A DNA stretch of 64,000 nt from Ylistrum balloti (GCF_031769215.1 NW_026782023.1:372001-436000), one strand, 5' to 3'. Counted from the first letter of the stretch, positions 1-64,000 are shown. A program made the numbers and translations. Notes: a model not told the origin generated them from the sequence alone.

Positions 1-940
1 CTTAGTCGCATCAGAAAGCGCCATGTTCCCATCCAGACCTAACTTAGTCACATCAGAAAGCGCCATGTTCCCATCCAGACCTAAGTTAGTCACATCAGAA
101 AGCGCCATGTTCCCATCCAGACCTAACTTAAGTCGCATCAGAAAGCGCCATGTTCCCATCCAGACCTAACTTAGTCACATCAGAAAGCGCCATGTTCCCA
201 TCCAGACCTAACTTAAGTCGCATCAGAAAGCGCCATGTTCCCATCCAGACCTAACTTAGTCACATCAGAAAGCGCCATGTTCCCATCCAGACCTAAGTTA
301 GTCACATCAGAAAGCGCCATGTTCCCATCCAGACCTAACTTAGTCACATCAGAAAGCGCCATGTTCCCATCCAGACCTAACTTAGTCACATCAGAAAGCG
401 CCATGTTCCCATCCAGACCTAAGTTAGTCACATCAGAAAGCGCCATGTTCCCATCCAGACCTAAGTTAAACACATCAGAAAGCGCCATGTTCCCATCCAG
501 ACCTAACTTAGTCACATCAGAAAGCGCCATGTTCCCATCCAGACCTAACTTAGTCACATCAGAAAGCGCCATGTTCCCATCCAGACCTAACTTAGTCACA
601 TCAGAAAGCGCCATGTTCCCATCCAGACCTAAGTTAGTTCAGAAAGCGCCATGTTCCCATCCAGACCTAAGTTAAACACATCAGAAAGCGCAATGGAACC
701 ATACAGACCTAACGTAGACACATCAGAAAGCGCCATGTTCCCATCCAGACCTAACTTAGTCACATCAGAAAGCGCCATGTTCCCATCCAGACCTAACATA
801 GACAAATAACACACCGCCATGTTCCCATCCAGACCTATAGTTCAGAAAGCGCCACATCAGAAAGCGCCATGTTCCCATCCAGACCTAACTTAAGTCGCAT
901 CAGAAAGCGCCATGTTCCCATCCAGACCTAACTTAGTCAG
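1..940. repeat. 42-bp minisatellite (GTCACATCAGAAAGCGCCATGTTCCCATCCAGACCTAACTTA)n, about 22 units, open at the window edge
   Basis: Periodicity read directly. Occasional 43-bp and truncated units shift the frame, so the MALSDVTKLGLDGN and MFPSRPNLVTSESA ORFs are repeat artefacts. Confidence 0.97.
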
Positions 941-1034
941 ATCATAAGGTAACGTGTTCTGATTAAGAATCAGTCTGGTCATATCAGTAAGAAACAGGTT
1001 CCCTTCACGAACTAACAAAACAGTTCTACTTACG

Positions 1035-1437
1035 GGAGTTACCCATTCTAATTACATGACTGACCCGTTCTAATTACATGACCGACCCGTTCTAATTACA
1101 TGACTGACCCGTTCTAATTAAGGAAGTGACCAGTTCTAACTACGGGAGTGACCAGTTCTAACTACGGAGTGACCAGTTCTAACTACGGGGGTGACCAGTT
1201 CTAACTACGGGGGTGACCAGTTCTTACTACAGGAGTGACCAGTTCTAACTACGGGAGTGACCAGTTCTAACTACGGGAGTGACCAGTTCTTACTACGGGA
1301 GTGACCAGTTCTAACTACGGAGTGACCAGTTCTAACTACGGAGTAACCAGTTCTAACTTCGGGGGTGACCAGTTCTAACTACGGGAGTGACCAGCGGGAG
1401 TGACCAGTTCTAACTAAGGGAGTGACCACTTCTAATT
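1035..1437. repeat. ~22-bp minisatellite with two variants (GTTCTAATTACATGACTGACCC, then GTTCTAACTACGGGAGTGACCA)
   Basis: Direct periodicity, e.g. TTCTA at 1046, 1068 and 1090. Confidence 0.93.
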
Positions 1438-2333
1438 ATTGGAGGTATATGATGTAACTACTACAGAATTACTAGTTCTATATACGGGATATTAAAGATC
1501 GAGGGTTCAGGTTTATATCGGAAAGTGCCATGCTAGATTTTAAATTCTATCTGATAAAGGCAATCATTGCTAATATACCTTTTTATTGTACCGTCATGAT
1601 GTATTTACTGGTTCTTGTCTTAGTTAGGATAAGAGATTTAAACACTTGTGAAAGAAATAAGCCCAATGCCTAGAAAGTGTATATTTAATCATAATTTTAC
1701 TCGAATGCACTTGCGTAAAACTTCCACGTGATATGAAATAATCACTATGTTCATCAAAGGTGATTAAATTAGTAGACGATTCTTTATATTTCAACAGTAA
1801 GATGAAAAGTGTTAGAGAACTTTTTCTTTGTATGTTTTATCTAATTTGACTTTACATTTAAGCTATATATAATAATTCGTTTGATAAATCATTAACCGAC
1901 TTTATATGTTTCCAAGAAAAGATACTAATTGTCAAATCTCTATCGATCACATCAATCTGAAGCTTATCCTAACTGAACGGGATGTAGTTTATCAAGGAGT
2001 GTTTAGCATTAAATTAAAAATTCAATAAGGAAACATAGTCATCACGTTTCCAGATCCGTAGTCTCGATAAGTCTTAAGAAATATACGAAAATATAACTTA
2101 AATGATAGCAGATGGGTGGTATTATACTAACTGATCAACCAAGTGGTTCCTAATCGGGTTAACGATTTGTAAATCAGTGGGAAACAGGAAGACATGAGAG
2201 TCCCAGCAAAGAAAAACATCTGACCAAAGCTACCCCATCCCTTTGAGCTAAAGGGATATTCCATCAAACCGAAGACATCACATGGTCCTAGGTTACTAGA
2301 AATTTGTTGTTTTCTCTTGTACAGTAAACCACC

Positions 2334-5300
2334 ATGATCCGTAAGACTTAATCCGTCCATCATCAGACTGTTTTACGTCATTTGTGTCTTGTTTTACGTA
2401 TTTGTATCGTGTTTTAGGTCTCTTTGTATCGTGTTTTAGGTCTCTTTGTATCGTGGTTTATGTCTCTTTGTGTCGTGTTTTAAGTATCTTTGTATCGTGT
2501 TTTAGGTCTCTTTGTATCGTGTTTTAGTTCTCTTTGTATTGTGTTTTAGGTCTCTTTGTATCGTGTTTAAGGTCTCTTTGTATCGTGTTTTAGGTTTCTT
2601 TGTATCTTGTTTAAGGTCTCTTTGTATCGTGGTTTATGTCTCTTTGTGTCGTGTTTTAGTTCTCTTTGTATCGTGGTTTATGTCTCTTTGTGTCGTGTTT
2701 TAGTTCTCTTTGTATCGTGGTTTATGTCTCTTTGTGTCGTGTTTTAGTTCTCTTTGTATAGTTCTCTTTGTATTGTGGTTTATGTCTCTTTGTGTCGTGT
2801 TTTAGTTCTCTTTGTATCGTGTTTTAGGTCTCTTTGTGTCGTGTTTTAATTATCTTTGTATCGTGTTTTAGGTATCTTTGTATCGTGTTTATGGTCTCTT
2901 TGCCGCGTGTTTTAGGTCTTTTGTATCGTGTTTTAGGTATCTTTGTATCGTGTTTAAGGTCTCTTCGTATCGTGTTTTAGGTCTCTTTGTATCGTGTTTT
3001 AGTTCTCTTTGTGTCGTGTTTTAAGTCTCTTTGTGGCGTGTTTTAGTTCTCTTTGTATCGTGTTTAAGGTCTCTTTGTATCGTGTTTAAGGTCTCTTTGT
3101 ATCGTGTTTTAGGTTTCTTTGTATCTTGTATAAGGTCTCTTTGTATCGTGTTTATGGTCTCTTTGTATCTTGTTTAAAGTCCCTTTGTATCGTGGTTATG
3201 GTCTCTTTGTATCTTGTTGAAGGTCTCTTTGTATCGTGTTTATGGTCTCTTTGTGTCGTGTTTTAGGTCTCTTTGGATCGTGTTTATGGTCTCTTTGTAT
3301 CTTGTTGAAGGTCTCTTTGTCTCGTGTTTTAGGTCTCTTTGTATCTTGTTGAAGGTCTCTTTGTCTCGTGTTTTAGTTCTCTTTGTGTTGTGTTTTAGTT
3401 CTCTTTGTGTTGTGTTTTAGTTCTCTTTGTATCGTGTTTAAGGTCTCTTTGTATCGTGTTTAAGGTCTCTTTGTGTCGTGTTTTAGGTCTCTTTATATCG
3501 TGTTTTAGTTCTCTTTGTATCGTGTTTTAGGTCTCTTTGTGGCGTGTTTTAGTTCTCTTTGTATCGTGTTTTAGGTCTCTTTGTATCGTGTTTTAGGTCT
3601 CTTTGTATCGTGTTTTAGGTCTCTTTGTATCTTGTTTAAGGTCTCTTTGTATCGTGGTTTATGTCTCTTTGTGTCGTGTTTTAGTTCTCTTTGTATCGTG
3701 GTTTATGTCTCTTTGTGTCGTGTTTTAGTTCTCTTTGTATCGTGGTTTATGTCTCTTTGTGTCGTGTTTTAGTTCTCTTTGTATCGTGGTTTATGTCTCT
3801 TTGTGTCGTGTTTTAGTTCTCTTTGTATCGTGGTTTATGTCTCTTTGTGTCGTGTTTTAGTTCTCTTTGTGTCGTGTTTTAGGTCTCTTTGTGTCGTGTT
3901 TTAGTTCTCTTTGTATCGTGGTTTATGTCTCTTTGTGGCGTGTTTTAGTTCTCTTTGTATCGTGTTTAAGGTCTCTTTGTGTCGTGTTTTAGGTCTCTTT
4001 GTATCGTGTTTTAGTTCTCTTTGTGTCGTGTTTTAAGTCTCTTTGTGGCGTGTTTATGGTGTTTTAGGTCTCTTTGTATCTTGTTGAAGGTCTCTTTGTA
4101 CTCGTGTTTTAGTTCTCTTTGTGTGTGTAGGTCTCTTTGTATCGTGTTTTAGGTCTCTTTGTATCGTGTTTAAGGTCTCTTTGTGTCGTGTTTTAGGTCT
4201 CTTTGTATCGTGTTTTAGTTCTCTTTGTGTCGTGTTTTAGGTCTCTTTGTGGCGTGTTTTAGTTCTCTTTGTGTCGTGTTTTAGGTCTCTTTGTATCGTG
4301 TTTTAGGTCTCTTTGCATTGTATTGTGTTTTTAGGTCTCTTTGTATCTTGTTGAAGGTCTCTTTGTATCGTGTTTAAGGTCTCTTTGTATCGTGTTTTAG
4401 GTCTCTTTGTATCGTTGTTTTCTGTCTCTTTGTTTCGTGTTTTATGTCTCTTTGTGTCGTGTTTTAGTTCTCTTTGTGTCGTGTTTTAGGTTCTCTTTGT
4501 ATCGTGTTTTATGTCTCTTTGTATCGTGTTTTAGTTCTCTTTGTATCGTGTTTTAGGTCTCTTTGTATCGTGTTTTAGGTCTCTTTGTGTCGTGTTTTAG
4601 GTCTCTTTGTGAAGTGTTTTAGTTCACTATGTATCGGGTTAAAGGTCTCTTTGTATCGTGTTTAAGGTCTCTTTGTATCGTGTTTTAGTCCCTTTGTATC
4701 GTGTCTCTTTTTATAAGGTCTCTTTGTATCGTGTTTATGGTCTCTTTGTTCTTTGTTTAGGTCTCTTTGTATCGTGGTTATGGTCTCTTTGTATCTTGTT
4801 GAAGGTCTCTTTGTACCGTGTTTTAGTTCTCTTTGTGTTGTGTTTTAGTTCTCTTTGTATCGTGTTTAAGGTCTCTTTGTATCGTGTTTTAGGTCTCTTT
4901 GTATCGTGTTTTAGGTCTCTTTGTGTCGTGTTTTAGGTCTCTTTGTGTCGTGTTTTAGGTCTCTCGTGTTTTAGGTCTCTTTTGTGTGTGTTTTAGGTCT
5001 CTTTGTATTGTGTTTTAGGTCTCTTTGTATCTTGTTGAAGGTCTCTTTGTATCGTGTTTATGGTCTCTTTGTGTCGTGTTTTAGGTCTCTTTGTATCGTG
5101 TTTATGGTCTCTTTGTATCTTGTTGAAGGTCTCTTTGTCTCGTGTTTTAGGTCTCTTTGTATCGTGTTGAAGGTCTCTTTGTACCGTGTTTTACGTCTCT
5201 TTGTATCGTGTTTTAGGTCTCTTTGCATCGTGTTTTAGGTCTCTTTGTATTGTGTTTTAGGTCTCTTTGTAGTTTATGTATCTTGTTTAAGGCGTGGTTT

Positions 5301-7705
5301 ATGTCTCTTTGTGTCGTGTTTTAGTTCTCTTTGTATCGTGGTTTATGTCTCTTTGTGTCGTGTTTTAGTTCTCTTTGTATCGTGGTTTATGTCTCTTTGT
5401 GGCGTGTTTTAGTTCTCTTTGTATCGTGTTTAAGGTCTCTTTGTGTCGTGTTTTAAGTCTCTTTGTGGCGTGTTTTAGTTCTCTTTGTATCGTGTTTAAG
5501 GTCTCTTTGTATCGTGTTTAAGGTCTCTTTGTATCGTGTTTTAGGTCTCTTTGTATTGTGTTTTAGGTCTCTTTGTATCTTGTTGAAGGTCTCTTTGTAT
5601 CGTGTTTATGGTCTCTTTGTGTCGTGTTTTAGTTCTCTTTGTATCGTGGTTTATGTCTCTTTGTGTCGTGTTTTAGTTCTCTTTGTATCGTGTTTATGGT
5701 CTCTTTGTATCGTGTTTTAGTTCTCTTTGTATCGTGGTTTAATGGTCGTGTTTTTGTTCTCTTTGTATCTTGTTTTAGGTCTCTTTGTCTCGTGTTTTAG
5801 GTCTCTTTGTATCGTGTTTTAGGTCTCTTTGTATCGTGTTTAAGGTCTCTTTGTATCGTGTTTTAGGTTTCTTTGTATCTTGTATAAGGTCTCTTTGTAT
5901 CGTGTTTATGGTCTCTTTGTATCTTGTTTAAAGTCCCTTTGTATCTTGTTAAAGGTCTCTTTGTATCGTGTTTATGGTCTCTTTGTGTCGTGTTTTAGGT
6001 CTCTTTGTATCGTGTTTATGGTCTCTTTGTATCTTGTTTTAGTTCTCTTTGTATCGTGGTTTATGTCTCTCTTTGTGTTCTCTTTGTGTTTTATGTCTCT
6101 TTGTTCGTGTTTTAGTTCTCGTGTGGTTTATGTCTCTTTGTGTCGTGTTTTAGTTCTCTTTGTATCGTGGTTTATGTCTCTTTGTGTCGTGTTTTAGTTC
6201 TCTTTGTATCGTGGTTTATGTCTCTTTGTGTCGTGTTTTAGTTCTCTTTGTATCGTGGTTTATGTCTCTTTGTGTCGTGTTTTAGTTCTCTTTGTATCGT
6301 GGTATCGTATGTTTTTAGTTCTCTTTGTATCGTGTTTTATGTCTCTTTGTCTCGTGTTTAAGGTCTCTTTGTATCGTGTTTTAGTTCTCTTTGTGTCGTG
6401 TTTTAGGTCTCTTTGTGGCGTGTTTTAGTTCTCTTTGTATCGTGTTTAAGGTCTCTTTGTATCGTGTTTTAGGTTTCTTTGTTTCTTGTATATAAGGTCT
6501 CTTTGTATCGTGTTTATGGTCTCTTTGTATCTTGTTGAAGGTCTCTTTGTACCGTGTTTTAGTTCTCTTTGTGTTGTGTTTTAGTTCTCTTTGTATCGTG
6601 TTTTAGGTCTCTTTGTATCATGTTTAAGGTCTCTTTGTATCGCGTTTTAGGTCTCTTTGTGTCGTGTTTTACGTCTCTTTGTCTCGTGTTTTAGGTCTCT
6701 TTGTAAGGTCTCTTTGTATCGTGTTTAAGGTCTCTTTGTATCGCGTTTTAGGTCTCTTTGTATCGCGTTTTAGGTCTCTTTGTATCGTGTTTTACGTCTC
6801 TTTGTATTGTGTTTTATGTCTCTTTGTGTCGTGTTTAAGGTCTCTTTGTCTCGTGTTTTAGGTCTCTTTGTGTCGTGTTTAAGGTCTCTTTGTGTCGTGT
6901 TTAAGGTCTCTTTGTCTCGTGTTTTAGGTTTCTTTGTATCTTGTTGAAGGTCTCTTTGTCTCGTGTTTTAGGTCTCTTTGTGTCGTGTTTAAGGTATCTT
7001 TATATCTTGTTTAAAGTCCCTTTGTATCGTGTTTAAGGTCTCTTCGTATCGTGTTTTATGTCTCTTTGTATCGTGTTTTTCGTCTCTTTGTATCGTGTTT
7101 AAGGTCTGTTTGTATCGTGTTTTACGTCTCTTTGTATCGTGTTTAAGGTCTCTTTGTATCTTGTTGAAGGTCTCTTTGTCTCATGTTTTAGGTCTCTTTG
7201 TATCGTGATTTGGACCCCTTGTATCTTTTTTTTATCTCTGTTTTTTTAAAATAGCATCTAAAGAAGATATACCAAGGGAGGCAACTGTTGTAGCGATACT
7301 TGTCGAATCAGTATACCAAGGGAGGTAACTGTATGTATTGATACTGTTGGAGAGAAATATCTGACAATTGGGCAAAGGTTGTTAGCAGACCGGGTCTCCC
7401 CTTTTACCAGCCTATACCAAGCGTTTAGAGGCCTTAAGCGTCAGTTTTGCATGTTTATTATCTACATAGTTTATGTTAGCACTATATAGATGTAAACTTT
7501 CATAATTTCCCCAACACGTCTCTGCTATCTGTATTCATGTCGCCTCATGCACTCTTCTTTTCAAAGTTTTTTTTTCATTGCGCTACTATTTAGCAAATTA
7601 GACAAAAAGCGTAATTTTTCACACGATGACGAATGGTATGGATTTGGGGAAGTGGAGATTCTAATAGGAGACATGTGGACATGTGAAGAGAAGTGCCTTC
7701 GATGA
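2334..7705 (+). CDS. Hypothetical 62-aa protein, join(2334..2340,7255..7324,7594..7705): MIPSKEDIPREATVVAILVESVYQGSKLDKKRNFSHDDEWYGFGEVEILIGDMWTCEEKCLR
   Basis: ATG in a CCACCATG context inside a 16-nt exon (acceptor ttttctcttgtacag|2325, donor 2340|gtaaga). The next two exons have pyrimidine-rich acceptors and compatible phases (1, then 2), 189 nt in total. AATAAA at 7749-7754. No homologue recognised. Confidence 0.35.
2368..7222. repeat. 22-bp T-rich satellite (GTCTCTTTGTATCGTGTTTTAG)n, ~4.9 kb, roughly 220 units with variant sub-blocks
   Basis: Direct periodicity. The hydrophobic VSLYRVLGLF-type ORFs are artefacts of this repeat. Confidence 0.98.
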
Positions 7706-8059
7706 CAATGAAGGATTTTTCTGGATGATCCTGTTCTTTATTTGGACCAATAAATAACTTGCTTAAATACATGCATTAATTTTTTTTCAACAAAATATTC
7801 TTTCCAGAGAATTTACCAAAAAATCCCCTTCCCAGAATTTATCACAAAATTCTCCTTCACGAATATCTATGGGCATATCGTGTTCAACATTTCCCGCCAA
7901 AAATACATATTACAAAGTTCTCCGCCTTGAATATCTAGCCTCGGATCTAAATTACCACTAAATTCGATTCTTGGAAAACGTACAAAACATCTACCATAAA
8001 ATAACTACGACTAATGCCCGGAAAATCTACCCAAACATTGCGCTTCCTGAAAACCTGCT

Positions 8060-8322
8060 ACTGTAACGCTGCACACCTTAATAAGAGAGGGTTTTTTAAA
8101 AATTTTTAATCCATCCAGAAAAACTCATAAAATGGCCACGATTCCCTAACAGTAAGTGAAAACAGGTGAGAACCAGCTGTGACACGGCTATATTTAGGCA
8201 CCTTGTAAAACCTTGAAGGGTTTTGAATAGATTGATCCGCTTAATTTGTTCTTTAACTCACGCTAAATATATTTAACTGTAAAGTATAATTATACTGTTA
8301 CCGTATCCAGCATCGTGACAGT
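8060..8322. mobile_element. Possible small inverted-repeat element (MITE or solo-LTR-like)
   Basis: ACTGTAACGCTGC at 8060 matches the reverse complement of GCATCGTGACAGT ending at 8322 at 11 of 13 positions. No target-site duplication found. Confidence 0.2.
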
Positions 8323-9444
8323 TTACACTCGTTCTCAATAAACAGTTCAAATAACGATTTGTAATCGTGCATTATCGGCAATTTCAGAACAATTTCGTGG
8401 AGAAAGGATTAAGAAAAATCAAATTTCTTATCTTATTTGAAGATATCTTACAATTGATGGTTTTGAATGTTTACCAAGCATACGTAGTAACTAAATAATT
8501 TATCAAAAATATTCAAAATATTGTTATCTCTTCACAGCGATGATAACAATTAACGTTCGCTTTCTTTCCGAATAAAACCTGGAAATATGAAATATGTAAC
8601 TATTCAGGTGGGTGCTCATTATTTGTCTATTTTTATATGTTTATTATTATCGTTATTTTTTAGTTTGATTTTTATTTTTTTCATTTCTTTATCTTAGATA
8701 TAAATTATTCCCGAATAAAAGTGTTAAAAAATAACCCTATCAATACAAACTTTAAAGATAAACGAACTTCTCTAGATATTGTTATATTTGTGTAAACAGA
8801 GGATTTGAAGTCGGTATAGCGTTAGCGTTTTCGGATTAGTGTATTCCGAGTATAACCTGTTTTCTATACAAACCCATTAGTGTAGAATGAGTGAGATATA
8901 GTGGTATTCCTTAATCGTTTGACCGTTGACTCCAGGGCGGTGTGGACACACTGTGTTACATGGGTTCGTGGAAAACACAATAACTGTTGACACATTGATG
9001 GTAGAGAGATAAAGGTATGTTCTCTATGTGTCACACGTGTCATTGGATTTATAAGTTATACTTATCTACTATGTATTTATTTGTTTGTATACGTTATTTA
9101 AATTAATATACTATATTTAGATTTCTGTTAGTTTCCTTACTAAACCATATACAATATAAAATATCGTAATTTCTACACAGTATAGTAAATCCTTTGACTT
9201 TTATTTGTTTATCGAACATATATGTTTTAATGTTATATTAACTAACAGATTACACTGAGTAGAACCGGGTCTATAGCTTGTATATAGGTATAGGGGAGGC
9301 GACGTTCTCATTACACTCGAAATATACATATCGAAACTGCCGATTTAAGGGTGTGAGTGAACAATTGAACATTATTTCATAAACTACACTCTATTTACAG
9401 TTTGTTTAAATTAGACTAATTGATAAATAACTGATCCTGAGCAG

Positions 9445-10847
9445 ATACATCACTTCCATTACGACTACAGGTTACATCACCTCCATACCTACTACAGGAT
9501 ACATCACCTCCATACATCACCTCCATAACTACTACAGGATACATCACTTCCATAACTACTACAGGATATATCACCTCCATACCTACTACAAGATACATCA
9601 CCTCCATACCTACTACAGGATACATCACCTCCATACATCACCTCCATACCTACTACAGGATACATCACCTCCATACTTACTACAGGATACATCACCTCCA
9701 TACCTACTACAGGATACATCACCTCCATACATCACCTCCATAACTACTACAGGATACATCACCTCCATAACTACTACAGGATACATCACCTCCATACATC
9801 ACCTCCATAACTACTACAGGATACATCACCTCCATAACTACTACAGGATACATCACCTCCATAACTACTACAGGATACATCACCTCCATAACTACTACAG
9901 GATACATCACCTCCATAACTACTACAGGATACATCACCTCCATACATCACCTCCATAACTACTACAGGATACATCACCTCCATAACTACTACAGGATACA
10001 TCACCTCCATACATCACCTCCATAACTACTACAGGATACATCACCTCCATACATCACCTCCATAACTACTACAGGATACATCACCTCCATAATTACTACA
10101 GGATACATCACCTCCATACATCACCTCCATAACTACTACAGGATACATCACCTCCATACATCACCTCCATAACTACTACAGGATACATCACCTCCATAAC
10201 TACTACAGGATATACATCACCTCCATACTTCACCTCCATAACTACTACAGGATACATCACCTCCATAACTACTACAGGATACATCACCTCCATAACTACT
10301 ACACCACCTCCATAACTACTACAGGATACATCACCTCCATACATCACCTACTACATATACATCACCATAACTACTACAGTATACATCACCTCCATAACTA
10401 CTACAGGATACATCACCTCCATACATCACCACCATAACTACTACAGGATACATCACCACCATAACTACTACAGTATACATCACCTCCATAACTACTACAG
10501 GATACATCACCTCCATAACTACTACAGGATACATCACCTCCATACATCACCTCCATAACTACTACAGGATACATCACCTCCATACATCACCTCCATAACT
10601 ACTACAGGATACATCACCTCCATAACTACTACAGGATACATCACCTCCATAACTACTACAGGATACATCACCTCCATACTTACTACAGGATACATCACCT
10701 CCATAACTACTACAGGGTACATCACCTCCATACATCACCTCCATAACTACTACAGGATACATCACCTCCATACATCACCACCATAACTACTACAGGATAC
10801 ATCACCACCATAACTACTACAGTATACATCACCTCCATAACTACTAA
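9445..10847. repeat. Minisatellite of 27-bp units (ATACATCACCTCCATAACTACTACAGG) interspersed with extra 13-bp ATACATCACCTCC modules
   Basis: Direct periodicity. The MEVMYPVVV ORFs are artefacts. Confidence 0.97.
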
Positions 10848-11329
10848 AGTATTTGTCGCCCTCAATAAGATTTACTGACAGACATAAGTGCAGTGTCTTT
10901 CGTTTTACAGCTATTTTCAGTTAGGATTTCTTTCACCTGTTCACTTAAGACTACAATTAATATATCAGCTGTAGAAAACATTGTCAATGTATTCTCACGT
11001 CAAATGGAGACCATTGACCAGATAATGTTTGTCTTTCCCTGGTGTTATAATAGGACAAAGCTAGATAACTGACTGTGTACCCAGATCCACACAACACAAC
11101 AATGGATATATCTAACAAATCGTAACAAGTATATACAGAAGTGTGTGTTGTCTGGTTGAAAGGTAATAATTTTGAAGGATAATTCTCACCCTGGTGCTGT
11201 AATGAAATGTAATACATGGGTCTATAGGTATTCAGCTAGGATCGGTGACACTGAATAAGGTACTCTCATGTAAACAAGTAAATATCTGCTCACAAATAAA
11301 CCATTGAATATCGTATACTGAAGTAAACC

Positions 11330-21181: not shown

Positions 21182-24100
21182 GACCTGCAGTCAAATTTGG
21201 CGACATACAAACTACAGCTTCAACAGGTAAGTTAGAGCTGTGTTCGGCCAAACAACGGCTCTTAATAGAAACATTAAATAATTTAGACATACTTTATACG
21301 GAAGAAACACCATTACTTTTCTTGTAAACGTTATAAAACAAAGAAATTCACGCGATCACATGGGAGACAAACGTTCTGTTGTCGTCCTGTTGTTTCAATA
21401 TTGCATTGTCGATCGTGAGCTGTTTACATTATGCAATGGTATCTTCTTTTAAAAAAAAACTGGATCAAATTAAAATTTCTGTGTCTTGATCTACCATGAT
21501 TTTATATACACAAGCACGACAGAAATAAGTTCAATAACTTACATAGAACGAATAAGTAAACTATCAAATTTCCTTATTGGTACCGCGTTTCCAGTTTTGA
21601 CGATATAAAATTCGAGACGTTCCGGACATATATGTTTGATGAAAATCATACAATTTATATTTCACGATTCATTGTTTACTGAACATTATATAGGATTGAC
21701 ATTATATATCGTTGTAATATGATATATTTAAATCTATATTTAAAACGATACTTGTTAACTTATTACGTTTCTAAAATAGCTGTAACTTTCAATGTGAGTC
21801 TTTTTTTAAAGCATTCCTGCTATTTTATCAGCATAATAACTATCATATCACATATTAAACATTCAATACCTGTACGTGATGGTACCTTAGTGATTATTTC
21901 ATCAAGTTGATAGATTTTTTTTTATATTGACACAAAATTAATGTTGAGGTCAATAGTTTTGCTTCAGTCAGAAAAACAAATTACACCTCCACTGGTATTA
22001 CACTGTTCACTTTTCAGTTTAGTTATTCTAGCGCTGGTTAATTGCACTAAATGAAATGTGGTTTGTGTGAAAGATATAATTTTTTTTTAATTTTAGGTGG
22101 AAGCTTCTTTAACTAATGATGCAGATAATGAAGATCTTCTTAAACTGAAAAAGGATTTACAGGTAAATTAAAAAGTTATTAACAAACAAATTATGTATGT
22201 AACAGGGTTTTTCATAAGAGCCGGTCGTCGGCCAATTTGACTGGCTACTTTGATCATTTGGCCGTCTACACCAATCCAGTTCCGTAATAATGTTCCGTAC
22301 ACGACTACACTTACACGGCAGGCCGGCCTCCTACTTTCACTACACAGCCTACTGCTAACAAAAGTATGGAAAATCCTGATGTAAATTTACTTGATCTTTG
22401 TATTTTTGAAAACTCATTCATGTTATAATCACATTGCATGAATTATCTTAAAATTGTATCTGAGAGAATAAGTTGATTTTAAGAGAAAGCTAATACATAC
22501 ACTCAAATGCTTTCGCAGGAAGTAATTGACCTGACTACTGAGTTAGTTGGCCAACAGAAAGCTATCTTAGGTGGAGCTACATTATTGGAAGCGGGGCCGA
22601 GCAGTGAGGAAACAGAGACAAAAGCAGAAAACATTCAACATGCTTGGAAATCTGGTGACATGTGTATGGCCATGTACTCGGAGGATGGCCAGTGAGTAAT
22701 TTTATATTCATTAAATTTCTTTTAGAAAGTATAAAAATCATGTATTTATCCGAATATCAGCAAACAGTTCTAAAATAAGAAACCTTTGAACATTTTAAAT
22801 CTTTGTAAACTTTTTAAACAAATGAATATTTTATGACAGGTGATGGAGTTTTAAAGTATTGTGCCTCATTTTTATTCATGTGTGTTCTTATGATTTCAGG
22901 ATTAAAATTCACTGCAATTAGCATGATTTGCTGTCAGTAAAATACACTGTATTGGCACTATCAATTTACTGTAGACAATGTAAACGTAGCATAATCCCAT
23001 ATCTCCCTAGAATGAGTCACTGGTAGCCAGTTTGATTAACTGGTGTAACTATTTGAACAGGTATTACGAAGCAACAGTAGATGAGGTGTTGGAGGATGGG
23101 ACATGCACAGTCAAGTTTAATGACTATGGAAACACAGATGTGACCGAGGTAAAGGTTTATTCTACTGTATCTTGTCACATAATAATCACTCATCCAGAAA
23201 GCAACGTTTATTTGTTCTAAGAAAATTTATAGATTTATAGCCTTTTTACTTAACTGTTTTTATGTTCCGACATTTTAGGTGAGAGATGTCAGTGTACATT
23301 CCATATCATGCTGCATTCTGTTGGGAATCAATATCATTTCTTGAGAACCTTTTAACAAATTGGCATCATGCTTATTCTATAGTACCATAACATCAAGTTC
23401 TACTCCATAATATTAAAATGGTCAGCAGTGAAAGGTCAAAAGTGGATGGAATGAGGGGATCCCAATCTTATCTTTGTGTAATTTTAGTTTTGCAAATTTA
23501 TGCTATAAGTACCAGGAAATTTGTCTGAAAACTTTGATTTTGTCTTTTGACCATGATTTATATTTAGAGGGTGATATAGTACTGGTACATTGTACGAGAT
23601 GGTGACAATAGCAATTACGTACAACATCAGGATTTGCAACCATATGTGAAGATCAGAGAGTAGTGATTCAATCCCTTTAACCTAGGAACTGTGTTCCTCA
23701 GTAAACCAAAATCACAGACTGAGCTCTGCTGTTGTAGCTGTGTCTCTTGGGCAAATATTTTTTCTTGCTTTTCACGGAGCAATAAACCTAACAAACCAAC
23801 AAATTTATATGAAGCTATTAGATTGTTTACAAACTTTTAGTAAACTTCTGTAATGTCTCATTGTTCATACTGTCAGATGTACAAAATAACCTATTGTTCG
23901 GTCTCATATATACACCTATGTCTTTACAGGTAAAGTTTTTAAAACCCACTGACGCAGAGAGACATTATGCCACTGGAGAGCCTGGGTCAACAGACACGAA
24001 AAAACCTCAGTCAAAGTAAGACAACAACAAGTTGTGAATTAAATACAGAGGATGTAGCATTTGTGTACTATTAACTTTCATGGGAACATTCATTGAATTA

Positions 24101-27100
24101 TCATTGTGAGCAGTGAACTTGTTCTTTTGAATTGGAAATGATAAGTTGCGGGATTGCTGTTCCAGAATCGCTATTGAGTGAGACTCAAATCGAAATAAAA
24201 TACACTTTGAACTTGTCTTATTCAATGAAAACAAGATCTTTAATAGACACAAACATCAGTAGGTTTATAAAGTTGACTTCATATGAATTAATTACTGAAT
24301 GGGCTAAATTTCAGAACTCTGTGATTAAAAAAGTTCTTTTGTTTTTTAGACACATTACAATAATTATAATCTTTAAATATGTTTTACAATCAAAATTAGT
24401 GATGTTCTGATTAATTGACTTCGTTGTGTATTGGTCGGTTGCGCTGATTAACTAATTAATCAACATCAATTTTTCAAGTTCAGTTGTCAGTAAAATCAAT
24501 TGTGACATTCGTGTTTCCCTCTCTTTCACTGAAAAAGTCTTCAATCTTCGATTCTATCAACAAACATTATGAAGTGATCAAGCATATGGTTGAACAAAAC
24601 TAGTTAACATCACCACTTAAGCGCTTAATACATATTATTTTCCAATACTTGTGGAACAAATCTGATGAAAGTGGTGGAGTCCTTTTTTCATGACTTTCTG
24701 GGCAAGAAGTGCAAAGTACATAACACTCTAACTTTTAGATTCTTCTTTATTTATGTTATCAATTCATCATTGCAAAAATGGAGTTGTATGTTCTCCTCAT
24801 AATCGTTAATTAGTTGATCATCGATTAATTGAGATGATCTAATGATTGATCATGAGACTGTATCCTCCCAACACTAGCATTAACTGGTAGGGTAGGTCCT
24901 TATTGTGTCAGGATGAACTTCAGAATTATCAGGTTTTTGTATTTTGTAGATAAATTCTTACTTTATGAATGAAGGAAGAAAAGTAATGCATGAGAACAAT
25001 GCCTAAATTTGATATTTCGAAAATGTTGTAAAAGAGTCAGGCATGAGGGTCTCAAAGATGCTTTTAACTTGGTAGAAAGTTTTGTCATGAATATTTCTTC
25101 CTAAAAAGAAGACTAAGGCCCAAACTCTACAATGGGTAAGATTTTTTGAGTTGGTCTGTTACAAAAAAGTAAGAATGGAAGGAAAGAGGCATTACACATA
25201 CACAAACTGTTATCCATTAAGTAAATTTTTATTCTACCATGGGGACACTGGAATAGTGTCCATCCTGTCTCCTGTGTTTTTCTTTCAAAACTTTGATCAG
25301 ACATCAGGTCCATTTTCTCAGTTTTAGCGTGCAGATTTTCAGGAGGTTCTCAGTAGTTAAATAATGGAATAAAATTAAAGACCAAGTTTTTGACAGATTT
25401 TGAACTTAACTTAAACTTCACAATTCAGGTTAAACTTCATATTTAAACTTCACATTTCAGGTTAAATTTCACATTTCGCTTCATTTTTTGTCCAAGAAAG
25501 AATGAGGTACATAATACCTCGTACGTTTATCAATATTTCTGTTTAATCTGATCTCTTGTGTCACTGTTGGTTTCCCCAGAAAGGATCTCATAGCATCACA
25601 AAGGGAATACAAGAGAAAGAAGTCTCAAAAAAAGGCCCAACGTCTCAAACAGATGGAGGAGGAAAGAGAGTCAGAGAAAAACAAATGGTTGGATTTTAAT
25701 TCCAAGGTAACCTAGCATTAGCGTGTATATATACATTTAAACTTTAGTCTATATAAAAAGTTATTCTCATACACGAGACAAGGGAATCTCACCCGCTGGT
25801 TTTTTCTGTTGCATTCAATCTGTAAGTATCTTTGCACAACATTTGTCTTTTTTGAAAAAGAGAGACAAATTAGAGGAATAGACATATTTAAAAAGGAAAA
25901 TAGTTGATTAAATTTTTATGCAATTTTGATGGATTTGTGCACGAAGAAAAAAATCATCATAGTATCAATAGGTATTCCAGATTAATTGATCTCAGTGTGC
26001 AGCTGACTTTGTAAGCACTTGACTAGATATATCAATCTTTTAGAGGGAGGAATGAACACATACATGTCAAAAATACCACAAGTCTTGGTCAAAGTATAAT
26101 TGTTGTCTTGTTTAACAAGGTGAAAATATAGTCCAAATTTTGTGCTGTTATTCCATTTTTCTCTCTCCAAGGTCAGGTATATCCTGGCTTTTTACTGGTG
26201 AGATTTTCATGTCTTGCTTCAGGGTACTCCCATATGTATATGAGGTATTAGTCTGCCTGAGTGTATTGATGGATCTGTAGTTTTGATAGTGTCTTTCTGC
26301 AGTTTATCAATGTGTTAAACCTCTAACATTGTTGAGAGTGCCCTAGGGTTGAGACTGGGATTCTCCTTATCATATCTATGATGTCTCATCAAAGATGTGA
26401 AGCATTAGGACTACAAAAACACAGGAGGAGAAAAACAATCAGTCACTTCCTTGCTGGTGAGATAGAGTAAAAATACTCTTGTTTGCATTGTAGTAATTTT
26501 TCCGAGGGTTGAAATCCCCCTATCTTACTTCCAAAGGAGGTGAAAATTTATTTTTTCTGAGGGTTGAGATCCCCCTATGTTACCTCCAGAGGAGGTGAAA
26601 GATTTTTTTTTCCCAAGTGTTGTGATCCCCCTATCTTACCTCCGGAGGAGGTGAAAGATTTTTTTTCCCAAGTGTTGTGATCCCCCTATCTTACCTCCGG
26701 AGGAGGTTAAAAATTGATTTTTACTGAGGGTTGAGATCCCCCTATGTTACCTCCAGAGGAGGTGAAAGATTTTTTTTCAAGGGTTTTGATCCCCCCATCT
26801 TACCTCCAGAGGAGGTGAAAGATTTTTTTTCCCAAGTGTTGTGATCCCCCTATCTTACCTCCGGAGGAGGTTAAAAATTGATTTTTACTGAGGGGTGAGA
26901 TCCCCCTATGTTACCTCCAGAGGAGGTGAAAGATTTTTTTTCAAGGGTTTTGATCCCCCCATCTTACCTCCAGAGGAGGTGAAAGATTTTTTTTCAAGGG
27001 TTTTGATCCCCCTATCTTACCTCCAGAGCTGGTGAAAGATTTGGTTATTCCTGAATAATAATAGATTAACAGATTCTTTCACCCTCAACCTTCCTTGGAG

Positions 27101-27681
27101 ATGAGATTAGGGGATCTCATCCCGAGAAGAAAGATGATTAGGTTAGCAAACTTACACATCTTTTCCCAAGGATTGAGATCGCCCTAACTCACCAGCAGTG
27201 GGGTAATTTTTTCTGTAACCAAGCTGGCTTTATTAGGTACTTCAAATGTGTTTTTGTTGGCTCAATGCTTCGGCGACATGATTGAATCATTGAAGTGGAG
27301 TCAGTGAATTGTTACTGTGTAATTGTCCTGACAGGGGAATCCCTCCTCGATCAACCCAAGGGACAAGGAAATCTCTCACAGGTTAAAACTATGGATTTAC
27401 CTGTCCCGGGTAAGAGAATCTATCAATCCCATATACCAAAACTGTGTCATCATATTTCTTACTTCACGCCTCATATTCACCACAAAATTAATGATTGTCT
27501 GCATTATTGATTTATTTACCTATTTTATTTTCAGACATTTTCCAAAACTAACAAAGGAAGAGTGAAAAAGAGTATATTTGCGACAACAGAACATGTGAAT
27601 GGCCGTGTTGGTGTCGGAACTTGTGGAGTGAGTGGGAGACCAATGACTTCATTTACTCAACAGGAGAAGTGGAAAAAATAG
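21173..27681 (+). CDS. SMNDC1: Survival of motor neuron-related splicing factor 30 (SPF30), 246 aa, join(21173..21226,22097..22162,22519..22691,23061..23148,23930..24015,25580..25706,27535..27681)
   Basis: MADDLQSNLATYKLQLQQVEASL...EDLLKLKKDLQEVIDLT; Tudor domain WKSGDMCMAMYSEDGQYYEATVDEV...VKFNDYGNTD; C-terminus NKWLDFNSK...KSIFAT...GRVGVGTCG. 741 nt in frame, all GT-AG. Confidence 0.97.
22203..22378. mobile_element. MITE with CAGGG-type termini and a 6-bp flanking direct repeat (ATGTAA), SMNDC1 intron 2
   Basis: Left end CAGGGTTTTT, right end GAAAATCCTG; ATGTAA is immediately adjacent on both sides. Confidence 0.65.
23640..23760 (+). mobile_element. Degraded tRNA-derived SINE fragment
   Basis: B-box-like GATTCAATCCC followed by CTGTGTCTCTTGGGCAA, resembling the GTGTCCTTGGGCAAG SINE core. 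Confidence 0.3.
24397..24841. mobile_element. Degenerate hAT-like MITE with GATTAATTG/CGATTAAT subterminal motifs
   Basis: Left TAGTGATG...GATTAACTAATTAAT matches the reverse complement of right GTTAATTAGTTGATC...GATGATCTA (13 of 15 in the core). No TSD. Confidence 0.35.
26495..27200. repeat. ~55-bp minisatellite, ~10 units, each with an ACCTCC-AGA-GGAGGT stem-loop, plus one inverted copy (~27075-27135); SMNDC1 intron 6
   Basis: GATCCCCCTAT recurs at ~55-nt spacing. The reverse complement of 27075-27135 aligns to the unit. Confidence 0.9.
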
Positions 27682-28246
27682 AAGTATCTATGCGTAATAC
27701 TCCGCAAAAATTCAAGCGAGAGGAGTTCAGTATGAAATATGCTTCCATTAAAAGCAGGTAGCATCTCCTATCTCGCAGGTCGGAGATCAGAATGAGGCTG
27801 CTGGTGGGGAATCCCACTTGAAGCGAAGTTCAACTGGACTCTCCTGCATATATTTGACTGTTTCACAGGTTTGGCAACAGGGTTGCCAACTTTCAGATTT
27901 GATGTGCCAGATTTGAATGCATTAAAAGTATTTTATTAATACAACTAGATTAGAAGTGGCTGTATTTTAACAGCAGAACAATATAACTTCAGTACAACAG
28001 GACTGAAGTGAGCTGGAGATACAGCATGAGAACTGGACGAAAGGATGTAAAGATTGACAATTGTTAATAGATTGGTTGTCATCATTAATTCATAGTACAA
28101 CTGTAGTAAGATTGTAGTGACCTAATGGACCCTGTTATTGTGGTATGGTAGATAACACACACAATAAGTAAAATATTTTTGTATAAATTATTTAATGTGT
28201 TTAGAAATTTAGTACGCAATTATTAACTGAATACATTGTCGTAGAA

Positions 28247-28410
28247 CAGGGTTTTCCACTGGCTTGGAATTGGGCAATTTTTTGCCGCATTTGGGAAGGA
28301 AAATTGGTGAATTGAGTAGGAATTTTTTGGGAGTAAATTTGCAAAATTTCAGAAATTAAGGTAGGGGTGGGGTGGTCATTATTTCCCCAACATCATATAA
28401 AAAAACCCTC
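28247..28410. mobile_element. CAGGG-terminated MITE with internal TTGGG motifs
   Basis: CAGGGTTTT...AAAACCCTC. Length (164 bp) and motifs are similar to 35711-35877. No TSD. Confidence 0.5.
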
Positions 28411-29499
28411 AAAAACATTGTTTAAAAGTCACAAGTGATCTTTTGGTATATAATATATTTGTTTCTTTAAACTACATACATCTACACATAATAAGCAAAG
28501 AAAAGGGTCCATGCATCCAATAGTTGATGTAGAAATCTTGTTTTCCACACACAAAAAAGGAATTCTATAATTTCAAGAAAATTTCTTTGAAAGAAAAAAA
28601 TCAATGACAAGATCACTTATGAAAAAACCTTACTGAGTGCTGTACAAAATTTGAATTGAGATCTTAACCTTCTTAATATATATCACAATAACCATTATAT
28701 AAAATGACGGGTATTGATTTTAATATTTCATTTTTGATTTTTAAATGTGATAAAGTCAAAATGACAGTGAATAGAGAATAGAATAAATGATTTCTCTATT
28801 ATCTAGTAGTAATGACTTTATAATTTCACAATGGTGTTACTCTGTTGTCTTGTAAAATCCAACTCAGTGATTATTTGTATAACAGGCTTTTAAATTTCAC
28901 AAGGTACACTGTACATGTATTAGTTTTCTTCTGAAGAGAAGCTGCAATTCAAAGAAAGTGGATTTATGAAAATATATTTATCTGTTGAAGTAAAAAGTGA
29001 AAAACAGTGCAAACAAAATTACATTTTGTGAAAGTGAAAGAAATACCAGTTTGAAACACACACACAAAAAAAGAGAAAAAACAAAATAGAGTCTTGAATT
29101 CCCTGAAAAGACTGGAATTTTGAGTACAGTAATATCAAATTGAATTGTGAAATTCTGATGAGGATCACTTAACATGTCTACGAAGAAAGAAGCGGTGTAG
29201 GCAGAGGTAAATAACATGCAGTGTGATTGAATCAAATATTGATTTTAAATAGACTTTTTTTCTAATATTTTTTTGCTATCTATTTTGTTCCTTGTGTATT
29301 GGATAATACAGTCAAGTGTCTCGTAAGTTTTGAAAGAGATGTTGCTATGTGAAGAAAGCCAAGTGTAAAAACTTTTGAGGGAGGGTGTGAGTAGTATGAG
29401 AGTATCAATCTGTACATGCTTTTGAACTATGTTTTGTACAAATTAAAAATGTTGTAATACAAGATGTTCAAATTTCTTTTATGCTTTTCTGTTCCTTAA

Positions 29500-30463
29500 A
29501 GGCGCTGTCACACTCTAGCGTATAGAGTCAGCGTATGAGGAATGTACATACGCTAAAACAGGCTAGGGGTACGCTGGAATATGTTTCTAGTATGCCGGGG
29601 TATGCTAATGTACGCTGACTGCCAAACAATTTTTTGAACATGCACAAAAATTTTCAGCGTATGCTGACATATGAATTTTTCGCTCCTCATACGTTCCTCA
29701 TATGCTGAACACGCTAGAGGTACCTTGAAGGTATTTTATTCATACATCGAATACACTTCTCATATGTTGAGATTGAGTGGGTCAGGAAACCAAGTGTTAG
29801 AGGAGCTTATAATGAACGTGTGTCTGACGTGTGTCTAATGAATGGCTAACATTATGATAGTAGTTCTAACGACAGTCTAACATACTCAACTTATGCCTAA
29901 CATGTTCTGAGCGTACAGCCAACTTATCCCATGTGTTTTACATGCATATTTCCAGCGTATGTATATATCTATGTAAAATGGACTTTTATATATAACACAG
30001 ATTTAGATATAGATATATATATATATATATATATATATGTCACACAGACTTAAATATAGATATATATTTAATTTATCAATGGTACAGGAACATTGGGGTC
30101 AATGGGGTCACACAGGTGTGTGAGCACGTATGTATGACTTTATGGTTAAATTTTATAACCCCACCCCTGTGTACGCTCTTCATATGATAGGCTGACATTC
30201 CGCATACGTTTCTCATACGTCGCAGGTACGCTGATATATGTTACCCATACGTCGCTATACGTCCAACTCAAATACACATCACATCACATATGCTATGCGT
30301 GCGCTACTAGTACACTGATGGTAAGCTAGGCTCACGTTACTGTAACTGTCATTAACCAAAAATCGACCTCATACGCTGAAATGTTGTGCATATAAAGAAT
30401 TTTTCGAAATATTTGACACATTCCTCATGCGCTGGGTCTATACGCTAGAGTGTGACAGCACCT
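29500..30463. mobile_element. 964-bp non-autonomous DNA transposon with ~46-bp TIRs (PIF/Harbinger- or Kolobok-like)
   Basis: Left AGGCGCTGTCACACTCTAGCGTATAGAGTCAGCGTATGAGGAATGT versus reverse-complemented right AGGTGCTGTCACACTCTAGCGTATAGACCCAGCGCATGAGGAATGT (4 mismatches). Flanks TTAA and TTAC. Many internal ATACG/CGTAT motifs, a central (TA)n, no transposase ORF. Confidence 0.9.
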
Positions 30464-30485
30464 TTACAACACGTACATGATAAAT

Positions 30486-30845
30486 GTAACAGAGGTCATT
30501 ATTTATTTCCATACCTCTACTAGGATTTGAATACAGGGCCTCTGGTTTACTAGTCTGATGCTCAACAGATTGAGTTAAAGAGAAATTCTCTTGGCGCGAT
30601 TAGTTGTGTCCTGTCCTTTACCAGGGTTACATACTCGCCCTTCAGGAAATGACTTGTCTTCGAGTTTCCAGGGATTACAGTGATGCTGGTGACAGTAACA
30701 TCATTGATTATCAACAGGTCCCTACAAAGGCACCAATGTAACAGAGGTCACTATTTATTTCAATGCCTCTGCAAGGATTTAGACCCAGGTCCTCTGGTTT
30801 ACCTGTCTGATGCTCAAACAATGGAGCTAAAGAGAAGTTCTCTCA
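30486..30845 (-). mobile_element. Two diverged direct copies (~30486-30590 and ~30736-30845) of a tRNA-derived SINE head
   Basis: The ~105-bp copies align with each other. The minus strand reads TAGCTCCATTGTTTGAGCATCAGAC...GGGTCTAAATCC (A-box- and B-box-like). Confidence 0.55.
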
Positions 30846-31784
30846 AGCCGAGCCATATACTGCAGCTAGTGTTCTACCGGGATACATATGTATAACCGTA
30901 CAATAATGGGGATGTCTCTAAAGAATCAAAAGAACTCATAAACGACAGAATTTTCTTAAAATATTGATCCCATACAAGTTGAGTTCCATACGACATCTTA
31001 CCATATTGTTCTTAAATATTTAACTGGCAATGACTACAAAACAAAGAATGCAATACTTTCAATGAAATTATTTATTTACACACAATAAGGAAAGTAAAGA
31101 TGGTTGTTCCAGAATCAATCTATTCATGAAAATAAATGGTGGCTTTTTTTTATTACACCACACAGATAAGTAGTAAATCTAAAATGTCGCTCAACCTCCA
31201 ACACTCCCACCCTTACTCCACAATACAACACGGACACAATTATTTGTGGAATAGCACTGATGCTGAATATCCAGAGTGAAAAAAAAATATAGAAAATAAA
31301 ACAAATCTTTCACATTATGTATCTGATTATCTAATACTAATCACCACTGGCTAATGTATACGACAGTGTATTTTGGGTGGAATCCTCAGCTGTTGGACAA
31401 TATGTTTTGACATCTTAGATGTGTTGGTTGGCCAACACCTCAAAATTTCTTTATGACAACAAGCCTTTTACAATTGTGTAATTCAGATTGAATAACCCCA
31501 ACTTAGGGTTAAGTTTGCCAGCAAAGAGGTTGCACTGTCATCTGGACACTCAAAAATCTTACTCTAAAGGATTGAGATTTTTTTGTCAGCATCACACAAA
31601 AGTAATAGTTGTATATAAAATATCAAAGATATGATTTTAAATATTTATTTTCGTAAACTTGTCAGGTTGTTGCACATCCTTTTCATTTGTTATTTCTCAA
31701 CACACTTTCATCTGCAAATACACAATGTATTTAACATAAATTCTCCTCAAACGATTAAAACTCATCCTCACATGTAGATATCTG

Positions 31785-31925
31785 ACATACATCCTCCACT
31801 AATGTTCCACATACATCCTCTGGAAATGTCCCACATACATCCTCTGTAAATGTCCCACAATCATCCAATGTAAATGATCCACACATGTCATCCTATGTAA
31901 TTGTTCAACACTCATCCTTGGTAAA
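31785..31925. repeat. Degenerate ~25-bp tandem repeat in the SNRNP40 3' UTR
   Basis: CATCC...AAATG...CCAC repeated about 5 times, ~30 nt downstream of the stop codon on the minus strand. Confidence 0.7.
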
Positions 31926-31955
31926 TGTTTGACACACATACTCCATACAGCACTG

Positions 31956-34900
31956 TTATTCTATCTCTCCTAGGTATATCTTCTTATCACTTGAACAGGA
32001 TGCAACTGAAATTGAACAAAAGAATTGTGACAATTATTGTCAGGAAATCAAATATATCGTAGACATCATTCAACTATCATATGACCATAGATATCATAGG
32101 ACCATTGATGTCATGTGATGAAGGGTGATGTACATGATCAGCTGCACCTAAATGATATTATTTTCCAATCTTAGTTCAGTTTACTTCATTGAGAAGTTTC
32201 AATAATGTATAGAATTCAGATAAATGTGAACTGTAGTTCCTCAAATGAACTAAATCGATTTGACCCTTAGAGGTTGAGATACTGGTTACTTAAACAAGTG
32301 CTGAAATGTGATATCTTTACTAGGAGCTTAATTTGTTACAGAAATAAGATCCCTTGAAATATTTCTTTAAATAAATGTATATAGGAAATATCTCTGAAGA
32401 TTGCAATTAAACCACCAAAAACATGTACATTGAAAACAAGTCAATATGATAAATTTTAATAAGATATTCTTGGTGCTCTGTTTTTTTATAAACCCACAAA
32501 AATGTAAACCATCAAAGAATGCAACCTTTACAGTAGTACTACATGATCAAATTTATACTGGTCAATACAAACGTTAAAAAAACTCAAAAGTTTGCTGAGC
32601 AGAGGATACAAGCCTACTTACTGACTGGTTCTGTTGGATGGAAGTCCACCTCATTCACTGACCCAGCATGGCCAGGAAGCTTATAGAGAATACGACGTGA
32701 CGTTGTGTCCCAAACATATACGTAGCGATCACCTGACCCCGCGGAGACCTTACTTCCATCAGGTGACCATGCACACCTCAAGAGATTCTGAAACATGTAT
32801 GTTTTTGCTTATTAAGCTCCATTTCATTTTAAGAATCTGTAATGAAACTTAAAAACAAGAGCCCCAATTGACCTCCACAGTTCATCAGGTATTCAATGTT
32901 TTTTTGAATTACTGTGGTTATAACCAATTAATAAAAACCCACTACAATAACTAATAAGCTTATAAAAATCAGCCCTAGATAGTGTTTGTCTACAAATGTG
33001 GGAATGCTTTCAGTTTCAGTTTTTTATTACCTGCAAACTTTGTCAGATCATTGGTTTAACAAATTTGATATGATACATTATATTAATCACTATTGTAAAA
33101 GTACAGTGCAGACATCTGACATTATACAGTGACCAACTATCTTTCGTAATTTGCCTTTGTACCCCTTAAAGAGGAAGTGAAGGAGGTGTTGCTGGATATC
33201 GCTCTCTCTGTTGGTTAATATCTTACATTAAATATATCAGTAAATCATGACTGAATACTTTTACACAACTCTGGAAGTAAAACCGTTGGATTTATATCAG
33301 ATCTTAGACAAGTTTCCAGTTTATGTGAGATTTTATGACACATGTCTTTGAAGTCATTATTTTTGGCATGCCTTGGACTTCACAAATTAACATTTTAAAA
33401 CAAGTTTTATGAAATCTTGTATGGAATGAAAACAAACTTTTTATCACATATTAACTGAGAAAAGTTCTATTTTGGTGTACAGAAAGAATGGGGAGGAAAA
33501 TATCAAACAGAGGCACTGATCTGTGGTATACAGAAGGAAATACAGAGGTGAAGTCACTGGATAACAGGCACATTATGAGAAAAACAGTGTTAACACTATC
33601 AAACCTCATTATCTTTTTCATGAAATATAGTTTGGTCCCTTAATTCTTGACCATTTCATAGAAGTAACAAATACATTCAATATGATTGGCTGTTTGCTGA
33701 ATTGGCGGCTAATAAACAGCCAATCATTTAGTCATTTTCATATTTAACAAGCATTGACAGATTCAGCTGACCTACCTTTTCAAATGTATGTTGATGTCCC
33801 TGTAATATTTTCACACATCGTTCTTGTGGTGCAAAAGGCCTGATATCCCAAACCCTCACTGAAATTTTGTAGAAAACATGACCAGGTTATCATACATTTA
33901 GTATAAGCTCATTATTTTTCATCATCCAAATCATTTTCATGATAAGACATAATACCAAGTTACACATTCATCTATGATCACTCGATGAACATGTTCAGGT
34001 CTGTACAAGCAGAAGATTTTAACCTTTAACCCTAAGTGTCACCATGACCTTTACCGCTTAGTGTTTCTTTGACCTTGACAGCCCTTAAATCAGTACGAAA
34101 ATGAATGCCAGCATACAAATAGTATTATAAATCAAGTATGTTCCCCACATCACTTGTGATACAATAATGGGTTACAGAGCGACAGAAACAGGGTAACAGT
34201 TTTGAACTGGACTAGCATTTAGAGGAACTTTCTTAGTATCCTTCACCTTGGTTCAAAGTAATGGATATGAAAGTAACATGCAACACACTTTCATGATACG
34301 TAACTTTAGAGAAATGGACGAACATAATCTTCTTTTAGAGCCACAGGTGGGAAATCATTAATAACACAGAAGTCAGTAGATTTCAGCTACACTTTCTTCT
34401 GTGACAATTCAAATCTTGAGACATGAGAAATCCTTGAATGATCTTGACATCCAAAATTGTTTGATCTGTATTTGTTCCTTAAAATTTTGATATTTGCATT
34501 TCTTTTCTCTTCTTTCCTATTTTTGCTCTCAATTATTGATGCATAAGATTTGAAATTTCATCTCCAGAAACAGCAATAATAATATTAAACTATGAAATCC
34601 AAGATGGTTGCCTGTCTCACATTTCTTTTCCAGAACAGTCCCAAAATAAAAAGGGGCAAAACTAGCGACCATGAGGGACCTACACATCAAGTTTCAGAAA
34701 TATCCTCAGATGATGGGCTAAAGATTCAACAGGCCAAAGCATTTTTATAATCAGAGATCAGTTTCAGTGACTATGGAAAAATCAGTTAAAAAACAATAAC
34801 AATAATATTGTTCAAATTGATGATACCTCTTTAAAGTTTGATTAAGTCTAATATTGCCTCCTGGGTGAGATGAACACCTCAATGGCATTGTCTACTGAGG

Positions 34901-37900
34901 TGTTCATCTCACCTCAGTAAACACTGCCAGTTTCACTGAAATAAATCTAACAGTACAGGAGGATATTTCCAGAGAAAGATTTATTCTATTTTTTATCTAT
35001 TTTAGTGGTGAATCAATCTGTAAGAACTGATTAAAAGTTTAAAAGTTTAACATGAGATTTCAGGGGGTAATTATGATATGATTAATTTCATTAAAATTGT
35101 CTTGAGGGTCGAAGAGGAGTAGTTTAGACAAGTTACAGCAAAGGGAAGGAAAGAAAAATATTCTGTTGCAGAAATGATGGCGACAATGTTTTACCCCACC
35201 AGACAGAAATATCCACACTTCTCGTGTAGAGAAGATATCTCTATTGTGCCCAGGCAAGACATCCTTCACGCAAAGCCTCGGGTAAAACAATCAATAATCT
35301 CCTCCTTGAGGTGGAGATTTCTCTGTCCTACCACCTGCTAGTGAAAGATCTCTTTCATGTGTGTAATACATTGATGGAGTTGGTAATTTCACACAATACC
35401 TGTGTTGTCCATAGAGTTAGAGAGGAGGTAAGAACCATCAGGGCTAAGTTCCATCCCTGTCACAGTGTCAGCGTGTCCTCGCAATCTATAAAGCATGTCA
35501 TTTTTCCTAAGGTCCCACACCTGTAAATATCAAATCACATGTTAACATCCATTCTAAACACCTGTAAGCATCCTATATCAACACAAGTAGTCCTCCAATC
35601 TCAACACCTGTAAACACCCAGTTTCAATATCTGACACAACCTCAACATCTGATGCACAACACCAAATGATTCACATAAAAACAAACACCATCATGTTTGC
35701 AACGTTACAGCAGGGCTCCCACACCCCATTTTGGGACTAGGGCCCAGGCCCTTAGAATTGGGGAAAATAGCGGCGTTTCCCTGAGAAATGGGAAAACTTG
35801 GGGTCTAAATTGGGAAAAAAAGATACTATTTTGCATTGGGAATATTTGGCCCCAAATCTGGTAGAACGAGAGCCCTGTACAGGCTTCATGTATAGCCTTA
35901 TATATTACATTGTTAGTGGTCCCTTGTGGTTGTTCATGGTTTTATTGTACAGAGAGAATGGAAAGGTAAGAAAACCCAAAACACATGTTTTAATTAAACC
36001 TTGTCATATTAACCTAGAGAAAACAAATTGTAACCCCTTGGTCGAAGTCAGGGAATCAGAGAGAGAGTCAGGGAGTCAGGAAGTCAAGGAGAGTCAGGGA
36101 GTCAGAGAGAGTCAGGGAGTCAAGGAGAGTCAGGGAGTCAGAGAGAGTCAAGAAGTCTGGGAGAGTAAGAGAGTCTAGGAGAGTAAGGGAATCAGAGAGA
36201 GTCAGGAAGTCGAGGAGAGTCAAGGAGTCAAGGAGAGTCAGGAAGTCAAGGAGAGTCAGGGAGTCAGAGAGAGTCAGGGAGTCAGGAAGTCAAGGAGAGT
36301 CATGGAGTCAGAGAGAGTCAGGAAGTCAAGGAGAGTCAGGGAGTCAGAGAGAGTCAGGGAGTCAGGAAGTCAAGGAGAGTCATGGAGTCAGAGAGAGTCA
36401 AGGAGTCTAGGAGAGTCAGGGAGTCAGAGAGAGTCAAGAAGTCTGGGAGAGTAAGAGAGTCTAGGAGAGTCTGGGAATCTAGGAGAGTAAGGGAATCAGA
36501 GAGAGTCAGGGAGTCTAGGAGAGTCAGGAAGTCAAGGAGAGTCAGGGAGTCAGAGAGAGTCAGGGAGTCAAGGAGAGTCAGGGAGTCAGAGAGAGTCAAG
36601 AAGTCTGGGAGAGTAAGAGAGTCTAGGAGAGTCTGGGAATCTAGGAGAGTCAAGGAGTCTAGGAGAGTCAGGGAGTCTAGGAGAGTCAATGAGTCTAGGA
36701 GAGTCAGGGAATCTAGGAGAGCAAGGGAGTCTAGGAGAGTCAGGGAGTCTAAGAGAGTCAGGGAGTCTAGGAGAGTCAGGGAATCAGAGAGAGTAAGGGA
36801 GTCACAGAGATTCAGTGTACTTTTAAACATTTACAGTCCTTAATCTGTTAGAATTCTTCCTTCTGCATGTCTAAAGAGTGGTATTTCATAGATGGTGTTT
36901 TAATTATCCTCTGACACACTGATGCTACTGCACATCAGTAGAGGCTGGATACAAACCTTGATGTCGTTGTCAATACCCCCAGAAATGATCTGCTCAGCCG
37001 TATCATTGAAGGTACATGCAGTAACCTGGTATACACTCTGAAAGGTCTGTAACACTCCGCGCTTTCTTGAGTCCCATAACTAAAACATTCAAGAGTTACA
37101 CTCTAATATGTCATGTGTCACGTCAATTCCACAAAGATCTTTCTTTGGACTATGACCTGCATATCAGTGCTGCCAGTATCCTAGTATTTTGCCGATCAAT
37201 GACAAAAACGCTGACAGCATTCTGCAGTTTTTAACTTTACATCATAACTAGAAAATTTCTAAATCAATTTCTCAACTGACCCATCTCACCTAGGTGGCAA
37301 CATCAAATACCACTAGGCTGTTCTCAACATACTGGCTTTAGTAGTAAATACTTCATGAGATACTATAAATATATATACTCAGTGTCCACAGCGCAAAACA
37401 TACCTAAATCGATATAAAACATTTTTGATATTCTAATCACCATCTTCCATACAACAACTTCGGATGGTTTATTTGTCTCTTACAAAGGACCTTTGGCATC
37501 CATTGGCTGAAGGGATTATCGAGATACCTAAATTTACACCACAGCTCTTGATTTAACTTTATACCTTGGTAATTGTTTTATATTCTAGGTATGTAATTTA
37601 AATTATGTAATATCTGTGTCTTGATAAAGGGGCAAATTGCCTTGAAAATTTGACAATTCACTTGTCCATACTGTTTATTTTTTAATTGATCATATCTATG
37701 TTAATATTAGCTAGATCACTTTGGGTGTACTTGATTCTTACAGTGCAGAGAATGTAAAATCACTTGATACTACTTACCTTGATTGTGCCGTCATCACTGC
37801 CACTACATACTAGTTGTGGACCTCGTCTGGCAACGCTTACTGAATTTACAAATGTCTGGTGGCCTTTGAATTTTTTGATGCGTTCACCGACCTCTACATC

Positions 37901-39794
37901 CCATAATGCAACAGTCTTGTCTGTGGCTGCCGTAAATACAGTGCTGTAGTAAAAATGACTGGGTTTAGTTCTACTGTTCACTTTCACACTTACACTAATC
38001 ATGTAATGGCTGATATTTAACCTCCATCTTACCTCTTTTTTCTCTAGGATTTCATTTTTCATAAACCACCTGATCCTATTGTTGAGGTGTTAACTACTAC
38101 TAGTATTGTTTTATGCAAAATGGAAGGAAACTTTTATAGAAATGAAATCACAAGTTTTCTGAAACCAGTAAGTATACAAAATTGAACTCAGAAAATGAAA
38201 TTTAAAAAATTACAGATAAAAATTCAAGGAAACATTTTTTTCATTGATATGCAAAGTAAATTATTTTTAGAAGTTTATTCTTACCAAATGAAAGTTTACA
38301 TTACTCAATAAAATGAATAGTAAGGTACAATAAGCAGATGAATGGAAAACAATTTAACGAATAACAGTACTAGTACTAAGCTGATTACAGAAAATTTGCT
38401 ATATCTAAATTAATTTTCTTAATTTCAGGTTTCTAATACATGCACCGACATTAAATAACATTTAACCTGAACACAATAAACCCCTACAGTAATGTCTTAC
38501 TTTCCATCAGTGGAAAACTGAAGCTCCATCACTGCTCCTGTGTGCCCTTTAAGGACAGCAATGTTTTCGCATTCTCCATATACAAGCCAAAAATCTGAAA
38601 TTCACAGAAAAAAATCATCTGAATTAAAATACCTTCATTTCTGCAATGGACAAATTATTGTAAGTATTCCTTACAGTTACATATTCTTCATATGTACAGT
38701 AATATATACATATACAGCAAATCACAATTGACTCGGGTGAATGTTCGATTCTTTGCATCTTAGAATATTAATATGCGTAATTTATTTCAGTTTTAATAAA
38801 AAATTAGTTGAGTCCCCTGTACTAAAATCTGAGGCGAATTATTTTTAAAAATTATGCAAGATAGCTATACGCTAAGAGTTGACAAATATCCTAATTATTG
38901 CTGAATGCTTTATGAATATACTTACAAATTTTCATTCAAGTCATCAAATTCTATTATATCAATTTAAAATCAAATGGAAATGATATACCTGTATGTATCA
39001 GTCTGTAAAAAATAGCAACCTTAAACATGTACATACAAATCAATCTGTCAAATCCGGAGGAAGCAAGAAGTTGTCCATCTGGAGAAAACTTCGTGGTGAA
39101 TATATCGCCTTCATGACCAGTCAGTAACATGATTGGTGCCTCAAGGTTAGAAATTCTTGGTGGGCCCTTCAAATAGAAACGAATATGAAATCATTAAATA
39201 AAGCATACTAAGATATCAGTATCAGAAATTCTTGACAATAAAGCAAATATTATAAGGAATGTTAAATGATGAATATAACAAAGAATATATATATATTTAT
39301 TTAATGTATATATATAAATTTTTAAGATGAATATCAATTTAATAACATAGGTTAGAGAAATATCTCAACAGGAATCGAACCTAGTCCTCGGCGTGATAAT
39401 CAATGGTACTACCAAATACCAAAGGGCAACAATGCATGGCTAACGAGGCATGGGACTGATTGTGGTAGTGCGAACACCGTCTCTTGACAAGTATCATATC
39501 AGACATCGACCTACCCCTTCCAAATAGTGTATGCTCTTGTTTGAAAAAATAGCTGAGAGAAGTAAATATTACTCAAGTATTATCAAAACGATCATTTAAT
39601 ACATATATTATTACATTTGAGTAGCACTGTATATTATGATACTGCAAACATGTTTTATCAATGCATAACGGTTTCAGTTTTCTTACAGTTTGTAACAAGG
39701 CATTTTCTTGAGATGTTAAATCAACAATCATGTCATTTCTTGGCTTTTTGCTAGGCACCACGGCCCCTTCTGTGAGCTTTCTTTTATAATCCAT
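31956..39794 (-). CDS. SNRNP40: U5 snRNP 40-kDa WD40 protein, 346 aa, complement(join(31956..32005,32622..32787,33776..33858,35400..35520,36957..37079,37778..37943,38501..38594,39037..39166,39687..39794))
   Basis: PPRISNLEAPIMLLTGHEGDIF...RGPQLVCSGSDDGTIKLWD...FAPQERCVK...NLLRCAWSPDGSK...ILYKLPGHAGSVNEV...KKIYLGEIE. 1041 nt in frame, all GT-AG. Confidence 0.98.
34560..34760. mobile_element. Fragment of the CAAGATGG-motif interspersed repeat family
   Basis: GACCATGAGGGACCTACACATCAAGTTTCAGAAATATCC aligns with GACCAAGGGGAACCTACATATGAAATTTGAGAGAGATCC at ~53270. Confidence 0.5.
35711..35877. mobile_element. 167-bp MITE (CAGGGCTC...GAGCCCTG) with a 5-bp flanking direct repeat (TACAG), SNRNP40 intron 5
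   Basis: Perfect 8-bp terminal inverted repeats; TACAG at 35706-35710 and 35878-35882. Confidence 0.7.
36048..36810. repeat. Purine-rich minisatellite of 9/18-bp GAGAGTCAG/GGAGTCTAG subunits, SNRNP40 intron 5
   Basis: Read directly. The TLLDSL and RVRESR ORFs are artefacts; the array lies between two confirmed exons. Confidence 0.95.
39350..39430 (-). mobile_element. tRNA-like SINE head remnant in SNRNP40 intron 1
   Basis: The minus strand contains the B-box GGTTCGATTCC (plus-strand 39371-39381). No intact cloverleaf. Confidence 0.4.
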
Positions 39795-40250
39795 TGCGAT
39801 GTCAATAAAAACAACACATTTACACTCGAAAGCGTGTCGGCACCGGAAGCAGAATTGATCAGGCTCTGGGTGTACCCGACGCTTTGAAAATCTCATTGAC
39901 ATTTGACGATCTATAAACGCACTGATGACTTTGCACAACAATAATTTCCATGCAGCAGACCTCGTTTATCCAGCTGTTAATGAAATAAATGAATCGAAGA
40001 AGACCTGGCGTGGTAAGTTCAACCGACATTGATATTTTTTTGTCCCGTGCCACCTCTCCAACGTGCATTAGGAAAAGGACATGCTTATGGGGACAAGAAA
40101 CATCAGATTACAGAGGCACGAATGTATCTAGACTGAAACGTAAACAAAACAAGTATTAACATTTACTTATGGCAATTGCTATCATACTAAATGGAAAATT
40201 AAACTTATCGCAGGGAAATATAATACAGAGGGATAAGTAATTAGGCCAAG
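39795..40250. promoter_or_regulatory. Probable bidirectional promoter shared by SNRNP40 (-) and TMEM241 (+)
   Basis: Head-to-head genes with ATGs 1467 nt apart. CpG-containing patch, ETS CCGGAAG at 39843, ACGTAAACAAA near 40138. The TMEM241 ATG exon starts at an acceptor (~41200), implying a non-coding first exon here. Confidence 0.5.
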
Positions 40251-40688
40251 TGGTTATTTCTCTGGCATTAGCTTTTGTGTTTTTGCTTTAAGTCATGAGG
40301 TCACTGCAGTCCCTTTTCCATCACAGTTCTTGTCATGCCCCATACTGTAGCTAGTGTGAACTTTGCACTGACCTGACCAGAGTCATTTTGTTGACAAGTG
40401 AGAAGTGAATCACATTAAAAATTGATACTTTTGGATTAAATTAATGTGTCACAAAACCAATGTAAGTAAATAAGAAAATTAATCAGCTTTTTAATGCCAT
40501 TTATTTATTTTCTTCATATTTCTGACTGAAACTTGCATACAATACAATAAAGGATGGTATTTCAGTTGTAATTAGCTTAAAATTGCATTTTGTTTTTGTT
40601 TCAAAAGTTAGTGCAGTCATTAGTAGTGTATATTTTTTTAAGAAGACGTCTTTGCTAGTGTGTTACAAAGAGAATTACTCATTTTTGA

Positions 40689-40726
40689 CCCCTCCCTCCC
40701 CTTCCCTTTCCCCCTCCCCCTCCCCC
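40689..40726 (-). other. C-run tract (G-quadruplex-capable on the minus strand)
   Basis: At least six runs of three or more C's separated by 1-3 T's. Confidence 0.55.
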
Positions 40727-41260
40727 ATATCATATCTCCTTGCTTAAAGGCACATTTCGTATAATTCATAGAAGTACAAGAACTTTGATCATAGTTAAAG
40801 TTCCCGTTATATTTTTAGAACAGAGGCATTTCCATAGCAAAATAATAAAGGTTGTTCGTTTACAGATAAGACTACTTGGTGTCCTTTTAACTTAGGTACT
40901 TTTTTGTAAGTTAATCAGTGAAATGAAAATATCACAAGGTTGACTTTTATTGAACAATAATTTAAGGGAGATAAATTGATACCACTCTAACAGAATCCAT
41001 CATGCATTATCACAAACGATCCTGTATTGGATAAAGAGCTTCTCACTAGAATGAATAAATCATTTAAATGTTAATTTTTGAGGAAACAAAATTTAGACGT
41101 AAGATGATAATTGAAACATTGACATTTATACAAATTGATGAATTAAAAATCAAATATCAATTTGAATATAAAACCTTATCTAACTCTGATGTGCTATAGG
41201 GTGTATCAACGATGGATAGAGCTCATCTGACGTTATAGTGAAAAGTCTCTAAGGGATATC

Positions 41261-44200
41261 ATGGACTTTTTGAAGAATACAGTGACAAGATGCTTCATCT
41301 TTTGTGTGTTGTTCTTGGTGACAAACTTTGTCAATAAGGTAAGTAATGAGGGAGATAACATTTAAGGTAATTATATCAGAGTAGACAATGTATTATTAAT
41401 AGCAAAAATGAAATACAAAGAACAGGAGATATAGTTTAAGAATAGGTATTGATTTAAAGTGAAGTGAGAGGAGATGAGAAAATGTAAAAAGGCATTTTAT
41501 TTAAAAACAGGGGAGACAATTCATTTATTCATTCCAAGGAAAATGACATAATAAGAAAGAAAATAATGTAAAAACATGGAAAATAATATGAAGTAATGTG
41601 AGCATATTACAAGTAATTACAAGGTTAATGATAAGATAAAGAAAGATAATGTAAGTAAGAAGGGGAGGTAATATAAAAATAGGTGAGACAATTTATAATG
41701 AAATGTGATGTAAAATAATTTGAGAGATAATCTAAGAATGTAAATATTAGAAAGTGCAAAGTTGAGTTATAAGCATTTTACAATTTATAAATATGGAAAA
41801 TACTGTAAAATGGTAAAAAAAATATGGGAGGTTCTGTGAGTAGTAATGGTTTACTAGATAGTGTGAAAACAGGATGCTAAAATGTTAAACACAGAAGAAA
41901 AGAAGTTCATTCAATAACTGAGATATCATGTGAAAATAAAGTAAAATTTTTTAACATAAGAAAATAGTAATACATGTAACATTTAATGGAACAACAGAGC
42001 AATGGATGTATAGGAAAGGGTTAAAATTTAAGGTGAAAATATGAACTTTTATTCATTTTACAATAATTGCGAAACAAGCTATCAGATTATATCAATCATT
42101 GCTGTTGGCTCGAATGGAAGGGCATGAAGGTCTTACTATGTGAGGAAACCAAAGTACCCAAGGAAAACCCACATGATCAGACAGGTGACCACATACCTTT
42201 TCACATCCATTACTTGGAATTGAACCCTGGATGACTTGGTTTGCACCTGACCACCCTAAGATATAAAGTACTGTAATAGTTAGAGATATTGTCTCTAAAG
42301 TGATCAGACTTGGTATAAATCAATACATTTTACTAAAGGATTGGCACAATTTTACAGTGTTTGTGTTATTCTGTTTCAGTATGTCTTGTCAGTTCTTGAG
42401 TTCAAGTATCCTACTATATTCCAAGGGTAAGTGTTTTAAATGTTGTATTAAATGAGCTAATTAATTAGTTGTTTAATGTATAAAGACAATTTTCCTTTTT
42501 TGGAAGACCATTGCCTCTTTAAGAAAAAAATGTCTCACCTTCTTCTAGAAGGTGATTGTCTCCCTTGGAATGCAAATTCTCAGGAGCCAGTTTATCACAC
42601 GTTGAAAGTAACAGTCTCTCCCAGAAGTCATTTTTCACCCTCAGAATGGAATGATCTCCCTCAAAACGGGACTGTATGGCATTTAAGACATTTTTGTGTC
42701 TCAGAAGTTTGTCTTTCTTGGACAGCAATGATGTCCCTATGAATGCATATTTTTATAATTATAAGGTCATTATCTCACTAGAAATGCCATTGACTGACTA
42801 TGGAGGCAATTAATTCTCAGTTTTCTCCCTTGGAAAGCACTTGCCTCAAATGAATGCACTTGCCTCCTTCAGAAGATGATTATCCGTGCCATATTATGAT
42901 TGTCACACTCAGGAAGTGATAATCCTACATTGGAAATAGTTGTCTCCCTTGGAGTACAGGGATCTAGTATCTCACTGAAGACAGCAATTATTCTTTATTG
43001 GCATTACCTGTGTGTAGCATGTAATATGAATAATCAAGTCCTCATGAGTGGGTTGCTCAAATTCAAATTTCAATTTGCAACATTTCAGACATTTTTATCA
43101 CAAGTTACACTTACAATATTTACCTCATCTCTCTGGTAGAATGATTATGATTTTGAATATCCACTGGAACTGATCTGTGTATTCAGTGGATGTACAGTTT
43201 TGGATACTTAATTGGTGAAATGTGTATTAACATAAGGGAATTAAGAAATGCAACAGAGAGTTTACCTAACTTCATTTGCCATTATGTTTCTTTCCCTATA
43301 AGTTGTGTTACTAAAAATGAGTCAGGGATTAGTAAGCAGTTTTGTTTTGTAGATGGCAGACAGGTAATGTATTGTAAATAGGCTGTATTTGCACATGTAA
43401 ATGTTTTTATTATGTAGATGGCAGACATTTGTTGGTTTCCTGGTTATCAGGATGGGTGTGGTCACCAAACACTTGCCCTCCATGCTGACAGACAAGGAAA
43501 CTATCAGGTTTGTAAGCAGTTACGAGATAAATGTCATAAAGTAAACATGAAATCGTGACACAACACGATACTGTTTATGTTTTATCTGTTAATGATATTG
43601 GTGGTATAAGTAGCTTTGTATATGATTACAATATTTTAGACTGCCAAATTTCCAGATTTTGAAGAAGTAAAATTCATTTTTTTTTCAAAACCGAAAAAAA
43701 GTGTTATGAATTGTTGTTTGGAGCTCTGAAGTATCCTATATACATTTTTTGTTTCACTTGTGATGAAAAGTCATGGAAGCAATTAAATGTATTTACATCT
43801 GTAACTCATATCTTATTAGTGAACATTGACCAAATTCAGTAATACAGCTAGATCATGTTGTAGACACCTAAACACTTCTATTTTTACACAGTATCTAACA
43901 GATTATACATTCCAGCAGCTCTGAACATTAGAAATGCTGAGAAACTAAATTTTAAAGTTTAGCTCAGTTATTTGTAATCCAATCAAATCTGGAATATGGT
44001 TATGTTGTAGTATTGACATCTGAACCCAATAAATAGATAATTTTGTGTGTATATTTTGGACAAAAATGTCAGATTTTGAGAAATGATTACAGAATCTTTA
44101 TAGCTTGTTCTATTCATCTCAGATTTACATGTTGTTTTATGGTATTAGAGGAGTTTTGTTCTTCCTCCTCAAGAATGGTGATATTTTGGGGGTGAAAATG

Positions 44201-47200
44201 TCACGATTTTGTAAATTTTGGAAAATGAAGAATTTACAAAATTTGTTTTACAATGTAACAATGTATTTAATGTTCGATTGTGTTTATACATCAACATGAA
44301 ATTTTAGTATTTGGGAAGAGGGTGACACATGTTTTAGTGTATTTTGTAGTTTGCTCAAGAATGGCCATAACAAAGCAAGACTGGTGAGACATTTAATTAC
44401 GTATGTTATTTTAATGTTTTTTTTTAACAGATAGCATGACCTTGACTTGTACAGATGACGTTGGTCTTTATTTCAGACGTAGAGCAGTGATGTGGATCCC
44501 TGGCATGATGTTGTTTGTATCAGTGATATACTCAGGATCCAAGGCCTTAGCTAATCTGGTCAGTATAAACAACAGAACCTTGTTAACCTTTCTTGTGTCA
44601 GAATATGTATGTAACCCGACAACATTATCCTTGCTCTATTGACTGCATGGATCATTGGACTGTCCGGAAACTTACTTAACACGCTTTCTCACAATTATGA
44701 TCTGTTACACCAGTTTAAGTCTGATCTCCCAGGATCTAAATTAAGGATAATTACTATATATAGATTTCTTAACCAAACTCTCACTCAGTTTTGAAAAAAC
44801 TAAACACACCTATTCACATCCATCATCTCTGGTACAAGTTGGCATTTGGACCTCAAAGGGTCAAAATTGAGGTCACTGTAATCATAATGGAAAAATTGTC
44901 AAGTTCATTTTGTTTTGATCTGATTGTCATGCAACTTCGCACATTTACTCACAACCATCATCACTTCTGTCAAGATTTTGTGTCACTACCTGGTTATAAA
45001 AAGGAAGTCTCACATTCTATTATTAGAATTTTCAATATTAACATATCATTTCACATATAATGAAATGTGTGATGAATTTCTCTTTCATATCAATTAGATT
45101 TGCAATTGAGCTTTGTTTGATTTGATTGATATTCATATCTTTTAAAAATTCAAGTTAGCTGCTGACATGAGGGAATTGGATCTTCTGAAATACCTTGTGT
45201 ACAAACATTTGTTATGTGGCTGTAGGCTAACCACAAAAATAAAATGTCAGAAACCCAGACAATGAGTCATTGTGTTACCTGTTTTGTTTGTTTCTCTGGC
45301 TCTCTCCCTGTATGTGTACCTGTCAGAAACCTTGACAATGAGTCGTTGTGTTACCTGTTTTGTTTGTTTCTTTGGCTCTCTCCCTGTATGTGTACCTGTC
45401 AGAAACCTAGACAATGAGTCATTGTGTTACCTGTTTTGTTTGTTTCTCTGACTCTCTCCCTGTATGTGTACCTGTCAGAAACCTTGACAATGAGTCATTG
45501 TGTTACCTGTTTTGTTTGTTTCTCTGGCTCTCTCCCTGTATGTGTACCTGTCAGAAACCTAGACAATGAGTCATTGTGTTACCTGTTTTGTTTGTTTCTC
45601 TGGCTCTCTCCCTGTATGTGTACCAGTCAGAAACCTAGACAATGAGTCATTGTGTTACCTGTTTTGTTTGTTTCTCTGGCTCTCTCCCTGTATGTGTACC
45701 AGTCAGAAACCTAGACAATGAGTCATTGTGTTACCTGTTTTGTTTGTTTCTCTGGCTCTCTCCCTGTATGTGTACCTGTCAGAAACCTAGACAATGATTC
45801 TTTGTGTTACCTGTTTTGTTTGTTTCTCTGGCTCTCTCCCTGTATGTGTACCTGTCAGAAACCTAGACAATGAGTCATTGTGTTACCTGTTTTGTTTGCT
45901 CTCTTTCTCTGTTACTCTCTCCCTGTATGTGTACCTGTCAGAAACCTAGACAATGAGTCGTGTTACCTGTTTTGTTTGTTTCTCTGACTCTCTCCCTGTA
46001 TGTGTACCTGTCAGAAACCTAGACAATGAGTCATTGTGTTACCTGTTTTGTTTGTTTCTCTGACTCTCTCCCTGTATGTGTACCTGTCAGAAACCTAGAC
46101 AATGAGTCATTGTGTTACCTGTTTTGTTTGTTTCTCTGACTCTCTCCCTGTATGTGTACCTGTCAGAAACCTAGACAATGAGTCATTGTGTTACCTGGCT
46201 CTCTTGTTTGTTTCAATGAGTCATTGTGTTACCTGACTCTCTCCCTGTATGTGTACCTGTCAGAAACCTAGACAATGAGTCATTGTGTTACCTGTTTTGT
46301 TTGTTTCTCTGGCTCTCTCTCTCAGAAACCTGTGTTTGTCTGTATGTGTAGAAACCTAGACAATGAGTCATTGTGTTACCTGTTTTGTTTGTTTCTCTGA
46401 CTCTCTCCCTGTATGTGTACCTGTCAGAAACCTAGACAATGAGTCATTGTGTTACCTGTTTTGTTTGTTTCTCTGACTCTCTCCCTGTATGTGTACCTGT
46501 CAGAAACCTAGACAATGAGTCATTGTGTTACCTGTTTTGTTTGTTTCTCTGGCTCTCTCCCTGTATGTGTACCAGTCAGAAACCTAGACAATGAGTCATT
46601 GTGTTACCTGTTTTGTTTGTTTCTCTGACTCTCTCCCTGTATGTGTACCTGTCAGAAACCTAGACAATGAGTCGTGTTACCTGTTTTGTTTGTTTCTCTG
46701 ACTCTCTCCCTGTATGTGTACCAGTCAGAAACCTAGACAATGAGTCATTGTGTTACCTGTTTGTTATGCTCCCCCATATGCATATAGTTGCTGCTTTGTT
46801 TGTCCATTTTTATTTCTGTCCATGCTTTTGTGTCAGGAGCATATGTTTGTGAACATTTAAGCAAGGATCATGAAATTTGGTGTTAATATTGGTCATACTA
46901 AGACAATGTGTTATTTACCAAAGTCAGGGCATGCAGTCCATTATAGAGTTGTTGTCCTTGTTAAATCTTTTGTGTCCCAAGCAGAGCTTTGCTTGCATTT
47001 AAACTGGGATAATGAAACTTTTTTTATACATTGTTCATACTAAGATAATTGGCCTTTGTTGGGTAAATATAAAGTTGTTTTCTTGTTATTTTTAATGTTC
47101 TCCATGTTTGTATAGGCCTACTGGTTAAGAGTCTATATATTGTGTAATTTTGGTACATGTTTGTATAGGCCTACTGGTTAAGAGTCTATATATTGTGTAA

Positions 47201-50200
47201 TTTTGGTACATGTTTGTATAGGCCTACTGGTTAAGAGTCTATATATTGTGTAATTTTGGTACATGTTTGTTTTTTTTTGTTTCCAGTCTCTTCCTGTTTT
47301 CCTCTCTCTTCAGAATCTAGTCACAGTGATAAACTGTACAACACAGATGGCCATCTCTAGAAAGGTTAGTGGCTCTCATATGTGACAATGTATTTAACAT
47401 GCTACTGTCAGTGATAAAACCCATATGACCCCTGTTGTAAGATGGTATTTGATTAGCTACTGTCACTGATATAACTCTTGTGACCCCTGATGTAAGATGG
47501 TATTTGATTGGCTACTGTCACTGATATGACTGATGTGACTTCTGATGCTACATGCCCCTGTGAGGACTTTCTGCTGTCACATGCTGAAGATCCCCAGTGG
47601 CTTTTCAAAAAAGAGCAAGCATGATAAAACTGCTCCAGGGGTATAGGGGTAGTGCTAGGCCATGCAGATGTTTTAAGGCATTTGATGAACTTCAAAATTA
47701 CCCGAACATAAACCTAATCTATGTAGGCCCCTTATCCCTCCTTTCCACTTTTGAACATTTTTTAGACTACTAGAGTTAGGATTAGGCATTATTAGGCCCT
47801 GGAGTCGTCTTCTAAAACTAGCATAATCAAATACATTGTTACAGACGGTTTCAGCCCTCTGACGGGGATGCAGGTCGCCCCTCATGTCGCCAGAACACTG
47901 ACGTTTGTTGGTGAGACAATACCTGATATTTATTTGTTTGCTGTTAACTTTTTTTTTACAAAGATTTCCTCTCTGTTACCTTCATAATATGTAGTTATGT
48001 TTTTTGTGAATCAATTCATATTGATTACATGTTTTAGTATTTCTCTTTGTTTTATTTATCATTTCATTCTTCTATCAAGAATTTCTGTCTGGTTTTCAAT
48101 GGATTATTTTTGGCTCACCTTTTACATGTTTAACCATGCTGCTTCTTGGTTCTCTTGTTTAAACAGTATTAGCTAAATGCTGAATGAATTAACCAATAAA
48201 ATATGTAAATGTTTGGCTGGAGTAAGAACTATAACAGTATTATTATCTTATCTCTTGCAGCTGATGAGCTTATTTAGTTACCTGATGTTAATGTTGGTCA
48301 TTACTTCATCAATAGGAACCATCAACACAGACCCTCAGGTGTGTACTTTACTTAAACTCTGACCTTCCGGTGTGTATAATATTTCAACACAGACCCTCAG
48401 GTGTGTACTTTATATAAACTCTGACCCTCAGGTGTGTATACTCTATCAACACAGACTCTCAGGTATGTACTTTATATAAACTCTGACCCTCAGGTGTTTA
48501 TAATATTTCAACACAGACCCTCAGGTGTGTACTTTATATAAACTCTGACCCTCAGGTGTGTGTTGTTTATCAACTCTGAACCTCAGGTGTGTATTGTATA
48601 TCAACTCTGACCCTCAGGTGTGTATTGTGTATCAACTCTGACCCTCAATTTATATTGTATACCAACTCGGATACTCTGTTTTCTATTCTCCAACTTCTAA
48701 GTATATAATTATCTATTCATTGAAGTTCTGTGATTATTACTTGTACAAATACTGGAATCTATTGGTGAACTAGTCTTTTCTTTTCATTTTCAGTTTAGTG
48801 CTGATGGATATTTCTGGATGTGTATTCATATTATTTGCACAGGTAATAAGATTTCCTCTGAACTAAGCATTTATATATTTATAGTAGAAGAACTGTTCAG
48901 CTAGCACATTTCATGGATGCTGTATGACTCTTGCAGTACTGTAACAATATTAATAAATTTTACTTTTTATTCCACTTGAAATAGTAATTCATTTATAATT
49001 AATGCAAATACATATCAAGCTAAACCACATGTTTTTAAGGTAGCATATATCCTTAACTGTAACACAAATCACAGGTATAATGTGTAAGGTAGCATATAAC
49101 CTTAACTGCAACACAAATCTCAGGTATAATGTTTGAGGTAGCATATATCCTTAACTGCAACACAAATCTCAGGTATAATGTTTGAGGTAGCATATTGCCT
49201 TAACTGTAACACAAATCTCAGGTATAATGTTTGAAGTAGCATATTGCCTTAACTGTAACACAAATCACAAGTATAATGTTTGAAGTAGCATATAGCCTTA
49301 ACTGTAACACAAATCACAGATATAATGTGTAAGGTAGCATATATTCTTAACTGTAACACAAGTGTGAAAGGTAGCATATATCCTTAAGTGTAACACAAGT
49401 CACAGGTGTAATGTTTGAGGGATATGTAGTGTATATCCCTAACTCTGACAGCAGCTTTAATGTGGTACATATGTATATATATGTATCATCTGTCCCAAGC
49501 TCTAATGTAAATCACAAGTATGATGTGTAAGGTGGAATATATCCTTAACTTTAACACAAATCACAGGTATAATGGGAAAGGTAGCATATGTCCTTAAGTC
49601 TTAACTCAAACTGCAGCTTTTTGACATCTAAGAGAAAAGGTATCAAATAAAGGGTCTATTAAGTACGTGGTATATATAACAATAAAGATCAAGTCAAACA
49701 TTGGCACCATATCCTAATAGATATATATGTTTGATGCATTCTTTCAAGGTTATTTTTGATGGTTCAAATATTCATGGTTTTATCAATGAAAGAAAGGATG
49801 AATTTTTCATGCTTGTCATAAAAGAACTTTGTTTTCTGACTTTTCTCTGTCAGTTTTCAAGCTTGAAAGTTTTTTTAATTGATTTTTTTATTTATTTATT
49901 TCATTTTAGTATTTTTGAAGATTTCATTAAATCCTCAAAAATGATGAAAAAAGCAGATTCCTCAAAAATGCCATTTTCTTTATCAGTTACTGAGACATAA
50001 AAATACATGTTTGCAAATCTGAAAAAGGTGGAAGGATAGTATTGACAATGTTTCGATCCAAACCATGTGTTTCACATTCTGTTGCATTGCTTAACAAATG
50101 TTTTGCTGGGTTTTTTTTGTAGGTGCTTTACAGATTTATTCAAAACTGACAAAAGGCAGATTAAAAATAAGGTATGTACAGGTCACTGGATAGAGTTGTA

Positions 50201-53200
50201 AAATATGTGTGACGGTAGGATATATAAAACTTGGTGTCCTCACTCAAGTGACTTCATTTCTCAGGATTATGATCAAACATTGCATGAATTCATGTTTCAG
50301 GGTTCAAAGTCCAAACTCACTGTTTCCTTTTATTTTGATAAAACTTTAACACAATGGTAATCATAACTATATGGCCTGAAATGAGGTTGTGTGTCATATT
50401 GATGGATATAGAAATTTTCACAAATGTTTTCTAGTTTGAAATCTCTAAACAAAATGATGAACTTTGACTTAAGATATATATTGTTTAGACAAAGAAAGAT
50501 GGGTTCTTCAAATTGAGTGACTGACCCTCTGGTGGCTAAATGTACAGGCTCAAAAGGGAATAGTTTGACCATAAAACTTTTAGATGTTAACTACAAAAAC
50601 AAATTGTCAAGTTATCCTCGAGTTGTGATGTTCAGAAAAAACATATGAATAAAGGAATGAAACCACTCGCCCCACTTTCCACCCAATTTCCCCCACACCA
50701 CACTCAGTTGGACTTACTCACTCAATAACCAAGGAAATATATTTACATGTAAATGCACTGACATGAAGGTCACTTGCCCCTGGAGATATTTTTCAACTGG
50801 TTATCATATTGAAACACTTGAAATCCCAACCCTAACCATGCATATCTTACTCTGTATAGTGGTTTAATTTTCTGGGTTACTATTTCACATTTGTTCTGAT
50901 ATGGTGGCTTCACACATATGAAATTTTGTGCATTCCCCCCTTCTGTAATTTTCTGACCGTTGGATTAGTTGTAAAAGTATTTGGTGGATACCTAATGCCA
51001 TGAATATAGGGAAATGAAATCTTCCATGTATATCTATACACTTACTGAACAATCAATGAAATTCCCACAGTGACAATAACACAGTCCAATCCTCTCCAAT
51101 TCAGGTTTTATTTTCGCTCTGGGAATTTCATTTTAAAGAGTTTTAGTGGGGACTCTGTATACTAATAGTATCCACGGCCTTTCCAAGACATATTTCACCT
51201 ATCTTCATCGACAGGGATGTTGTGTCTCCACCCCGTGCTTTAATCATGCTACATGTTTCTTTCTTGCTCTTTCTGTTTTATAGAAGATGTTTTCCTGACT
51301 CGAGGGTTATCATGAAATAAAGAAACTGTAAACTTTTGATGGATAATTATGATTTGTTGTCTATAAATGTCCTTAAATGTTCAACTTATTACAAGTGAAT
51401 ATATTGATTTACTTATTTGCAGAAAACATACACAAAATGCGGCTAAAAATATAACTGTAATTATCTTAATTTCAGCTCACATGAAAAACTTTACTGCAAC
51501 TACATATACAGGTAAGAGTTCAAAGGTCACCAACTTTCTCTGATAATATAGATAAAGTGTCCTAGTTCACTGAATTTTGATTTAAAAATATTACTGTTAA
51601 AGCTTTACAAATCATTGACTTTTTGGCCTAACACATAGAAAGGTTATATTTAAGGGAAATAACTGTAGCAAAAAGTCATCTGACGAATTGATCTGCTGAA
51701 ATTAAACAAAGAAATATTTAAACAATAATGAAATTAAATGAAGAAATATTTAAACAATAATGAAATTAAATGAAGAAATATTTAAACAATAATGTATGAA
51801 AATTGAATGGAAAATGATGTGTTTTCAGAATTCATGAGGTTGAGAAAATCAAAGGGGGTTCATCTTGACTAGATCCTCTTCTAGCCAGTGCTGGTCGAGT
51901 AGATTTAGCCCCAAACCTTGAGCGTGTTTTACTGGTTTTACTTCAACTGAATTCCAGGCATTAGATTTTATTAAGATGTTGCTGGAAACAAGTGCTGTAA
52001 CATGGAAATTGTATACGTTGCTTCAAGGGTCTTCATGAAAGTCTTTCTTTAATTCGTATATTGCCCTATTTTTATGAATTTTGTGTTAACAGTTTGCATG
52101 TTGTACTCTCTTGTTTTTGAAACTTGTACACAAAATTGATATTTCAAGAAGTGAACAACCAGTGAATATGTATTGTATGTGATATAACTTTGATAGTTTT
52201 GTCCTATATGTTAGTCAGAGAAATACTTTACATCTTTATTTGTTGCCAGCATGGTCCTCCTAGCACCCTGTAGTTACCTGATTGGGGATGCACTTGACGC
52301 CATCAAATTTCCTTACCTATACTTCTCCAAATTCTACATAGGCTGTATATTCAGGCAAGTATCAAAATTTAACATGCTTTTGTCTATGAAATATACAGAG
52401 AATACATGGTCAGTATCTTAAAATATGAGCTGTATTTTGGCGACAGTGAAGGAAGACCCGAACCAAGACACTGACCATGTATTCTTTCTATCCAGTAAAT
52501 CAGTCCATCAAAACTTCTACAATTTTTTGATCCAATCTTTGTTTACCTGACATTGATGTTACACTGAATTTAGTCTGATGATTGACATGCACACAGAAGT
52601 AATTGTCCCAAACAGAAATAGAATTCCAAATTTCAAGGGATATGAATTTTATGAATTTTTGAAAATAAACTAGGATGTTACAACATATAAAATCACTTAT
52701 TTCAACAATAAATTTTATTGAGAAATGTATTTTTTTTAGTAAATTCAAATTCCTGTTTTCGTCAATGCGAAATACAGCAAAAATGATGTGGTAGGTGTAT
52801 TCCCACAATGTTAGTGCCAGTTACAGGATAAAAAACACAATGTCAATGTATATCGTTTAGTGGTAATCTTAATTTAGTTCATTTTGCACTAAAACATGAT
52901 AATGCTAATTGTAGTTTCAGAATGATTTTGATAAAAACTTACATCTTTGTCAATGAAGTGGTGTCGAAAATCCTTTATTATTACTACTAGGTCACAGGGA
53001 ACAAAAATGTAGTATACTTCCTTTACATAAAAGCTTTGATTTCTCAAACCAAAACACATAAATTAATATTAGCAATCTACTTCCACTATGTAGTGTTAAG
53101 GTCAAAGTTTAGCATGGAATCAAAGTAAACATACATATGAAATCTGAGAGAGATCAATTGAGTCTTCTCAAGAAAAAGCAATAACAAACTTGCCGAAATC

Positions 53201-56200
53201 AAAGATGACCATCTATCGGCCATTTTGCCTTTCTGCTCAGACCAAAAATCAATCTGGCACAACTGGGGACCAAGGGGAACCTACATATGAAATTTGAGAG
53301 AGATCCATGTGGCACTTTTCATGAAATAGGGAGAACAATCTTTATTGAAAAAATCCAAGATGACCACCCTTTAGCCATTTTGTTTGATTTTGGGTCTGAT
53401 CAGAAAAATAAAATGGTCGACAGTTGATCATCTTTGATTTTGACCAAGAAAGTTTGTTATCGCTATTTCTTGAGAAGTACATCAAAGATTTTTGTCAAAT
53501 TTCATGTGTATGTTTCTTCTGATCCCCAGTTGTGCCTGTTTGATTTTGGGAATGATCAGAAAAACAAAAATGGTCGACAGTTGGTCATCTTGGATTTTGC
53601 CTAGTACAGATGGTTATCTCTATTTCTTAACAAGTACTGAATGGGTCTCTCTCAAATTTTATACATATCTTCCCTTTAGTCTCTTCTTGTGCCCATTTGA
53701 TTGTGGGACTGATCAGAAAAATCAAAATGGCTTTCAGGTTACCATCTTGGATATGTCAGGTAAAGATTATCATTGCTTTTGCTGCAAAGGAATGTTCATA
53801 TTTTCTACCATTAAGAGCAAAAACAGAGAAGAGAAAAGAGGGAAGAAAAATCCAACTTTCAAAGAACAAATAAAAATGAAATAATGGTGGGCACTCTGTG
53901 ATCTCTTGTTCTAGTACATGTGTAAGTGACCTTGATCTACTTTTGGGTTGCAGTGGTTCACAAGTTATTTCTTTGAAATAGTGGAGATTTTTAAAATATT
54001 TCAGTGGTGTGTTTGGTGTGCTGTTGAACCTATATACGATACGTCTACAGGAGGCTTATCTGGAGTCCATTGAGTTTGTCAGGATACAAGGCTTCGCCAA
54101 GGTAAACAAAACCTTGAAAGATAATGATAATAATGATAGTTCCTTAGAAGGAAATATTTCACAATGATAATTAAATAGAATCAAAAGTCACTGTCATGTT
54201 GATCGTCACCTCACCGATCTTGAAAAAAAAATTCTTTTGCTGTATAAAGTCAATGCAAAGTGGACATACCTCGGTCATTGAATTATATGTTATGAATTCT
54301 AGATATAAAGGTTTACCAGAAAATATAGCCAGAAAATTAGCTATTATCTAAGTTAATAGTACTTAACAGAACATCTTGTAATAACATGTATATTATTTAT
54401 AATGCTATGTATTGGGAAACTTTCACCAATTTCACAAAATTTTACATGTAACACAAAATGTTAACACTGAAACGTGAAGAAAACAATGTTTTTCTCAGGC
54501 AAGTTTTTACCAGCACCCAAAAAGTATCATTTTCATGGTAGGGTAAAATTTTTCCAATATTGTTTTACGCTCCCCAAAGGGAGAGCATATAGTCACCGCT
54601 TTGTTCTTCTGTCCATCTGTCTGTCCATCATAATTTTGTCTGCAGTATAACACAAAAACTATTAGAGATATCAACATGAAGCTTCATAGATAGATAAATC
54701 TTAACAAGGAGAAATGCTGTGCACAAAAATCACCACTCTCTTTTGAATAATTTAGGAGTTGTTGCCCTTTGTAATTTTTCATACTTACATTTTGTTCAGA
54801 GCATAACACTAAAACTATTAGAGTTATCATCATGAAACTTCATAGGTAGATAGATCTCAGCAAGAAGTACAATGCACAAGAACCCTCACTCTTTTTAGCA
54901 TAATTTAGGAGTTATCGCCCTTTGTTATTTTTCATACTGATATTTTGTCCCAATCAGGGAGTGAAACCCTTCCATGTTTTTAGTTTATATATATTGTGAT
55001 ATTTCGATGTAATATTTTATGCTGCCAATTTTCTTTACAGATGGTTTCTTCTGTAATATCTCTCCAGTTTTTTGACATAACAGTAACACAATCTCATGCT
55101 GTCTGGTGAGTACTTCTACAAAATCTGTTTCTACCCTCTCTACTGAGAGATAAACATGAGATATGTAGGAGTTTTTTGACATGAAAGAATCACTAAATAC
55201 ATCCAACGCATTGATATCTACTCTCGAAACTCAGAGGGAGACATGGGTAACTAAACGGGAGACATGGTACAATTCAAAGGGAGACATGGGTAACTAAATG
55301 GGAGACATGGTACAATTCAGAGGGAGACATGGATAACTAAATGGGAGACATGGTACAATTCAGTGGGAGACATGGGTAACTAAATCGGAGACATGGTACA
55401 ATTCAGAGATATACATGGGAAAACTCTATTGGAGACATAGGACAACCCAGAGGGAGACATGGGTAACTCAGAGGGAGACATGGGGTAGCTCAGAGGAAGA
55501 CATGGGGAACTCAATAAAACATGGGACAACCCAGAGGGAGACATTGGGTAACTCACAGGGAGACATGGGGTAACTCAGAGGGAGACGTGGGGGTAACTCA
55601 GAGGGAGACATGGGTAACTCAGAGGAAGACATGGGGTAACTCAGAGGAAGACATGGGGTAACTCAGAGGAAGACATGGGGTAACTCAGAGGAAGACATGG
55701 GGTAACTCAGAGGGAGACATGGGGTAACTCAGAGGAAGACATGGGGGTAACTCAGAGGCAGACATGGTAACACAGAGGAAGATATGGGGTAACTCAGAGG
55801 AAGATATGGGGTAACTCAGAGGAAGACATGCGGTAACTCAGAGGAAGACATGGGGTAACTCAGAGGCAGACATGGGGTAACTCAGAGGAAGACATGGGGT
55901 AACTCAGAGGAAGACATGGGGTAACTCAGAGGAAGACATGGGGTAACTCAGAGGGAGACATGGTAACACAGAGGGAAACATAAGATAACTCACTGAGAAG
56001 CTTAAAGAAGACTGTTCTTGTCACTTAAGCTCTCTTTAGACCAGCATTTCAAAATTTTGAGTACACCATCATAAACAAATGAAAAACACAGACCTTGTCA
56101 ACATCCTGTTAAGTCTATGTTTGTGACACAGACCCTGTCAACATCCTGTTTAGTTTATGTTTGTGACACAGACCCTGTCATTATTTTATTCTGTCACAGA

Positions 56201-56729
56201 TCATTTCAACTTCAAGCGAGGTTTATATTGAGTCACTATATACATGTTTTATCCTATGATTTCCTCTGTTTGCAGGCTAGCTGTCAATCAACTATCAGGA
56301 TTTGTGTGCGAAGATCCCATGATTCCCTCTACAACATCAAATATTACAGACCCTGAGTTGTCAGCCAATAAGAACTCTTCTTACAACTCAGACACTATAT
56401 CATCCAATAAAAAATCATCTTACAGTGGAGAGGATACATCTTCTAGTGGCATGGCCTCTTACAGCATGGAATATTCCTCACCGGCCAATCGCATGTCTTC
56501 TTACAATGCAGATTTTTCCTCACCAGCCAATCACACACCTTCATACAATGCAGAGTACTCCTCACCAGCCAATTACACTTCTTCTCACAAGGAAGAGTAC
56601 ACCTCACCAGCCAATAGTATGGCATCTACTTTTCATGAACAATTTTATCAGCCAGGAATAATTCCTGGATTAGGGTCCAAACATAATGTATTATACAATG
56701 ACTTTTTACGAGATGACCAACATAAATAA
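41261..56729 (+). CDS. TMEM241: TMEM241 (SLC35D4) nucleotide-sugar-transporter-family protein, 435 aa with extended C-terminus, join(41261..41338,42380..42426,43418..43507,44477..44558,47287..47364,48261..48338,48794..48842,50123..50171,51476..51511,52250..52354,54005..54101,55041..55105,56276..56729)
   Basis: VNKYVLSVLEFKYPTIFQGWQT, YSGSKALANL, LPVFLSLQN, DPQFSADGYFW, LYCNYIYS and IKFPYLYF follow the TMEM241 motif order. 1308 nt in frame; intron 10 is GC-AG. Confidence 0.93.
42105..42250 (-). mobile_element. tRNA-derived SINE fragment with conserved central domain
   Basis: Plus-strand GAGGAAACCAAAGTACCCAAGGAAAACCCAC (SINE core-type motif) and GGAATTGAACCC (reverse B-box). Confidence 0.6.
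45246..46765. repeat. 76-bp minisatellite, ~20 units, TMEM241 intron 4; most units carry CAATGAGTCATTG and a pyrimidine tract
   Basis: GTCAGAAACC at 45246, 45322 and 45398. Confidence 0.98.
47103..47270. repeat. 53-bp tandem repeat x3 ending in the exon 5 polypyrimidine tract
   Basis: CATGTTTGT at 47103, 47156, 47209 and 47262. Confidence 0.95.
47400..47530. repeat. ~57-bp duplication just downstream of the TMEM241 exon 5 donor
   Basis: GACCCCTG..GTAAGATGGTATTTGATT.GCTACTGTCACTGATAT occurs twice. Confidence 0.85.
48321..48650 (+). repeat. 31-bp minisatellite made of copies of the TMEM241 exon 6/intron 6 junction
   Basis: G|GT at exactly 31-nt spacing: 48338 (true donor), 48369, 48400, 48431, 48462, 48493, 48524, 48555, 48586, 48617. 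Confidence 0.95.
49036..49610. repeat. 49-bp minisatellite (AGGTAGCATATATCCTTAACTGTAACACAAATCACAGGTATAATGTTTG), ~11 progressively degenerate units, TMEM241 intron 7
   Basis: AGGTAGCAT/AAGTAGCAT at 49038, 49087, 49136, 49185 and 49234. Confidence 0.92.
51705..51795. repeat. 33-bp AT-rich tandem repeat, about 3 copies
   Basis: AAGAAATATTTAAACAATAATG repeated three times. Confidence 0.85.
53100..53915. mobile_element. Composite non-autonomous element(s) of the CAAGATGG family, arranged as forward units followed by inverted units
   Basis: 53245-53275 is the reverse complement of 53521-53550; 53160-53190 is the reverse complement of ~53455-53485. The right end reads AACAAGAG... on the minus strand. 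Helentron/Helitron-like assignment is inference. Confidence 0.6.
54410..54559. mobile_element. Small fold-back MITE-like element
   Basis: TATTGGGAAACTTTCACC versus the reverse complement of the right end, TATTGGAAAAATTTTACCC. Confidence 0.4.
54562..54950 (+). mobile_element. Helentron-associated non-autonomous element (HINE/DINE-1/pearl-like) with two ~156-bp internal tandem units
   Basis: Starts TTTTACGC...GCATATAG, then a short CTGTC microsatellite, then duplicated AAAACTATTAGAG...CATGAA.CTTCATAG units 156 nt apart. This architecture is known for Helentron-associated elements. Confidence 0.7.
55240..55978. repeat. 22-bp G-rich minisatellite (GACATGGGGTAACTCAGAGGAA)n, ~33 units, TMEM241 intron 12
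   Basis: AGAGG at 55621, 55643 and 55665; the 5' part alternates two variants. Confidence 0.96.
56085..56182. repeat. ~40-bp tandem repeat, about 2.5 copies, upstream of the last TMEM241 exon
   Basis: ACACAGACC.TGTCA occurs three times. Confidence 0.8.
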
Positions 56730-56795
56730 TGTTATTTTTGTTTTTGTGGAATTATACTGACAGTACTTTTACTTGTTATTTGATTGAAATTAAAA

Positions 56796-56801
56796 AATAA
56801 A
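56796..56801 (+). terminator. Candidate TMEM241 polyadenylation signal AATAAA
   Basis: First AATAAA after the stop codon, 66 nt downstream of it. Confidence 0.45.
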
Positions 56802-57742
56802 AGTGCAATATTTATCAGAACACTTTGTATTAAAATCATTTGTAATACATCACCCCGTAGACAAACTCTAGATTTATGAGTATTAACAACATTTAAAGTT
56901 TGGTGTAAAAACTTTTAAGAACTTCCAGCTTCAAAAATTCCTTGAATTCATTTAGAAATGGAATGCTTTCCAGATGTTTTAGTGTCATTTTGTTGTCAGG
57001 TCTTATACGTTGACCTGTATTGTAAATCTTGTATACAGCAATCAGCATTATGCATGCAACTACATCATGCCATATATCAAACAATGAGCTGGTTGTTTGA
57101 TACAGGAAAGGAAAAGGTTGTGATTCTCTCAATATACATTTATAACCAGTCCATGTCTGTAGCCACCATTATGAAAACAATTTCTGAAGTGTGAATCATA
57201 TTTAAGGTATTCACATATTTATTTACATATTTAATTCTTACACATGATTTTACAGAAAAAAATCTTAAAATAATATTTACACTTTAAATACATTGATAGT
57301 ACATATCAATAATGTGTTATTTTATCACAGTCAAGCCTCCCAAAGTCCAGCTGAAATTCTCCCAGAAGTACATACATCATCTTTTAATTTGTATGCCAGA
57401 TCTTATCAGAGTATAAGCTGTGAAATACACATCAAAATACTGTAGCTTATGAATCACTGATTTCTAGGATTGAATATTCAACAATATTCCTCATTGTCTT
57501 GATAAAAATCAATGTTTTTCATTCTCACAGTATAAAATCATATTGTGTCAGTTCTGACCACATTATACTATTTCGAAAGACTTCACAATATCTCCGATAT
57601 GCCTCCCAGATTTTTTGTTGTCTCTAGATAAATTTTATGTAAAGATAGCATCTTGATCCAATGTAGAAGCCAGCAGACTCAGTAAACGAGTACATCACAT
57701 CCTTTTACACTTGATGATTCCTGGTCGTCATGGTTACCATAT

Positions 57743-60700
57743 TTATTTTTGAACATTTGGATTCATTTCTAACTGGAGAACTCGTGTTGGAGGAATTTCA
57801 AGTTCTGCATTCACCTGTTAAAACATAGTCATAATTTATAAGTAACATGGCAAGATATACTGTTTTCATGAATTACAAATTTTTTAATAGAATCAATCGT
57901 TTTACAAAATTGACAAACTTTACTGAGATGCAATTAGGAGCTTGTTACTTTCACATTTATAGACAACAAATTATTTAGTGATATAAACATTTCCCTACAA
58001 AATTAATTCCACTTTGAAAATCAGACAAAAATGGATATTTACAATAAAAAAATCACCTATGAATAGATATCTTAGTGTGATATATGAAGAACATTATAAG
58101 ATTGATAAGGTGATTGACTGCAACCTTGATAGTCGTTATTAGTACCTTAGAGTTGACATATTGGTGAAGCAACATTCTCAGTTCTGCGTTCTGTTGGCGC
58201 AGTGCGTCTGTCTCATTGATAAGTGTTGACCGACTCGTTAGGGTCTCACTGTAAACAACACAGTAATATTTTCTAAAATTCAAAGCTCTACTGTTTGTTA
58301 ACATTATTATGCTGTGATTTTGGGTTGAGAAATTGTGTCGCTATACCCCCGTTATGAAAGGCTGTAGGTCCCATCACACTGTGGTTAGACTTTAAACCGA
58401 GGGTTGCTGCTCTGGCTAGAATTGTATGGACCATAGTTACATACATTATGTAAATGGATTGCTAATGACCAAACTTTTACAAGGAAACGGGACAGACTTG
58501 CTGAAGGCGATGATCACATCAATACAAATGGACAAAAACTAAAATCAAAGACAGCGTAAAGAGGAAATGAATAAACATCAAAACTACCGGAAAGACAATT
58601 TCTGATCTCCCACAAAAAAAAACAGGAAAGATCAGTGCTCTAACTATATAGAAGCACTGGACATATACATGTCCATTTAAAACATGTCTTGGTACCTGTA
58701 TTTTTCTAGTCCCTCTAGTAAAGCATCCCAGAGTCTTTCCTTGTTTGTAGAGATGAGAGATGGATACTTCGCCCAGTAATCAGAATCGTCTGAACTGTCA
58801 CGCTCTTCAAGGGAGACAATCTTAAACTGGGACTGCTTCCCTTTCTCCCTGCAAAAGCATAATGTATTTAAAGGACAGAGGATGACGTTAATCATACTAG
58901 GAAAATTACATCTTTTAGCATAACTGGAAAGAATTATTTTTAGAATTGCATGTATTATAATAGAATGACAGGATGACACATATCTACCCAATGCTGACCC
59001 CCACCACAGGCTTTATAGGCAGGGCAAAAGGGGCCAAACTGAGTTAAATTTCAAAAAACAGTCTTCATAGTTGAAAGGGTCACCAAAATTATGAATTTCA
59101 TGACCCCAGATATACATTACATCTAGTCTAGGGTCTATTTCTGATAATTGAAATTCACTGGGTCCATTCTTGGTATGTTTGTTTTACTTTTATTATTCTT
59201 AAGAATTTGAGGAGGGTAATCCAATGATAGTAAGCTGTGTTTACAGAATGAGATGGAAGAATTTTTATTCTTGGATAAGGAAAACATACTTGGTGGGTTG
59301 TCGGTTTTCCTCAACAAATGCCCGAAGAGCCTTCAAAACTTCATTGGGATGGATCAGTTCCACTGTCTCACTCTTAGTTGATTCCAGGTCGCCCTCTTTT
59401 CCTGTAAGCTTTCGAATCTCTTCATCAATATCGTCCAGCTTCAAAAAGGAGAACAATTGATTGTATGTGCAGGAAGTTTAGTTTGATGAAATCTTAATAC
59501 AAGAATAAACATAAAAGAGAACATATTTGTTTTTTGGTCGGAATTATTGGTAAACCCAAGGTGAAGTTTGCTATTCAGTATAACAATCCATACAAATTTT
59601 CTGAGGTTTTAGCATACACACATACCTCTCCACTGACTTCTGTCTGAGAGGGCTCATCCACGACTGTCTCCTTCTGAAAATACAAATAATCCCTATATAT
59701 CTCAAGAAACACCTGTTTTTTGAAAAGTAAAGATATAAAAATTCAACTGTAAAATATTAGCTGTTCATTATATGGTTTGTAGTGTTAAATGTAAATCATT
59801 TCAAGTCCTACTTAAAATAATAACATTTGCAGCATTCAAACATACCTCCTCATCCTGTGGCTGTTTTCGACCTTTGATATGCATGAAATAACTAGCCAAC
59901 AGATGGACATCTTCCTCCGTGTCTATTCCTAGGGCCTGAAATAATGTCACATGATCCATACATTTAAACAGAAGAGAGCACAGCCTTAACTTCTATCGAG
60001 TCAAGGATTAAAAAATCTCAGAACAGGTTATGTTTAATATTTTTCTTTTATTCCTAAAATACTTAACTTAAAACAATTTCAGTCAAAGGTAGGAAATTTG
60101 AACAAGTGTGTTGTCATATATTGTGTATATCATAAGGTTACATTGATATTTCTCAGCTGTAAAGGAGCACAAGTAGTTAAACTCATATAATGATACGACA
60201 ATTTGACCTTTGACCTTCTTTTGTGGCTTTGAATACTTTTTTGAGGATTTAAGATTAGAGAAGATATTCACCAATGGATGAACAAAGAAGGTGGACAGAT
60301 GAAGGCATATGAAAGAACAAAGTTACTTGTTGCTTTAACTTCATTTGAATTCGACCAGATACAGGTTTTTTAATACCAATAGAAACAAATATGTGTATGT
60401 CAAACATTTAAAATGTTCCTGATTAATGTACTTACACTAAAGATTGCATCCAATTTCATTAATGAGCGCTCATCTTTTTCCAGAGGAGCCAGCAGCTTGT
60501 TTAATTTGGACTCCACCAAAAATCCCTGTCAAAGTAAACAAGATGAATTAAACAATATCCGATATGTCCTTGGGTAGAATTCCAAGTTTGTTTTGTTTTC
60601 AAACTGTGGTGTGTATTTTAGTATTGATATTGAATCTTTAACATCTGAAGGGTTAACTCTGAGTTGGCATTTGATCTCAGATGTCTTTAGTATGACTAAT

Positions 60701-63700
60701 GACTCGGTGTATGATATCTGACTTTGAATACTGTGTATATGATATATTTGACCTTAGTATGAAATATGATCATGGATACTGTGCATGATATTTGACCTTG
60801 GATACTGTGTGTATGACACCTGACCTTGGATACTGTGTGTATGACATCTATCCTTGGATATTGTGTGTATGACACCTGACCTTGAACACTGTGTGTATTA
60901 CACCTGACCTTGAATACTGTGTGTATGACACCTGACCTTGGATACTGTGTGTATGACACCTGACCTTAGATACTGTCTGTATGACACCTGACCTTGGATA
61001 CTGTGTGTATGACATTTGACCTTGGATACTGTGAGTATGACATTTGACTTTGGATACTGTGTGTATGACATCTAACCTTGGATACTGTTTGCATGACATT
61101 TGACCTTGAATACTGTGTGCATAACATCTGACCTTGGATACTGTTTGCATGATATTTGACCTAGAATACTGTGTGTATGACACCTGACCTTGGATACTGT
61201 GTGTATGACATTTGACCTTGGATACTGTGAGTATGACATTTGACCTTGGATACTGTGTGTATGACATCTAACCTTGGATACTGTGTGTATGACATCTGAC
61301 CTTGGATACTGTGTGTATGACATCTAACCTTGGATACTGTTTGTATGACATTTGACCTTGGATACTGTGTGCATAACATCTGACCTTGGATACTGTTTGC
61401 ATGACATTTGACCTAGAATACTGTGTGCATGACATCTGCCCTTGGATACTGTGTGTTTGACATCTGACCTTGGATTCTGTGTATGACATCTAACCTTGGA
61501 AACTGTGTGCATGACATCTGACCTTGGATACTGTGTGCATGACATCTGACTTTGGATACTGTTTGTATGACATCTGACCTTGGATACCATGTGTATGACA
61601 TCTGACCTTGGATACCATGTGTATGACATCTGATCTTAGATACAGTGTATAAGACATTTGGCATTCAATCCTCTGTGTATGACATCTGACTTGAGATAAT
61701 ATTTGTATGAACTTTGACCTTGGATGAGCATGTTTAAAACACTTCGGACTAAAAACAAGATTGTGTACCTAATACTTCTTTAGACTAAAACAGGATAAAA
61801 TTCTAAAATCTCACAAAAAGAAAAGTACCTACCGACTCATCACAGAGAAGTTCCAGGATCAGTTTGATGGTGGTGGCGTTGATTTTGGACAGAAGCGTGC
61901 TCTTGACTGGTTGGTGGTCTGGAGGGAGACTCCCATCTGCATTTTCATCCAGTTCACCATCTTCATCCTCTTCCTCCTCTCCAGCCGTGTGGTGACTCCC
62001 TTCAGTCAGTTAAAAGTAATGTGAAGGTAGAATTTCAATTAGAATTGATAAAAAGCTTGTCCTTTCTTGATTTCATAATTTCTTTAACCGGTGAAAGTTA
62101 CTTGGTCATTAGTTAATCTTGTACCCTCAGTAAGTAATTTAGGTCTTTCATCTGAGACTTGATTTAAGTGATCTTTGAGGAGAGGGACTTTGTGTTACCT
62201 TGGTCTAACGATGTATAACTCTTCACCATTAGACATTGTCTCACCTGTTTGTGACATCACTTCCTGTATAATTTGTTGAGCTGAGACCCCTTTCCTCTTG
62301 GTTGCTTCACTAACGATGGGACCAGCATTTTCTAAGAAATTACTGTGGTGCAACATCAAAAGACATCATGAATAAATGTTTGTTTTTCATTGAAGATAAG
62401 AGTACAGTAAGATATCAAAAATGCAAAAATGTTATAAATTGATTTGAAAATATCAACAGATGTCACAGTAACAATAGCATTGAGATAATGACAACATTAC
62501 ATATATAAAATGGCCAGTAAAGCAAATTAAGAATCTTACCCCTAAGGTTGAGAGATATCACCTGCCAGGAGTGAAAGATTCTACATGTATTTATCATTCT
62601 CAGGTACAATAAACACTAAAATATAAGTCAGGGTTATTTAGGTTTAAACATTCTAGAAGAAAAACTGTTTAATTCCCATGAATCTATCAAGACAGCAAGA
62701 CTGATTTTGATTGGTTGACTTACATATCTGGTGTCTGATACATAAGGCCAAGCTGATGTTCATGGATGATGCGGTCAGCTTCTAGAATCGCATTTACAAG
62801 TTCTTTACATTCTTCCTCGTTCATACACCACACATCATGAAACTTTTTGTGATCGGCCGCCATGAAATGTCTGACAATAAGAAAATTTCACAGATAAAAT
62901 AAAATGACATAACAAAAAGAACACCACCTTGTTTGCAGTTTTTAAGTGTGAAGTGTATAGTTATGTAAAATCATATAACAATTCAAAGTTCTCTGAAAAA
63001 AACTAAAATTGATGACACTTGATTTTATGGGAAAATAAAACTCACGAAATCCATTATCACTGAAAATTCATGTATTTTAAAAAGCTATCATGTTGTGTAC
63101 ACATGACCAATTTTCCACTGATTAAGAGAAGCCAAGATATCAAGAAATGTAATTATCCTCCATGATTAATCATTTTAAACAGAGAATACATGTTTGATCT
63201 CCATCCTGTTTGATGAAGTCTAACCTAATTACAAAGTTACAAAGTTTTCATAGAAGAATTTCAGTGAGCGCAGATGGTATGAGTCACAGTGACCTACATT
63301 AGTTGTGTTGGTGTGGCTACTGCTCAGGACAATGGAATTTTATATTAAATGTTCAAAGAGGCTGTAAGTGAGAACAGTAACTGGAGGTGTCACAGCACAA
63401 CCCGCTCTGTTGCCAAAGACCATAACATCAGCAGAATTTCTCAACATTGAAAGAACTCCTTTCTTTATGTATATTTCATATGTACATTTTGTGTCTACAT
63501 TATCAGTAATAACATATACCACACATTTGCTGTACCAAGTTTTATACGGTGTAAAAGAAATTAAAACATTCAGTGTTAAGGACTATAACGTGGGCCAAAA
63601 TCCAACACATGACATAAGACAGATGAAGAGATAGAATGGTGATCCCTGAGTCCCAACCAACTTGACTCCTCGTATAATCCAACCCTACCCCAACTGGCTG

Positions 63701-64000
63701 ACAAGATCAAAAATGGAATAAATCTAGACAAGTTATGAGTGACAGTTGAAAATAAAAGTCTCGAAAATGTAAAAAGCAGGTTTTACATGGATTTCCCTGA
63801 CCCTTAAAACCTGCATTTTGACTTGTTAAATTGACAAAGGACAGAACTGATACAGTTTTACTCGATGTTATATGTGATTTGAGTCCTTGGACTTGTACGT
63901 TCATAAAATCTGAGGGTCCCCTGGAAAACCCTGGTAATTCTTACCTCGACTTTCTCTGCAGGTCTCTAAACTGTTCTGTAATTCTTTTATAATCCTCAGT
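57743..64000 (-). CDS. DRC1: Dynein regulatory complex subunit 1, 3' portion (5'-partial), complement(join(57743..57814,58146..58248,58696..58848,59290..59438,59626..59673,59846..59935,60436..60525,61833..61999,62245..62342,62724..62870,63945..>64000))
   Basis: TEDYKRITEQFRDLQRKSRHF, VWCMNEEE, DRIIHEHQLGL, LLCDESGFLVESKL, KLDAIFSALGI, IHPNEVLKAL, LWDALLEGLEKY and [32 protein letters not shown] all match DRC1/CCDC164. Phases are consistent. Confidence 0.96.
60790..61710. repeat. 28-bp minisatellite (TGACCTTGGATACTGTGTGTATGACATY)n, ~33 units, in a DRC1 intron
   Basis: TGACC at 61213 and 61241, etc. The SYTQYPRS-type ORFs are artefacts. Confidence 0.97.

What the first reader, a model, noticed from the sequence alone, without database searches (positions are those of the whole stretch)
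56276..56729. TMEM241 carries a ~135-aa extra C-terminal tail with 14-aa (Y/F)(S/T)SPAN repeats
Seen: where vertebrate TMEM241 (~300 aa) ends shortly after its last helix, this ORF continues with a Ser/Tyr/Asn-rich tail. It holds four S-P-A-N units exactly 42 nt apart (56478, 56520, 56562, 56604: EYSSPAN, DFSSPAN, EYSSPAN, EYTSPAN) plus two degenerate upstream SSY units. The frame is intact, the SPAN core is invariant while the linkers diverge, and a unique segment (FYQPGIIPGLGSKHNVLYNDFLRDDQHK) follows. Known: SLC35 transporter termini are cytosolic, and S/T-P motifs are proline-directed kinase sites. Inference: a lineage-specific disordered phospho-regulated or sorting module grafted onto a Golgi nucleotide-sugar transporter.
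Basis: partly seen in the sequence, partly recalled or inferred. Interest (0 to 1): 0.7.

Follow-up and report, generated by a model that had tools for sequence, protein, structure and literature searches.

The report
Scallop TMEM241 repeat-expanded C-terminal tail
The last exon of the scallop gene for a Golgi sugar-nucleotide transporter (TMEM241) really does encode a long, floppy, serine/tyrosine-rich tail with 14-residue repeats. It is a scallop-family stretching of a shorter tail that all molluscs have, and it is a modest, already-annotated curiosity rather than a new kind of system.

Summary
Window 56276-56729 is the last coding exon of Ylistrum balloti TMEM241-like (XP_060066142.1, 435 aa). 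It holds a 42-nt tandem array (3.4 copies by TRF, no indels), with four S-P-A-N units at exactly the stated coordinates.

The tail is not a graft:
- All molluscs sampled carry a 33-62-aa tail after the last helix. It usually ends in a motif [DE][FYM][IL][RK], here within HNVLYNDFLRDD.
- Four scallops have 112-151 aa, because a Ser/Tyr/Asn-rich linker with 2-5 repeat units expanded between the helix and that motif.
- Vertebrates have 9-13 aa.

Selection is purifying. dN/dS is 0.14-0.24 for the whole tail, 0.06-0.09 for the C-terminal segment, 0.19-0.44 for the repeats, and 0.02-0.09 for the membrane core. AlphaFold2 gives no structure for residues 301-422 and a weak helix at 423-432.

A relative's polyadenylated transcript is spliced at the same acceptor. 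No RNA run was found for Ylistrum itself.

The S-P dipeptide is positionally conserved only in the last unit, so the phospho-module idea is weak. The best reading is a disordered cytosolic tether that carries a conserved terminal sorting or binding motif. Interest is low to moderate.

The parts
41261..55105 (+). Exons 1-12 of the TMEM241-like gene, encoding the membrane core (residues 1-285). Mapped exons are at 41261-41338, 42377-42427, 43419-43508, 44475-44558, 47287-47367, 48258-48338, 48791-48844, 50119-50169, about 52250-52346, 54000-54104 and 55038-55105. One short exon (residues about 184-196) was not located.
   Evidence: tblastn of P0001 against the window. Exon sequences were read. 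The donor is GTCTG|gtgagt at 55105/55106.
56274..56275 (+). AG splice acceptor of the last intron, in the context ttgcag|G. The first exon base, 56276, completes the Trp285 codon.
   Evidence: The acceptor sits at the same position in Pecten (L003), Argopecten (L004), the unnamed pectinid genomic contig (L006) and a metagenomic outgroup contig (L005).
56276..56729 (+). Last coding exon (residues 286-435 plus the TAA stop).
   Evidence: 100% identical to P0001 residues 286-435. The open frame was read.
56277..56321 (+). End of transmembrane helix 10 and the conserved VCEDPM junction (residues 286-300).
   Evidence: AlphaFold2 places a helix at 280-295 with pLDDT 85-98. VCEDPM is invariant in six pectinid-like sequences. 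dN/dS is about 0.07-0.10.
56322..56468 (+). Ser-rich segment with older degenerate units (SANKNSSY, SSNKKSSY, GMASYSM), residues 301-349.
   Evidence: the repeat finder family D2, spacing 39 nt. dN/dS 0.16-0.47. pLDDT 35-59.
56469..56636 (+). Four 42-nt (14-codon) tandem units, residues 350-405: 56469-56510, 56511-56552, 56553-56594 and 56595-56636.
   Evidence: Copy number is 4 here, 3 in Pecten, 5 in Argopecten and 2 in an unnamed pectinid.
56637..56726 (+). Unique conserved C-terminal segment (residues 406-435).
   Evidence: For the overlapping test segment (residues 399-435), dN/dS is 0.06-0.09, as low as the membrane core. Conserved in all four scallops.
56682..56717 (+). Terminal motif HNVLYNDFLRDD (residues 421-432). 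It contains YNDF, the only YxxPhi match in the tail, and the mollusc-wide [DE][FYM][IL][RK] core.
   Evidence: AlphaFold2 predicts a helix at 423-432 with low confidence, pLDDT about 52.
56796..56801 (+). AATAAA, the likely polyadenylation signal. It is followed by a GTGCAATATTT element shared with the Pecten and Argopecten 3' flanks.
   Evidence: This is read from the sequence, with no RNA data for this species.

Best explanation
Window 56276-56729 is the genuine last coding exon of the Ylistrum balloti orthologue of TMEM241. TMEM241 is a 10-helix SLC35-type transporter, and the human protein imports UDP-GlcNAc into the cis-Golgi.

The exon finishes helix 10 and then encodes a 140-residue extension. 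By homology this extension faces the cytosol, and it is predicted to be intrinsically disordered.

The extension has three layers:
- An ancestral junction, VCEDPM.
- A Ser/Tyr/Asn-rich linker that grew in the scallop family by tandem duplication of a 42-nt (14-codon) unit. It now has 2-5 copies depending on species.
- An ancestral C-terminal short linear motif, HNVLY-x-D-F-[LI]-[RK]-D-D, which is as strongly constrained as the membrane core.

Proposed mechanism (inferred): the terminal motif is the working part. It would be a helix-forming sorting or partner-binding signal, of the kind that sets localisation in other nucleotide-sugar transporters. In bivalves of the scallop/mussel/oyster group it has YxxPhi-plus-acidic character. 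The repeat region would act mainly as a flexible tether whose length and composition, rather than its exact sequence, are under weak purifying selection.
For: Shown here:
- Identity and gene model.
- Orthology to vertebrate TMEM241, E about 1e-51.
- The family profile matches the solved GDP-mannose transporters 9s35 and 5oge at E 6e-29 and 6e-21.
- AlphaFold2 gives 10 confident helices, then pLDDT 32-59 with no secondary structure for 301-422, then a weak helix at 423-432.
- Tail length by group is 9-13 aa in vertebrates, 17-32 in arthropods, echinoderm and hemichordates, 33-62 in other molluscs and 112-151 in scallops.
- The [DE][FYM][IL][RK] motif lies 6-19 residues from the C-terminus in most of the roughly 40 mollusc-like sequences, with one-residue near-variants in several others. 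It is absent from every named non-mollusc sequence.
- Repeat copy number is 2, 3, 4 and 5 in four scallops. Orthologous units are more alike between species (35-37 of 42 nt) than most paralogues within a species, so the array is old.
- dN/dS is 0.02-0.09 for the core, 0.14-0.24 for the tail, 0.06-0.09 for the C-terminal segment and 0.19-0.44 for the repeats.
- In an unnamed pectinid, two polyadenylated transcript contigs join the core to the tail. They part from the genomic contig exactly at the AG acceptor, with 0 mismatches over the following 494 nt.

From papers:
- Human TMEM241 is a cis-Golgi UDP-GlcNAc transporter (PMC10689955).
- Nucleotide-sugar transporters have both termini in the cytosol, and short C-terminal motifs (KVKGS, KDSKKN, IIGV) set their localisation (PMC9368800).
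Against: - No RNA data exist here for Ylistrum itself. The only run found, X1, is DNA.
- The role of the terminal motif is pure inference.
- YxxPhi is not universal. Some oysters have F in place of Y, and gastropods have QQDM[IL]R.
- The predicted terminal helix has low confidence.
- dS between the scallops is high (0.6-1.5, partly saturated), and repeat units may be misaligned, so the dN/dS values are rough.
- dN/dS of 0.2-0.4, together with regularly spaced aromatic residues, could mean the repeats do more than act as a spacer.
Confidence: 0.6

Rival explanations
1. The (Y/F)(S/T)SPAN units are an array of proline-directed kinase sites, so phosphorylation of the tail regulates transporter activity or trafficking.
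For: Ylistrum has five [ST]P sites in the tail, four of them in the repeat cores. The region is Ser-rich (23% Ser), is predicted to be disordered and is cytosolic by homology, all of which is typical of phosphoregulated tails. The last unit's S-P is kept in all four scallops.
Against: S-P is lost in orthologous or inner units of relatives, which read SAAN, LPAN, SSTN, SLSN and LPTN. Pecten keeps only two [ST]P sites, and their positions differ among species. No phosphorylation data are available.
Confidence: 0.15
2. The Tyr/Phe-Ser-rich repeats form a multivalent 'sticker' low-complexity domain. It would drive self-association or clustering of the transporter, or recruit it to glycosyltransferase assemblies, on the cytosolic face of the Golgi. 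Copy number would tune valency.
For: There are 15 aromatic residues in 135 tail residues, spaced roughly every 7 and flanked by Ser. The aromatic positions are conserved as Y/F across species while their neighbours vary. dN/dS is 0.19-0.44 rather than about 1.
Against: This rests on composition only, with no test of self-association. Copy number varies 2-5 without an obvious correlate. Other molluscs manage with a linker of a few dozen residues.
Confidence: 0.1
3. The conserved core of the unit is selected at the nucleotide level, as the pentamer CCAAT in a fixed frame (xCC AAT). It would be an embedded DNA or RNA element, for example NF-Y-type CCAAT boxes or an RNA-binding-protein site. The peptide repeat would then be partly a by-product.
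For: - All five repeat Asn columns with at least three species are AAT in every species. Among control columns with a conserved amino acid, 77 of 204 have identical codons (Fisher p 0.009). Among control Asn columns, 2 of 8 do (p 0.016).
- The preceding codon changes its amino acid (A, T, S, P) through first-base changes, yet keeps its third base C in 18 of the 19 codons listed in those five columns.
- There are 4-8 same-strand, same-frame CCAAT copies per species.
Against: - The pattern was found post hoc, with few independent columns.
- The site is a 3' terminal exon whose downstream neighbour is convergent in Pecten and, from unverified ORF fragments, apparently here too, so there is no obvious promoter to serve.
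- There is one exception, TCA AAT in Pecten.
- An antisense ORF as the cause is excluded, because it is interrupted by stops in the other species.
Confidence: 0.07
4. Annotation artefact. In Ylistrum the tail exon is not the exon normally used, or is not translated, and the open frame persists by chance.
For: No RNA run for this species was found. The database protein carries an XP_ accession, which as far as I know marks a computed gene model.
Against: - A 150-codon open frame in DNA of 35% G+C is improbable by chance.
- The frame and the acceptor are conserved in four scallops and one outgroup contig.
- dN/dS is well below 1.
- The exon also encodes the end of helix 10, which aligns with the vertebrate C-terminus.
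- A relative's mRNA uses it.
- A second individual keeps the frame.
Confidence: 0.04

Closest known systems
Vertebrate TMEM241 (human cis-Golgi UDP-GlcNAc transporter, PMC10689955)
   Same: It is orthologous over the whole 10-helix core: 39% identity to rat and E about 2e-51. The last helix aligns with the start of this exon.
   Different: Vertebrate proteins are 296-299 aa and end 9-13 residues after the last helix. The scallop protein runs on for 140 residues, with repeats and a terminal motif that vertebrates lack.
TMEM241 orthologues of other molluscs (for example Mytilus edulis, Ostrea edulis, Crassostrea virginica, Mercenaria, gastropods)
   Same: They have the same exon-encoded end of helix 10 and a tail ending in a related motif. 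Mussels and oysters have HNVLY-x-D-[FY]-[IL]-K. Clams have T-[RK]-E-[YF]-I-K, and gastropods have QQDM[IL]R.
   Different: Their tails are 33-62 residues and have no 14-residue SPAN-type tandem array. The scallop linker is two to four times longer.
C-terminal localisation motifs of other SLC35 nucleotide-sugar transporters (UGT2 KVKGS, SLC35B4 KDSKKN, CMP-sialic acid transporter IIGV; review PMC9368800)
   Same: Each is a short conserved motif at the cytosolic C-terminus of a 10-helix transporter, and this is the precedent for a sorting role.
   Different: The sequence is unrelated: it is neither a dilysine motif nor a terminal valine. Here the motif sits at the end of a linker of more than 100 residues. 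No function has been shown for it.
Coding minisatellites / low-complexity tandem repeats in disordered protein tails
   Same: The unit length is a multiple of three (42 nt). Copy number varies between related species, constraint is relaxed but purifying, and the region is predicted to be disordered.
   Different: The units are old and individually orthologous across genera, rather than recently homogenised. The CCAAT core is unusually stable at synonymous sites.

Membership tests
TMEM241 / SLC35-type nucleotide-sugar transporter | Full-length sequence orthology to characterised TMEM241 | tested here: met
   P0001 finds vertebrate TMEM241 at E about 1e-50, covering the core. Sources name the hits 'UDP-N-acetylglucosamine transporter TMEM241 homolog'.
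TMEM241 / SLC35-type nucleotide-sugar transporter | Ten-helix drug/metabolite-transporter fold like Vrg4 or the CMP-sialic acid transporter | tested here: met
   The family profile matches GDP-mannose transporter chains 9s35_A (E 6e-29) and 5oge_A (E 6e-21) over positions 7-304. AlphaFold2 gives ten confident helices up to residue 295. Pfam TPT is below its cutoff for rat TMEM241 and absent for the scallop protein.
TMEM241 / SLC35-type nucleotide-sugar transporter | UDP-GlcNAc transport and cis-Golgi residence | not testable with these tools
   Known only for the human and mouse protein (PMC10689955).
Proline-directed-kinase phospho-regulated tail | Positionally conserved [ST]-P sites across orthologues | tested here: not met
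   Only the last unit keeps S-P in all four scallops. The other units read SAAN, LPAN, SSTN, SLSN or LPTN in relatives.
Proline-directed-kinase phospho-regulated tail | Observed phosphorylation | not testable with these tools
   No proteomic data are available here.
YxxPhi tyrosine-based sorting signal | Y-x-x-[LIMVF] in a cytosolic, accessible segment | tested here: met
   There is a single match in each scallop tail: YNDF, YNDF, YDDF and YEDF. It lies in the region predicted to be unstructured or weakly helical. Cytosolic orientation is by homology only (PMC9368800).
YxxPhi tyrosine-based sorting signal | Conservation of the Tyr and the Phi position wherever the motif is conserved | tested here: inconclusive
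   It is kept in scallops, in Ostrea and in the outgroup contig. The named Mytilus and Crassostrea virginica sequences have Y at the Phi position (YNDY, YEDY). Several unnamed sequences with oyster-like C-termini read FEDY or lack the Tyr. Gastropods read QQDM[IL]R. The invariant core is [DE]-Phi-[IL]-[RK] instead.
YxxPhi tyrosine-based sorting signal | Binding to an adaptor mu subunit | not testable with these tools
   The complex predictor accepts only session sequences or bacterial, archaeal and phage references, so no job was sent.
In-frame coding tandem repeat | Head-to-tail copies with a period that is a multiple of 3, beyond chance | tested here: met
   TRF gives period 42, 3.4 copies, 82% matches, no indels and score 177. 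The same array is present in a second DNA data set.

The most novel reading that the evidence does not exclude
The unit core that stays constant is not the peptide S-P-A-N but the DNA pentamer CCAAT, in a fixed codon phase. It is held at synonymous sites and through amino-acid replacements across four scallop genera. If so, the tail exon would carry an embedded array of 4-8 same-strand CCAAT elements (a DNA or RNA signal) overlapping the coding sequence.
Probability: 0.07. Interest if true: 0.6.

Novelty: new variant of a known kind. Interest (0 to 1): 0.27.

Why it matters
TMEM241 was only recently shown to be a Golgi UDP-GlcNAc transporter, and nothing is known about how it is localised or regulated. 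This analysis shows two things. Molluscs carry a conserved C-terminal motif that vertebrates lack. One bivalve family has pushed that motif out on a 2-5-unit repeat tether.

That gives a natural length series for asking whether the tail motif steers Golgi residence or partner binding in nucleotide-sugar transporters. Beyond that it is an ordinary case of low-complexity expansion in a disordered tail, in a gene model that is already in the public database. I found no paper that mentions TMEM241 together with scallops.

Tried and rejected
- Pfam on the tail exon and on one core exon gave no family. Pfam on the whole protein gave nothing above the cutoff.
- RNA evidence in Ylistrum: the run search returned one run, X1. 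When laid, it proved to be DNA. Its contigs run through the intron/exon boundary at even depth, and it has no joints at gene exon borders. It therefore says nothing about expression.
- An exhaustive profile-free search of 1.84 billion representatives with the tail alone gave only the protein itself, one pectinid fragment (P0002), one outgroup fragment (P0004) and one spurious 2472-aa hit. A word-index search with the tail alone added nothing.
- P0002 appears to read on past the stop. This is a gene-caller artefact, because the contig has TGA TGA there.
- An antisense ORF across the repeats (window 56443-56625, minus strand, 60 aa, with WLVR repeats) is rejected as an explanation for the nucleotide conservation. 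The same antisense frame has stops in Pecten, Argopecten and the unnamed pectinid.
- Luminal N-glycosylation of the tail is unlikely. The N-x-S/T sequons are not conserved between species, and the terminus is cytosolic by homology.
The stored database protein P0001 was used instead, and dN/dS was computed exon by exon.

Full report
**1. What is in the sequence**

At window 56274-56275 an AG follows a polypyrimidine tract (ttgcag). From 56276 a frame stays open to TAA at 56727-56729.

Tandem Repeats Finder reports a period-42 array at 56475-56615, with 3.4 copies, 82% matches, no indels and score 177. The repeat finder shows four in-register copies spaced 42, 42 and 42 nt. It also shows an older family (core CAGCCAAT...TCTTACA) with two further copies upstream, spaced 39 nt.

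The four units are:
- EYSSPANRMSSYNA
- DFSSPANHTPSYNA
- EYSSPANYTSSHKE
- EYTSPANSMASTFH

**2. Which gene it is**

An exhaustive HMMER search of 1.84 billion representative proteins with the 150-residue translation found a 435-aa protein identical over residues 286-435. This is XP_060066142.1, 'transmembrane protein 241-like' of the saucer scallop Ylistrum balloti. The tail is therefore already part of a public gene model.

tblastn of that protein places 12 of its exons between 41261 and 56729 on the + strand. One short exon was not located, which implies 13 exons in all. The penultimate exon ends at 55105 (GTCTG|gtgagt), and base 56276 completes the Trp285 codon.

The protein finds vertebrate TMEM241 at E about 1e-50. 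A profile of 70 orthologues matches the solved GDP-mannose transporters 9s35 and 5oge at E 6e-29 and 6e-21.

Human TMEM241 is a cis-Golgi UDP-GlcNAc transporter needed for mannose-6-phosphate tagging (PMC10689955). Transporters of this class have ten helices with both termini in the cytosol (PMC9368800).

AlphaFold2 with the 70-sequence alignment gives ten confident helices, with pLDDT 85-98. The last is 280-295, so the first ten or so residues of this exon are membrane helix, not tail. Residues 301-422 have pLDDT 32-59 and no secondary structure. A short helix is predicted at 423-432 with pLDDT about 52.

**3. How far the tail is shared**

I measured the length after the column of residue 295 in the 70-sequence alignment:

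| Group | Tail length (aa) |
|---|---|
| Vertebrates | 9-13 |
| Arthropods, an echinoderm, hemichordates | 17-32 |
| Non-pectinid molluscs | 33-62 |
| Ylistrum | 140 |
| Pecten maximus | 125 |
| Argopecten irradians | 151 |
| Unnamed pectinid | 112 |

The tails are not unrelated. All four scallops, mussels and oysters share VCED/ACED/VED just after the helix, and they share HNVLY-x-D-[FY]-[LI]-[KR] near the end. Clams have T-[RK]-E-[YF]-I-[KR]. Gastropods have QQDM[IL]R.

A pattern [DE][FYM][IL][RK] lies 6-19 residues from the C-terminus in most of the roughly 40 mollusc-like sequences. Several others have near-variants. It is in none of the named non-mollusc sequences.

So the ends of the tail are ancestral to molluscs. 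What is scallop-specific is the long Ser/Tyr/Asn-rich middle (23% Ser, 10% Asn, 15 aromatic residues in 135).

A 96-aa fragment on a metagenomic contig (L005) begins at the same acceptor. It keeps VCEDPM and HNVLYNDI, and it has one unit-like stretch but no array. It looks like an outgroup with an intermediate linker.

**4. History of the repeats**

Copy number of the SPAN-type unit is 4 in Ylistrum, 3 in Pecten, 5 in Argopecten and 2 in the unnamed pectinid.

At the nucleotide level:
- The first units are orthologous (Ylistrum u1 against Pecten u1, 36 of 42).
- So are the penultimate units (Ylistrum u3 against Pecten u2, 35 of 42).
- So are the last units (Ylistrum u4 against Pecten u3, 37 of 42, and 34 and 31 of 42 against Argopecten and the fourth species).
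- Ylistrum u2 is closest to Ylistrum u1 (34 of 42).

The array therefore predates the divergence of these genera, with later gains and losses of single units. It is not a recent expansion.

Within Ylistrum the SPAN core is invariant. In relatives the inner units read SAAN, LPAN, SSTN, SLSN and LPTN. Only the last unit keeps S-P-A-N in all four species.

**5. Selection**

I obtained genomic loci for Pecten and Argopecten and transcript contigs for the fourth species. I paired codons exon by exon, without building a joined model for any search, and computed Nei-Gojobori dN/dS:

| Region | dN/dS |
|---|---|
| Membrane core | 0.02-0.09 |
| Whole last exon | 0.14-0.24 |
| Helix end plus VCEDPM | 0.07-0.10 |
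| Ser-rich segment | 0.16-0.47 |
| Repeats | 0.19-0.44 |
| C-terminal segment (399-435) | 0.06-0.09 |

dS is 0.6-1.5, so these values are approximate. The most constrained part of the tail is its end, not the repeats.

**6. Expression**

The only public run holding this stretch (X1) proved to be DNA. A 2.5-kb contig runs from the intron through the exon into the 3' flank at even depth, and there are no joints at exon borders. It does show the same four-unit array without indels in a somewhat different haplotype, with one nonsynonymous change (56425 G>A, Ser to Asn).

Direct RNA evidence comes from a relative. Two Logan contigs of 1399 and 1389 nt, from two runs, carry the complete 410-aa frame from core to tail, and at least the first (L001) ends in a poly(A) run after AATAAA. 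A genomic contig of the same species is identical to the transcript for 494 nt downstream of the junction. It diverges exactly at ...ccccag|G.

The orthologous acceptor is thus used, and the tail is on the same mRNA as the core. In the window an AATAAA lies at 56796-56801, followed by an element shared with the Pecten and Argopecten 3' flanks.

**7. Mechanism**

Shown here:
- It is a real terminal exon.
- It contains an old in-frame tandem array.
- Selection is purifying and strongest at the C-terminal motif.
- The linker is predicted to be disordered.

Inferred:
- The tail faces the cytosol, by homology.
- The terminal motif is the functional element. Precedent exists, because short C-terminal motifs set the localisation of several SLC35 transporters (PMC9368800).
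- In scallops the motif contains the tail's only YxxPhi match, followed by acidic residues. From general knowledge, that is the form of adaptor-binding sorting signals.
- The repeat region would serve mainly as a flexible tether.

I put this at about 0.6.

An annotation artefact is unlikely (0.04).

**8. A side observation**

Every unit, including the two old ones, carries xCC AAT.

- The Asn codon is AAT in all species in all five unit columns that have three or more species. Among control columns with a conserved amino acid, only 77 of 204 have identical codons (Fisher p 0.009). Among control Asn columns, only 2 of 8 do (p 0.016).
- The preceding residue changes among A, T, S and P by first-base substitutions, while its third base stays C. 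The one exception is in Pecten.
- An antisense ORF cannot explain this, because it is broken in the other species.

The pattern was found post hoc and rests on few columns. I record it as the most novel reading not excluded (about 0.07).

**9. Verdict**

The finding is real and correctly described, but its interpretation needs adjusting. It is a family-level expansion of an ancestral mollusc tail, not a grafted module, and the conserved working part is most likely the terminal motif. The gene model is already public.

No paper in the searched library mentions TMEM241 with scallops. Novelty: a new variant of a known kind. Interest: 0.27.

Noticed in passing
window 56362-56615; L003, L004, L001 last exons: The pentamer CCAAT, always as xCC AAT in the coding frame, recurs in the tail exon: 6 copies in Ylistrum, 4 in Pecten, 8 in Argopecten and 5 in the unnamed pectinid. 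It is unusually stable at synonymous sites, while the residue before Asn changes among A, T, S and P.
   Followed up: partly
The exon end plus GTGTGT repeats at about 31-nt spacing. Argopecten irradians has it too, as six extra copies of the last six codons of exon 6 at 31-nt spacing. The ladder is therefore shared between genera or arises recurrently.
   Followed up: partly
L004 5761-7727 (Argopecten irradians TMEM241 intron 2): The first 13-15 codons of exon 3 (residues 43-57) occur about 19 times, at roughly 70-nt spacing, upstream of the real exon. This is a satellite built from an exon start or acceptor region.
   Followed up: no
window 55228-55992 and 56086-56180: The last intron holds a 22-nt satellite (35 copies, 81% matches) and a 40-nt repeat (2.4 copies), just upstream of the tail exon.
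   Followed up: no
window 58053-58991 (minus strand) and 60696-61664: Minus-strand ORF fragments downstream of the gene (for example one containing ALRQQNAELRMLL) may belong to a convergent neighbour gene. In Pecten the convergent neighbour is a gene with NYD-SP28 domains (L003). I ran no comparison of the window fragments. Further on, a satellite gives overlapping minus-strand ORFs with a repeated peptide of roughly 28 residues.
   Followed up: no
window 56425: The DNA run X1 differs from the window by G>A here, changing Ser to Asn in the Ser-rich part of the tail. Four further differences lie in the 3' flank (56782, 56856, 56922, 57065).
   Followed up: no
L006 676-681: The database protein P0002 runs past the true C-terminus because the gene caller read the TGA TGA stops as sense. 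It is not a real extension.
   Followed up: yes
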